Shown here piece by piece: positions 1-64,000 of a stretch of DNA of 64,000 nucleotides; the first letter of the stretch is position 1, and each line of letters begins with the position of its first letter. Location of the stretch: the NCBI GenBank assembly GCA_965649765.1, contig OZ287752.1:65348001-65412000 (forward strand), in the 5' to 3' direction. This DNA comes from Bispira polyomma (Eukaryota). Both the position numbers and the translations under genes were made by a program. The notes below the pieces were generated by a model that was not told the origin of the DNA, did no database searches, and worked only from the letters and a program-made list of their open reading frames with translations.

Positions 1-290
1 CAACCTTTGAAGTTCCTAGAGGAAGCTTCAGTATAGGTATTCTGTTTAGTTGACAGTTTTATAAATAGAATATTAAACTGATCGGTTAATCGAACATTTT
101 ATGAGGTTAAGCCTGTTGAAATCCTAAAGGAAGCTTCAGTATAGGTATTCTGTTTAGTTCATAGTTTTATGAATAGAATGTTGGAACTGTCCGGTTAACC
201 AAACATTTTATTAGGTTAAGCCTTTTGAAGTTCCTAAAGGAAGCTTTAGTATATGTATTTTTCATAGTTTTGTGAATAGAATATTGGTTC
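1..290. repeat. Tandem repeat, ~109-bp unit, ~2.7 copies
   Basis: ggaagctt(c/t)agtata(g/t)gtatt recurs at ~21, ~129 and ~239. Confidence 0.85.
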
Positions 291-318
291 TCCGAAAAAA
301 AATTTGGTCAAACGAAAT

Positions 319-810
319 GTTCGGATAACCAAAAAGATTCTAACTTTCATGATGTGACCTTGGAATGATATTTTACATATGACATATATATCTCTGTTTT
401 GACAGATAAATAGGTTATAGCTTTAACAAGTGGTTTTCGTAGTATTCCTTAATAGTAATGGAGTAAGTTTGTGTCTCTTCATGCGTTAGAGAGTTGCTAA
501 ACCGAAATGTTTGATTGACCCAAAATGATTTGATGTACAAATTATTTTTTGAAATTTGAAGATTGATGTAACATTTTGGAGATCTGTTAAACAGAAATAT
601 TCAAAATGTTCGAATAAACAAAACGTTCGGATAACCGAAAATGATCAGATTTTTTAAAAGATTCAAACTTTTAAGGTAAGAGCTTGGAATGATATTTTAC
701 ATATAACAGTCAATATATCTCTCTTGACAGATAAATGGGTTATAGCTTTAATAACTGGATTGGCTTTCGTGGTATTCCTTACTAGTGTTGGAGTTAGTTT
801 GTGTCTCTTC
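319..810. repeat. Imperfect direct duplication (~160-190 bp; ~319-480 vs ~625-810)
   Basis: Shared gttcggataacc...ttggaatgatattttacatat...gacagataaat...ggttatagcttta...gtttgtgtctcttc. Confidence 0.75.
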
Positions 811-1105
811 AAATGTTACCACAAAAGACAACAAAATAGGAGGAAAACATCACCAATTTTCTTGGAAAATATGAGTTACGGAAGTCATGAAACTGATTAA
901 TAGGTATCTTCATATATATTTATTTGTTAAATACATTATAAAATGATATTTCTGAGTATAACAACGATACTCAACTTGTATATTTAAAAGCTTTTAAACA
1001 AACCACTTTTAGCATAATATTTAAACAGTCTCTTCTCAATCTTGTGAATTTAACAGTCTCTAATCACTTCTCCTGTGGATTGTTCATTTTTGTTTATTGT
1101 TTTTT

Positions 1106-2869
1106 CTACATTTTGTTTAAAAAGTCTCTGAGGTTTTGTACAAAAACATCTATTTCATCTTTTTGCACTACAAATCCTTTTCCTGGGAGTGGGTAAATCC
1201 CTCCTTTGAACATCTTCTCAAACCTCCTGAACGATATGTACGAATGGTTGGTATCTACACAAGCTTTAAGACCGTCATCAGCTATATCAACCCTAAGGTT
1301 CACACGACGGTCTTGTTTGGCTCTATTCACTGCTTGTACAAGCACATCCAAATTCCTGAGTATACCCTCGCAGTGTTCAGGGTACAGCCTTAGTCCACCG
1401 TCTCTGTACTCTGTCATGATCGTGTATTCACCATCGCCTGTGTCTTTTTTCATTGTGAAGTGATCATTGATGATTTCCACAAACGCATAACTGTAGCAAA
1501 AAAAAAAAAAAATATTTCCATGAATTAAGAGATTTTATCTTCCTACATGATTATGAATATACTCACACAAAAAAAATTATGAATTACTTATTTCATCATT
1601 AAAGAAAATTACACATAATTAAGATGTTAAATATACTCACTTTGTGGCTGCATTGTTGTTTGTTGCTCTTGTTGTTCTTGTACTTGTAGACATCTGTTTC
1701 TGTAGAGGTTTATTGACAACACTGCATGCTGGAGGTTGGATGGACTGAGCCATTGAGGCTAAAGCTTGATAGCCAGTTACCACGTTGGAGGGACCAGATT
1801 CGAGAATAATTTTAGGTTTTCGGGGTTTTGAGGGTTGTTTAGACTTTTTAGGATTTTGGGGGGGTTTAAGGGGTGTGTAGGGTTCCACCCACTCTAGGTC
1901 CGAATCCTCTTTAGCGTCTTCCTGCTCGCTGTGAACTTCATCACTCATGTCGTCATTGAACAAGGAACTGTAAAAAGAAAGATATAAATATTATAAATAT
2001 GTTAAATTACAGTACTAAGAACCTTTCAAAACAATCTAAACTATGTATCACCTATTAAAGTTTAGAATTTGTTTTCTAATTAGGCTATAATTCTAACAAA
2101 GACAGCTTCTTACTTTTCTAACGTTATAACACTAAATGCGCATTTTCCATCTGAATCAACAAATTAATTTAGTGATAAAGTTATTTTTCTTTAAATTTAT
2201 GTAAAAATTATTAAGTAATATATATTCCTAAAGTTTCCACAGCAAGAAGCTCAAAAACTCAAATTTAACTACAATTCTTTCACAGTTTAATTAGTGGGTT
2301 TCCAATCAAACTCACGGTGAAAATATTTATATGTTGTATTTTATAGTGTTGTTAGTAGTTATATTTACACATATTTCTACTAAATAACAAAATGGGTAAA
2401 ATGTTATTTACCTGTTTGGTTTCTTCGTCTTCCTAGTTAATAACTCTTTCTCTTCTGTTACTGCTTTTCTCTTCCTGAATAAATATATTTACAAATCTTG
2501 TTTAATTTTTAAAATATAATCGGTCTTGATTGTCTTTTATTCATATTAGTTTTTTCCATGACTCGATAAATAAAATCTTGAGACTATAAGAACCTTTTAT
2601 TCAAATTTACTTTTCCAAGATTCTTTATAAGAAGTTTGACTTCTATTACGAAAACAGAAAAAACAAAATAAACAAAAATCTTAAGTATTTATCAATTTGA
2701 TTGATGTAAATAAATTATAATTGTGTAGTATATAAATATATATTATAGTTATGTCGCGTTTTCATAAAGTTTCAAGTATTAAATTTCTAATTATAATATT
2801 ACAATAATTAATTTTATTTATTAAATAAATTTAAACAAAATAACTTTATCATACTTACATTGAAGCCAT
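1106..2869 (-). CDS. Four-exon gene, 261 aa (exons 2869-2859, 2474-2412, 1967-1641, 1490-1106); basic/acidic low-complexity N-terminus, putative PC4-like ssDNA-binding C-terminal domain
   Basis: All three introns are GT-AG (gtaagt, gtaaat, gtgagt donors; attcag, ttacag, ctacag acceptors), all phase 2. They join into one open frame MASMKRKAVTEEKELL...PNSSLFNDD...NAATNYAFVEII...FLNKM*, 786 nt in total. TATAAAAG lies upstream and AATAAA at 1098-1093 just after the stop. The PC4 resemblance (YISFRRFEK..GGIYPLPGKGFVVQKDEIDVFVQNL) is by eye only. Confidence 0.8.
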
Positions 2870-2959
2870 TTCTTTTCACAAAAGTTGTTGTTATCCAAAC
2901 TATCCCTCAATTTGTAATAAATTCCTATTTTAGATGAATATAATTTAAGCTAACCGGTA

Positions 2960-2967
2960 CTTTTATA
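2960..2967 (-). promoter_or_regulatory. Candidate TATA box for the four-exon gene, with CCAAT motifs at ~3008 and ~3047
   Basis: TATAAAAG on the minus strand ~90 nt upstream of the ATG at 2869. Confidence 0.4.
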
Positions 2968-3624
2968 AACTGCAACTTGTTAACAACCACAGCATTTGGA
3001 AATCCAACCAATGAAATAATTCACTCAGAATTAAGAACACCACCAACCAATAAAATAAAATGTTTATTCTGTAGTATGCTTCTACACCAATTTGTATAAT
3101 TATGTGTTAAATGTTTAATGTGTTTGTATTTATACAAAAAAAAAATCTAATCGTGTTTTCTAACATCTAAGATTTCTAAGTGTAGTTTTACTTAGAAAAC
3201 CAAACTTAAAAGTTAGTTATTAATAAAGATTTAAAGGGTAGTAGAACATCAAATAAATGTGTGCATAAACATACTATGTAAAGTTGTTTTAGTGTTTTAA
3301 GAGATCTTAACATATAATCTTGTAATATAAAGAAATTTTAACTGATCTTTGATTTTCCATCTGTTTTGAGATCTTTTTGTGTGTATTTCAACTAAATAAA
3401 CAGACCATTTATCAACCAACTAAAACAGTATATTGTAACTTTTACCCAGTAGAGTGGGTTATAGTTACCTTAAAGGATTTGCTTTTAGCTTTAAGTTTAA
3501 AAGGATTCCTATACACAAGAATTATACCCTTAAAAGATCTAAAAGGGAGGGGACAAAGGATTGTAACCAATTCACCCTGTAGGGGTTATTCAAAAGGATT
3601 GTAACCAATACACCCTTGATGGTG

Positions 3625-3772
3625 ATTTACCTTTAAAGTTGCAGACAAGGCTACTCCACTTATTTACCTTTAAAGTTGCAGACAAGGCTACTCCACTTAT
3701 TTACCTTCAAAGTCGTAGACAAGGCTACTCCACTTATTCACCTTCAAAGTTGCAGACAAGGCTACTCCACTT
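3625..3772. repeat. 37-bp tandem repeat x4 (subterminal repeat of the putative Maverick)
   Basis: atttacctt(t/c)aaagttgcagacaaggctactccactt at 3625, 3662, 3699 and 3736, head-to-tail with no spacers. Confidence 0.95.
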
Positions 3773-4096
3773 ACCTGGTGTTTATTTAGTACGTGATTCT
3801 GCTGTTAGGGTGTTTATTTTAGAGTGACGGCACTCGGGTGCTTGTTTGTACTCGTTCAACTTCTAAAACAAGCTTACACCTTTTGCAGACAAGGCCTCTT
3901 AGGGTCTGGTGTTTATTTTAGAGTGAAGCATACGATTCTACTCATGGGGGTGGTTTATAAGATCTTCGGGGGGGGCTCATCACGATTCTACTCATTGGGG
4001 TGGTTTATAAGATCTTCGGGGGGGCTTATCATGATCATGGGGGTGGCACAACTCCTCGGGGGGGTACCTCAAATCCTGCAATACGCTACTACTCCC

Positions 4097-4460
4097 TTGT
4101 TACACAGAAGTTAGCAGAATATAACTTACAGGCACAGGCAGTCTTTTCACAAGGTAAGGCTGTGCTCAGGCAGAAGTCTGGACGTTTTAACTGTACTGAT
4201 ATATCCACAAGTAATCTGAAATTAAGATGGCCCAACGAGGGATGTACTGGGGGTTCGGCAAAGAAATGACCCGCGTTCGACGACCTGTCACTGCCCCAAT
4301 GGGCTGCTGGGCTGCTGACAAATGCTCTCCAAGTAACGGATCCCGTTTTATCATGTGACATGATTCAGCAAGTGGTCCTCGCGCTCCGACACACCTCATC
4401 GCTACCTTGGGAGGTAGTCAGGACGGCATGGGCTCTAGTGTTACAAGACAAATTCATCCA
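4097..4460 (+). pseudogene. DIRS gag-like ORF fragment (5' part removed by the Maverick insertion)
   Basis: Translates LVTQKLAEY...QKSGRFN...RWPNEG...K*PAFDDLSLPQWAAG...SLPWEVVRTAWA, resembling invertebrate DIRS/Ngaro ORF1; one internal stop. Confidence 0.65.
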
Positions 4461-4554
4461 AGCAATTGGAAATGGGGCTTAACCCCAGAAAATAGGAAGG
4501 CGACCAGCTACCAGTAAACTTAACAGACGGACATGTAGTTTTCAGAAACTTAAA

Positions 4555-5337
4555 GTGAGAGACGTAGATTGCAAACTTGCAACTAATAGCATTGGTCAGA
4601 AATACACAAATAAATTTTCTAATAATGATTGCAATGAGCTAATGAGTAAAATAAGTTTGAGAAAAAAAGATAATGTTATTTTGAACCAAAAGGACAATTA
4701 TAAGATTTATCCTGTTGAAATCAGTTTAAGCAATGGTGTAACTGGATTTTCCAATATACCTCACTATGTCACAAAGAGTAACACGTTTACTTGGGGCGAT
4801 TCTAGTACTAACAAACCTCTCAGTATTGAACAGAAATACATGAATGAATTAAACCTGACAAATTATACTGATGGCCATGAAAACCATGGCAGAGGGAAAG
4901 GAAATATTTTGGACAAACGAATAGGGGATAGGGAAAAACATCCTGGAGTACGTGATTACAGTGACAATATGTGTGAGTATATACTTCGGGTTTGCCCGGA
5001 GTCGGATGGAAGCAAAGACAGGATTGCAGCCACAAATTGGTGGTATTATGTACACGAGTATGGAAGCAGTAGTCAGGTATTTCATACAAATCAGGAAAAT
5101 TCAAATATTTTGGTTTTCTATTGGCAAGGAAATGGAATTCGGGGACTACAGGGTCATTTTTATAAGTGTGGACCTCCACCCCCAGGTGAGATTGTTACTG
5201 AACATTCTGCCATCTTGTTTCTGACTCCAGTTTTTAAAGTACCCGGAAGGGAGTATTTAGTTAATAGTTATGAAATGCATAAAGCCAAAGAGGCTTGGTG
5301 CGATTATAACAAAGATTTAGAATGTAACAATAAGTAA
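4555..5337 (+). CDS. Uncharacterised 260-codon ORF between gag and RT of the DIRS element
   Basis: Open frame with a GTG start in the ORF track and no recognised domain. It is in the same orientation as the DIRS pol. Confidence 0.35.
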   Translation: MRDVDCKLATNSIGQKYTNKFSNNDCNELMSKISLRKKDNVILNQKDNYKIYPVEISLSNGVTGFSNIPHYVTKSNTFTWGDSSTNKPLSIEQKYMNELNLTNYTDGHENHGRGKGNILDKRIGDREKHPGVRDYSDNMCEYILRVCPESDGSKDRIAATNWWYYVHEYGSSSQVFHTNQENSNILVFYWQGNGIRGLQGHFYKCGPPPPGEIVTEHSAILFLTPVFKVPGREYLVNSYEMHKAKEAWCDYNKDLECNNK

Positions 5338-5374
5338 TACGAGTTATACTGATCATGTACTTAATGTAATTGAT

Positions 5375-6508
5375 GTGTTGTTATGTAAATGTGATGACGT
5401 CATACCCTCTCAGATAAAGAGAGATGTTGAAGGAACAGGTATAGTTACACCGTGCGACTTCTTCGATAACTTACCTACTACTATGGCAGATACTGGCCAA
5501 GTAGTCACTACTGTAGAAAAGGACATCAATTTACCAGATAAAAATACAGGGTTCTTAGCCTTATCTAACACTAAATTTGAATTTTGTGGACCCGACAGGA
5601 CTCCCATACACATTGAAACTGTCAAACAAATGACTTATTGGGCAAAAATTATTAGGGACCCAAATTGTCCTGACTACAGAGAGGCAAGGATCCCTCTGGT
5701 ATCAGGACTCAACATTCCTATTTGGGAAAGAATACTTAAAGATTGCCCAGATCAATTGCTCTTGCAATATCTTAAATTTGGCTTCCCTCTTTCTCTTCAG
5801 AATCCACAAACTTTGAGAAATCTTGAAACTACAAACCACCACTCTGCACTTCAGCATAAGGCTGCCATTACTCAATACTTTAACAAAGAAAAGAGTTGTG
5901 GGGCAATGTTAGGCCCTGTTACTGAGTTAATAGACAATGATCAATTTCACTGCTCACCCCTGCTAACTAGGCCCAAGGATACTGACAAGTGACTAGTTAA
6001 TCTAAATTTATCTTATCCAAAAGAAAACTCAGTAAATGACAATGTGAATAAAAACCTATTCGATGGTGTAAAATTTAGACTAAAATTTCCATCCATAGAT
6101 GACATAGTCGAACAAATTTGGAACACAGACGAACCAAAAATATTTAAACTTGACGTGGCCCACGCTTTTAGGAATCTTAGGGAGGACCCAGCCGATGCAA
6201 TAAAGTTAGACATTTGTTTTGAAGGCGGAAAATATGTAGATCCGGTGGTAGCCTTCGGCTGGGTCCACGGCTAGGCGGCCTTTCAGCGCTGCTCTGACGT
6301 GGTAGCACACTATATGGATAAGAAAGGACATAAGATATTCTGTTACATCGACGATTACGTGGGAATAGCCACTTCTACTGTGGCAGACACTGCTTTTAAC
6401 GAGTTACATAAACAAGTCACTGACCTGGGTTTGCCTCTTAATCCAGATAAGATAACCAAATGAAATTCTAGAATCACTTGTTTAGGAATCGATATCGACA
6501 TTGATAAA
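5375..6508 (+). pseudogene. DIRS reverse transcriptase (interrupted)
   Basis: LKFGFPL...NHHSALQH...SPLLTRPK*...LSYP..SVND...KLDVAHAFRNL...AFGWVHG*...FCYIDDYVG...LGIDID with in-frame stops. Confidence 0.9.
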
Positions 6509-7832
6509 TTGTATGTCAAATATGCCCTTAGGGAGTGGCCTAAAGGCAGATGTATGTGTCAAGCTTCTTGTGAACATGGCAATGGTATTGTTTTCAAATA
6601 TATTGAGATCCCATTGTAATTTTTTAGCCATATGTTTGATGGCAGACAAGTAATTGTTGACACTAAGGGGTGAAGCCCCTGTTTGAACTAGGTATTCTAA
6701 GAAAGCCACTAGTGAGTGTGTGGGTATCTGGTCAATGCCTGCATAACAGTTGAAGGAAATCAATGTCTTGAACTGGTTGTTATAAGTCATGCTAGTCTGT
6801 GGTCTAATTGAATGGTTTATCCTCTGCCATGCTGTGCTGGTGAAAGCTTGTGTCACTTGAGTGGCACCTGAAATTATATAGTTATATCTAAGTTAAAAAA
6901 CTGTATTGGTATATTTCTCCAAATACAGTTTTCATTAATGATGTCAACTTGTTCTCCCTTTGAAGGCTCTTCTGAGAATAACCTTGACAGCAAATCTGCA
7001 ATTACATTTTCTTTATCTTTTATGTGTTCTATGTTAATGGTTATATTGAAAATGGAGGAAATAAGCCATGTTCCGCAGGTAAAGTGCTAAGAATTCATCT
7101 TTAGTTTTGTCTGACCTCACTACCAGTACGACAGCCATATTGTCACATTTAACAGTTATTCTCCTATGTCTCCACTGCTCACCCCAGACCATAAGTGCTA
7201 ACAAGATATTTAATATTTCCACGTGAACTATAGTAAGTTCTTTACCGTATATGTTATAAAAGGGGGTAGCATAGACCTCATTTTTGAAAATGTCCCCTAA
7301 GCCCGTTAAGCAGGCATCTATGTAGACTTCGTTTTCTAAAGCTATATTGATAGGTTTAATGAATGTAATACCATTATATACAGAAAGAAATTTAGTGAAC
7401 CAAAGCAAATCAGCCTTCATCTCCTGTGATACTTTGAAACGTTTTGCTTGACTCTTTTCTCCAAAAGCTCTAAGTAATCGATTGACAAACATTCTAGCAC
7501 GTTTAACACATTTGTGTATATAAAGTAATTTTTCTAAAACTGATTGGAATTTTGTGCGAGAAATCCATTGCTTGTTAAGCACGTCAAGACAAGTTGACAG
7601 GTTTCTTTAATCTTTTCTTGTGTAATACTAATAATTCCTTTATCAATGTCGATATCGATTCCTAAACAAGTGATTCTAGAATTTGGTTTGGTTATCTTAT
7701 CTGGATTAAGAGGCAAACCCAGGTCAGTGACTAGTTTATGTAACTCGTTAGAAGCAGTGTCTGCCACAGTAGAAGTGGCTATTCCCACATAATCGTCGAT
7801 GTAACAGAATATTTTATGTCCTTTCTTATCCA
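6509..7832 (-). pseudogene. Inverted DIRS segment: RT C-terminus, RNase H and N-terminal part of the tyrosine recombinase
   Basis: Minus-strand ORFs 7534-7863 (YIDD...), 7034-7582 (RNase H) and 6482-6856 (integrase SAM-like N-domain, SVNNYLSAIK). The protein resumes on the plus strand at 7833. Confidence 0.9.
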
Positions 7833-8449
7833 CTCTCTCTCTTATATCTAAGGCTTGTGACATCTTCGATGATCCTCCACTTTATAGGGCCATTTTTTTG
7901 CTTGCTTTCTTTGCCTTTTTAAAGATGTCCAACATTGCCCCTCACTCAAGGGCCAAATTTGACCACACTAGGAATTTCCTGAGAAAAGATATCACTTTTG
8001 GCCACCCAGGGGCACACATCATTTTGAAATGGCCAAAAAACCTGTAGATTAGATCTCAAGTCCATATTATTTAAATGCCTTCACTAACAAATATTGTTCT
8101 TTGCCCGGTTACAGCGTTACAAAAATTACTTCACACCAGGCCACTCCCTGACCATTACCTACTTTTTGTTGGCAGTACCCAACCACACCATGCTATTGTA
8201 GACTCACACGTTAGGATAGCCCTTGCCAAGGTCTTAAATCACATAGGCATACCCCAAACTGGCCATACTTTCCACACATTCAGACGATCAGGAGCAACTT
8301 ATGCTTTTAACAATATTGTTTCTCTGCAAAACATTATGTCCCACGGATTGTGGAGATCTTCAGCACTATGGTCCTGTCTTCAAACAAATTCACAAGCTGC
8401 ATCTGCAGTCCCACTTACTTTTGCTGCTTCCATACCCCCTTTTTCTTAG
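7833..8449 (+). pseudogene. DIRS tyrosine recombinase catalytic domain (inactivated)
   Basis: LSLISKACD...RAIFLLAFFAFLKMSN...LCPVTAL...HTFRRSGAT...GLWRSSALWSCL. The first catalytic Arg appears as Lys, the nucleophile Tyr appears as Cys, and there are internal stops. Confidence 0.85.
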
Positions 8450-8579
8450 TTTGGCTTGGGCTTTTAAAAATTTCATCTATTTTTAAACCTGTCTTTTGAC
8501 ATTTTACTTGATATTGTATATAGACCTTGGTACTAACATGTATAGTAATAAAATACCTCAAACCATAAACTGTCTCGTT

Positions 8580-9400
8580 CTACCAACTTACACATAACTT
8601 AATTTGAAACTTATACACTGGCTTTAACAAGGACAACTGATTCCATTTATTCACATTCTCTATATGTAGTCTATGTTTTAAGAAGACTACAGTTAAAACG
8701 CCAAATTCAAGCTCAATTCGTGAACGATTGCTTCTATACCCCGGTGGTATTTTACAAGAATGGAGAATGTCTATCAAACTGTTATTACCTATCACTTAAT
8801 CAAGTCTCGCTTACTTAACTGTATTTCTTCGACGCCATGTGTATCACCTCAAATTAGGATTTAATTGCCTAAATATGTCACAAAGATTTAGTACTTGCAT
8901 GGAATTTATCAGTGCCTCCCTAGATTTAGTATTGTTTATGTTAACATACAGTAATTTTGCGAATCCATCTTTTAATAATAGTGTTTACACCTCTCTCGAT
9001 TGTTCAATATATTCTCAAATTTTGTTAAGAAGCATGAGTATCTACATTTAGAGCATATATATTTATTAACCTTATTGATATCTCCCCTAGTTAAAGGTCT
9101 ATTAAAAGCAAATTCCCATTTTGATCTTGATCAGAGTATTTAATTTTGTATTCAAAATTATTTTTTTAAATATCGCCACTCCTCTTGAGTTTGTTCTATT
9201 TCCATTTACCAAAGTTTCATATTCAGGAAAAAGTTGCATTAGGCTACTAAATAGTGAATTTGTAAGATGAGTATCCTGAAGGCACATGATATTTGATTAT
9301 GATTATATTTGATTATGATTTTCTCTAAGTAGGTATGTAAGCATGTCTATTCGCTTTGTTTTATCTCTAACACCTTGACAGTGTTATGTAATACCATTAT
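8580..9400 (-). mobile_element. L1/Tx1-clade LINE apurinic endonuclease fragment
   Basis: CQGVRDKTKR...CLQDTH...NSRGVAI...RLINIYA...DIFRQLNP...YTWRR...ARLD...PGYRSNRS (degenerate SDHS), with stops. Confidence 0.8.
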
Positions 9401-10558
9401 GGCATCCCAGACAGAGAGCTTCCAGTATAACACCATATATAATTAACATTACATTACATATTAATAACATTACAATAAGTAGCCACAGGAGTATTTAATA
9501 CATTTTAGTATTGTCACACATCTATTTATATCTAACATCTAATATACAATAATACAACAGCAATACAAATAGTACAAACGAAAGGTTAGATTGTTGTCCA
9601 AAACATTTCACATATGAATTAATATATAAGTAGAGACACTCTATTATCAAAATGTCTCGATATATCTTTTCCATAGAAAAGTTTGTATCGTCAGTGCCAG
9701 TTAATTATAGAACACTCTTATTATCAGTATTTCTTGATCTATCTTTCCGACTGGAGCATTTATATTGATTCATAATGAATAACAACTTTCTTCAAAAAAT
9801 TCACATAGTTTTTCCAGTTTTCTTGCTATAAATTGTATAGCGATGATTTACAGCGATCTTCAGTTGCATATTGATTCATATTGATTAGCATCTCTCTTCA
9901 AAGAATTCACACAGTTTTTCTCGTTTTCTTGGCACAAATTATACAGCGATGAGTTACAGCAATTACTTGCAAAGTCAGTTTTTCTTGGTCTGTGGACCCA
10001 ATTGTGCATCGTTTGCTCTGTACACCTTTGCAGAATACACCATTGAAGAGATTGTTAACAAATTAGAAAACTACAATGATAGTTAAATTCAAAACTTTAT
10101 AGTACTGCTTGTCAAATTAATCCACAAATGTACACAATTAAATTGCGTTCATGTTGTTTAAGTACTTTAATGAAATAGCCAAAGTGTACATATAGTCTAT
10201 AAAGTGGTATTGTTTTAAAGTAACATTTAATGGCATTAATGTACGAAGTTAAAATGGTCATGTAAATTGTGCATATTATTTTAGTATTAATGTAAATATA
10301 TTAAAAACCAAATTTATAAAATGTACATCAGCCGTTTTATTGATCACCATGCCCCACTCCCACCATATGTAGATCCATCACCAATTATACCAGCAGCAAT
10401 ACCACCTCCACATGTGGTACCATTGCTGCTTTTAAAAGCCAATCATGTCATGCCAAATGTCATTTTATGTTTGGGAGCCAATTAAAGTGTAAAGATGTCT
10501 CTACCACTAGTCTTATCACCACAGGAACAGCAGATCATATTGTAGTAGCCCTACCTCA

Positions 10559-11060
10559 ATGATCCTTCCATTTGCATGTTTTGTGGCCGGTCCAATAGGA
10601 GGCTGCAAAACCACATTTTTGGAAAAATTAACTGGAACTCAAAGATGGAAAGATATAGCAGCCTCCATCAAAGGGTATATAGTGTTAAACACAATAGCAA
10701 TCTCTCTATGTTACAATGAAAATATTCCAACAGGGATTGCCTGAGGTTGAGGAATTACAATCTTGCTTGCAGATTTTAGATGACATGGTGTACTTCTTGA
10801 AAAGTGGAGCCACTAACCTGTTCACTAAAGACAGTCTTCATCGCAATATTTCTGTCATTTCGGTTACTCAACATATTTTCATGAAGGTAAATACCAGAAA
10901 AAAATACACATTATATATAGTTATGTTTAAGAATCCCAGAGATGCCAGTCAGATTTAGCATTTAGCAAGGCAAATGTACCCGAAATATTTAGACTATCTG
11001 GTCCAACTGTATGACAGAGTAATGCAGCTATTTGTTCATTGATCTCAAGCAAGAAAATCC
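10559..11060 (+). pseudogene. Polinton/poxvirus A32-like packaging ATPase relic
   Basis: PFACFVAGPIGGCKTTF (degenerate Walker A), ILDDM (Walker B), LFTKDSLHRNISVISVTQ, YIVMFKNPRDASQI, LARQMYP, LFIDLKQ; frameshifted. Confidence 0.75.
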
Positions 11061-12541
11061 TGAGACCCAATGTGTTGAAAATGAAGAACAATATTATAAC
11101 AGAAAATAAGTGTTTCTTTTGTACATAAATGAGAAAACGTTTTTAAGGTTCCTCACTGGCTCTTCAGGGTCCTCCTTATATCAACATGGTCTGCTACACG
11201 TACAGTTTAAATTAAATTCCAATCAAAAGACATTCAGTCACTTTGACAAACCATATCTAAGTGTCACTTAGTTATTAGTCAGATCACTCAGAATGTCTAG
11301 TTTCTGACGCATTTTACAGAATAAAAATCGGTGCGGGCATGGTCTAGATATCTTACTTTAAAGATTGGCATGTCATATCATAATATCCTTTTAGGCTAAA
11401 AAAAGCTGCTGTAATACATCCAATATGGCGGCTAAGCGATAATAGAGTTATTGATAAAAAAATTAGCCATGCAGTGGTCCCCATTTTCAGAGTTTGTGGA
11501 GGGCAAACTTTTTATCAAAGTATATGCCAATTTCAGATACAAAAACTATATTTTAATTTCACCTTGTGCCCACACCATTTACTGATATTTTAAAAGAACC
11601 TCGAGGCTTCCTACTTGTGGCTAGACTTGCTTACCAGTCTTTACTGTGGGTAACACTTTATGTCTGTATTTTACACAGTTCCCATTCTCTTCCAAAGATG
11701 TCAGCACTAGTTTTTGCAAGCTTCTTCATTTTATCCAAAATGTAAAAAATAAGGGCTGTAGACTAAAAATTATATGGCCCTCATGGAAGGACCTTGCACA
11801 AGATCTAACTTTTGGCTGAAAGATGAAGATTAATATTACCAGTGTTATTGCCAGAATACCCGTGTTTCTTTTGTACATAAATGTGAATAAAAGTTGTATT
11901 CATGTAAATAAGCCCTCCTTAGCGATTTGGGACATGCTAAACCCTGTCAAAATTTCCCAAAAGCTCATCATATGTATTTAAGGTTTTGCTAGATCTAATA
12001 TTTCAGACAATAAGCAACCCCACCACTAAAACTCTGTTTTCTAAATAGGAAACCCCTTCAGGTACTCCAGTAGTTTTGTTTGACAATGACAATAACAAAC
12101 TCAATAACAATGTACAGGCCATCCTATAATGTTAAAAAATATCACCTACTTTTTGTCTGATGAGAATTATGAACCATGTGAAAAGGTGATATAACAGTCT
12201 TAGGAAACAAATTTTGAATGTGCATAGAAATTGTTTATTTATATGATTTTTGTGTTTGACAACGTTATGACTTGGATCAAGATTTGACTAGGAATAGCTA
12301 AGAGAAATATTTCACATTTGATATTGCATTATAGAAGATGTTCTATATTTGTAAAAAAAGTCTTTAGTAAATAGTATTAATACATCTCACTAAAAAAAGT
12401 GCTAAATATTCTGCAAAGAGATCATAATAATAGCACACCTATAACTACGACTAAGTAGTAAGAATTCGGAGTACCTGTGAAAAGAACGTATACTTAATAT
12501 TTATAAAAAATTCTTTCATCTGTCTAGTGCTTCAGGTAGTT

Positions 12542-15272
12542 CTAGTTTATAAAACTTAGTTCATTACAAAGGCTCCGTGCCTTTCCAGTAAATATAGACA
12601 TATACTGACAGAACGGATTGACATGGGTAGCCCACATGGCAAAGCCTTGGTTTCTGAGTTCATGCATCACTTCTATGTATTCCCGGTACTGTACAACCAT
12701 CTCTTCAGCCCCCTTCCCTCTGTTATGGACGTGGGTTTCAAAGGTCAGCTGTTTGACCTGAGCAAGGGTGTTGTCCTTCAAGATGGTCCTCAAGGCTGCC
12801 CACTCGCTGTGTTCAATGTCAATTTTGAGAACATCCAATATTCTCTGCCAAAAAAAGAAAATTAACATCAGTAAAATATCAGAGGTAGAAATAAACAAAT
12901 GAACCATGGAGGTAAAGCTGTGGACAATCCCTGAGGAAGGTTTTACAAATCGTTGTAGAAGCCCAACGTTACCCTACCTTTTATAACACTAATCTTGGAA
13001 CAAACTTTCTTATATGATTCTTATATTATTATACAGATTTGGCCTCTATGGTTAGCTGTTTGATTGGCCTAAATATTTGTCCTAATAATACAATACAAAA
13101 ATGTGCAATCAGTAAGGTCTGAACAAATTATTAAGATATTACAACTGTTCAAATAGACAACTGCAACTAGGTACACTGAAATTACAGTAGATTTGATGTC
13201 TTGTTTATGGGTCACTTAAATTGATATTATATTTCAGGAGTAAATGTTTACTGAAATTAGATGATTCATGGACATCAGCCTCATTTTATAGTTTCAATTG
13301 GTCCTACTGTGTTTGGCACAAATAACAATACTAGTTGCATGTACACACATAGAGAGATATATTTGGAAAAATGGTACTTAACTAACATCGGCTTCTTGAA
13401 AGTCCTCCAACAAAGTCTTTAGTGTCTTCATTTTCCAAGGGCCCCGTTGTCCATTGGTTTTATCCAGACCTATAGGGTAGAACTTTACTCCACTTTTCCG
13501 ATAGGGTTTGTGCTGAGGTGTACTAGTAGATACATAAAGCCTGTCATTACTTTATACCTGCATATGTAGTGTATGTTGTACAAGACAAACATAATAAAAG
13601 TAAACTTGACTACTGAAAAAGAAAACTGCCTTACAATGTAGTAGTCATTGTATTTGTTAACAGTAAACACAATATACCTTCCCATTTCATATTGTAAAAC
13701 TTCTCCCAGGATCAAGTGACTTAACAGGGCAGTTTAAGATTGAAGCCATTGCATCACAGTATTCTTTCTTGATATTGTATGCCATTCCTTATTGATGTTG
13801 ATCTCCTTGTCATATTGGATTATGATTCAAGTCTTTTATTGTATATTTAATAGTACCATCCAGTTTGCTTCAGGAGCTAATCCACCCTATGGTCTCAAGT
13901 AATAATGATAATAAGAGTACAAATTCCATGCTGAAATAATTACCTTGGATCAAATGATCTAACAGTGCAGTTGTAGATTGAGGCCATTGCATCATCAAAT
14001 GAGAAGTCGTTGGCTATTCTGTGAAATAAAACAACTAATTAATAAATTATAAAGAACAAGAATTCTGTAACAAGTTGTATTAAAAAGCCAGTTAAGTGTT
14101 TTCCAATGTAAAAATCAATTCAAATAATGTTGTGACACTGTATCCATATATTTTACAACACCGAGAAATTTCTGGTATCAACACACACAGATCTATATGA
14201 GATAATGTTGGACCAAAATACAGCCTGAAACCTTGATAAAATGCCCAATGAAAAATATGTCAAACACACAAAAAACCAACGTATTTCTACATGTACTAAA
14301 AATTGTTACAAAAAGTTCAAGACATTGTGTAAAACAAATGGGTTGCTTGAAAATTGATCACTATAACAGAATTGAAAGGATCGCAATGGATACATCACCC
14401 ACATAACATGAACTTTATATATTTAGGATTCACATTTTGCAGGGCCAGAGTACAGATTATGTGAGTATTCCTGTTGTTGTCCATATAGGTATTATAAAAA
14501 TATATACAATATATGCAAAGCATGAGGAGGATTAAATTAGGCTTTGTGACTACAACTTTTCTACCCAAATGAGTAAGCCAGACAAGGTGGCACGACATTG
14601 TAAGGTCCTTCAATACAGACATTCCAACCTCCATCTTTTCTGTTTCCAGCTCGGTACCAATGTGGACAAGAAACGTCTAACTGTGTTATCAAACTGTAAC
14701 AAATATAAATATGCATGAACATTCCCATATTACCCAATGATTTTGAACTGTAATAACTATGAATATGCATGAACATTGCCTTATTATCCAATGATTTTAA
14801 ACTGTAACAAATATGCATGAACATACCCACATTGCTGTAAATAAAGTTGGTATGAAGTTATATATTATTGTTAAATGCAGGTATCACACATATATATTCC
14901 GCTACCACTCTATTACGATATTATACATTATGATCAACATAAATTATCAGTTAAGAAGAATTTTACATTGTCTAACAGTACTGTTTTGCCCTTTTGTTTC
15001 AAGTCACAGGTGTTCAGTGGTACAGTATAGTACTATTCAGTGCAAATACTACAATTATTCAGGTGTATAATGGTACACATGTACTAACCTGTAATACTTT
15101 TCTTCCGCAGTAGCAGCATTATCATTCTTATGTATCAAAATGCTCCCATAGCTAAAGTCTTTTGATAAAAATAGATTATTAACACCGGTGCTAAGGCTAT
15201 GACTGTGAGATAAATCCTGCTCTTTATACACGTTTCCAGCAGAAAAAAGTCCAAATTTTTAATCGGTGTCAT
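12542..15272 (-). CDS. METTL24: METTL24-like (Methyltransf_22/FkbM-type) methyltransferase; exons ~15250-15089 (5' end uncertain), 14693-14565, 14018-13944, 13522-13387, 12844-12542
   Basis: GT-AG exons join in frame: ...EKYYS|LITQLDVSC...DGGWNVC...CLAYSFG|IANDFSFDDAMA...SFDPS|...KFYPIGL...MKTLKTLL...|RILDVLKIDIEHSEW...VKQLTFETH...ELSFIN*. No clean start codon was found in the upstream exon. Confidence 0.85.
14691..14835. repeat. 54-bp tandem repeat (~2.7 copies) that triplicates a splice acceptor of the METTL24-like gene
   Basis: aactgtaa...atatgcatgaacat... recurs; minus-strand TACAG acceptors at 14694, 14748 and 14802. Confidence 0.85.
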
Positions 15273-15914
15273 AAACATACAACCCAAAAAGCATGATGTT
15301 AATAAACAATTAATTGTGGTCAATTTATTTTATCAACATTGTTTGATAATTTTTTTGTTAATTGTACATGTCTACGAAAATATAAATACACTGGTTATTG
15401 GTCTTTGAAAACACCTGTTATTCGTTTTTAATTTGAACTTATCTACAATATGGTGCATCTATTTTACCAATTTTCTTATTGATTAACGTGTTATTTAGAA
15501 AGAATTTTTGATGTATAGAAGACATTAGGGCTGATATCGACAAAAGTGTAGACTCAATCTCAAATATAATGCCTGTTCACAAAATAAGCATAGAAAGGTA
15601 GAAAAAGATTGTGGTAAAAATGTTATTAGTCACTATGTTAAAACTACTATATTGTATATACCGTTTTAAGTTTCAGATGAGGATAAGGTCATCCTGGCAT
15701 AAGGTTGTGCTTAAGTTTAAGAATTGTGAAGGTCACTCTAAAGTTAAAAGATTGAGTGCATCATGTACTAGGTACTATAAGTGGACTTGATGCCCAAATG
15801 CAGTAATAACTTTGTTACTGTAACGTTTACTGCTACATAATGATGTTTATAAGTTTTGGATATATATATATTTAACTGACAATGTGTCAGATCACCCATG
15901 TGAACTAGCATATG

Positions 15915-17573
15915 AACTGACTCTGCCCAGGCAGCTTTCACTTCCTTACAGCACTGCCTTGTTGATGTACAACACTGGATGGCAGCAAATAAACTCAAGC
16001 TGAACCCTGAGAAGACTGAGTTTATTTTGTTTGGCTCCAAGTAGCAATGGGATAAATTTTCCAGCTGTTTTCCACTTGACATTCTTGGTAGCAGGTTTTT
16101 TCCAGCTGACAAAGTACGAAACCTGGGTGTGGTGTTCGACTCTGAATTCTCCTTCTCTAACCATGTGGCATCGGTGTGTAGATCATGTTTTGTTGGCCTC
16201 CGTGATTTCAGGCGGATTCGACGCTATCTTTCCAAATTCACTGAAATTACTGTTGCCAATGCTTTGGTCAGCAGCAGGCTTGATTACTGCAATTCTCTGT
16301 TCCGTTCCTTATCTCGTAGTGATCTCAGACGCCTACAGAATATCCAATACTCATTGGCACGTATTGGCTCCAAGTAGCAACGGGAAAAATTTTCCAGCTG
16401 TTTCCCACTTGACATTCTTGGTAGCAGGTTTTTTCCAGCTGACAAAGTACGAAACCTGGGTGTGGTGTTCGACTCTGAATTCTCCTTCTCTAACCATGTG
16501 GCATCGGTGTGTAGATCATGTTTTGTTGGCCTCCGTGATTTCAGGCGGATTCGACGCTATCTTTCCAAATTCACTGAAATTACTGTTGCCAATGCTTTGG
16601 TCAGCAGCAGGCTTGATTACTGCAATTCTCTATTCCGTTCCTTATCTCGTAGTGATCTCAGACGCCTACAGAATATCCAATACTCATTGGCACGTATTGG
16701 CTCCAAGTAGCAACGGGAAAAATTTTCCAGCTGTTTTCCACTTGACATTCTTGGTAGCAGGTTTTTTCCAGCTGACAAAGTACGAAACCTGGGTGTGGTG
16801 TTCGACTCTGAATTCTCCTTCTCTAACCATGTGGCATCGGTGTGTAGATCATGTTTTGTTGGCCTCCGTGATTTCAGGCGGATTCGACGCTATCTTTCCA
16901 AATTCACTGCAATTACTGTTGCCAATGCTTTGGTCAGCAGCAGGCTTGATTACTGCAACTCTCTGTTCCGTTCCTTATCTCATAGTAATCTCAGACGCCT
17001 ACAGAATATCCAATACTCATTGGCACGTATTGTGACCAAAACTTCTAAATTTTCCCACATTACTCCTGTACTCAAGTCACTGCACTGGCTCCCAATAAAA
17101 TATTGTGTTGCTTTCAAAACAGCAACAATAATAAAAAAATTTCTAAATTCTGGATTACCCACTTATTTTAGCCCCCATCTATCCAAATATACATGCTTAG
17201 TCAGGACAAGGCGCAGTAACCTTGATAAATTATACCTTAACATTCCCACTTTCGACCCTCGCATCCACAAATCCAAAGTTCAGTTTAATCACTGCCTAGC
17301 TTATGATGGCCCCCTCATTTGGAACAGCCTACCTGATCATGTTCGCCTGGCTCAAATTTTCTCCTCTTTCAGGAGTAAGCTGAAGGCCTACCTTTTTTTG
17401 AACAGGCTTTTCCACCTTAGCCGTCGCAACCATTTACAGTAGTCTCCCTGGTTACGACTTCCATCTGTCCACTATTATTGATTTTTGATTAATGTTTTGG
17501 GTTTGTTGCGCCTTAGAATTTGTTGTACAAAGATTAAGCGCTATAAAAGTACGACTAGATTAGATTAGATTAG
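15915..17573 (+). mobile_element. L2/CR1-type LINE 3' fragment with (ATTAG)n tail
   Basis: WMAANKLKLNPEKTE...RNLGVVFDSE...ALVSSRLDYCNSL...HITPVLKSLHWLPI...WNSLP; tail tagattagattagattag at ~17556-17573. Confidence 0.9.
16031..17031. repeat. 333-bp tandem triplication inside the L2 fragment
   Basis: Near-identical units start at 16031, 16364 and 16697. Confidence 0.95.
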
Positions 17574-17969
17574 CAATCTACAACTTGAGAACCAGCATCA
17601 TTAATGTAACGCCATACGCAGTCCGACGTCCAGGTGCCATGTCGCTGGAAAGTCCTGTATATTGACATTATAATTATTAAATGCAAACGTGGTACCGGAA
17701 CGCCGGATATATGGGAGGCCAGATTGACATAAACCAAGTAACTCGACCTTGAATATCTTACCCATATATGTGTGAAGTTACATTCGTCTACTAGTGCTTT
17801 GACAATGGAATATCAAACATACTTGTTTGAGACAAGTTTTTGTTGTAATGGTCTTTTAATTAGCAAAGCTCTATTATAATAACTGATTCTTAGATCAGAA
17901 AAGGCTTCTATACTAATATTCGTTTTTACTCCACTGTTTAGCCACTGCATTACTGTATTGATCCTTTAA

Positions 17970-18454
17970 GTAATTTTAGACTTTTTTCACAGATGGTTCT
18001 GTGACTTCCATCACAACTTTTAAACATGCATTTAAATATCTTTCGCCCCATTTTATGACTTGCTGGGTATTTACAGTTACCTTCTTGGAATGTCTATTGC
18101 TTTTTACCTATTACTTCACGCCACCCCATCCTCTCTGGAACTGACCTCTGAATTGGAAGGAGTTCTCATTTATCTGCTTTATTCTTTTAGCCTTTTCTCC
18201 ACCTGGGTTTGAATTTGTACATATTGACGCAATAAGTCTACACTTGGTACAATATTATTTCCAACTACATCAACACCCTTACTGCTAATACCTAGATTTA
18301 TATTAGAAACTATGGTTACCGCCTGTTTACTTGTGAGGTCTTCAGCCAGTGCCGCCTCCGTGAGCTGTACCTGCTGATCCATGTATTCTATTACCTGGCT
18401 TATCGACTGTAGGTGTTTTGATATAGTTTGTGACACAGACAGTGCCTTTCCCAT
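17970..18454 (-). mobile_element. Degenerate DIRS/Ngaro gag-like fragment
   Basis: VPSVDLLRQYVQIQTQVEKRLKE followed by a decayed Cys/His-rich stretch (FQEGNCKYPASH...C...SCDGSH...C). Resemblance by eye only. Confidence 0.4.
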
Positions 18455-18954
18455 GACCTTGCTTATTTGACCTTGGACACAGTAAATGGCACAGTTGGAG
18501 TATATTAGTTTTTTACGATGTTACCACAAACAAGCAATTTACAAACTGAATTCAAGGCCACCTGACTGAGTTAAGGGTAACTTAAGTGATGCATAACTTA
18601 AAGTCTTAAACAGTATTTACTCTAAGGTTGCCTTTTACTAGGTTTACGTGTACACATAAAGTTCAAATTCTGTTCACTCTAAAATTACTTTTAACTAAGT
18701 TTAAGTGCATACTTCAAGTAAATCACAATGGCTTTTAACTCGTGTTCCAAACTCTCCTTTATAGATCATGCATTGTCCAAAGGTTTATGCATATGGGGAG
18801 GGGGGGGGGGGGACAACCTGTTGAAAATTTTGTGCACAATGATAACCAACAGTAATGTTCATGAGAAACAAGCATAAACGATTTTCAGCTCAAAGTTATC
18901 AATTAAATGTCACAATTGCTGACCATCATGCTGCACATCTATACCTCAATGAAT

Positions 18955-21760
18955 ATTTTTTTTTTTTACATTTTAATTTTTTTTTTAAATATTACAAATA
19001 TACAGTAGGCATATCTTAATAAATGCAAATTAAAACAAAACATGTTTTTAATAAAAAAAAATATCATTTTTTTATAATGCTTACTTTCTAACTGGTCAGT
19101 TAACCACATTTCCTATTTCTTGTTAAATTTTTGTTCAGTTTGATTTACTTTCAACAAAAGTTTTTGTTCTAAAAATATATTTTTTTCTGAAGGAAATATA
19201 TGTTCAATTGAAATTTCCTCATTGAGCACAAAAATATGTAATACCTTGATACTAGTAGCAAAAAGTTCAGTGGCCAGAAATTTACATCCATTTCTTCATA
19301 CCCTAAAATATTTTTAGCATCGCATAGCTCTATTTTAAGAGCCAACTTATTCCAGATCCAATCTAATATATTGTGCAACAATTTGTCAACCTAAGTGCAC
19401 TGAGTAAAAAGGTGGTAAATAGAATCTGGATGTTGCTTACAAAAATTGCAAAGGTTGGAATCAACTACTTTTATCTCAGGCAAATATTGATTGGTATCAA
19501 AAATGTTAAAAAGTATTTTATATTGAAACCATATTAATGTGTTATCTGAAATGCACTTAAAACTGGCCTTAAAATAATTTTCCCAACATTGACATCTACT
19601 GTGAAATTTAGTTTTACTGCCCATATTGATTTACAAATTGCTTCCTCAAAGTCATCTTCACTGTAAATTTTATACAAATCATTACTCCCTTTTTTTGGAT
19701 TTAGACAATATTTTTATATGGAATGGTAAACTAGGTCTCAAGTAAGAAAATGTCTGGCCTCTTTTATATGTCTATAGGAACTTCTCAACCAAGAGTTTTA
19801 ACCTGTAATAGAAAATATTTGTAGAAATGTTATGTTTTTTATTCAAATCTGCATGACTAATTACAGTTCCTTCTGCATTTATTACATTACCCACTAGGCT
19901 TATTCCCTTTTTGTACCAAGTTGGGTATTATAGAATACATTTTGATACTTGACTATTAAACCATAAACATGAAATTTCATTATTTAATGAGGGTTGAACA
20001 GAAATCATTCCAGTGTCCAAAAATAGTAGTCCCAAACTCGTTTTTGAGTAAACTGAATTCAATTCTCCAACAAGCCCAGATAAAATTATTTACCTTACTA
20101 TTTGATTCGTGTAAAACCTTGTTTCATGCTATTTCTGGTTGATAGACTGTTTTTTGTATCTAAATTATTTTTAATGCCTTTTCAAAATGCAATCAATCAG
20201 GTTTATGATTCAATAAAAATTCAAACATAATTTTATTTATGTTTTAAAATACCTAATGGTGCAGGCAAGGTAATGCAGAGGTGTATCAGTTTTGACAAAA
20301 ATTTGGTTTTAATAAGTGATATCCTTCCAAAGGGTGCGAGATATCTATTTCTCCAATTTTCCATGTCCGTCTTAATTTTTTCTAATGCTTCGGAGCAGTT
20401 TATGATTGGAATATCACCCAAATTGGTTGAAAATTTATTCCTAGCATAGATAATACTGATTTGTCCCATTCTAGATTTTTTTGATTTTTTTTTTAATTTT
20501 TCCTACAAGAAACATTTCCTATTAATCCAGATCACCTTTGTTTTTACCATGTTCATTTTTAAGTCGGAAAAATTCCCAAATATTTTTAGTATATTAAGTG
20601 CTGTCTATATAGAGCTTTGTGATTCATCAAGTATAAGGGTTGAGTCATCTGCAAACTGTGTTAATTTAAATTTTCTCAACTTAAAACCTTTTATGTTTGG
20701 ATTTACTTTTAGTAATGAAGACAGTACTTCAGCCCCTATCAAAAATAAATATGGTGAAAGTGGGTCCTCTTGTCTGCAACCCCTTTCAATAGAAATTTCT
20801 TCAAATAAGGTACCACATTAAAGTACATGTGCTTGGATGTTGGTTTAAAGAGTTTTACTTGCTAAAACCAAACATTCGAAGTTTTATACAGGAATATCCA
20901 AGAAATGGAGTCAAATGCCTTTTCAAAATCTATAAGCATTAAAAGTCCAGGGACAATTTTTACTTCTGCTGAATGCATTATATCATAAATTAATCTGGTA
21001 CTATCACCCATGTGCCTCCCTGGTAAAAAGCCAGATTGTGATTTTAATATATTAAGATCTAAAACTGTTTTCAATCTTTGCGCTATTACACCCAAAGTTA
21101 GCTTGTCAATTACAGAAAGTAGTGAAATAGGTCACCAGTTCTTCATGAAACTTCTGTTCTTGTTTCCTTTTGGTAAGCAGGCTATATTGCATTGGCGCGG
21201 AGTTATTGACATTGAACCTTTTTTCAAAACCATAGTTGATTGCTTTAGCTATAAAAAAACTTTGGCATTCCCGAGAAAACTTTTAAAAGTTCCGCAGTGA
21301 GACCATCTATTCCAGGCGTTTTGTTATGTTTCATCTTTTTTAAAACTGTTTGCAATTCATCTACAGATATAGAATCACCCAGATTTTCATCAACACCTTT
21401 ATCTAATTGAACCTCTTTCAAAGAATCAAAGCTTTCTAAATTAAGAAACACATCTTGGTTGCTGAATAAATTGGAATAAATTTTGACTTGGTGTAGCAAT
21501 TCCTTCTGCTCATAAATTGTTTGACCATCATCTAATTGTAATGTTCTTATTATCTTTTCAACATAATTTCTCGATCCTAAATTACAGAATAGCTTGAAGT
21601 TTTTTTCTCCCTCATTCAGCCACTTTATTCTACCTTTAACCTGTGCCCCTTTCATTTTGTTTTCTCTAATATATTCCAATTCGGCTTTTTTATCTGATAG
21701 CAGTTGTAAATTAGAATTTTGGGAGTCTATATTTGTTTCCAAATGCTAAATATCTTTCAT
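18955..21760 (-). mobile_element. Decayed L1/Tx1-clade LINE ORF2 (RT to zf-RVT) with A-rich 3' end
   Basis: KWLNEGEK, KTPGIDGLTAE, QSGFLPGR, LIDFEKAFDSI, GCRQEDPLSPYLF, QFADD, FQYKIL...CNFC...HLFTQC; many frameshifts. Confidence 0.9.
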
Positions 21761-24087
21761 CAGTGAATATTTTGTACCAAATATGAACTTCATTTAAGTT
21801 ATCCCAGAATGTTGGAATTTAAATGCAAGATAAATTAATGTCACACCATGATGTGACACAACTGCACATTCAGTGGGTTTTTTGCTTTATTTGCTCACTG
21901 TTTAAAAAATACAATTACTAATTTTTTAATTTTAAAAATTAAGTTACGATACTAAATCTGAAAGAAAAAACAAATCAGAACAATGGATAATCATTAATTG
22001 TAAGGCACACCTATTTAAATTACAGATTATAGGAAAATTAGGATGTCAAATTTGAAAAGTCAAACTTAATCAGAAATTACTAACAATTTCTAGTGGCTGT
22101 GAAAATTTCTTACATTTTACAAAGTAACTAAAGGACTTAATCTTCTACATCAACTTTGCAAGACAACTGACCACAATACACAAATTGCTACTGCTCTTTT
22201 ATACATTCAATGAAAAAATAGATGAAAGACATTAAAATGGGTAAGCAATAAGTTCTTACAAGAACGGTGCGGCCCATGGGCCCCTGACTAGTTTCTTATA
22301 CTTATGCGTGAGGCCCGATTTTTATTTTTGACATAATGATCTGGACACGCCCAGAATCTTAGAACAAGAGCAGAGTGGCCTGGCGACCACATCATAAGAA
22401 TCTCAAGATGAGTCCCGAAAATAGTGAACCATCAGTAAAAATCATAGCAATGTCGAAGACAGAAAACTCGGTCAACAAAAATTTCTATTATCACTCACGG
22501 TTCTCATTTTTAAGTAAAATTAAATATTAAACAAATAAAGGGTACTTGCTTCTATTTTGGGTTTTTTCCCTTTTTCATTTTACAAGAGTCATCAAGTGTC
22601 GTCATATATTTTACTGCATCTTATTCTACTCCATAGATATAAGCAATTGTTTGAAGTTCCCTTTAAAATATTTCTCAAACTAGCCATGTTTTTGAGCTGT
22701 GGTTATATATTGCTGGGAAATCCCCAGATTTTCACCCAATCTCATCTTGTGCGAGATAAAATTAGGTCGGTTGCCATATTGGAGCTATTGTTTACAACTA
22801 TATATGTGTGCGTTATGGCCTTCTTAGAATGAAATACACAATATGTATACTTCGAAATCCATGAAAAATAAATTAGAACAAACTAAACCACTTGAGACTA
22901 TTAAGGTAACATATTTTACAAATTCTCATTGTTTTAGTTTTGATTTTCTATTTTTAATATTCCCATATTCATTGTTTTTATAGAATGTGACCTTTCATTT
23001 TTGAACCCACAATTCCTACTGCATACACACTTGCGCATCTGCACATGCGCACTGAAAACTCGAGATATATTTTTAGCCAATCCCATGTTGCCTAAGATGG
23101 AATTAGGTCGGTTGCCATATTTGATTATTGTTTACATTTCCCCGGTAGCAGGCCAGAGGTCAGAGGTCAAGAGAGCAGTAATAACACAGGATGCGGTAAA
23201 ATATTTATTGTTAGACTAAGAGGTTAGGCTACTATGTACAAGGTAACTTAAGGTTACCATAACTAATTTAAACTAATAATAAGTGACTTAAGGTCACCTA
23301 CAATAAATATTTTACTATGATTAGATGATTTGGCTAAGGTCCCCTTACCTTTAAGCGAGTCATTGTTCATACATTAACACAGCCCTGTGGGCAGGTAAGC
23401 ATGGTGACCTTAGAGTCCAAATGAAGTTACTAGAACTTGTAAATTTTGAATAAGTCATAACTATAGGCAAAGGTTCATTTACTGGTATTTTTACTAGAAC
23501 TAGCACTGTATGCAGAGCCTTAGGAGTGAAACCATTGCAGTTAAGTTACTGAATTTATGACTAGCAAGTTACGTAAGTGAGTACTTTAAGTTGTAGAAAT
23601 ATTTACATATAGATTTTTTACTACAAAGTTAATTAGCAGAGTACGTTATAGAATTATTTACATGCGATAATCACTCAACTAAGAAGAATTAACATTTTTT
23701 AGTGTAAACCATACTTTTTTTACAACTATCTATGCACAGAGATCAGTCAAAAAGAAATTGTTACCGCTATAAACTACAATTTGGAAAGCGAGGCCTTGTG
23801 CAATGATACTAATGTGATTGACAGGTGGTCTGGACATATCCGGAAACTCATAAAACGCAAATACTTGTTGCGAATTCTTTATTAGAATCAATCCCAAAAA
23901 TTTCTTTAAGCACAAGAGGTTCAACTCTAAACTCAATGCTAATTTCAGACTATAGCTCCCGACCAGTTTTGAGATTTGCTTGTCGAAACGTTTTGTACAC
24001 CTTCTCTATTTTTCCGACCCATACTATAAACTAGTTTGCACATGCGCATTGTGCAAACTAGTTAAAAAGTTGCAAACTACTTTAATT

Positions 24088-26238
24088 TTACCTATGTCTA
24101 CAGCATTTTCTCCTTTTACAGAGGTACACTCCAAAAATAATAGAGAATAATATAACAACACAGCTCACAAAGAATACATACCAATACGTCTTCAAAAATA
24201 ACACAATTTTACTATTTGTACCTGTGATGCAGAACAAGGTTTCACTGCAATATCCTGTATAATTTTTACACGGCTGTCCTGCCATAAGTTTTATGGCACT
24301 TCCATCTTTATTTTTTAGTCCTAGTAAAGAAGCAGGGATACAAGGAGACTTGTAAGCGTCATTACTGTTCTTACTACTGGTACAGCATACTTCACAAAAT
24401 GAATCCTTATGCTTACTATCAGTACAAGAGCATGCCTCTAACTCAAGCAGGCTACATACTGTCTTCAAGCATAGACCATTTTGGCATAGCATTTGTCCCC
24501 CAAAGCATGGAGTGTTGTCTTTGACTTTAGCCGGAGCGGGACAAACTGCAGTGATTCCATCACAATAGGAGGACTCTGAACACTCAGTTTTCTCTTTGCA
24601 AATGATGGTAGTGTCTGCCAGAATCTGGCAGTCAGTATTGCAGCATTTTGATGCCCTTGGACTACATACACCTTTTGTTCTATCTATCTTACAACCAGTA
24701 TTTTGCCCTGGCGTGGCTGGTAAGCAACATTTGTCAAATGTCTCGCATTGTTCTTCGAAGCCACAGTCGCATTCTTCTCCAGGTTCCACTTTCTTGTTTC
24801 CACAAATTGATGCCAAGACATCCTTTAAGCAAAGCTGGCCTTTGCTAGTTATTACTAGAGCCATATCATGAATGCTACAGGGTGAGAATATTCTGTGATT
24901 GGGCTTATTAGCATCATTGCTATAAGGATGCATTAAGAAATTACCTACGGCTCCACCTGGAGCACAGACTAAATCTATGTCTGGATCATGGGAAGCACCG
25001 AATGCATGACCAATTTCATGGACAACAGTTAATGAAGTTACTCTCCGTGGTATCATTACACCATAGTTCATATTGCTAACAAGTAGTGTATTAAAACTAT
25101 ACAAACTGCCATGATGGGATAATTGTCTTTGACAAATACCTCCAGGATAACCATACAGATTAGGAGATGCAATCCACGACAAACCTATTACTCCACCATC
25201 ATAATCTCTATGGGTGAATAGCAGCGATAAACAAACATCACTGTGATCATACTTGGAAAATTTATCCAAAACTTTATCAACGTCTGCGTCCACTGTATTA
25301 AAATTATAATTAGCAGAATTTGCACTGTCATAAATAACTATTTCTACCATTGACAATCCTATTTCTTCACCAGAGCCATTTCTATCAAAGTCAGTGCTCT
25401 TGAATATAGAATCTGCTTCAGTGATGTGAAACAAGATCTCTGCTATTGTCAAATCTACATTTCCTCGACCTATTTCTACAAAAAATGTATGGTCAACAAC
25501 AACTTTTATAGCACAATATCTAAGTATTTGATTGGTTGATGAAAATTCAGCTTTTAGATGAATATTTTCTGTGCTAAAACTGTTCCTTGGAGTCGCAGCT
25601 TTTTTGTGCTTGATGATATTATGTTTATGAAGTTTATCAAGTTCTGCACTATTGTGTGTTTGTTGAAATTGGTTCTTGCGATGAAGATCATTTAAATAAT
25701 ACAGGGATTGTTGTTCCCAAAAGTGAATATCACTTGACTTGTATATAACCATTGGTTTTCTCAGATGTCCTTGTGGAAAATACTTTTTAGTTGTTTCTGT
25801 ATAGAATGTTTCATTTTCAGTCCTAATAAGTCCACTGAAAATACCATTTGCAAGATTTCCATGAGCAAAAGATGCTGTGCCTTCTATGTGTCCAACATAA
25901 TACTTCGATACATTAAATGTGTACTTGTGAGATCCATTGAGGCCAATCTCAGTGACATGCAGATTTGATGCATGTAACAAAGGAGAAGGTTGTCCTTCTC
26001 CCCTCTTACGCCCAGAAATACTGGAAATAGGATTCAAATGTAAAGTAAAATTTCTACCAAAGCCTTGTAACGTTACAATTGTAGCCGCTTTACTGTAACT
26101 TAAAACTCCAAGCTGTGTTTCCTCAAAACAACTAATATACAGATTTAATGGTTTACATTTTTTGTGTTCACTATTATCTGTGGACTCAATGCAATGTAGA
26201 TGAAATAACATGAATCGTAATATATGTGCAAGTAACAT
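24088..26238 (-). CDS. ADAM10/ADAM17-family (kuzbanian-like) metalloprotease, single exon, 716 aa
   Basis: Signal peptide, prodomain, zinc motif HEIGHAFGASHD, Met-turn (NFLMHP), disintegrin CGNKKVEPGEECDCG, Cys-rich domain, TM helix YWYVFFVSCVVILFSIIFGVYL, 10-aa basic tail; uninterrupted ORF. Confidence 0.95.
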   Translation of the reverse strand: MLLAHILRFMLFHLHCIESTDNSEHKKCKPLNLYISCFEETQLGVLSYSKAATIVTLQGFGRNFTLHLNPISSISGRKRGEGQPSPLLHASNLHVTEIGLNGSHKYTFNVSKYYVGHIEGTASFAHGNLANGIFSGLIRTENETFYTETTKKYFPQGHLRKPMVIYKSSDIHFWEQQSLYYLNDLHRKNQFQQTHNSAELDKLHKHNIIKHKKAATPRNSFSTENIHLKAEFSSTNQILRYCAIKVVVDHTFFVEIGRGNVDLTIAEILFHITEADSIFKSTDFDRNGSGEEIGLSMVEIVIYDSANSANYNFNTVDADVDKVLDKFSKYDHSDVCLSLLFTHRDYDGGVIGLSWIASPNLYGYPGGICQRQLSHHGSLYSFNTLLVSNMNYGVMIPRRVTSLTVVHEIGHAFGASHDPDIDLVCAPGGAVGNFLMHPYSNDANKPNHRIFSPCSIHDMALVITSKGQLCLKDVLASICGNKKVEPGEECDCGFEEQCETFDKCCLPATPGQNTGCKIDRTKGVCSPRASKCCNTDCQILADTTIICKEKTECSESSYCDGITAVCPAPAKVKDNTPCFGGQMLCQNGLCLKTVCSLLELEACSCTDSKHKDSFCEVCCTSSKNSNDAYKSPCIPASLLGLKNKDGSAIKLMAGQPCKNYTGYCSETLFCITGTNSKIVLFLKTYWYVFFVSCVVILFSIIFGVYLCKRRKCCRHR

Positions 26239-27066
26239 AATATATACCAGTACCTTTTCAGTGTGTATTTTATACCCGAATAATAGACAGAATCAACCAC
26301 CAGTCACATAGTTCTATACATTACATTTACAACTGCACAGAATGTTTTAATATAATGTATGAGAAATGTGGTCCATATCTCCAGCACACAAGGTATACGT
26401 TAAAAACCTCCCTGCATCCATATATTTGGCCTCAAACTTGCAATACACCTCAATTGCCATGTTATTTTCAATTTTATTTAATACACTATTGTTATCGAAA
26501 TTGCGATGTTCTTGTCAATTTTCATCCTCCATTACACTAAAAACTGCTCTTCAAACTGTAATCATCCTAAAAATAAAGTATAAGATAAACATTAGGACCT
26601 TATAAACCAGATTAGATTTATTTTACAAGATAAATATACAGCACAAAATGTATTTTTACATCAAAACAACGATATCAGTATATCCAAGTTCTTCCACCCC
26701 AAAGTTATATATTATATGTGAAACTCAAAATGTTTATTGATATTTTGTGTTAGAGCTGGTGGAATGTTGCTTCTGATCAGAAGAGTGTTATAAAAGAAAA
26801 TTAGCAGTTTTAACTTTTTGGTTGAGCTGAATTCTAACTAGGGGAACCCTTTGACAATCAGTGATTGCATTACTTTTGTCCCTAGTAATTTAATGCCTTT
26901 TTTACACTCATTGGTAAAAAAAGCCACCCTTGTTAACTCAAACAATATTTTATAGGACAATTGTATTTAATTCCAGTTCATTAGTGGTGAGCACCAGATC
27001 AAAAGTAAAAGTAAAACGGAATAATCTGTGTTATTAAGACCAGAAAAAAAAAAAACGAGATATGCT

Positions 27067-27097
<31 letters not shown>

Positions 27098-28191
27098 GGG
27101 GGGGCAAGTGAAAGCTGTTTCACGTTTCCTGTGAAGGACAGGAGTAATTATGCACCAACATCAATACTATGTATGGTTTTGGTCTTTTAGATCATGTAGC
27201 TGCATCCAAAAGTAATTAAAATATAGGCCATATTTACTTTACGTTGTCTGTGCGTTTTATTGCCATATTCAAAACAATATAACGATATCAAAACAACAGC
27301 CGCGGTTAATTGGCAAGGTGGACTTTAAAGTTAGTGGTCGCCAAAGGGCTCCGTCTCTGATTTAAACCAACTTGTGGGCGATAATATCAAATATTACGTA
27401 TAATAAACATATACAGAGACATCTACATAATTTTCCAGTTTTATTATGTCAACAACTATAAGTACTTTAAAAGAGTTACACCAGTCCATCTTCTATGCAC
27501 ATTTCGTGAAGATTTTTTAGACCCGACGTTTTGAAAACGGTTATTTGGCGGGAATATTCACCACGTGTTGGGTTAAATAAGGTTTTGTTATAAAGGTCTC
27601 ACGGTAGTGTTATTAAGCATTTGAACTCTCGTCTTGTGAAAATGGAGTAGTCAAAGTGTTGTCAAGCTCAAATTGTCCCATGAAAGTCCTATATCATACT
27701 TAGAATATGTTAAAGTAGAAGCTCAATCGTGGAGCTCAATTAAGCTTCATCTTCCATTTCCCACTGGCTGCATTAAATCTTTGCTGATGTCCATTTTAGC
27801 TAGACTTTCCCAGAATTTTTTATTAACAGGACCCATGTAATTAGTAAATAACCGACTAATTTAGCAGTGATATACGTACTGATAGAATTATTGTTGACCA
27901 AACATTGAGTCTGCTAGGGAATATACAGTATAATGTATTCTTCTTAAGCTCAACTAATGCATAGACTGTTTTTTGCTTAAGGCTCCTGTCTAAAATCAGT
28001 AGTGCTTTGACATGGAAAGCTGTACTGTGGGAGTTTTTTCCCTTTTCTGGTTTCAGTAAAATAATCATTGCTAGTTTTGTTACATGTATTAATATATGTT
28101 GTATACACCATTCTGTTAGCCTGGTTGTGATTAATAATTAAACAGCACTGCTTCTTGCCTATCAGTTGTATATATATATATGTTACACCCG

Positions 28192-29773
28192 TACAGTAAA
28201 TACGCAAACTTACTGATTTGGTCAGTAAATATGCGTATTTACTGAAATTTTGTCTCCATTACTTCACAAGTTTACTGGTTGTCATTTCAGTAAACATGTG
28301 TAATGTGAAAACTGAATTTGTTTAATTTATTGTTTTAATTGAATGTGTTTAATTTAGGTTTAAAAGATAAATATTAATGTTTGGTAATTTCAGTGTTTCT
28401 AAATGACATGCATATGATGTGCATGTAGTATTATTTTGTGGTTTGCGTTCTACTAGTTATTTTTGACTTTATTTAGGTCACTTCTTTTTTTTTCTTTTTT
28501 TCTAATTTGAATATTTAACGTCCACTCTAGTACCTGTTTAGGTTATATTGGGATGGGCAGTTGGAAACGCTGGAGGAAACATTGCATACAGTTGATCAAG
28601 GTTCTACAGTAAGGAATTACCACCTTTCCCACATAAGCATTGACAGGATTCAAACTCACGCCGCCCAATGCTTGCTAACCACTATGCCACCGCGGCCCCT
28701 AGGTCACTTCAAAGCACACTACATGTATTTTGTACATTTTTCACAAGTGTAGTCAAAATATTGGTTTCCCTATTGTATTTAAATTAAACACTCTTATTTG
28801 TTTGTAATAATTTTTAAACTTGTTAAAATGAAAAGTTGATTTTAAATTACTATTGAATTAAATAACTACTAATATACAGTAAGGTATAACTTTCCTTTGA
28901 TATTATTGTAAAGAGTTAACTGTGGCTTCTACAGCATCTAAATATTATCAAAGACCTTTGTCTGTAAAGGCCACACTATCTTTGAAGGTAGTATAATAAC
29001 TAGAATAAATTAATCCTTTATAAACCCTACTTTTGTTGTGACTAAACATATGGCTTCTGTGGAAGGTAAATCTCATTAAAAACTCACGATTGAATGCTGG
29101 TCATCAAACTATATGTCATACTTATGGCTACTTAACTTGTAAAATCAATTAGAGGTAAGTTCCAGAAAACTTTAAATGAGTTTAAATAACAATGTGTAGT
29201 GAAATTTAAGAACATAAATGTGTATTACTGGATATCTAGTAACATATATTAATCCTTTAGGTAAATTAATGACGTCTTTATAAAATTCTAAATATTGATG
29301 ATAATGACAAATATAGTAACTAAAGATACATAATGAACTTACCATTACCAGCTATTTATTTATACATAAACTTACTTTCTGTGATAATCTAATTAATTAA
29401 TTGGTATTATTTATTATCAGAGTTGAACATACCACATTACATATGTAATGTGTAAGAAAATGTCATTAAAATTAGCTATTTTAAAAGTTTTTTTAGGTGT
29501 AAATATTTTGAAGATTAATTGTAACATTAATATTGGTGTAATAAATAAAGAGGGACTCATTGATAACTTGTAAAATCACCACCAACATATAATAAAACAT
29601 TATCTGGATAAAAAAGACTTAACTTAAGACGTAACTAGCTAATCATCACTAGAAGAATAATAAGACTATTCAGTAAATACGTAAACTTACTGGAGCTAAA
29701 AACCAGTAAATACGTGTATTTATTAAAATTTTTAGGGATTACGTATATTTACTGACTTCGCTTATTTACTGTA
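28192..29773. mobile_element. Non-autonomous DNA transposon-like element (~1.6 kb) with short TIRs and repeated cagtaaatacg subterminal motifs
   Basis: tacagtaaat at 28192 and atttactgta ending at 29773; the motif is repeated at both ends. Confidence 0.5.
28524..28699 (-). mobile_element. tRNA-derived SINE (degenerate)
   Basis: Minus strand begins gggccgcggTGGCATAGTGGttag (A box) ... GAGTTTGAATCC (B box), followed by a tatgtgggaaaggtgg body. Confidence 0.65.
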
Positions 29774-30134
29774 ATATATGTATGTATTGATATATACAGC
29801 TTTTGGGGTAGGTACTACAAATTAGAATGGAATGGAATGGAACAGCAAATATCGCACCTCCCATAACATCACACCCAGTGAACACACACATAATCATTAG
29901 AATGGAATGAGTGCAATAGAGAAGGTCTGATTGGTTATGTGGGGTGCGATGACATGTTTTATCTATTAATAGCTATATGTTTCTAACCCTTGTTTCAAGA
30001 TAAAAAAAAATAATCTGACTCAATGTTTTATTTCTGTGGTCAAAATTAATTACTTAACAGGTCATGTGACCTATGTGCTGCAATCTGGTCTTGTGTTGTA
30101 GTTGACTTTGGGGTGTAAAAGTCTAATTGATATT

Positions 30135-30955
30135 TCCTTTTGATATTCTTTCATTTTGATAACAATGCTGACTGGAGGAATATATATCCTTTAAGTTTTA
30201 AAATTGTTAAAGATATTTATATTCAGACTCTACAATATAAAATTCTGCACAGGGTTTATAATTGTAATTATAAATTATTTCTTTGGGGTATAGTAAATTC
30301 ACCATATTGTGACTGGTGTTCAGAAATTGACAATCTTGAACATTATTTTTACTATTGCAAGACTGTATGTGTTTTCTGGGAACAAGTTAAAAGTTGGTTA
30401 TCTGTTTTATTAGATATAAATGTTGACTTAACTGTTTTAAAAATTTTACTTGGATTTATCAAGTTTGATCCCAAATTTTTTTTATGTTTTGAATTATGTG
30501 ATATTAATGGGTAAATACTTTGTCGGCAAATGAAAGCGTAATAAAAGAGCAATTTTTTTCTTAGATTTTGTAGTAATGCTCAAAGATAAGCTATATATAG
30601 AAAAAATTGTGAATGATCAATACAAACATGATGATTTAGTTAACAAAAACTTTGGGGTACTTTATGATGTTTTATCAAAAAAAAAAAAAAAAAAACATTC
30701 AGAAAGATCAACATAGAAAGTAAACAACACTATTGTTAGTAATGTTTTGTATTTAATGCAAGTATGGATTTTTGAACATTTGTGTAAAACATGTACTATA
30801 TTCTTTTCTTGCAAGCATATCACTACGAGATTTTTTTTTTTTTTATTTGTAGATACAGTATAAAAACTCTGTCTGCAATGGTTACTATAACTTGTAAATG
30901 TCTCCTCTTTGTTGTTGTTAATAAATAAATAAAATATAAAAAAAAAAAAAAAAAT
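30135..30955 (+). mobile_element. L1/Tx1 LINE 3' fragment (zf-RVT) with poly(A) tracts
   Basis: LQYKILHRVY...SPYCDWCSEIDNLEHYFYYC; poly(A) at ~30677-30695 and ~30938-30954. Confidence 0.8.
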
Positions 30956-31229
30956 ATTGTAAAAATTAAGATACAGTACATATAATTATGGCTTTAATTC
31001 TTTCTCAGCCTTTTAAGTTCACTTCACTAATAACCTAAATTGTATATTCTTTATTCTCTGAATTCTAAAGTTTACTACTAGTTTGTTGTCACTATTTAAC
31101 TCTGTTCTCTATCTGTCTCTGCTAAACACCTAATTACATATGTGTGGGATATTGTGTGTACAATAAATGTTTCATTACTATGCCTTAGAAAAAGACACTT
31201 AATTAGATTGTAGATTTACTGTGAAACGT

Positions 31230-33320
31230 GGCTAAAAGTCAAAGCGGTTTTCTGCTGTACGTCTGTTCGGTAGCGTGACCGTGGAATAATGATCTGGATT
31301 GGATCATGTACTTCTGGTAACCTTAGCAAAGTATCCCGTGTGTAACATATTTAAATAAATTTGTTAGTTCACCAGTCGTTGCTAGGCCGACTGTAATGTC
31401 ACTGTATTGTGATGTCATTGTGGTTGTGATATCATAATTCAGTGGATGGATTTATGAAGGGTTTTGCCATACCATAATAGTGAATGATCATTTTATGGAT
31501 TTAAAACACGGTTTCGCCGAAGAGGCTCGTCAGACGTGTATTACCCAATTTAACGTAGTTAGTTTTAGGCTAACTCTGGTTAAAAATATTCCCTTAGTGG
31601 GAAAAACTGTACATTGTAACTGAGCTTTTGTGAACAGTGTGGGTTAGTTTTTCTCAGTTCCCTATTTACTCTGAGTGCGTGTCTCTTAGTATCACGGGGG
31701 TGTATACTAAATATAAATATGGCATTACAAGGGGGTGACTTAGGAGTTCACCCTGACCAGAGGGTTTTGTTGTAAGATTACAGCGGAATCCAAGCCCAGA
31801 GGGGTATGGAGATGACATTGGGTTCCCAGCAGATCTGAAATGTATATATATGTATAATTTTTGAAAACGTGGCAAAGATCTCTGGGTGGCCCATGGATTA
31901 GTCCTCGATATTAAGGCCTTGTGGCGCATTTGTCCCAAGTTTATGCTGCCAGTTGAGCTCTATGGTTATTCTGATGTTTAGGGCATTAGGGCTTAATGGG
32001 TGGGCATATATGAAATCAACAATATATATTTCAATGTCCGCTAATTCGTGGTGGTCTGGCAGATTATATTGTTGGCCAATGGTGTCCTTTGTATTTTTGG
32101 ATGTGATATTGTAGAAGTGACCTTGAAATCTATCCATTAGCCTTTTCTTGGTTTGATCTATATATTGTAGTTTGCTGGTCTTGCGAGTTATGCAGTAAAT
32201 TAGGTTGCCACTTTTGCAATCAATTTTAATTTTACTGGAATAGTCTCAGCCCGTGAAGGTGATCGTGATTTTGCCTGATGTATTAAGTATTGGGCAATAT
32301 CTGCAGGTTTTGGTGATGCAGGGATTTGGTGAGCCATAGGACCTGTGTTAGTGGGTTTGGTTTTGGGTGGGTATTCCACACGTGCACGGACTAAAATGTC
32401 TTTTAATTTTTGCTTTGTCTGTAGCCAAAAATGACTTTCTTGTCATGTAGGTGTTTAGTGTCATTGGATTTGGTTAAGAAGTTCCAACTTTTGGTGATTA
32501 CTTCTTTGTATCTACCAAAATCTGGCTGATGGGTGGTGATAAGATATACGTTTTTTATCCGATAGTGCTGTTTTCTTGGGGCTAGATACTAACAAAATGG
32601 CTCGATCCTTCCTTCTAGCCTGAATACAGGCTTCCTCTAAGAGTAGTGGGGGGAGGGGGGGGATAGCCCCTTCTAAGGAAATGACGGGCTAGAATGACGA
32701 GGGTTTGTCATAGTTGTCTATGGATGAGCATATGCGTCATACCCTATGAAATTGGCTATAATGTAAACTAGTTTTGCAATGTTTGGGATGTGAAGAAGTG
32801 TACATAGGTAGGTTTGCTGTACAAGTCTACATCTAAGGTTCCTTTAGAGTTGAGGCTGACAGTTGTGTCTAGGAAATTCACAGATGATTTGAGATATTTC
32901 GGATGTTACTTGATGGATTGATGGCAGTGATTTAGTTGTGATATAAAGTCATTTAAACTTTGCCTGCCATCTGCCAAACCATAAAGATGTTGTCTATAAA
33001 ACGTAGCCAGATGAGTGGCTGGTTTGGGTACGTGTATACACTATCATCCTCAAAATTGCCCATAAAGTTGTTGGCATATGAGGGAGCTACTTTGGTTCCC
33101 ATGGCAGTACCTGCAATTTGTAGGCAATATTGTCCATTAAATCCAAAATTGTTTTTAGTAAGGACTATTTCTAGTAGCTGTATTAGGGACTGATTGGTGG
33201 GATGTTGTGCTCCTGGTCGGTATTTTGCAAGAGTTTTTGTCGCCGCTCTAATGCCCTCCTTGTTGGGTATGTTTGTATATAGGGCACCAACGTCCAAGGT
33301 GACTAAAAAGTTTTCCTTGG
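31230..33320 (-). mobile_element. Penelope-like retroelement, 5'-truncated and decayed (RT + GIY-YIG endonuclease)
   Basis: LDVGALYTNIP...GTAMGTKVAPSYAN...WLRFIDNIF (DD mutated to DN); CKSGNLIYCIT...QYIDQTKKRLMDRFQGH...ELNWQHKLGTNAPQGLN. The 3' boundary is approximate. Confidence 0.9.
31506..31539 (-). ncRNA. Decayed minimal hammerhead ribozyme core in the Penelope 3' region
   Basis: Minus strand ACACGU-CUGACGA-GCC-ucuuc-GGC-GAAAC-CGUGU: catalytic core, stem II and stem I pairing are present; stem III and the NUH cleavage triplet are missing. Confidence 0.6.
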
Positions 33321-36231
33321 AAGATTATAGAATTACAAAGACCACAAGTAAACAACAAACAAGAGCAAAAGCTTGGTAAAATATATCAGTTAAACAATTC
33401 TGACATCCAGAGTGTTTTCTTTATTTGTCATTCAGTGACATAACTTATAAAAAGTACATGAATAAAAGATTATATTTTACGGATATAAATATGTATTCAA
33501 TCTGAAGTGCTACTTCTTACTAATTGAAACTAATATTCTTTACAATGTGCATCAACAAAGCCTGAACTTAGTTTTAAGAAATACTTAGAGAGGTGTATAG
33601 CTATAGAATGTCATAGTCTGACCTAAATTTGATTTGCTGCCTTAAAAGTTATGTTGTACATCTTAATTGCAGTAACCATATATGTGGCATTCGGGGTAAC
33701 TGGTGTGTGCCCCTTTTGGGCGATTTCTTCTGTTTGACGTTTAATCTAGGTCAGTGGTCAACTATGACCAAAACGTCAAAATGAACTAGGTCAGTTTAGT
33801 ATACATTAAAGTTGTTGGACTAACTGGGTCAGTTTAGTACACATTAAAGTTGTTGTGCTAACGTATTAGCAAGTAACCTTGGGCAAAAAACTAAAATTAT
33901 TAAGTATATATAATTTCGCCATCATTTTTTTTATTTTTGAGTTGTATTCTTTATTTCGACCATGGTAAATTTATTTATCAGATATTCTATAAGAGAAGAG
34001 TTGTAAAACATAAAGGGCCTTTAAATAATGGATCTAATCTGAAAACAATTCTATGAAATGTCCAGAAAGTGAAGCAATTCATATTACAAAAGGATTAGTG
34101 TACTAAGATAGTGACCTTTATGATGGAAATACGTAACGTCACTATTCAGACCAGTTATTGTCTCCCACCTGCACTGGGTAACTTTGTCCAACATTTTCTG
34201 GGGGGGATTAGCCAACTGAAGGCTTATACCATCTCTTCTAGGCTTGTCAGGCATAAAAAATCTTTAGGTAAAACCATGCACCTGATGGATGTACACAGGT
34301 TTATCCAATGAATAAAGTAATCAGAACTTGTTTTTAATAACTCTTTATATTGGTGGGCGAATTTTAGTTTTTGGTATTGGGTAGTTTTATGTACACCATA
34401 AATCCAGTAACAAAATACCATAGTATTTTAACGGTTGAAAAAGCTAACTTGAAAAAGAATTGTGTTTGATGGAAATCATGATATTGACAGCATATATCAT
34501 GTAATAAAAACACCAAAGTGAAAAACATGGATGTTTAAGTTGCAGTTTTTATTGTAAGAAAATATTGGATCAGTAATAAAGACTCCTCCCATATGGGTAA
34601 GAAAACATCACAGTCTAAGAAAAGTTATCAAGAGTTAACAATTAAGAACAATTACAATTACGATGTTTGTGACTGGAATTAGGTTTTGAAAAATTTAGGC
34701 CCTATTACAAATGTAATGAAATAAGAATAAATACAAAATCATTCAAGGATAATATTCTGGCCTTATACACATCACAAATAGAATTAAAAATTTAAAAAAC
34801 AAAAATTGAACATGAATGTACACATATATTCTATTACAAAGATGTCACAATACAAACATTAGTCTCTTGGTTTTAAAAAGTAAATGTAACAGATAACTTA
34901 ACTGCATATTTACTGAAGCATTTTTACTTTTAAAGTGACAAAACTAAGTAGCAGGAGTGTAGACAAGGATAGCCCACAAAATACTGAATGTTATGAAATA
35001 CGAACCACTCCTCAACATTCAACATACTTACAAATCTATTAAGAGTACTGTGAACTTTGACCTTATAAAGAGGTCATTACCCCAGAGCTTAAGAAACAAA
35101 TATGTACTGTTTGAGAAACACTATTACAGCCATTCTATTTGCTTTACAACATGTCATTCTACTCAAAGTCAATGCCTTGTGATATTGAAATCACAAGGAA
35201 TGCCAAAAAGTATCAAAACATGAAAAATTTGCTATACATTTTAAACTTAAATATCTTGGCTATTTCTCAACAGAATTTGACGCAACAAAAAGTACAGTAA
35301 TTGCAATAAAATAAGCTTTCTGACCATATTTTTATGAATTTATTACCCGTAGTAATTTTTGAGTTAATAAAACATAATTGGCAATTTTTGGGGTTATTTT
35401 CAATGGCATTTGTTTTGCAAACTCCCTTGTGGGGTATGTTTATGACCATATTTTTATGAATTTTTTACCCTTAGTAATTTTTGAGTTAATAATAACTAAT
35501 CGACAATTTTTTGGGGTTATTTGCAATGGCATTTATTTTGCAAACTTACCTGTCATGTATGTTTATATGATGGGACACCCACAACATGGAACCGCCTACA
35601 TAGTAGTAACATATTTTAGGTATCATGGGCTCATTTCAAAATATTACTGGTTTATCATTTTAAAATAGGAATAAAATACTTAAACTCGTATTTTATAAGA
35701 TCTCTGGGGTTGAATTAATGCATAAAGCCTGAACTCCCACAATAATATTACATTTACAGCTGTGACAGCTTAATGTGGGTTTGAAATAATTCTGACATGA
35801 CAACATTTATGCAAAAATCGAAATCTGCATTCATTAAACAATATGGAAAGAATAATTCACAGAAAGTAAGGCAACACTGAAATTCATATAAATTGCTTTG
35901 GTAGTTTTGGTGCAATCATAATAATAAACAAACAAACCATTAATAGTCACAGGTGGAAATAAATATGTAAAGTTTCTCCGAAAAAAAAAAGTATTAGAAA
36001 ACAAAAGACTCTATGGCGATTACATGTATTATTCACAGTGCATGTCATGGTTAAGTTAAGAATAAAGAAATTTCTATAAAGTTCTACTTGAGTCTCTTAT
36101 TAGTAGCTACTAGCATAAACTTGCAAGTTTAGACTATATTAGATTCTCCAGAGTTCATTTTCTCAAAATACCCCTTCAAAATATATATATATATAGATAG
36201 ATTTCGACCTTGGGTCAAATGGTTTCCTTGT

Positions 36232-39200
36232 TTACCGCGGCCTTATGTAACCTTCGGGCAAGTCCTCATCCTTTAATGTAATCCAGGGTACCCACAGGCC
36301 GCCATGATTAATGGGAAAACCTTTAGGATCCTGGGGCTTGTTGCCGGGGGGCACCGCTGTTTTGCGGTATTCCAGGAGCCGTTCGGTCATTTTTACAACC
36401 ACCTCAGGCATTTTGTCAGCCAGATTGTGATACTCGCACGGGTCGGCTGTTACATTGTACAGACATGGTTTAGCTGAGACATTACAGTTGATGGTGGCAT
36501 CTGGTGGTTTTGGACCACAGTTGACCACATATGGAGTACCTTCTTTGGCTGTTCTGCCAATACTTTGCAGAATATTTTTGAGATCACTCTTAAACATATG
36601 AGTAGGAGCAACTTCTTGATTTATTGAAAAGACTCCACCTTGGCTGTTGAGGCTACCCTTTGCTTCACTGAAAGGCAATGATATAAACTTATTATCACAC
36701 TGGCAGCCGCAGACTTTAATACAAATAGTTAAACCCACATGTTAAAGTTTTTACTCATCCAATAAATCTGTACTGGTACTCAAAGCCAACAATTAACAAA
36801 GTAGTTAATAAATGGATGCAATAAATATATTTGACTTTCAAAAGCACTTATTTCAAAAATCAATGTCAGTATCACATCTTTTACCTAACGGATATTTAAA
36901 TGATATAAATTGTTTAAGCATGTAAAACAAATAATATGATTGACATTCAAAAGCACAAAAATTGTAGAAAATCAAATTTAAAGATCAAAGTATAACAATT
37001 ATTTGGCACTAAATATAAACTTCCTTTTATAGCAGTTTCTGGTGATATCAAAGCATGAGAAAGTGTTTGATGAGGCGAGAACATGATGTTCTAAACCTGG
37101 CTATAGAATGACAACATAGTACAGTATAACCTCTATTTGCTGTACTTGTATTATCTAAATATTTAAGTACATGAACTAACTTTTCCTTTCAATTATCATT
37201 TAACTGTTTTTTTATATTTTCATTATTTTATTCAAAATGTTCTGCAATATACAAATCATAGTTGTTGGGTAATGATGTTAAACTAACAACTGTAAAATAA
37301 TAGTTGTTGAGTGATAATGTTGAACTAAGAACTGTGAAATTAACAGATAAAACATAATTCTAGGTGAAAACTAGTTAGTACATCATCAAATGCTAATAAA
37401 TGATATGGTTACTGTTTCTAACCCTGTGTTAGTGTTCTCCGTCTGATACCACGCCTGCCAGCTGTAAGTGTATCCACGTTTAGCAGAGATCAGCTTCATG
37501 TCCTCTATTCTTAGAGCCCACGATTCCTCACTGTCGTCAATGTTATGTAACATTTCTGTTCTGTACTGCAGTACAGTATGAAAACATACAGAATGGAAAT
37601 GAAAAACATCAGACCATGTCATTGTGGTACTAAATATGATATTCCTCGGCTTCACGTTTTTTTAGAACTAACCCAGACAAACTTTGGCAGCCTCTGGACA
37701 ACCTGGGAGAAAACAATACCCGAGAGCCTATATTTAGAATGTTGGGTCATAAACAGAATACCCACAAATACTTCATTATTAGTATGCTGGGGAAACCATA
37801 TCAGTGAAGGTTAACAACAGGGGTTCAATATACATGTATTTACTAGGGCTGCATCTGTACCGCCGGCATTGTCGGTATCGGACTATTTTATGTGCCGACC
37901 GAGTACAAAAGTCAATGCTGGTATTTCATAACTACAGGCTTTTTACTGTTAACGAACAAGTAACTTTGTGTATTAAATCATAAAAATACTTTTTATGTTA
38001 GAAAATTATTGAAATTTGAGAGTTATTATTACGTTTTAGTTGTTTTTAGGTTATCTTCTATTCTATTAATCTTCTATTACTCAATTATCGATCTCCCATG
38101 GTTTTTAAAAGAATATATGTTATATAGAGTTGAAGTTGGCTGTGATTTTTCTCGCAACTCTCTCTTTCACTATAGAGTGTATAAAATACCTATACTTTAT
38201 CCCCTCATTAAAAATGTAATTACAGTACAGTACAGTAGGAACACAGCACATAAATTATACTAGGTTATAGAAATAATGGTACATTTAATGATTACAGATA
38301 ATAAACAAGTTAAGATAGATTAAACCTAACAAGAACTGTGGATTGTGTGTATTCCATTGAAGGTAATTAGATTAAAACAAATTATATCGCTTTGCTTTTC
38401 AGATAACTTAATCTCTTCGAAATCTTTGCAAACCATTTTTTTTTATTACAATTGTATTTTACAATGAGATGGACAAATATTTTAAGATGAATAAGGAGCA
38501 ACCCTTTATAGCTCAGAGAAATCTGTTTTCAAACAAATTACACCTTGAATTTAACCTATCTTCCAGAAAATTCATTGTGTACAGCATTTTTAGTACTTAG
38601 TATCTTCTGTTTATTTCACTTTGTAAATACCTACACCAGTTGGCTTTGCTTCACTAAGGGTTGACCACTGGTCTATTCCGTCAATAATCTTAGGCAGTGA
38701 ATGCATGTCGTACCCAGCAACACTGAGTAGTGTAGGTAGCCAGTCAATTACCTGTAAACATATTAAAACACATAATACAGTAGAACCCCAGTTATCTGAA
38801 CATCTCTGGGGACACAAGTTTGGTTTGGACAAGCGGGAAGTTCAGATACATGAGAGAGCAACATAGTGGTATGGGAAAAGCTGAAAAACATTTATAATTA
38901 TACCATGAGTTTGACTGCAAAACATTTCTTCTGCCCAATTTAAAAATGTTATGTTATATTTTTATAAAAAAATAACTTATCATCTGTCTTACATATTTTA
39001 TTATTCTGATGTTTATATTCAAGACTGAAAATGTTGGTACTGTATTGTGAAAAATTTTATTTCTAATTGAATACAGTAGAACGTTTAACATTTAATGCAT
39101 ACTAGGTCATGAAGACACACACAGAAGCTGTATTGATTTTTAGCTAATCTGCTCCATTTAGTGTTGATGATACAGTATATCAGCATTTGACTGTGAAGCC

Positions 39201-41596
39201 ACCTGGTGTTGTCCCTTTTTATTTGATTAGTGGTACACACAGGCCCTGCCTTGATGGTTTGCAATAAGCTTTTATAACACAAATAAATGCTGTACAATAA
39301 AAGAAATAATAAACCTTCAAACAAGAAGAGGTGTTCGTTGTTTCTAGTGCTTTGTGTTATGTAGTTTAACCTATTGTCAGAATATTTCGGTTTATATTTT
39401 AAAAATTGGGGGAAATCATATCGGATTAGAGTTTTGGACGAACCAAAGTAAAAAATCAGGGTTATATAATACATGTGTAAAAACCAACCACCACAACATT
39501 ACAGAGCTTCAGTAACACTAGTAAGTCCTTGCAGACATCCAGGTTCAAATTAGTCCAAATTACTTTAGCATGGATTACGGCTGTTATTGGTAATCCGTGG
39601 CTGTTGCATCCTTGGTTCCTCCTGCTACGTGTGACCTGGGGTGGGTTTCACCAAACCTCTTTAAGATAAATGTCTCCATAAATTTACGTTTTTCTTTGAT
39701 TTCCCCCTTCCTTTGGTAATGTGCCTTTCACCAACCCTCCTTAAATTCAAGGAGACTTTAATAATTAGAGCTCCTTCCTTTAATCATAAGGAAACCTCTT
39801 TGCTTTAAAAGGGGAGTTTTACAACACATCCTTGAATTAAAGGAGCTCTAAAATTGAAGTTTTCTTCCTTAAATCTTAAGGAAACTTATAAGTTACCTTA
39901 GTTTCCTCTTTTAAATAAGTTGTCAAATATTTTTTCAATCTATGCATATATTTTATGCTGTTTTTGCCTGTTTATTATTTGTAAGTGTTATAAAAAACAT
40001 GTAAGAAAGAAATAGTTGCTGACGTTATTTTAAGAAAGGAGCAAACTAAGGAGGTTTGGTAAAACTGGTCCCTGAACTGAAAGAACCTAAAGTTGTGCAT
40101 GCTAATGTTTTTATTAAGTGCCATACCTGGATCATTATATGTGACGTGAACCCAGAATTTTGCAGCAAGGGACTCCATATGAAGCCATCACCATGGACAC
40201 CACCTTCCCACAGCCCGGCCTTGGTACCTCTGAAGAAAGAGTATGTGAAAACATATATATATATATATATATATAATTGAAGCATTTACAGAGTACCAAA
40301 TTGATGAGAACATCATCCAAGGCGCTGATATCGAAAAAGGGAAAGTCCAGGGTCAAGTAAAATGTTGTTACAAACAAGAGGAGAATGGCCTGGCAGCCAT
40401 ATCATGTTAATGCCACTACAAAGCAAAATTCAAAGTAAAATCTGAAACATATGTATAAACAACCGAATCGCCTTAAAACATGTTTTGATAATTTATTTTT
40501 CACATAAGTTTTATTTAAAACCTGATAAAAACAATTTTTTATATATTTTGGTAGTTCACAAAAGTTGGTTTGTTTACCTACAAAATTATCGGGTTTATTG
40601 ACAGCTCTAGAAACGACCAAACCATAATTTTTTTTCCAATTTTAATATTTTTATTTTTAGCTGTTATAGCTTGCAAAACGTCCGAAATTAGTATAGTCCG
40701 AAGATAGTGAACCACTAGTTACTATCCCTATAAACAATAGAAAGTACTGGTCATCAGTACAGAAGCCACTATAGCACCCCAAACAAATCTATCACTTAAA
40801 TTAATTCCTTGCTAATCAAAGCCCATGTTTAATCTAATTACAGGTGTTTTTTTTACTAAACTGTCGCTGTTCTATGCACAAACACTTTACAAATCACAAA
40901 AGGTATACACAGATTAATTAATTTAATCACACTTACTTGAATCCTTTAATAATCTAAATCACAAAAGGTAAATAAAATAGCACTCAGCTAAAATGGCGTA
41001 TAAGTTTTAAGCTTATAAATATAATACACATATATAAATAGTCAGAGAATAAATTTATTTGTTTCCAGGGGATATATTATTTTGCAAGGGGATACAAAAA
41101 TTTGGCAAGCCCCCTTGCCATATTTTGCTTCCCCACACACTTTTTTTTATGCGTTACACTGGTACACTTAGTTCAATTATAATTGTTACCAAACAAGAAA
41201 AATATATTTCCTACCATCAAAAACCATCCATTTTTTACCCCATATGGTTTATTCCTATTGTGACACATATAGCTTCTGTAATTTTTATCCTTTAAAATAT
41301 TCCAGTTAACCTGTATGCAATATATTGGGTTCACCATATATATTTTTTGTCAGCTTGATACAGTAAGGAATCTAAAATTTGCTCCTGTATCTAAAATTCG
41401 CCACCCCTAATAATTAAGCCAAATAAATAAAATCTGGCCAAAAATAACTGATAAGGAAGGCAAATTATTCATAAAAATATTAATTTAAGCAAACATTTAC
41501 CACAATTCTACCCAAAACACAACATTTTCTAGGTTGCAAATTTCAGATGGTGGCAAATTTTATATCCCTTACAGCCACAACCATCCATCAACTAAA

Positions 41597-41666
<70 letters not shown>

Positions 41667-44600
41667 TCCCAAACCTAATGTTTGTCATGTATATTATATA
41701 TTCCTTTTGAAACCATTTGAAATGGAACCTTCAATCAAATCTGAAGATCCCAATATATAAAACTTAAATAACTTGTACTATACTGCATATAATCACACCA
41801 AATTAATTTTGGACCAACTAAAGACCAAACAGTGTATATATACCAAATTTAAGAGCACAACTCTTTACAGATTCAGAGATTACCCTGTTGACACGTTGTA
41901 ACCATGCATAACCAAGGTTCTTCAACTATTTCCTTTCTCCAGGAAAGCATGATTATGCCAATAAGCATTGGCATAATCATGCAAAAAGCATCCACTAGGG
42001 AAGGGTGACTAAAGAGGGGGTAGGCCAGTATGAAAAGGTAGGTTTTAAGATGGCTTCTTTAACCCAGTGATTTTATCCTATGATCTGAAAGTCTGTAGGA
42101 GTAGTATGTGGAAGTCTTAAACAGTAAATAACTGAAGTGTACGGCATCTAAACTTTGCTGTACCCCCTAAACTTCTCCCCCTTGTTGTTTGAAACTTATT
42201 CCTGGAATCTGTAAAGGAAACCAAAACTGAAGTACTATAATCCACCAGCCTACGGAAAGTAGAGTTGTACTAAGTTGTAGCGTCAAATAATTTCACATAA
42301 TTTACCCCCATTAGTACATTAAAATTAAATCTTTCACTCGAACTTGTAACTTTTAAATTTAAAAGTGAAAGTGAGTTTGTTATGGTATATAATATAAAAC
42401 AAGAGAAAACATTAGCTTTAGTTAAAGCATTCACAGTAGAACTTCTATTGTCTAAATATTTGATTTGATGAACTAAATTTTACTTTAGCAACATTGTAAT
42501 TTTCTTACGTTCTGCAAAAAAATAATTCTTCTTTTTTTTTTATTATTCTATAATCGAAACAGATTACCTGGATCAATCTCCCCTAGTGTTCCGATAATAG
42601 ATTATACTGTATAAGTTCTGCATAAATTAAACCTTTATTTTTACATTAGACACATTCACTATTATACAATCTGTTGGTCTGAAGACTATGAGCTATAAAG
42701 TTGTGAGGGACTCCATATGAAGCCATCACCATGGACACCACCTTCCCACAGCCCGGCCTTGGTACCTCTGAAGAAAGAGTATGTGAAAACATATATATAT
42801 ATAATTGAAGCATTTACAGAGCACCAAATTGATGAGAACATCATCCAAGGCGCTGATATCGATAAAGGGAAAGTCCAGGGTCAAGTAAAATGTTGTTACA
42901 AACAAGAGGAGAATGGCCTGGCGGCCATATCATGTTAATGCCACTACAAAGCAAAATTCAAAGTAAAATCTGAAACATATGTATAAACAACCGAATCGCC
43001 TTAAAACATGTCTTGATAATTTATTTTTCACATAAGTTTGCTTTAAAACCTGATAAAAACAATTTTTTATATATTTTGGTAGCTCACAAAAGTTGGTTTG
43101 TTTACCTACAAAATTATCGGGTTTATTGACAGCTCTAGAAACGACCAAACCATAATTTTTTTAAAGTTACAAAAGAATATTGTATAGTAAGCAAACTTAA
43201 TGCAGGAGTTTACAATGTTTTGAGATGTATGACAACTGTGAGATTAGCCTATCAATATTTTAGGCTGCATATAAAGCCATTCTTACCTGAGTGGCTCATT
43301 ACTTGCATAATTCATGTCAAACCCATTAGGAGGCCCTCCATTATCAGTGGAAAAGACAATGACAGAATTCTCTAACATGCCTTTGTTGTGTAAGGCTTTG
43401 GTGATGTTGCCTACTGCACTGTCCAGGCAAGATACCATAGCTAGAATGGATAGTATAGGAATATTGTATAGTAAGCAAACTTAATGCAGGAGTTTACAAT
43501 GTTTTGAGATGTATGACAACTGTCCAGACTCCAGACAAGATACAATGGTTACAAATATTAACTGGTAATCTTAAACTAAATGAATGATACAAACTCTATT
43601 ATCCAAACTTCTCTAATTTCTAAAATATTTGTTCTTCAGGAAAGTTTTTTCTTGTTTATATTTTCACAATTCATGCTTCTATAGTTTCAAAAAAATATAT
43701 TACACTTCCATACATTTAAATCTCTATCAGAGATTACCTATTTTCATAACCAATCTCTTTTAACAGGAGGAGTTGGGAAGTGCCAAAAATTGGCCAGAAT
43801 TTTAACACAGTCAAACTCAGATCAACTTTGATGGATGCTTGTTGGGTTTAGTATTTGCACGAATAAGCATTCTGATAAACAATTTGGGTGGTGGATACAA
43901 AAGTTTTGACAAAAAGAAAACATTTCAAAACCAATGCTAATCACAAACTAAACTGAATTAAGGAGGGTTTAATTTTATAATATTAGAACTAATTTTGATC
44001 CATACCTGCAAACATCCTTCTCTTTTTATTCTGTATGTATGAGAATTTCTCATAGTATTCATAAGGAGCCTCCAGGGGTTGCCAGGAATTCGAGCTGTGA
44101 ACAGCTTGGAATGGTAGATACAGGAACAGAGGCTGTTCAAAATACAGCCAAAACCACTATTATCCGAACTCTGAATATCTCTGCTATCTGATAATTTCAA
44201 CCATATAAATTCATTTTCACTATACCAAATCAATGTTACCCAATTGTTTCATACTGATGCCCCTTGTACTTTTATTAACCAAATATAAAAACACACAGAC
44301 AAAAACTAAAACTAGAAAATAGTTTTGATAACAAAATCGAAGCGTCCCTATAGTTAAATTAATAATGAAATTGTTTAGTGTACAAGGTTTGACATTGTTT
44401 AAAAGCTGACATATAAGCAGAATCAGCACTTTTGGTAAAATATAACCTCGAAATCGCTCTATCTAGCACCATTTCCGAGATAACAGACGTTTTCTAAAAA
44501 GAAGCAGAAATTTAAGATGGTTGCCCAAATCAAAAATTACTTCAAAAGTTTACATATAAGGAAAATCAGCCCTGGGGGTAGAAAATGAGCTTGAAATCGC

Positions 44601-47241
44601 TCTATCTAGCACCGTTTCTGAGATAAAGGACATTTCCGAAAAAGACGCAGAAATTCAAGATGGCCGCCAAAATTGAACATTTTTATAAAAGTATAAATAT
44701 AAGCAAAAACAACCCTAAGGGTCAAAAATGAGCTCGAAAACGCTCTATCTAGCGCCATTTTCGAGATAACAGATATTTTCGAAAAATATGCAGAAATTCA
44801 AGGTGGCCACAAAAATTGCGATTTTTTGAAGTTTACACAAAAGAAGAAATCAGCTCAGTGAGTTGAAAATGAGCTTGAAATTGAAATTGCTCTATCTAGC
44901 ACCATTTCCGAGATTAAGGACATTTTCGAAAAAGACGCAGAAATTCAAGATGGCCGCAAAAATCGAACATTTTTTTAAAGTTTACAGATAAGCGCAATCA
45001 ACCCTGTGGATTGAAAATGAGCTCGAAATCGCTCTATCTAGCACCGTTTCCGAGATAACGGACATTTTCGAAAAAGTCCCAGAAATTCAAGATGGCCACC
45101 AAAATCGAACATTTTTTCAAAAGTTTACATATAAGCAAAATCAACCTTATGGGTTGAAAATGAGCTCGAAATCGCTCTATCTAGCCCCGTTTCCGAGATA
45201 ACAGACATTTTCGAAAAAGTTGCAGAAATTCAAGATAGCCGCCAAAATTGAAATTTTTTTTGAAAGTTTACATATAAGCAAAATCAACCCTGTGGGTTGA
45301 AAATGAGCTCGAAATCGCTCTATCTAGCACCGTTTTCGAGATAATGGACCTTTAAAAAAAAACCTTAATTCTTAAAATTTTTTGGATGGGGTAAAAAATA
45401 AATAAAAATTCAGGCTATTCTTTAAAAGTTACGCACTGCATGTACTGGTCTAAAATTAAAAACAAAAAAAATCCTCACACGCTCAAAAAAGCACCCATCA
45501 ACACATTTTTTTCCCCATTTTGTATGATTGATAGACCCTGTCAATCAGTCAATTATCACCAGATTGATCTAAAAATATACGGACATCTATGTTTTGGTAT
45601 TTGCAATGTGCATGCTAAATTTCATTGAACTATGACAAGTACTTCAAAAGAAAAGTTGATAAAAGTGCAAGACAGAGCAAAATAGAGCAAAATACTCATT
45701 TGAAGTACTCAGTACTCATTGAGTACTGGACTTAGAACTGTGAGATTTTTACATCATACATAAAATCAAAAAGTAGATGAATAACTTATACCAAGAAAAA
45801 GCCAAAATCCCAATAGTTTCCGAGATAGCAAAAAAGTACCGATTTTCGCATTTCAATAACAAGAGGAGAATGGCCTGGCGGCCATATCATGATAATGCCA
45901 CTACAAAGCAAGCTACGGATGAGTCCGAAAATAGCGAACCAGAAACTAGTTAACAGTTTGAAATGGATTTCGAGAGCCATCTACTGTGGGTACCTGGTAA
46001 GTTAAACCAAAGGGAAAAATTCAAATCTGAGACATTTGTGTATAAACAACCGAATCACATAAAAAAGGTTTTGATAATTTTTTTTTTTGATAATTTATTT
46101 TTTACACAAGAGAATGACCAGTTTGCTATGTGCAAGTGTGAGGCTCAATTTCTGGGCTGCAAAACTGCGACTAAATAGAAAGATGATTTTCTGATATAGG
46201 TGTTGTTACACGAAACAAATATTTTAAGTGAATTATTCTTATAGATCAAACCATTTGGTCACAGGTCCAGTAAACCACCGCTGATACTATATCATACTTT
46301 ATGAATAAACCTCCAACAACCTACCACATTAGAAAAGACATAATTAATAGCTATTAAAAAATAATAACAAAAATGTTGAATATAAAACCTCCAAAATGTT
46401 TTATTTTACAATTTTATGTACAAAGTATTGTATAGCTGTTCTATATTATTTTCACACACAAACAGAACAAAAGTTGTCTTCCATGTACGTAGTATGTATA
46501 AAGTTTCATTAGAAATCCCCCCCCCCCCCGCCTCTCAAAGTTTTCTGGCTTTTGTACAAGTCCCCCACCCCCGTCCAAGTTTTCTGGCTTTTGTACTGGT
46601 ACAGATTGCCCTTTCCATTTCCTTTCCAAGGTTCTTCCGTGGAGAGTTGTATTACTGTATACTGCTTGTAAAAATAGGATTCATGCCATTGTTGCATCAT
46701 TTTTAAAGTCATATTTTTGTAGGGTGAGTAAAGGTTTGTATTGATGTTTTAAAGTGTAAAAAAATAAAAGTATAGTGATTTAAGGTAAATAGACAATTTA
46801 GTTTAAGTTCAGTTTAATAGATATTTATGTTGTGTTCAAATTAATGAAAAGAACCAACAAAGAAAAAAATAAACCAACTATGACCTGGACACACATTGTG
46901 ACCATCTGTGTATGTATATGAGAAGGGAGGTGTTTGTCTTTGCCTTACTTTTACAGCAGTACACTGATTGTCAAAATTATGTTTTGTTATAAGTGCTTCA
47001 ATTTTTAATGCCAGTTTTTATAGTAAAGGTAGAAGTAAATATTTGTGTTGTTGTTTTAAATGTACACTAATAAAATGATTGCTTTAAGCTCAAAGCATTT
47101 TTAATATATAAATATATATATGATTAGATTGTATGAAATTCATAAAAAATTATCAAAACAGTAAAAAAAATTAAAGCAATTATAATCAAGCCAAATATTG
47201 TGACCAGCAGTATATGTAGAACTGACAAGTGTAAACCCCAG

Positions 47242-47307
<66 letters not shown>

Positions 47308-50300
47308 TTTGATCTCTAGGCTGTGATGTTATTCACTTGTTTTACCAAACATTGTATACAGACACAGACACACACATACATAGAATACAATGCCAGTCAT
47401 GGTGTTTAGTGTGGTAGAGGACCCTTCAATCAAATCTGATAATCTCAATATATAAAACTTGATTAACTTCTACTATACTGCATATAATCACGCCAAATTA
47501 ATTTTGGACCAACTAGAGACCAAAAAGTGTACATATACCAAAACTCCCTACAGATTCAGAGATTACCCTATTGACAGGACGTAACCATGTGTAACCAAGG
47601 GTCTTCCATTGTACACTTTTCTATCTCCAGGAAAACATGATTATGCCAATAAGCATTGGCATAATCATGCAAAAATCAATCGGTTGGCAATCGGTCAATT
47701 ATCATCTGATTAATCTCATCAGCGTCTCCCATCCTGAAAATTGCCTTACCAAGGTACATACCAAATTTCATTGAGCTATGATGAATACTTTCCCAGAAAA
47801 CCTAGTCACAAGCACTTTTACACCCCCAGGGTCACTTGACATATAAGTAAGCCAAAGTTCAAAGCCAAGAATATGAAAAAAATTTCCCACTCCTGTGTAA
47901 GAGAACTGCCAAAAATAATTTTGATGCAGATAATATTGAAGGAGATATTCAAGGAAGACCATGCGGCGGCGGCACAGGTGGCGGCGGCGAGGAAACCAGG
48001 GGTGAAACTAAATAAGCGCCCTTTTCAAGGGACGCTTAATAAGTATCAGACCTTTCCAATTTAGAAGAAGAGCTTAATGCCGACTGCTAATATCAACTAA
48101 AAGCGTACTCAGTATAGGATGTGGCTCTGCGAAGTTGTTACAGAGAAATAAGAAAATGAAACAAAAATGACGGTATCTTATCAATATACCGTTCTATGCA
48201 GATCTGCTTCAAAATGTAGTCGATTCTTCCTTGGCCTAGTAGTTTTGTGTAATTCTCTTGACAAAAACTAACCAACCAAAAGACGCAGGCAAAGATATAT
48301 AACCTCCTCAGTAGAGGGTAAATTTGATAATTCTAAAAATGCACCCGACTGACTGTAATTTTACCTCAGACGTATTGTGTTCTGTGATGACCTTCTCTGC
48401 TTCATTGGTGAACAGCTCTGTGGAATACTTCCCATAATCCGTCTTCACCACTTCATTATTCCGATGAAAGTCCAAACCCCAAGTTTCTTTCTTTGAAGAT
48501 AAAAACACAGAATTCAATTTATCTAACGAAAAAAAGACAACTGCTTATTGAAACCTATTACCTGATGGTATTTTACTATTTTTATACTCAACAATGTATA
48601 CTATATAAAAATAATACAAATCTCTTTTTATTTCTGTATAATTTACAATATTTTACTCATAATAAAAAACATATTTATTTATAAACTTTATAAATATTTT
48701 TTTTATCACAACAGGTAAACAGGTTTTAATTAGAGTCAAATATATTATATAAAATAAATATAAAACAATTCACAATATTTTACTTATACTAAACATATTT
48801 ATTTATAAAGTTTAGTTTACTTTACAAAGATTGTTTTTATCACAACAGTCAAACAGGTTTTAATTCACAAGTCAAATACTTAAATATGTAAATATACATT
48901 ATTTTAAAATTAGGTGCCAGTATCCAAATAAGAAAGCAACTTACTACACATGCAGACAGAGTTTATCATAAAAACTGTGAAACCGCCAAAAGTCGACGAG
49001 GTAAATATCTTGTATTATCGCTCACTTAAGCCGATGACTTAATAAAATATTACCCTACAAACATTCGTCTTCAAAGACAAAGTTCACAGGTCTGGCATCT
49101 CATTGAATGCATTATTTTATTTAATAGTAGAATCTTTTGTATTTTGACAATTTCATTGTAGTTTTGATTAATTAATGGCATAGGTGTAGTATAAAGCCAT
49201 TTCATTGGCTGAGAAGATGGAGTTGAAGAAATTAAAAGGAATTGAAGCAACTTTGTGTATATTTGAGGTAATATTTGACTTAATTTTTATCATTTTATTT
49301 TTAATCCAGGAAATTCTTCAATTATTACTACTTCCATATTCATCATACATAAAATATTGTTTAAAACTGATGTTTGTTTTGTAATACTGTCTTAAATAGG
49401 TGCATTAACAATATTATTGATTTCTAACATCTGGGCCTATATATATATACAGATACTTGCTAGTTAATTTACGGAGTACTGCTCTGATGAATCGATTGTT
49501 TTTTCTTTTCCATAGTCCTCGGCCCACAAAATGCTTATATTTGGAATTTCAATTTAAAACTTGCCAGGGAAGTTAGTAAAAATAATGTCCTAAGAAGCAA
49601 AATCATATACAGTAGCATTATGAGAGGAGCAGAAGCGAAGCTTCTCAGGTAATAAAAACAACAACAAACACATTTGACATTATTGTATTATCCGTTTATA
49701 TCAGCACATTAAACGCTCAGGCTTCCAGGGTTTCCCCTTTAGCTTAACTGTTAGTGTACTGGATTATTAATCTAAAGATTAATGACAACCTAGAATCAAA
49801 TCTCATTTAGTAGTAAGCCTCTTTGTAAGTTTACAGCGGAGTCAAGTTATTTCTGTAGTTTACATTATAAAACATGTCTCAAAGAGTGTATTAGGAACAT
49901 CCCTATACAGAGCACCAAATCATAATAATTGGGATCTAACGAACATCAATAATATTAATACACAAGTGTGTTTAAGGGCTTGTGGGAGTTTTAGGCGACT
50001 ATTTTCATATTCATGGAAACCTTGAAATCTAGAATTAATTAATGCTATTTACTCAACTTATACTACATATTTACAAATATTTGCATTTTTGTTATTGAAA
50101 ATCACAATTGTCGACTTCTACTACTGTCACACATCACAACAATGTCAAAAATGTGGTAAAACACATCAGTATAATATGAATTTTCATGATGTCACTCAAA
50201 ATGTTAGACTAAATACAGAAAGAATCAGGTCATACTTTTATTTTGTAATGTTAGTATTGGAATATCTCATTCCAAACCATTTTTCTCCAATCATTGGCAA

Positions 50301-53300
50301 ATTTCCCAAGTATATCCACAGTGTGACAAGAGATATTTCTTAAATACATATTAGCCAAGAACAGATCACAAAAGGCAAAGTACAGATGAGAATGTTTGAT
50401 CACATAAAAGAATAGTTATTTCAGGTAATCAGTTTAAAGAAGTAATTACACAATCACTGATGCCCATAAAAAAAAATAAAATACTACTTATTTGAGTGAA
50501 CTCTAAATTTATGGTGTACATTTGATCTTTTCCAAATTTAATCTGTCACAATATTGTCGTAAACTGAAATCTAGCAACCATTTTCACAAAATAACACAAA
50601 GCTTTTATAGTTATTGTAGTAATATTTTGAAAGAACACCTGTCTGTGTGCCCTAATGTAAAACAGAAAAGTGGTGTATACTTTAGAAGAGGCCTATATAC
50701 AAAATTCAGTTCTAGCCTTTTCAACAGAAAAGTTGATCCCAGAAACAAAATCTGGCTAGAGTTTGTTTTTTTAACTTGGTGATAAGGGGTCCAAAGAATG
50801 TAATTCGTCCAAGAACATTCCTTGCTAAATTAGCATTCCAGAACATGGGAGCCATGAAACAACCTGGCCAAAGATGAACGATAAATGCTCTAGCCATAGA
50901 AAATCTTGCTCATAAGATTAGTGAAGCCAAAGAATCAAACCCAGATTGTGATCAGACACGATTACTGCTCTAGTCAAAGACTGAAATACACACTGTGGTG
51001 GCTTCATATGAGTGATCCCAATAATCTTCCATACCCTGGTAGTAACCATAGTGACTATGGAATCCCCTGTATGTAGGTGTGTACTCATTGGCAAACATTC
51101 CCAGGTGCCACTTGAAACATAGAAAAATATACACACAAAAGAGATTTACACAACAGATAATAATTTTGAAATTTGTCTGAATAAATTGTTGTGTTTAAAT
51201 GGATCAATCTAATGTTCGCGATCCTTGAGAAGTAGTTTGACAACAAGCCCAATCTTAAATCTGATAAAAAAATTCATGCTTAGTTCTCATCAGGAAAAGA
51301 AAGAAGCAAACATAACAATGCAAAATGTATACATGATACAAGCAGTATTTAGGACCTTTAGGCACCTATAGTTAACTACTACACGGGCGGTCACAATAGT
51401 GGTCGGGTCACAATATTGGTCGATGCACATTTCAATGTGTAAAACGTAGATTCCTAAAAAATAAATTATAGTATTCTGTACTTTAATTCATAGACCTAAA
51501 GTAGCTTTCAATATATATTTCCGTCTGTAAATTTGTTAAAAATGCAACAGACGACATTATGACCCGGCCAACATTGCAACCACCCGTGTACTGTAATCAG
51601 CAACAAGGTACGTGTATAAACAATGTTATGAAATGGTTATATGATACTGAAAAGGTCATAGTTATAGAGTTAAAGAAAATCAGTCACAGCAACAGAAATT
51701 GGATGTGATGAGCCCAAGAAATTGTTTGTCCATTTTGCCAATGCCTTGTTTTGCTATGTAAAAAAGATTGACTAAATGTTCCACCCTCCACCCAACATGT
51801 CAAACGTCTGTTATCCAACGTTAAATGCTTAGATAATCAAAAATTCATAATACAGAAGTTTAAAATTAGACATCGTTTGACAAAATGAGCAAATAACATT
51901 TTGTAAGAAGTGGGACTCGCAAACTTCACCATTTGTATAAAAAAAACACCTTAATTTTGGATAAGAGCGGTGGCACGTGAAAAGGTTAGACTAAACAGAG
52001 TAATAACAAAATATAAACTGCCAACTGAAAAAAAGCAAATTAGGACTACTACTCTACAAGAACTTAGTTAAAAAAATTTCAAACTAGACATTTAGTGTTG
52101 GTGCATAGTAAACCTCAAATCCATACTCAACTCAAGATAGACAGTCTCTAAGTATAAAATCTGTTTCACTGCTTGCATTTAAAACCCATACTTGAATTGA
52201 GTGTTCAAAGTCCTATTAAGATGGCTGGTCAGAAGTGGAGTTTATTTACGTTATGAAAGAGTTTCATAGAGTCAGTATATATATGCATGCTGAGTATGTG
52301 TGTAAGCTTGAGATTATTTTCAGCAATAATGGGCGCAGACGCCATATTCTTCAAAATTGTCAAGCTCAATTCAGACACAAGCTCAAACATCCGTCCCCAA
52401 TACTTCTGGCTAGTCAGAAATTGGGATAAAAAATCTAAATAATTAAAATCAGCAGTAGGAGCTCTTCCAAAAACAATTGGCCGGAATCATAGGTTATTTC
52501 CAGATAGAGTTACTTACATAATAGAAGGGACAGAAAATAGAATAATAATTAAAGCATTTATAGAGCCCCTAATTGATGAAAAAAACATCCTCTAAGGCGC
52601 TAGAAAAGCTGTTTTTGTGTAAAACAATAGGAAAATATGAATTTGGGAGAGCGGAAGTGTGTTCTTAAATTCAAATATCAGGAAAGTTTGGTTAATCAAA
52701 GGGGCTACCATACAAGGAATATTACTTTATTTGAATACCAGTTGTTCTTTTGGTTTTTCTTGAGCATATTGGGCTCAGGAGCCGTATTCTCCAAACATCT
52801 CGTGCTTAACACAAGCTTGAATCAAAGGTACATATATATCTGGCTAGAGTCAACATAGATAAAATCTGACTATGTATTTGACTTAAGTGTTGAAGGCTCT
52901 ATTAAAATGAATGGTTACAAGTAGAGGTTATTTTCATGTAAACTAATAACAGTTAATCTTTAGTTGAGTTGAGTCCGAGTTGAGCTACTTTGCAGAATAT
53001 GGGCCCAGATATCTAAAATATAGAAAATGGTAAGTATGGCTTCTAGCATAGGTTAGTGGTCATACTGTGTTTCCTTCTTGGCAGGTGTGATCCCAGTAAT
53101 CTTCCTTCCCCGTAAAGTATCCATAGTGGGAATGAAATCCACGCTTGGTTGGTGTGTACTCCTCTGCAAAGAATCCTAGATGCCACTGTGTATATAGAAA
53201 GCTTAATAAAGTAAACTCTGTACAATAACTGGAACATTCAGTATCCATGGATAATATGAATGTTACAATGGATAATAGACAATATTAATAATTTAAGTTT

Positions 53301-56300
53301 TTATATGTCATATTTTTGTTAAGGAGAATTCAGTGTAAACAGAGGATGGACACTATTAAATAATATTATTAATAATGACAATATAAGTATTTAAATGTCG
53401 TATCTTCCTGATGACTTGGAATTCAGTGTAAATAGAGGGTTGATAATATCACCAGTAATAATATCATTAATAATGACAATAAATGTATTTAAATGTCATA
53501 TCTTCCTTAAGGGGAATTCAGTGCGGACAGAGAACATTTAGCTCTGATATAAAAAGGCTATCGGGTACTGATGATGACCTGCACTAAGTTGTAGAACACA
53601 TGATTGGGTGATTGATTTGGTTGTTGCACTTTAGAAGATGCCTCGCAAGGCTCGCCATAATAAAGTGCATTAAAAATTATATAATACAATACAATTCAAG
53701 AGGGTAAGAGTAGCGAAAGCAAAATGTTTAGTGAACTATTTATAGGATTTATGTTTCCTTGCCTTGTAATTTGGAACTAGTAGTAGCCTTTAGTTTGGGT
53801 TATTCAGTTTTTATTCTTGGGGGAAGTAATTTCTTTATGTAGGAACTAGGCAGACTTACATGTATGCGATTAGAACTACAGTAATATGAACCAGACCATC
53901 ACTTTTACTAATAACCGGTCTATTAGTCTAAGGTACAAAGATGTGTGAATATATAGGAGTAGTGATGTACTCAATAATACAGCAGGGAAATTGCAATAAC
54001 CTAGGTGACTGTTTACTTGTGCATTAACAAGTATGGTATAAATATCCCAATCAGCGTTTACCTCTTAACATATATTACTCTTTCAACAACCAAAAACTAT
54101 TGGAAATTTTCACGACCAGGAAGTTAAGAGTTGTATTCCAGCTAAAATATTAGTGATACATGGAATAATACGTTAAATTTATTATCCCATGATAGATGAT
54201 CTACTCCTTCACTTTGTTCATTTAGTTTGAAACTTAAAAATTACTTGTTCAGTATGGCTTACGACATTAGTCGTTCAGTCGTTTAGGTTAAGACCCTTTT
54301 CTGTCTAATAGCCATACAAAAACTAAATTACAGTTGGATAGTGACAATCTACAGCATATTAGATCTGGAAACTGTTTGGACTGTCGAAAAGCACAAAATA
54401 ATAGCTTTCTGGTGATACAAAAATGAAAATTTAGGGTTAAATATTGATAAAGGTACAGCCATTCAATGCGGTAAATATTAAGTAAAATTATTTTTTTCTG
54501 CAGGATATTTTCGCGACACCAATTCATCGATGTTGAGATTATGTGCAGCTTATCCGACGGCTGAGAAAATCTTAACTAAACCAGAAACTTTTGCAAACAC
54601 CATTTTGGTATAATCCAAATAATAATCCATTAAGTTTATGAGTTGACATATTTTACTGCTTATTATTGAGCATGCAGTTTATATCAACTGTGTGCTTGCA
54701 TATGGCAAGTTAGAACGAAGTACACAATATATATACTTCAAAATCCCAAATAAAAAGTTTAAAACAAACGAAACCATTTATGACTATTGAGAGAATATAT
54801 CATTAAATTTTGGAATCCAATTGTCATTGTTTTAGTTTGAATCTTCTATTTTCAAAGACGGACATTTTTTGTAGCTGTTTCCGGAAATGATTAAAGAAAT
54901 CATAAGAAGGTTCTAGGTCAGAATACATTAGGAAGAGGTATCGATCGTTTCACTGCGCATGCTCAGAAGATTAAGTGACCTTACTACGTACTCTAAATTC
55001 ATGAAATTCATTCACAAAAACAACAAAAACTATCCATAAATGAACCAGCTGATGAGATCGTTCTAGAAATCCAGAAACCGGAAATGGGCAATAATAGACC
55101 CTTCAATCAAAGCTCATGATCCCTAAACAGAAAATGGCTATTTCTGACTTATTTCTAGCTGTATTGACACCAAATTAAAATTGGACCGTCACTGAAACAG
55201 ACTCCATATGTATGCCAAATATGAAAGCTGAAATCTTTGTAAGTTCAGACATTACCCTGTCGACATAAAATAACCATGGTTAACTTAATTTTCCCACTAT
55301 ATCCCCCCCACGCCCCCCTCTTTCCATAGGAAAGCATGTTTATGCCAATAAGCATTAGCATAATCATGCAAAAACTATTTTACACAGTAAAAAAACAATG
55401 TATGGTACAAAAATAAATACTATATATTATTGACTTATTCAAAGCACTAAGACCAATTCTAAGCCTAGATTATTATATTAGACATTATATGTGTTAAATT
55501 TGCCATTTTTTAAAGAGAATATGCCATTTAGACCAATTTAGTACAAAGCCACTGGAATATAAAATAGTGGGCCAGTATAAGTGAGCACAGATATCTCTAT
55601 AAGAGAAGCTCAGGTTAATAAAGCAACATTATCTACTCTTATACACAAACAAATGTATTAATATTACTATATTAGGAAGTATTATGCAGTTGAACCCCTT
55701 TGAGTGGACCTCTGTTCACTGGAATTCCTTATTATGTTGACTGACAAAAATCTGTAGTCCCACAAATGCCTTTTCTTTTTAAATCTAGACTGTTAAAGTG
55801 GAAATCTTGCTTAAGTAAAGAGGTTAAAATGTATATACAGTAGAACACTTATTATCCAAACTTCTATTATCCAAATATTCAATTTTTTCACTGTCCTAAA
55901 TCTATGTTTTGCTCTTTTCTATTCTCCCAAATCTATGTTTTCTTATTGTTTCGTACAGAAATGCCTCTTCTATTTTATGAACCTTTCTATTACCCAAACA
56001 AAATCTTGCTTCGACAACATGTTTGGATAATAGAGGTTCTACTGTACATATACACTTGTAATTATTATGAATAATTAAATAGTAATACATATGCATATAT
56101 ACATGTATATAGCACTTTGGCTCTCACAATTTAGCGAAACAACTAGTCTTACTTACAGAATACAAAGTTATGCACAAATTATATATAGTCAGCAAAGTTT
56201 GTTCATGAAGTTAACAATCAGTGTGAAACATCAAACTTGTTTATTCTTCCACATTAAAAACTACCAAATTAACATAGAAACAATTATTCAATCATAGAGA

Positions 56301-59300
56301 TATGAAAATGTGTGAAAATTCATACGTCTGTATATATATATGCAGACTGCTTTTAAATTAATTATGATTATTAATTGACAAACCTTGTCAAGCAAAGCTA
56401 GGTGATTAAAATTAAACAAAAAATTACAGACAACAATATTTATCATGTACAGTAGACTCTGTATAACTAGAACGTCCATTATCCACAGGATTTGGTTCTA
56501 GTTATAGCTAACTTCTAACTATACCTATGAAAATACAGCATTTCCTGGTGTTGAAACCTCAAAACCAGTTCCAGTTATACCTAAATTTGACTTGAAATGG
56601 TTCTATCTATACAGAGTCTACTTTATAACAAAATTGACTTTAAACTTAAGTACAATGTCAAAATTTGATACTGTTTGCAGCTTTATTATTTTCAAATAAG
56701 GTTGCTTTAAACGAGAGGCCATATTTAAATAATTAATGTGAACTTTCAATCAAATAATGCGAACACTTTATGGTATACTGTTTATTTTATTTTGTAGATA
56801 ATAATTTCATTCAATTTAAACACATCTTGAAACTTAGTATTTTTTAAGATAATATACGTCACATGGTTGACCATACATTAATAAAAGGTTAAATTTTCAG
56901 TGAACTTCATTTGCACTGCAACAATTCAAACTATCGAATTTCTGACATTTTTACCTCTACCAAGAGGGTTATGTTTTGCCTGTGTGCAACTGTGCATTGG
57001 TTAGTTTATCACTAAGACTATTCACAGCGATTGAATTCTTCCAGGCAAGTGGACTAAATTGGAAGAAATGGAAGAAACTGAAAGTGCTGAGGAATATTAC
57101 CATGAAAAATCAGTTAATTTGAGGAAATATGAAGAAAAACATTCTTTAGGTAACTAACATGTATAGTGATGGATAAATGTACACAAAAACAACTGATCTG
57201 CTGATTTAAATGATATTTTTGGCACTCAAGGGCATTGTCGGAAGTGTGCTCTCTGAGTGCATTTTTAGTTGTTTATGGTATAGCATAAGGAGAACCCTAC
57301 CTTTCCTACTATATGTGACTTGTATCCAAGTTTATTGAGGTATTGAGGTAAGACAGTTTCATTGAGTGGCAATCCATATTTTGCCGAACCAACAATCACA
57401 CCAGATTGAAGCCCTGGACATTTAAAATAAATAGCAATGGTTAAGTATTCACATTAATGTTGATGTTGGTTTCTGATTATTGCTATCAGCAGAAACAAAA
57501 GAGTAGCCCAGGGGGCCACTTTGGCAGATACTGCAGGGGATTGTTTGATAGATGTTTGTATTAGATGAAAGTGTTGCTTGATAAAAATGTGAGGTATGGT
57601 GATTTTGTAGGGGTAGGTTGTAGTTATTATGTTTGTTATTGTTTGTCGTCAAAATCGTAAAATTTGTGAAAAGTTGTCATAGATCCTAAACAAGTTACCT
57701 GTGGGCCAAAAATGAGGTCGAAATGGCTCCATCTCGCACTGTTTACGAGATAGCGGACGTTTCCGGAAAAGACTCAGAAATTCAAGATGATTGTAAAATT
57801 TGTAAAAAGTTGTCATTGACACTGAATAAGAAAATCTGTGGGCCAAAAATTAGGTTGAAATCGCTCTATCTCACACCATTTACAAGATAGCTGACATTTC
57901 TGGAAAAGAGGCACAAATTCAATATGGCCACCAAAATTGTAAAATTTGTGGAAAGTTGTCATAGCCCATAAACAGGATACCGTGTGGGCCAAAAATGAGG
58001 TCGAAATCGCTTCACCTCGCACTGTTTACGAGATGGCGGACATTTCCGGAAAAGACGGGGCAATTCAAGATGGTTGCCAAAATTGTAAAATTTGTAAAAA
58101 GTTGTCATTGACACTGAATAAGTAAACCTGTGGGCTGAAAATGAGGTCAAGATCGCCCTATCTCACACCATTTACGAGATAGCCAACATTTTTGGAAAAG
58201 AGGCACAAATTCAATATGGCCACCAAAATTGTAAAATTTGTGGAAAGTTGTCATAGCCCATAAACAAGATACCGTGTGGGCCAAAAATGAGGTCGAAATC
58301 GCTTCACCTCGCACTGTTTATGAGATGGCGGACATTTCCGGAAAAGATGAGACAATTCAAGATGGCCACCAAAATCGTAAAAAACTTGTCATAAACACTG
58401 AACAAGATACCTTGTGGGTCAAACATGAGGTCCAACTCGCTCTATCTTGCACTGTTTATGAGATAGCGTTACAGGCAGATTGTGTAACTTGTGCAACTTT
58501 CCAATTCCCCCCTCCACCCTCTATAGCACAAGTATCAACACACATGCAGCTTACGTACAAACCAAAGACAAGTGGGATGAAGAGGTAGCTGGAGAGGAGG
58601 ATTCACATAAGTGCCAAATAAGTTAAGAAATTTTAAGTCCATGATCACAAATTTCGAAACACCAGCAACTGCACACTAAATAAAGTAACCCTACCAAGTT
58701 TCAGGCTGAAAATCACTTTTATTCTTGAAAACTTTGCTGTCCTCAATGGTTGCTAGGCAATACAGCCTCCAGATATCTATCATATGATTGTAAAACAGCA
58801 TAGCAAAAGTGACGCGTCTGTCGTAGAAAAAACACGAACTATGACAACAGAATGCCTAAGAAAAAATAAAATTAGCTATCATTGAAAACATTTTAAAAGT
58901 GGAGACATTAACAAACTGCAATCTGGAAGTCTTAAAGTTTCATGCTGAAATTTGAATTATGCAGTACCTGAAAAGAAGAAAATAAAGAAGTCAATGAAAT
59001 CAGTTTATAAGTTTTATCGCAAAGTTTCCAACTAATCATCCGCTAATCTGATAACAAACTTAATGTAATACACTAATATTAATCACCAAATTTTAGCCTT
59101 AATAATTCAAATAAAAATATCACCAGTTGTCTTGTGTATCACATCAATTGATCAATTGAAGAAAATGCTTATATTAATAATTCTACTATTTATCCTTAAA
59201 GCAAACTTCTGGACCCACCATATTCTCCAAAGACACTGAAGCTTAAACTTGTGCCTACTTCCTCAAGTGCTATGTGGAAGTTCTTTGATAGATGAACTTC

Positions 59301-59904
59301 AATAACTTGTACAGTAGAACCTTTATCATCTATCATTACTTCTATTATCCGAATATTCAATTCTATGAAATCATTTTCACTATACCAAATTTAAGTTTTC
59401 CTATTATTTTATAAGAAAATGCCTCTTGTAATTCATGAACCTTCTACTACCCAAACAAAATCTTGCTCTCCCAGCATGGTTGGATAATACAGGTTCTACT
59501 GTACTTCTTTTCAGCACTAAAGTCAAGTATAAAGTCAGATTTTACTAAACTTTTCTTTCCCCAGAGAAATGGTGATCTAACAGTTTAGCTTAATCTTGAT
59601 TTGAGATTGATGTTTTTGAGAATACAGCCACCAACATCTTGAGTCCTGATTGCATTGCATTAGTCAGAATATTGCTTCTGAACAAAAAGGCACTTAAATT
59701 TCCTGTTACAAAGATGCAATTATTTTAGCCCCTTGAAATGAGAGTCAGCAATAAATAAGATTATACTGCATCACTTGTCTCTGCCTCTTACCTTGCCAAT
59801 GATATGCGACTTATATCCCAATTTGTTCAGATATTGTGGCATGACTGTTTCATTCAGTGGTAGACCATATGGTTCTGACCCCAAGATAACACTATGCTGC
59901 AAAC
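36232..59904 (-). CDS. ARSB: Arylsulfatase B/I/J-like gene, 3' part; exons 59904-59792, 53185-53066 or 51110-50994, 48490-48365, 44132-44006, 43440-43287, 40229-40127, 38751-38635, 37565-37423, 36667-36232; N-terminal exons (CxPxR) lie beyond the window
   Basis: GT-AG exons with matching phases give GLQHSVI...GYKSHIIGK|WHLG...RGFHSHYGY...|...KYSTELFT...|[12 protein letters not shown]...|[12 protein letters not shown]...FSTDNGG...PLR|[13 protein letters not shown]...|VIDWLPTLL...DGIDQW...|RTEMLHNID...|...[16 protein letters not shown]...WVPW. The active-site K, H, H, DN and K residues are retained. Confidence 0.93.
39638..40072. mobile_element. MITE, PIF/Harbinger-like TIRs
   Basis: ggggtgggtttcaccaaacctc ... 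gaggtttggtaaaactggtccc imperfect TIRs. Confidence 0.65.
40373..41987. mobile_element. Helentron/HINE-type non-autonomous element, family 2 (contains (AT)n at ~41598-41664)
   Basis: One end is aacaagaggagaatggcctggc..catgttaatgcca; the other is the perfect 16-bp hairpin gcatgattatgccaat-aagc-attggcataatcatgc (41947-41982). The same ends recur elsewhere in the window. Confidence 0.6.
42706..43162. repeat. Recent ~460-bp duplicate of 40168-40635, including a 3'-truncated copy of the arylsulfatase RGTK exon
   Basis: Near-identical sequence (differs in (AT)n length and a few substitutions). It keeps the acceptor but lacks the last ~40 nt and the donor of the exon. Confidence 0.95.
44440..45350. 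repeat. Satellite, ~143-bp unit, ~6.5 copies
   Basis: gaaatcgctctatctagcacc...gagataa...gaaattcaagatggcc recurs at ~44451, 44595, 44739, 44885, 45026, 45170 and 45312. Confidence 0.95.
45858..47675. mobile_element. Helentron/HINE-type family-2 copy nested in the family-1 element (contains (CA)n at ~47243-47305)
   Basis: aacaagaggagaatggcctggcggccatatcatg at 45858 and the same catgattatgccaat hairpin at 47636-47669. Confidence 0.55.
50994..51110 (-). CDS. Arylsulfatase alternative exon A ([39 protein letters not shown])
   Basis: 117 nt, phase 0/0, ttcaag acceptor, gtgtgt donor, no stops. Confidence 0.85.
51382..51588. mobile_element. MITE with TA target duplication
   Basis: ta-cacgggcggtcacaat ... 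attgcaaccacccgtg-ta imperfect TIRs. Confidence 0.6.
52778..53006. mobile_element. MITE, PIF/Harbinger-like TIRs
   Basis: ggagccgtattctccaaa ... tttgcagaatatgggccc. Confidence 0.5.
53066..53185 (-). CDS. Arylsulfatase alternative exon B ([40 protein letters not shown])
   Basis: 120 nt, phase 0/0, acacag acceptor, gtatga donor, no stops. Confidence 0.88.
55838..56044. mobile_element. Tc1/mariner-type MITE (CAGTAGAAC TIR, TA TSD)
   Basis: ta-cagtagaacacttattatccaaac ... gtttggataatagaggttctactg-ta. Confidence 0.8.
57650..58470. repeat. Satellite related to the 44.4-45.3 kb array; ~146-bp monomers alternating A/B
   Basis: (g)ttgtcat at ~57673, 57809, 57955, 58101, 58247 and 58385; shares gaaatcgct...gagat...aattcaagatgg with the other array. 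Confidence 0.9.
59312..59501. mobile_element. Tc1/mariner-type MITE, same family as 55838-56044
   Basis: ta-cagtagaacc ... ggttctactg-ta with shared internal aaatgcctct...atgaacc...cccaaacaaaatcttgct. Confidence 0.8.
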
Positions 59905-60278
59905 CTAGATGGGTGAATCAAATAGTCAACTGTGTCTATATTATAAACCTCTTTATAGGGTACGTGTTGTCTTTGGATTAAGTTTAAGTTTACTTGTGGT
60001 TTTTATATACAGGCAAACTAAAGCATAAGGAATTATAATCAGGGTATTTTGCCAAAGGTGGTTGCTGAATACTCTTATACAGGTTTCACTGTTTTTATAG
60101 TGACCAGATTTAGAAAAGTAATCATTTTAAATAAATCAAAATACATTAATAGGAATGAATATATATTTTCACTGGTATTTTCTGATGCGGATTTTGGAAA
60201 TCAATATCCAGCTATTCCATCAGGTTTAATCAATGTCATTGTTAAAAATAGAAACAAATTAACTTTTCATGGGTATAA

Positions 60279-60500
60279 TTTATACGAAACATTTATATAG
60301 TGTGACTTGATAAATGCATCCTCGCAGGCAGTTGTTCTTTAAGAAGAGACAGCCCTACAAAATAGCATTAGTCATCATCAGTTGGTGATAGTATCCACCT
60401 CTCACCCAATGATGTTATCCCTCAATAATCATTAAGGTATTACCTAGAGTCAAACTGGAGACCTTTCGATTACCAGATCAAAGCCCTAATCACCAAGCCA
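60279..60500 (-). mobile_element. Degenerate tRNA-derived SINE
   Basis: Minus strand tggcttggtgattagggc (A-box-like) ... cagtttgactct (B-box-like). Confidence 0.4.
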
Positions 60501-63039
60501 AACGTCTGATTAAAAATGGTATGGAAAATGGTGAACCATCAGGGGTACTGAAATCAAAGCATTTTCGAGGACAGAAAAATCAGTCTACAATAACTTTTAT
60601 TATTGCTCACGGCTTTTATTTTTCATTAAAATTAAATATTAAACAAATAAATGGTACTTGCTTCTATTGGGGGTTTTTGCCTTTTGTCATTTTATAACAG
60701 AGTCGTGAAGTGTTGTCCCATTATTTTACTGCATATTCAACTTCATAGTTATAAATTTGAAGTCCATTTTTCGAGTCGAATCGTGGTTATATGGATTTTC
60801 ATTACCAGAAGCAAATTAAAACCAGCAATATTTTCATTGACTAGGTTTGTATTCTCTGATTGGCCACAGAAATACTCGTTACTACACCCCATTTATAAAA
60901 TCCGACCTGTGATCTAAACGTCTGGATACCCAAAGGTACAGTGTCTAGTATCTTCTATTTTCTCTCACGCTGTATGAAAATGCTACGGCTGTGAAATTAG
61001 AAATAAAATACCTTATTTGAGGAAATCACTCCAAACCTTCTACTTCATAGATATAAGCAATTGTTTGATGTCCATTTTAAAATATTTCTCAAACTTCAGT
61101 TTCTAACAGATCACAGCTCATTTTCATTAACTGGGTTTGCATTCTCTGATTGACCATAGAAATACTCTTTACTACACCCAATTCATAAAAACAGACCTGT
61201 GATCTGAACATACCGCCATTTCGGCCAATTCTGCCATTTTATATACGAGAAAGACGATATAAAAATTGTGAGACTTTTTCAACAGCAATAGTTTAGCCGG
61301 GTATTTGGTACTTTTAGCCAAAATATGTCTATCTCTGTGAGTATGGGACGGAATGTAATTTTGTAAAGAGTTTCAGAAACTGTAGAAATTAGTTTTTACG
61401 GACATTTTAATCTTCAAATTGTAGCTTTACTACTGACTTCATTGGAAACAGAAACGTGGGTGCAATAAATACCTCAAAAATGAAGTCTACAAAATAATAC
61501 AAATACTCGATGGCAGTGAAAATAATGAGAAAAATTAGCAATAAAATACCTAAAATAAGTTAGTCAAGGAAATCACTCCAAACCTTCTACTTTATAGATA
61601 CCTTTCACAGACATTATTTGTCTGGAAATCCCAGTCATTTTCGTTTACGGCTTAGGAACTTTTAGACAGCACTTTTAGAAATACCATTTTTGTGTTTTCC
61701 TAGTCATCCTTTTATATAATGTGATCTTTTATTTTGAACCCAGAAGCGAAAATGCAAGCTTTCAAAGTACTAAACTGCCATTTTCATTTTTTGCCATAAA
61801 TCAGCTGTTTCCGAAAATATCAAACAAAAGACCATGCCTTCAAAGGCAGACAATGGAATGACGTTACTGCACACTGCAAGTTTGTGTGCAATTTCGGAAT
61901 TACAAAAATAAGCTCTTCTTTAACCCTAAAACTATAAATATCCCTAAATTATTTAATAATTTGCATTTAATATGTTAACTACTTACAATAGCTCAAATAT
62001 GAAAGCATATATTCTGAAGCAAATGGATGTTATCGGTTTACTCTTTTGGAACTACTTGCATTTTAAAATTGCATACAACTATTCCAAGTTTTGGTTTTAA
62101 TCAGTACAACTATCTCCAGTAAACATCTTCGTGAAAATAAATGAGCAAGAGGTTATTATTCGCATCACTGCGCATGCTCGGAAGATCACGTGACTTTACT
62201 CCGTACTCTTCTTTCATTCACAAAAATATCCATCAATAAAACAGCTGATGAGATCACTTAATTTATTCTTGCAAAGACGGAAAATAGACTAGAAGCCTAG
62301 AACAAGTGAATGATGTCACAGTCTAAAATTGGCCTACAGACCTGTCGCTTTTGAGTGTTAAATGCCTGAAAAATGGCTGTACCTCTCTGAATTCTAGCTG
62401 AATTTACACAAATTTACAAACAGCCCTTTTGTAAAACAGACTCCACATGTATGCCAAATATGAAAGCCGAGCTCCTTGTAAGTTCTGAAATTATGTTGTC
62501 CCAATATTGTTGCCAACGGCAACCAGTCCATTAACTTTCATCATGATATCAAATTAGAGGGGATTCCCACCGCCCCCCCCCCCCACCCCCCCAATTTAAA
62601 AATGCTTATAAAAAACCCACAAAATTGGTTTTGGTAAATAAACCTAAAGTTTATATTTTCTTCTATACATACAACATTTGAAACATTGTCAATTAAATAT
62701 CTTGCTCTTTTATTTGCACATTAACTAGAGTAACGATTAGCCATATGTGAAAAATAGAAGCTGTACATCAAGGGCCTATTTACACAGAAAATAATTGTTT
62801 TATTACAAAGGATTGTGTAGGTCTTTGCTTCAGCTGAAAAAAAAACATTCATTTTGGGGGGTTAAAATTTGTCCTGAACAATCAATATGTGCAGCTAAAA
62901 TATTCACGTGCATTACTGAAAATATCTGATGATTCAGTAAAAGAGAATTAACTACAAGATACATTATATACATAAGCAGAACACAGTAGCGGAAAATAAA
63001 TGATTGATGATTCAGTAAAAGGGAATTAACTACAAGATA

Positions 63040-64000
63040 AACTAGACCTAGCGCATCGGAGAACCGGTGCATATTTGTATCCACCAAAAAGACAAAGCAC
63101 CGGCGGTAGCAAGCACTCTAGCTAGCACCCAAGCTAGAAGCCTATGATTTCCTATAAGGCATTTTTGCTTAGGCTTTATGCTAAATAATAATTCTGTGAT
63201 AGGCACTTTTAAGTTTGGTGTACCCGTATGACCTTGCACAAGGGATCCAAGGTTAAATATGACCAAAAGATTAGCAGCCCATGATTTCCTGTAGGTTGGT
63301 TTGACATTCCCAATCTCTAGGACCAATAATAAGCGAGTTATAAGCACTTTTAAATTTGGCTACCCTTATTTGACCTTCAAGGAGGGGCCCAGGGTCAAAC
63401 CTGACCACATCAGAAGACTCCAAGCCCATGATTTCCTATAGGTTGGTTTTACATCCCAAAACTGTAGAACCAATAATAAGTGAGTTATAAGCACTTTTAA
63501 GTTTGGCTACCCTAATCTGATCTTGATGGAGGGGCCCAAGGTCAAATCTGACCACATCAGAAGATTTTCAGCCCATGATTACCTATAAGTTGGTTTCACA
63601 TTGCAAACCTGTAGGACCAATAATAAGCGAGCTATAAGCACTTTAAGTTTGGCTATCCTCGTTTGACCTTGAAGGAGGGGCCCAAGGTCAAACCTGACCA
63701 CGTCAGAAGATTCTCAGCCCACAATTTCCTATAGGTTGGCTTGACATGCCAAACCTCTAGGACCAATAATAAGGGAGATATAAGCACTTTTGAAGTTCGC
63801 TATATGGGGTACTTTGGCACTCCGTGGATGACCTTGAATGAAGAGCTTCAGGGTCATATGTCTGCATGCTTGTAGAAGACATATATATCTATTACACATA
63901 TCACCTATGAATAGATTCAACCTTCTAGTTACGAGAACCAGCCAGTAAAAAAAGGTAGATAATTTTCAAAGAAATGCCCATGGCAGCCATCTTGTTTTTC
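63040..64000. repeat. HINE-like element end (aactag + hairpin) followed by a ~147-bp satellite, ~4.5 copies
   Basis: gcc(c/t)a(t/c)(g/a)att(t/a)cct recurs at ~63140, 63276, 63424, 63571 and 63717; hairpin gcatcgg-agaa-ccggtgc at ~63053-63070. Confidence 0.8.

Follow-up and report, generated by a model that had tools for sequence, protein, structure and literature searches.

The question raised by this locus is whether a gene split over four exons lies hidden at the end of a Maverick element and, if so, what its product could do for that element. We addressed it in a window of 64,000 nt (the whole stretch analysed: Bispira polyomma, assembly GCA_965649765.1, contig OZ287752.1, positions 65,348,001 to 65,412,000), in sequence to the left of it and among related copies in the same genome.

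Exon-intron structure of the spliced gene

A first-pass annotation, made from the letters alone, had joined a tiny start exon, a short second exon and two longer open frames into one coding sequence, and this four-exon model held up. On the minus strand the exons (11+63+327+385 nt) add up to 786 nt and encode 261 aa with a single, terminal stop, and the three introns between them are all GT-AG and of phase 2:

2960..2969, minus strand: TATA-like box TTTATAAAAG, ~95 nt upstream of the ATG
2859..2869, minus strand: coding part of exon 1, a start micro-exon of 11 nt with a GTAAGT donor after it
2475..2858, minus strand: intron 1, 384 nt, phase 2
2412..2474, minus strand: exon 2, 63 nt, basic (KRK ... 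RKTKKP)
1968..2411, minus strand: intron 2, 444 nt, phase 2
1641..1967, minus strand: exon 3, 327 nt, with an acidic block, a Pro/Lys block, a conserved helix and a low-complexity tract
1730..1774, minus strand: amphipathic helix motif within exon 3, protein residues 90-104
1491..1640, minus strand: intron 3, 150 nt, phase 2
1106..1490, minus strand: exon 4, 385 nt, encoding a 127-aa tandem PC4-like (Pur-alpha type I) domain with the predicted architecture of four strands plus helix, twice

The KRK, acidic and Pro/Lys tracts that had been described for the N-terminus are indeed present, and the basic tract of exon 2 is what we take to be a nuclear-localisation signal, a likely but putative reading.

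The splice sites are kept among copies and across subfamilies. All 6 splice dinucleotides are retained in 11/11 aligned copies (9 close copies and 2 from the 72% subfamily, in which exon 3 is longer by 201 nt, in frame), and the start micro-exon with its donor recurs in subfamilies down to 36-44% identity. At the last exon, a YAG acceptor stands one base ahead of the reading frame in each of the 20 best and each of the 20 divergent copies, against a background of ~2% of intron positions. With hand-written motif patterns, 17 of the 20 divergent copies could be modelled (2 lack the 5' part and 1 missed the pattern); the spliced frame is free of stops in 11 of these, contains one stop in 1 and is shifted in 5, with exon lengths varying among them. 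These observations bear on the simplest alternative, namely that the splice reading is due to chance and that a 115-aa ORF in the last exon is the sole real unit. The frames upstream of the last exon are open, so that a separate reading is possible in principle; however, conservation begins at the acceptor, 12 codons ahead of the internal ATG, whose Met is kept in only 13/20 rows, the spliced frame stays free of stops in those 11 copies although exon lengths change, and in one clade exons 1 and 2 are contiguous in genomic DNA. We give this alternative next to no credence, and the comparison among copies argues well for a real gene with a conserved spliced structure.

The contiguity of the first two exons belongs to a wider pattern of intron variation. 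The start motif was located in 18 divergent copies, and 6 of these lack intron 1 exactly, the genomic start motif continuing directly into exon-2 sequence at the exact predicted joint. Intron 2 is missing in the most divergent clade (4 of the 17 modelled copies), where the sequences are too distant for the joint to be called exact. In a tree of 32 rows (L052, L069 and L079 excluded; outgroup rows long), each absence state corresponds to one well-supported clade (100/99 and 100/100). With the base of this tree open, intron loss is favoured over gain by parsimony.

The two flanking signals of the gene fared differently. The TATA-like box is kept in 10/11 aligned copies, and the clade without intron 1 has a comparable box at a comparable distance. 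The AATAAA at position 1098, 8 nt past the stop, had been counted as a signal of the gene, but it occurs in 0/11 other copies and is private to the window copy; other AATAAA sites lie at most about 260 nt from the stop in all 11. Three sequencing read runs covered introns like exons and had no joint at the predicted sites; they behave as DNA and have no bearing on expression.

The element carrying the gene

The gene sits at the right end of a Maverick that is full-length yet broken, as the first-pass annotation had supposed when it spoke of a putative Maverick end. Comparison with nine close copies delimits a shared unit reaching from 18.6 kb left of the window, where the left terminal repeat starts (G000:C5:65329379), to position 4093. 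Both termini read AGTAGT, and the terminal repeats of ~282 nt differ by 6 mismatches and 1 gap. Inverted repeats ending in (AGT)2 and a 6-bp target duplication are described as hallmarks of Mavericks (PMC8097293, excerpt). The right end comprises:

3810..4093, no strand assigned: right terminal inverted repeat, with the AGTAGT terminus at 4093
4094..4099, plus strand: target-site duplication CCCTTG, 6 bp, with its second copy before the left terminus
731..900, plus strand: last exon of a convergent neighbour gene in the same element, encoding a transmembrane helix and a short tail

Among the coding regions, a protein-primed polymerase B (pPolB) was recognised above the Pfam cut-off (DNA_pol_B_2, E 1.3e-6), its frame in the window copy being split over several frames and interrupted by a LINE. 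The integrase (rve, E 0.037) and the protease (Peptidase_C5, E 0.047) of the window copy gave weak Pfam matches below cut-off, and the packaging ATPase (Pox_A32, E 7.1e-5) came from a related copy; with the gene order conserved, we accepted this set of integrase, protease and ATPase as present. A capsid-like ORF had no Pfam match; its Atlas neighbours (0.91-0.94) include DJR-like and capsid clusters, with a recognition value below the threshold of the tool. The spliced gene itself lies just inside the right terminal repeat, pointing inwards behind its TATA box, co-oriented with pPolB in a fixed gene order.

Several further features of the element were recorded. The convergent neighbour, with upstream exons at L022:8889-9605, has the look of a spliced gene for a type I membrane protein: it shows a signal peptide, a Cys-flanked exon with a conserved donor at its end, repeats rich in Ser/Thr and, in its last exon, a tail motif SPIFLEN-x-x-Y also seen in 3 other subfamilies; since it looks spliced, the Maverick seems to hold more than one spliced gene. 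A small ORF (L022:6976-7389, plus strand) with a signal peptide and a Cys-rich start is conserved across subfamilies and has no Pfam match. Near the left end lies a BIR (inhibitor of apoptosis) gene (L021:1929-2378, plus strand, E 1.6e-15), which in copy L089 reads in frame into a second PC4-like ORF; IAP genes have been noted in adintoviruses (PMC8502044, excerpt). The LINE in the polymerase region of the window copy (L022:1187-4381) measures 3.2 kb, encodes an endonuclease and a reverse transcriptase, and is missing in all 8 close copies for which the sequence extends far enough. A NADAR-like domain (E 5e-6, below cut-off) forms the end of the C-terminal polymerase frame (L021:8357-9997, minus strand).

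The Maverick is inserted in a degraded tyrosine-recombinase retroelement (window 4094-8449 and L021:754-1380) with reverse transcriptase, RNase H-like and recombinase fragments and an internal inversion (6315-6508/7639-7832). Elsewhere the window contains three near-identical 333-nt tandem units (16031-17035, 98-99%), with matches next to a single other Maverick copy as well; a 716-aa ADAM10-like metalloprotease gene without introns, possibly a retrocopy (24088-26238, minus strand); and arrays of 137-147-nt tandem repeats of one family (44392-45409, 57669-58468 and 63264-63850).

Copies in the genome, selection and age

The last exon has at least 140 matches in the 1.04-Gb genome, at 30-100% identity. 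Setting aside 11 second pieces that adjoin a listed match leaves 129 non-redundant matches; 1 of 103 and 7 of 150 rows were likewise dropped before the counts. Homologues co-occur with the genes of the element, as the annotation had proposed checking: a capsid-like match is listed within 25 kb of 85/129 matches, compared with 0.5% by chance, and for 81 of those 85 it lies downstream on the other strand at a median of 13 kb. The second PC4-like ORF is found within 35 kb of 104/129. We also looked at ten divergent matches for which no capsid match is listed: at 8 of them pPolB is present with the gene order unchanged, and the remaining 2 are accompanied by the same small neighbours.

Position and orientation of the gene are constant across subfamilies down to 31% identity, and between subfamilies the synonymous sites are saturated or nearly so. 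Among 20 pairs chosen by hand from 190, dN/dS of the last exon was 0.07-0.15 for 9 pairs between subfamilies, with 3 more saturated, and 0-0.62 for the 8 pairs within subfamilies, values which indicate that the gene is under purifying selection. An open spliced frame is retained in 3/9 close copies and broken in the other 6. Purifying selection together with broken close copies implies that selection acted while the element was active and that copies decay after insertion; the gene of the window copy is intact because its insertion is young. The earlier suggestion of a young element thus stands for the insertion, whereas the gene is old within its family and the element copy is defective.

The same data speak to the possibility that the gene is host cargo recently captured by the element, or a domesticated gene retained for a role in the host. 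Nematode Mavericks have been described as having intron-bearing cargo close to a terminal repeat (bioRxiv 10.1101/2022.07.12.499685, excerpt), and for 19/129 matches, one of which was inspected, neither marker is listed nearby. However, recent capture fits poorly with the synonymous saturation and with the constant position and orientation, 6/9 close copies are broken, and the last-exon domain is homologous both to viral MOSUB and to a paralogue in the element itself. No ordinary host gene was found among the inspected copies. We consider this possibility very improbable; domestication, which the annotation had offered beside youth, does not agree with 140 matches, almost all of which have a Maverick around them, and with many broken copies.

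Predicted fold of the last-exon domain

The C-terminal part of the protein had been likened to a tandem pair of PC4-like motifs, and modelling and structural search agree with this reading. Modelled from 20 aligned copies, the last exon reached pLDDT 90 and pTM 0.82 and is predicted to form two units, each with four strands and one helix (a single-sequence fold, at pLDDT 48, was not used), and the two motifs cited in the annotation fall on strands 3-4 of each repeat. The top structural match is Drosophila Pur-alpha repeats I-II (Z 12.0, rmsd 3.0, 118/127 residues aligned), followed by two cyanobacterial proteins, Whirly and MRP proteins (Z 6.5-8.3). PC4 homologues match the C-terminal half (Z 4.4-5.4, rmsd 1.6-2.5), human PC4 itself with Z 5.3 and rmsd 1.8 over 61. 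Foldseek against the PDB yielded nothing at E<=0.001, human PURA repeats I-II occupying ranks 2-5. In a library of viral structures, the single match at E<=0.001 was a protein named 'MOSUB' from a Branchiostoma lancelet adintovirus (E 6.9e-5, TM 0.78), and two more adintovirus proteins came at ranks 27 and 29, the former also annotated as MOSUB.

Sequence searches with the domain returned no match in the protein database (at near and at longer lengths), in Pfam or in viral contigs; the PDB gave 4 matches by sequence, all at chance level, and the best Atlas match (0.84) is unnamed. Pfam PC4 matched 0/20 members of the spliced gene at E<=10. A profile search, by comparison, found 15 proteins among 1.84 billion representatives, of which 5 carry Pfam PC4 (PF02229) at E<=0.0042, 2 of them above cut-off, and one matches human PC4 at E 3e-9. 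We regarded two of the 15 hits as spurious, namely the long repeat proteins P0003 and P0011. Because the five PC4 proteins came from our own profile, their comparison with it is partly circular, and the Pfam and human PC4 matches are the independent links. The last exon is thus predicted, on the strength of the model, to fold as a tandem PC4/Pur-alpha domain.

The putative nucleic-acid-binding surface

Proteins of the PC4-like fold family bind ssDNA and destabilise duplexes, with binding surfaces that vary widely among the nucleic-acid-binding members, type I domains included (PMC7549692, excerpt). In PC4 itself, loss of F77 and W89 abolishes ssDNA binding (PMC4350104, excerpt). Mapping by sequence alignment rather than superposition, PC4 residues R86, K101 and G102 correspond to R222, K238 and G239, kept in 20/20, 14/20 and 20/20 rows, and F77 and W89 correspond to D213 and E225; the W89-equivalent column holds no Phe, Tyr or Trp in any of the 20 rows. 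The net charge of the domain is +1 to -3, and its invariant basic and aromatic residues are R34, R88, K95, Y36 and F90 (domain numbering). Since the F77 and W89 equivalents are non-aromatic and the charge is near neutral, binding of ssDNA in the canonical PC4 mode is doubtful for this domain.

These features would suit a repurposed fold that no longer binds nucleic acid and serves as a protein-interaction module modulating host nuclear complexes. The lost F77/W89 equivalents and the neutral charge are as expected for such a module, as is the lack of a sequence-level PC4 match in all 20 members; on the other hand, the five invariant residues remain, and PC4-like proteins with widely differing surfaces still bind nucleic acid (PMC7549692, excerpt). 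On balance we think such a loss of binding unlikely.

The N-terminal region and its conserved helix

The low-complexity N-terminus spans 115-230 aa and is Gln- or Ala-rich in some clades. Exon 3, which was compared in 9 copies, encodes 90-200 aa and is Gln-, Ala- or Thr/Asn-rich by clade; its acidic block, its Pro/Lys block and a 15-residue helix motif are constant. The helix motif occurs once in 25 of the 28 loci scanned, with a pattern written after the sequences had been seen, and L94, I101 and P104 are invariant in 18 aligned rows.

The spacing of its residues recalls the Sin3-interaction domain of Tet1, for which residues A893-I894-x-A896-L897-x-x-L900 are reported (PMC6168491, excerpt). 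Set against this pattern, the helix has the small residue, the hydrophobic residue, Leu and Met/Ile each in 18/18 rows; its second long residue is Met or Ile, not Leu as in Tet1, and Ala stands at the position of A896 in only 8/18 rows. We read the helix as being of LxxL type and in the register of the Tet1 domain, a resemblance of pattern only. In a complex prediction made without alignments, the first PAH domain of Sin3 (PAH1) and a 32-residue stretch with the motif scored 0.32, against a mark of 0.34 and controls of 0.00-0.03, a score that we weigh neither for nor against binding; for PAH1 we substituted the domain of another animal, which agreed with the host sequence at 98% of 50 compared residues. 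The host genome also holds, separate from its Sin3 gene on C3, a single-exon open frame of 291 aa that encodes two PAH domains (G000:C2:14760688-14761122; L082:880-1755).

A second, intronless paralogue

The opposite end of the element holds a second tandem-PC4-like ORF, intronless and situated after the BIR gene, at a distance of 17.6-17.1 kb to the left of the window (L021:2394-2924, plus strand). Homologues occur at L062:1712-2227 and in L086-L097, and the genome holds at least 150 matches. The proteins measure 162-197 aa and end in a conserved H-x-N-Q-E-D...C-P-x-C tail, a Cys/His tail shared with the PC4-positive database proteins. Pfam PC4 is found in 10/12 members at E<=1 (best 3.2e-7), all 6 PDB sequence matches of the profile are MoSub1 or PC4, none of them significant, and the profile matches that of the spliced domain with a probability of 88%. 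By these matches the intronless paralogue is closer to PC4 than the spliced gene is, and it would be the likelier counterpart of the annotated MOSUB. The W89-equivalent aromatic is missing here too in most rows.

Function of the spliced gene

In the explanation that we favour, and on which we are almost evenly divided, the product of the spliced gene is an early nuclear regulator of the Maverick. Host polymerase II and the spliceosome would make the mRNA, and the basic N-terminus would direct the protein into the nucleus. There, a single-chain pseudo-dimer may bind melted or single-stranded nucleic acid at the element termini or promoters, through a surface that appears remodelled relative to that of PC4. 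The disordered region and the conserved amphipathic helix could recruit a host cofactor, with Sin3/HDAC as the candidate, and such recruitment would tune transcription of the element, leaving the plainer intronless paralogue as the probable replication SSB. Adenoviruses likewise have spliced, inward-pointing early genes at their termini. In favour of a regulator are the long low-complexity N-terminus holding a Tet1-like helix pattern and the presence of a more PC4-like paralogue (Pfam PC4 in 10/12 members versus 0/20 for the spliced gene). Against it, the positions equivalent to F77 and W89 are not aromatic, the domain is close to neutral in charge, the PDB search with Foldseek gave nothing at E<=0.001, and short amphipathic helices suit many partners; the paralogue too is mostly without the W89-equivalent aromatic, so the proposed division of labour is not clean.

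It is possible, though we would not expect it, that the spliced gene is itself a replication accessory SSB that melts the terminal origin or coats the displaced strand in protein-primed synthesis, its N-terminus serving only import, cooperativity or polymerase contact. The fold family, with its ssDNA binding and duplex destabilisation (PMC7549692, excerpt), and the co-orientation with pPolB in a fixed gene order would both fit. Protein-primed replicons need SSBs, PRD1 has two, and a disordered tail drives filament formation in its P12 (PMC11886824, excerpt); a PC4 homologue of phage T5 is tied to replication by its PDB title. The domain, however, has no stacking aromatics and a neutral to slightly negative net charge, the element already has a paralogue closer to PC4 and MoSub1, and the conserved motifs of the long disordered region would need an extra explanation. 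As PRD1 has two SSBs, two paralogues need not differ in kind, and as PC4-type proteins can do both jobs, regulator and SSB may coexist.

Going further, animal Mavericks may carry an ancient pair of tandem-PC4 genes at their opposite ends, of which the spliced one would be an immediate-early regulator that docks on melted element DNA and recruits Sin3/HDAC, as a latency/activation switch for polintoviruses. In sub-lineages, cDNA made by host retroelements would have removed its introns precisely, recording germline expression. As a whole we hold this scenario to be rather improbable.

Whichever reading applies, the gene touches on two open questions about Mavericks, namely how displaced single strands are handled and how transcription is controlled while the element is integrated. 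Two PC4-fold paralogues with different tails allow a direct comparison of binding and regulation, and the exact intron presence/absence variants form a small natural data set on intron turnover, here in a DNA element without a reverse transcriptase of its own.

Comparison with known systems

We found no description of the spliced gene in the literature on polintons and adintoviruses that was covered (subscription journals, Repbase and some supplements lay outside this coverage), and a term search of bioRxiv 10.1101/2024.03.25.586562, PMC11296320, PMC11131425 and bioRxiv 10.64898/2026.06.19.733378 gave no mention of PC4. The label MOSUB comes from Supplementary Fig. S2 of Starrett et al. 2021 (PMC8502044), on one map of which it adjoins the terminal repeat; MOSUB and SSDBP are labelled on maps and undiscussed in the accessible main text, which gave 0 matches for PC4, Sub1, ssDNA and 'splic'. 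As MOSUB has been annotated in adintoviruses, the class of PC4-like Maverick genes is already known; what appears to be new, within the literature searched, is a second paralogue that is spliced, varies in its introns and carries a conserved helix. Intact vertebrate Mavericks are reported to be without introns and core genes are described as intronless (PMC8097293, excerpt), and introners have been reported in dinoflagellate elements (PMC11957031, excerpt). Because elements are mostly annotated by ORF scans, a conserved spliced gene with a first exon of 8-11 nt would be invisible, as the first-pass annotation had remarked.

The closest known system is adintovirus MOSUB (A0A5H3CIS2 and A0A5H3CT48), the best structural match among viral models and from the same kind of element. 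The MOSUB models have 197-203 aa. The spliced gene stands apart by its three introns and long disordered N-terminus and by the lack of a Cys/His tail; the intronless paralogue, which has that tail, resembles MoSub1/PC4 more than the spliced gene does. With Pur-alpha repeats I-II and the type I domains of Whirly and MRP1/2 (PMC7549692, excerpt), the spliced gene is predicted to have in common two units of four strands plus helix per chain; it differs from Pur-alpha in having 8% identity, no third repeat and no Pfam match. The C-terminal repeat superposes on human PC4/SUB1, MoSub1 and the phage T5 homologue (PF02229) with rmsd 1.6-2.4 over 61-65 residues, the equivalents of R86 and G102 are invariant and profile relatives carry PF02229; those proteins are one-repeat homodimers, while the spliced gene encodes a fused pair in which the F77/W89 equivalents are non-aromatic. 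The cargo genes wasp and krma of nematode Mavericks (bioRxiv 10.1101/2022.07.12.499685, excerpt) are likewise spliced genes in a terminal region of elements whose core genes are intronless, but they are described as host-derived and exchangeable, whereas the spliced PC4-like gene is a fixed, long-selected part of its family with a virus-type homologue. Finally, the Sin3-interaction domains of Tet1 and SAP25 (PMC6168491, excerpt) are short amphipathic helices in which small and long hydrophobic residues are spaced as in the conserved helix, a likeness of pattern only.

Follow-up and report, generated by a model that had tools for sequence, protein, structure and literature searches.

The analysed stretch of DNA (hereafter the window; 64,000 nt, G000:C5:65348001-65412000) comes from the AT-rich, 1.04-Gb genome of the animal Bispira polyomma. 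By placing full-length homologs onto the window, we mapped a sulfatase gene on its minus strand, the first two exons of which are located just beyond the window end. The exons and related features are listed below in the order of transcription.

L002 about 2135-2043, outside the window: exon 1, signal peptide and 'ADDL', with a hydrophobic N-terminus
L002 617-456, just outside the window: exon 2, C-T-P-T-R, with a Pfam PF00884 match over the cut-off; donor at window-equivalent position 64456
59792..59904, minus strand: exon X1, 113 nt, AG at 59906-59905 and GT at 59791-59790, tblastn match to ARSB-like proteins
57301..57413, minus strand: exon X2, 113 nt, AG/GT flanks, paralog of X1
53066..53185, minus strand: exon Y1, 120 nt, phase 0/0, AG/GT flanks
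50994..51110, minus strand: exon Y2, 117 nt, phase 0/0, AG/GT flanks
48365..48490, minus strand: constitutive exon E5, single copy
44001..44138 (approximate ends), minus strand: exon E6, 'AVH' with the His242 equivalent
43286..43442, minus strand: exon E7, 'DNGG' metal ligands
42706..42767 (approximate), minus strand: Z1, truncated recent copy of the Z2 acceptor region (repeat families D6 and D13)
40127..40229, minus strand: exon Z2, 103 nt, 'TKAGLWEGG' with the Lys318 equivalent
38650..38757 (approximate ends), minus strand: exon E9
37440..37562 (approximate ends), minus strand: exon E10
36274..36621 (approximate start), minus strand: last coding exon

The gene was complete, from the signal peptide, 'ADDL' and C-T-P-T-R through the GK exon junction and onwards, with every catalytic residue present. 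The active site of ARSB consists of Asp53/54, Cys91, Arg95, Lys145, His147, His242, Asp300 and Lys318 (PMC6282714, PMC5159873), and the exon translations of this gene matched the full list; the catalytic residues outside the X and Y pairs were all encoded by single-copy exons. The predicted product is a formylglycine-type (type I) sulfatase of the ARSB/ARSI/ARSJ group, secreted or lysosomal. The closest known enzymes are human ARSB (PDB 1FSU) and the paralogous ARSI and ARSJ; the identity to named homologs was only about 50-60%. In searches made one exon at a time, the nearest named homologs were those of the siboglinid annelid Ridgeia piscesae, with about 55-61% identity over the exons, followed by those of other annelids and of molluscs.

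A preliminary description of the window had pointed out two intact paralogous exons in this gene, both in phase 0/0 and separated by 1.95 kb. Open frames and AG/GT flanks were observed for both of them, Y1 (120 nt) and Y2 (117 nt), and the intron between them measured 1,955 nt. Of the first 33 codons of the two exons, 16 were identical, 11 differed synonymously and six non-synonymously, which agrees with the 27 of 33 identical leading residues reported before and includes the synonymous codon pairs that had been named. The upstream donor at 59792, at the end of an exon closing with ..IGK, and the downstream acceptor at 48490 were likewise located as described. The catalytic Lys and His had been assigned to the GK|WHLG junction; indeed, the X exons end with ..GK, the Y exons start with WHLG, and the alignment to 1FSU places them at that point. 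Y1 opens with the Trp-His of the K-W-H active-site motif and is of the 'F/TGK' type. Y2 is of the 'M/YQGM' type, which is also the type found in the tandem paralogous genes, whose exons are 82-94% identical to it. Both exons matched human ARSB chain residues 105-138 (E about 1e-7), a segment that starts at Trp146/His147. DNA contigs from Logan tiled both Y exons in two samples with zero differences, and an assembly artefact was rejected for the pair, since the contigs of both samples agree with the assembly. A third Y-like piece at 46691-46536 was considered and dismissed as noise.

The neighbours of the Y pair had been taken to be single-copy, which proved wrong on the upstream side. The upstream exon X1 has an intact paralog, X2, of the same length (113 nt), with AG and GT at its borders and 82% protein identity to X1. 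Both exons enter in phase 1 and have the catalytic Lys as their last codon; X1 is of the 'LQHS' type and X2 of the 'LQSG' type. The exon order in the gene is thus X1 X2 Y1 Y2, that is, two adjacent duplicated pairs. This order excludes the duplication of a two-exon block, as well as interleaved copies of the gene. Separate or interleaved gene copies were also rejected because exon 2 and the exons from E5 onward are single-copy, and because the paralogs are separate compact genes. As the second pair lies directly upstream of the first, four isoforms are possible, and the list of splice junctions in the preliminary description was incomplete.

We consider it probable that one X and one Y exon are spliced into each mRNA, giving up to four variants of the enzyme. 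Two consecutive coding exons were each duplicated in tandem to yield X1 X2 Y1 Y2, and each mRNA would then receive a single member of each pair, the pattern known from mutually exclusive splicing after tandem exon duplication. The resulting enzymes, up to four in number, would differ only in roughly 78 residues around Lys145 and His147 (human ARSB numbering). Because the X exons are 113 nt each, an mRNA with both or with none of them is shifted out of frame and soon runs into a stop. When X2 was read after X1, a stop was reached at codon 6; when X was skipped, Y2 stopped at codon 8, and Y1 remained open through the exon but was out of frame. It follows from these consequences for the frame that productive mRNAs must hold exactly one X, and mRNAs with both or neither X would be expected to be removed by nonsense-mediated decay.

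To evaluate the conservation of the four exons, we compared them with those of a related species, represented by contigs of an ENA assembly (loci L001 and L008-L010). X2, Y1 and Y2 are kept there in the same order and with intact splice signals, and the protein identity between orthologs was 95% for X2, 85% for Y1 and 92% for Y2. The Y1 ortholog is located at L008 11911-12030, with AG and GT intact. In the related species, the introns are 4-6 times longer than in the window and could not be aligned; at distances of more than about 20 nt from the splice sites, their identity to those of the window was at the random level, which indicates that unselected sequence is saturated between the two species. 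Against this background, the proportions of non-synonymous (pN) and synonymous (pS) differences were 0.093 and 0.73 between Y1 and its ortholog (pN/pS about 0.13, uncorrected), 0.031 and 0.33 for Y2, and 0.053 and 0.47 for X2. The low pN of Y1 relative to its pS, together with the unalignable introns, indicates that Y1 is a selected coding exon rather than a relic, in line with the purifying selection that had been postulated for the Y pair. Between X1 and X2 themselves, pN was 0.138 and pS was 0.85. The distances of X1 and X2 to the paralog exons at non-synonymous sites were 0.132 and 0.139, respectively, with synonymous sites saturated. Judged by these comparisons, all four exons are very likely translated. 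As a separate observation, Y1 showed about twice the synonymous difference (0.73) that was measured for Y2, X2 and E5 in the comparison of these two species.

A search of the 6 kb upstream of X2 in the related species yielded no X1 ortholog; the sole called open reading frame upstream of X2 was part of a repeat found in 67 blocks. When exon 2 was used as the query, the related-species contig carrying X2 was not among the matches, and a word search with the open frame of Y1 did not find close ortholog fragments. A third species (L015) contained a compact gene whose exon 2 is 91% identical to that of the window gene. In this gene, three intact 113-nt X exons and one decayed X exon are followed by an A-type and a B-type Y exon (120 nt each), E5 and E6; the order of the Y exons is the same as in the window, and the intron between them is 204 nt long. 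The conservation across species that had been suggested as a check was observed for the Y pair: two further species retain Y1 and Y2 intact and in unchanged order. L015 and bivalve isoforms also contain an X exon of the HS type. The decayed exon of L015, located at 10814-10906, is of the X type, contains an in-frame TAA and does not have the ..GK|GT end, which suggests that exon copies in these clusters are born and lost.

Exon trees grouped Y1 with its ortholog (support 97/89) and X2 with its ortholog (97/94), and placed the heterodont F-type Y exon with the M-type exons rather than with Y1. Being based on 37-40 residues, these trees leave common descent and repeated duplication across phyla undecided. 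Five paralogous genes were identified in the same genome, each with one X and one Y exon, and all of their Y exons are of the Y2 type. At least three of them are located in tandem directly upstream of the window gene (G000:C5:65.42-65.47 Mb, L002-L005), and two are dispersed, at C5:54.00 Mb (L007) and C8:63.72 Mb (L006). Except for the single X and single Y, their exon plan is the same as that of the window gene. The paralog Y exons differ from Y2 by a dS of 0.5-0.8, whereas the dS between Y1 and Y2 is above 2. The paralog Y exons are thus closer to Y2 than Y1 is, which implies either that the A-type exon was lost in the paralogs or that gene conversion occurred.

We found that RefSeq isoforms of invertebrate ARSB/I/J-like genes, which are computed models, swap exactly the homologs of X, of Y or of both, with the protein length remaining constant, in animals ranging from mussels and clams to a priapulid, horseshoe crabs, a crab and echinoderms. 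The X exon is swapped in five Mytilus species ('LQHS..' versus 'LQSG..'), in Ruditapes, in the horseshoe crabs Tachypleus and Limulus, and in Diadema; the Y exon is swapped in Mya, Dreissena and Priapulus; and both are swapped in Mercenaria, the crab Portunus and Antedon. One Mercenaria gene has models for all four X/Y combinations, each 579 aa in length, and in Mercenaria the F-type Y exon is located ahead of the M-type, the same as in the window. The 'LQHS' and 'LQ[SRQ]G' starts of the two X types are common to the window gene, L015, Mytilus and venerid clams. The sets from Mercenaria mercenaria (XP_053408549-52), Mytilus edulis (XP_071156339/42) and Dreissena polymorpha (XP_052277106-08) show the same arrangement of equal-length isoforms with the X and/or Y exon replaced; they differ from the present case in coming from other species and, for several of them, probably from other paralogs. 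Logan transcript clusters from oyster and other homologs contained a single exon type only. Some models depart from the swap. Both Y exons are included in frame (+39 aa) in Mercenaria (618 versus 579 aa) and Dreissena (636 versus 597 aa), and another Mercenaria gene has one model without the Y exon.

Serial segments were also noticed in individual protein models: P0243 and P0284 of Mactra antiquata carry two X-type segments, and P0345 and P0342 of Mercenaria carry both Y exons. They are probably artefacts of the predictors at clusters of alternative exons.

The choice between Y1 and Y2 must be explained differently from that between the X exons. In agreement with the preliminary description, it lies beyond control by frame or by steric spacing: the Y exons, of 120 and 117 nt, keep the frame, the introns between them are 1,955 nt in the window and 204 nt in L015, and the donors (GTATGA and GTGTGT) are of the ordinary U2 type. 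A U12-based or steric mechanism was thus ruled out for the Y pair by the donor sequences and the intron lengths. One candidate explanation is competing long-range RNA pairing between docking and selector elements, as in Dscam1 or 14-3-3 zeta, which is attractive for exactly the reason that neither frame nor intron length (1,955 nt, and 204 nt in L015) accounts for the choice. We consider it unlikely. The RNA-structure switch that had been predicted found no counterpart in the form of a conserved intronic element or an outstanding inverted repeat. The inverted-repeat scan gave only AT-rich or transposon-like pairs, the intron flanks were no more alike than random sequence once about 20 nt away from the splice sites, and none of the intronic words shared by the two species rose above chance (best E 0.08). 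The inverted-repeat scan and the intron comparison, a weak test with two comparable species, detected no docking or selector elements, and the clam models with double inclusion suggest that there is no strict lock. The Y exon is probably chosen by competition between splice sites together with trans-acting regulators, a mode of choice that could be leaky. The clam and zebra-mussel models with both Y exons and the Mercenaria model that skips the exon likewise indicate that the Y choice may be leaky and not strictly exclusive.

The same both-Y models of Mercenaria and Dreissena, together with the fact that both exons are in phase 0/0 and have lengths divisible by three, which preserves the frame, could also be read to mean that Y1 and Y2 are normally included together and that the enzyme carries a 40-residue tandem repeat, in frame, behind the catalytic His. 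This appears very improbable, since single-exon isoforms of each type exist in the same species, the repeated segment would begin at the active-site W-H in the conserved sulfatase core, and the repeat was the sole form in 0 of about 270 retrieved homolog proteins. Another reading is that Y1 and X1 are unused relics of an old duplication and that only Y2 and X2 are spliced. It would fit with the presence of the Y2 type in all tandem paralogs, with the faster evolution of Y1 than of Y2 and with the X1 ortholog that was not found in the related species, and relics do occur, as shown by the decayed X of L015 and the decayed Z in the window. Yet the frame, AG and GT of Y1 have survived in the two species compared, despite saturation of their introns, at an uncorrected pN/pS of about 0.13, the non-synonymous distance of X1 to the paralog exons is no greater than that of X2 (0.132 versus 0.139), and an A-type Y exon is also the first of the pair in L015; we regard this reading as quite improbable. 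Mutually exclusive use of the X and Y exons is thus the most likely arrangement in Bispira polyomma, as we infer from conservation, selection, reading frame and the isoforms of homologs.

Mutually exclusive exons that arose by tandem duplication are a well-known kind of alternative exon. Those of Dscam1, of myosin heavy chain and of ion channels are likewise adjacent paralogous exons that match in length and phase, have their own splice sites and encode the same structural segment, and the exons described here show the same organization, with lengths of 113/113 nt for X and 120/117 nt for Y and with AG and GT on all four. The X pair shares the usual frame-based safeguard of the classical clusters. 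The Y pair is unlike them in having no frame safeguard, short intron or U12-type donor, and docking or selector elements were not detected. From these features of the sequence, we conclude that the locus contains a real and conserved exon system of the mutually exclusive type at the predicted catalytic centre of a sulfatase. In the literature searched, we found no mention of alternative exons at the active site of ARSB-family genes, and full-text searches for duplicated or mutually exclusive exons in sulfatases retrieved no paper on the subject. The X/Y swap in the ARSB family is present in public annotation, yet apparently undescribed in papers.

If the isoforms differ in substrate, several sulfatases would be produced from one gene by exchanging a segment that holds two catalytic residues, and nature would have provided, in one compact locus, an experiment on what determines specificity in the S1 sulfatase fold. 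The finding is also relevant to the processing of diverse sulfated polysaccharides by marine invertebrates; several ARSB genes are expressed in the scallop digestive gland (PMC5159873). A broader and more speculative proposal, which we put forward as a possibility with considerable doubt, is that the X/Y clusters are an ancient, bilaterian-wide feature of the ARSB family, shared by annelid-like animals, molluscs, priapulids, arthropods and echinoderms. Splicing would then diversify specificity where vertebrates use the separate genes ARSB, ARSI and ARSJ, and each of the four isoforms would act on sulfated glycans of its own. The recurrence of the swap in RefSeq models of many phyla, together with the fact that no paper on it was found, opens the way to a cheap comparative study. 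Caution is needed in annotation, as predictors fuse or drop these exons, as in the two-X models of Mactra and the 618-aa models of Mercenaria.

Other parts of the gene also contained duplicated sequence. The region 42706-43090 is a 98-100% copy of 40168-40562, at a spacing of 2528-2538 nt (2.53 kb). The duplicated piece extends from the end of the intron across the acceptor into Z2, of which it contains the first ~63 nt, and the upstream copy, Z1, runs into a TAG; Z1 reads as a young pseudo-exon, which could serve as a decoy acceptor or a poison exon, or be silent. E7 is flanked by perfect 65-nt direct repeats (43175-43239 and 43459-43523, spacing 284 nt), a pattern that resembles the margin of a nascent tandem duplication of this exon. 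Satellite-like arrays with a unit of 143-147 nt were observed in three introns (44392-45409, 57669-58468 and 63264-63850), and the same family occurs in introns of the related species (L001 4912-6346 and 19257-20623) at about 76-84% identity. In another species (ENA ERZ25069853; L012 6070-7357), the intron downstream of the genuine C-x-P-x-R exon contained about 14 tandem copies of the 3' half of that exon, 93-109 nt in length and about 95% alike; every copy has AG ahead of it and GTAAGT behind it.
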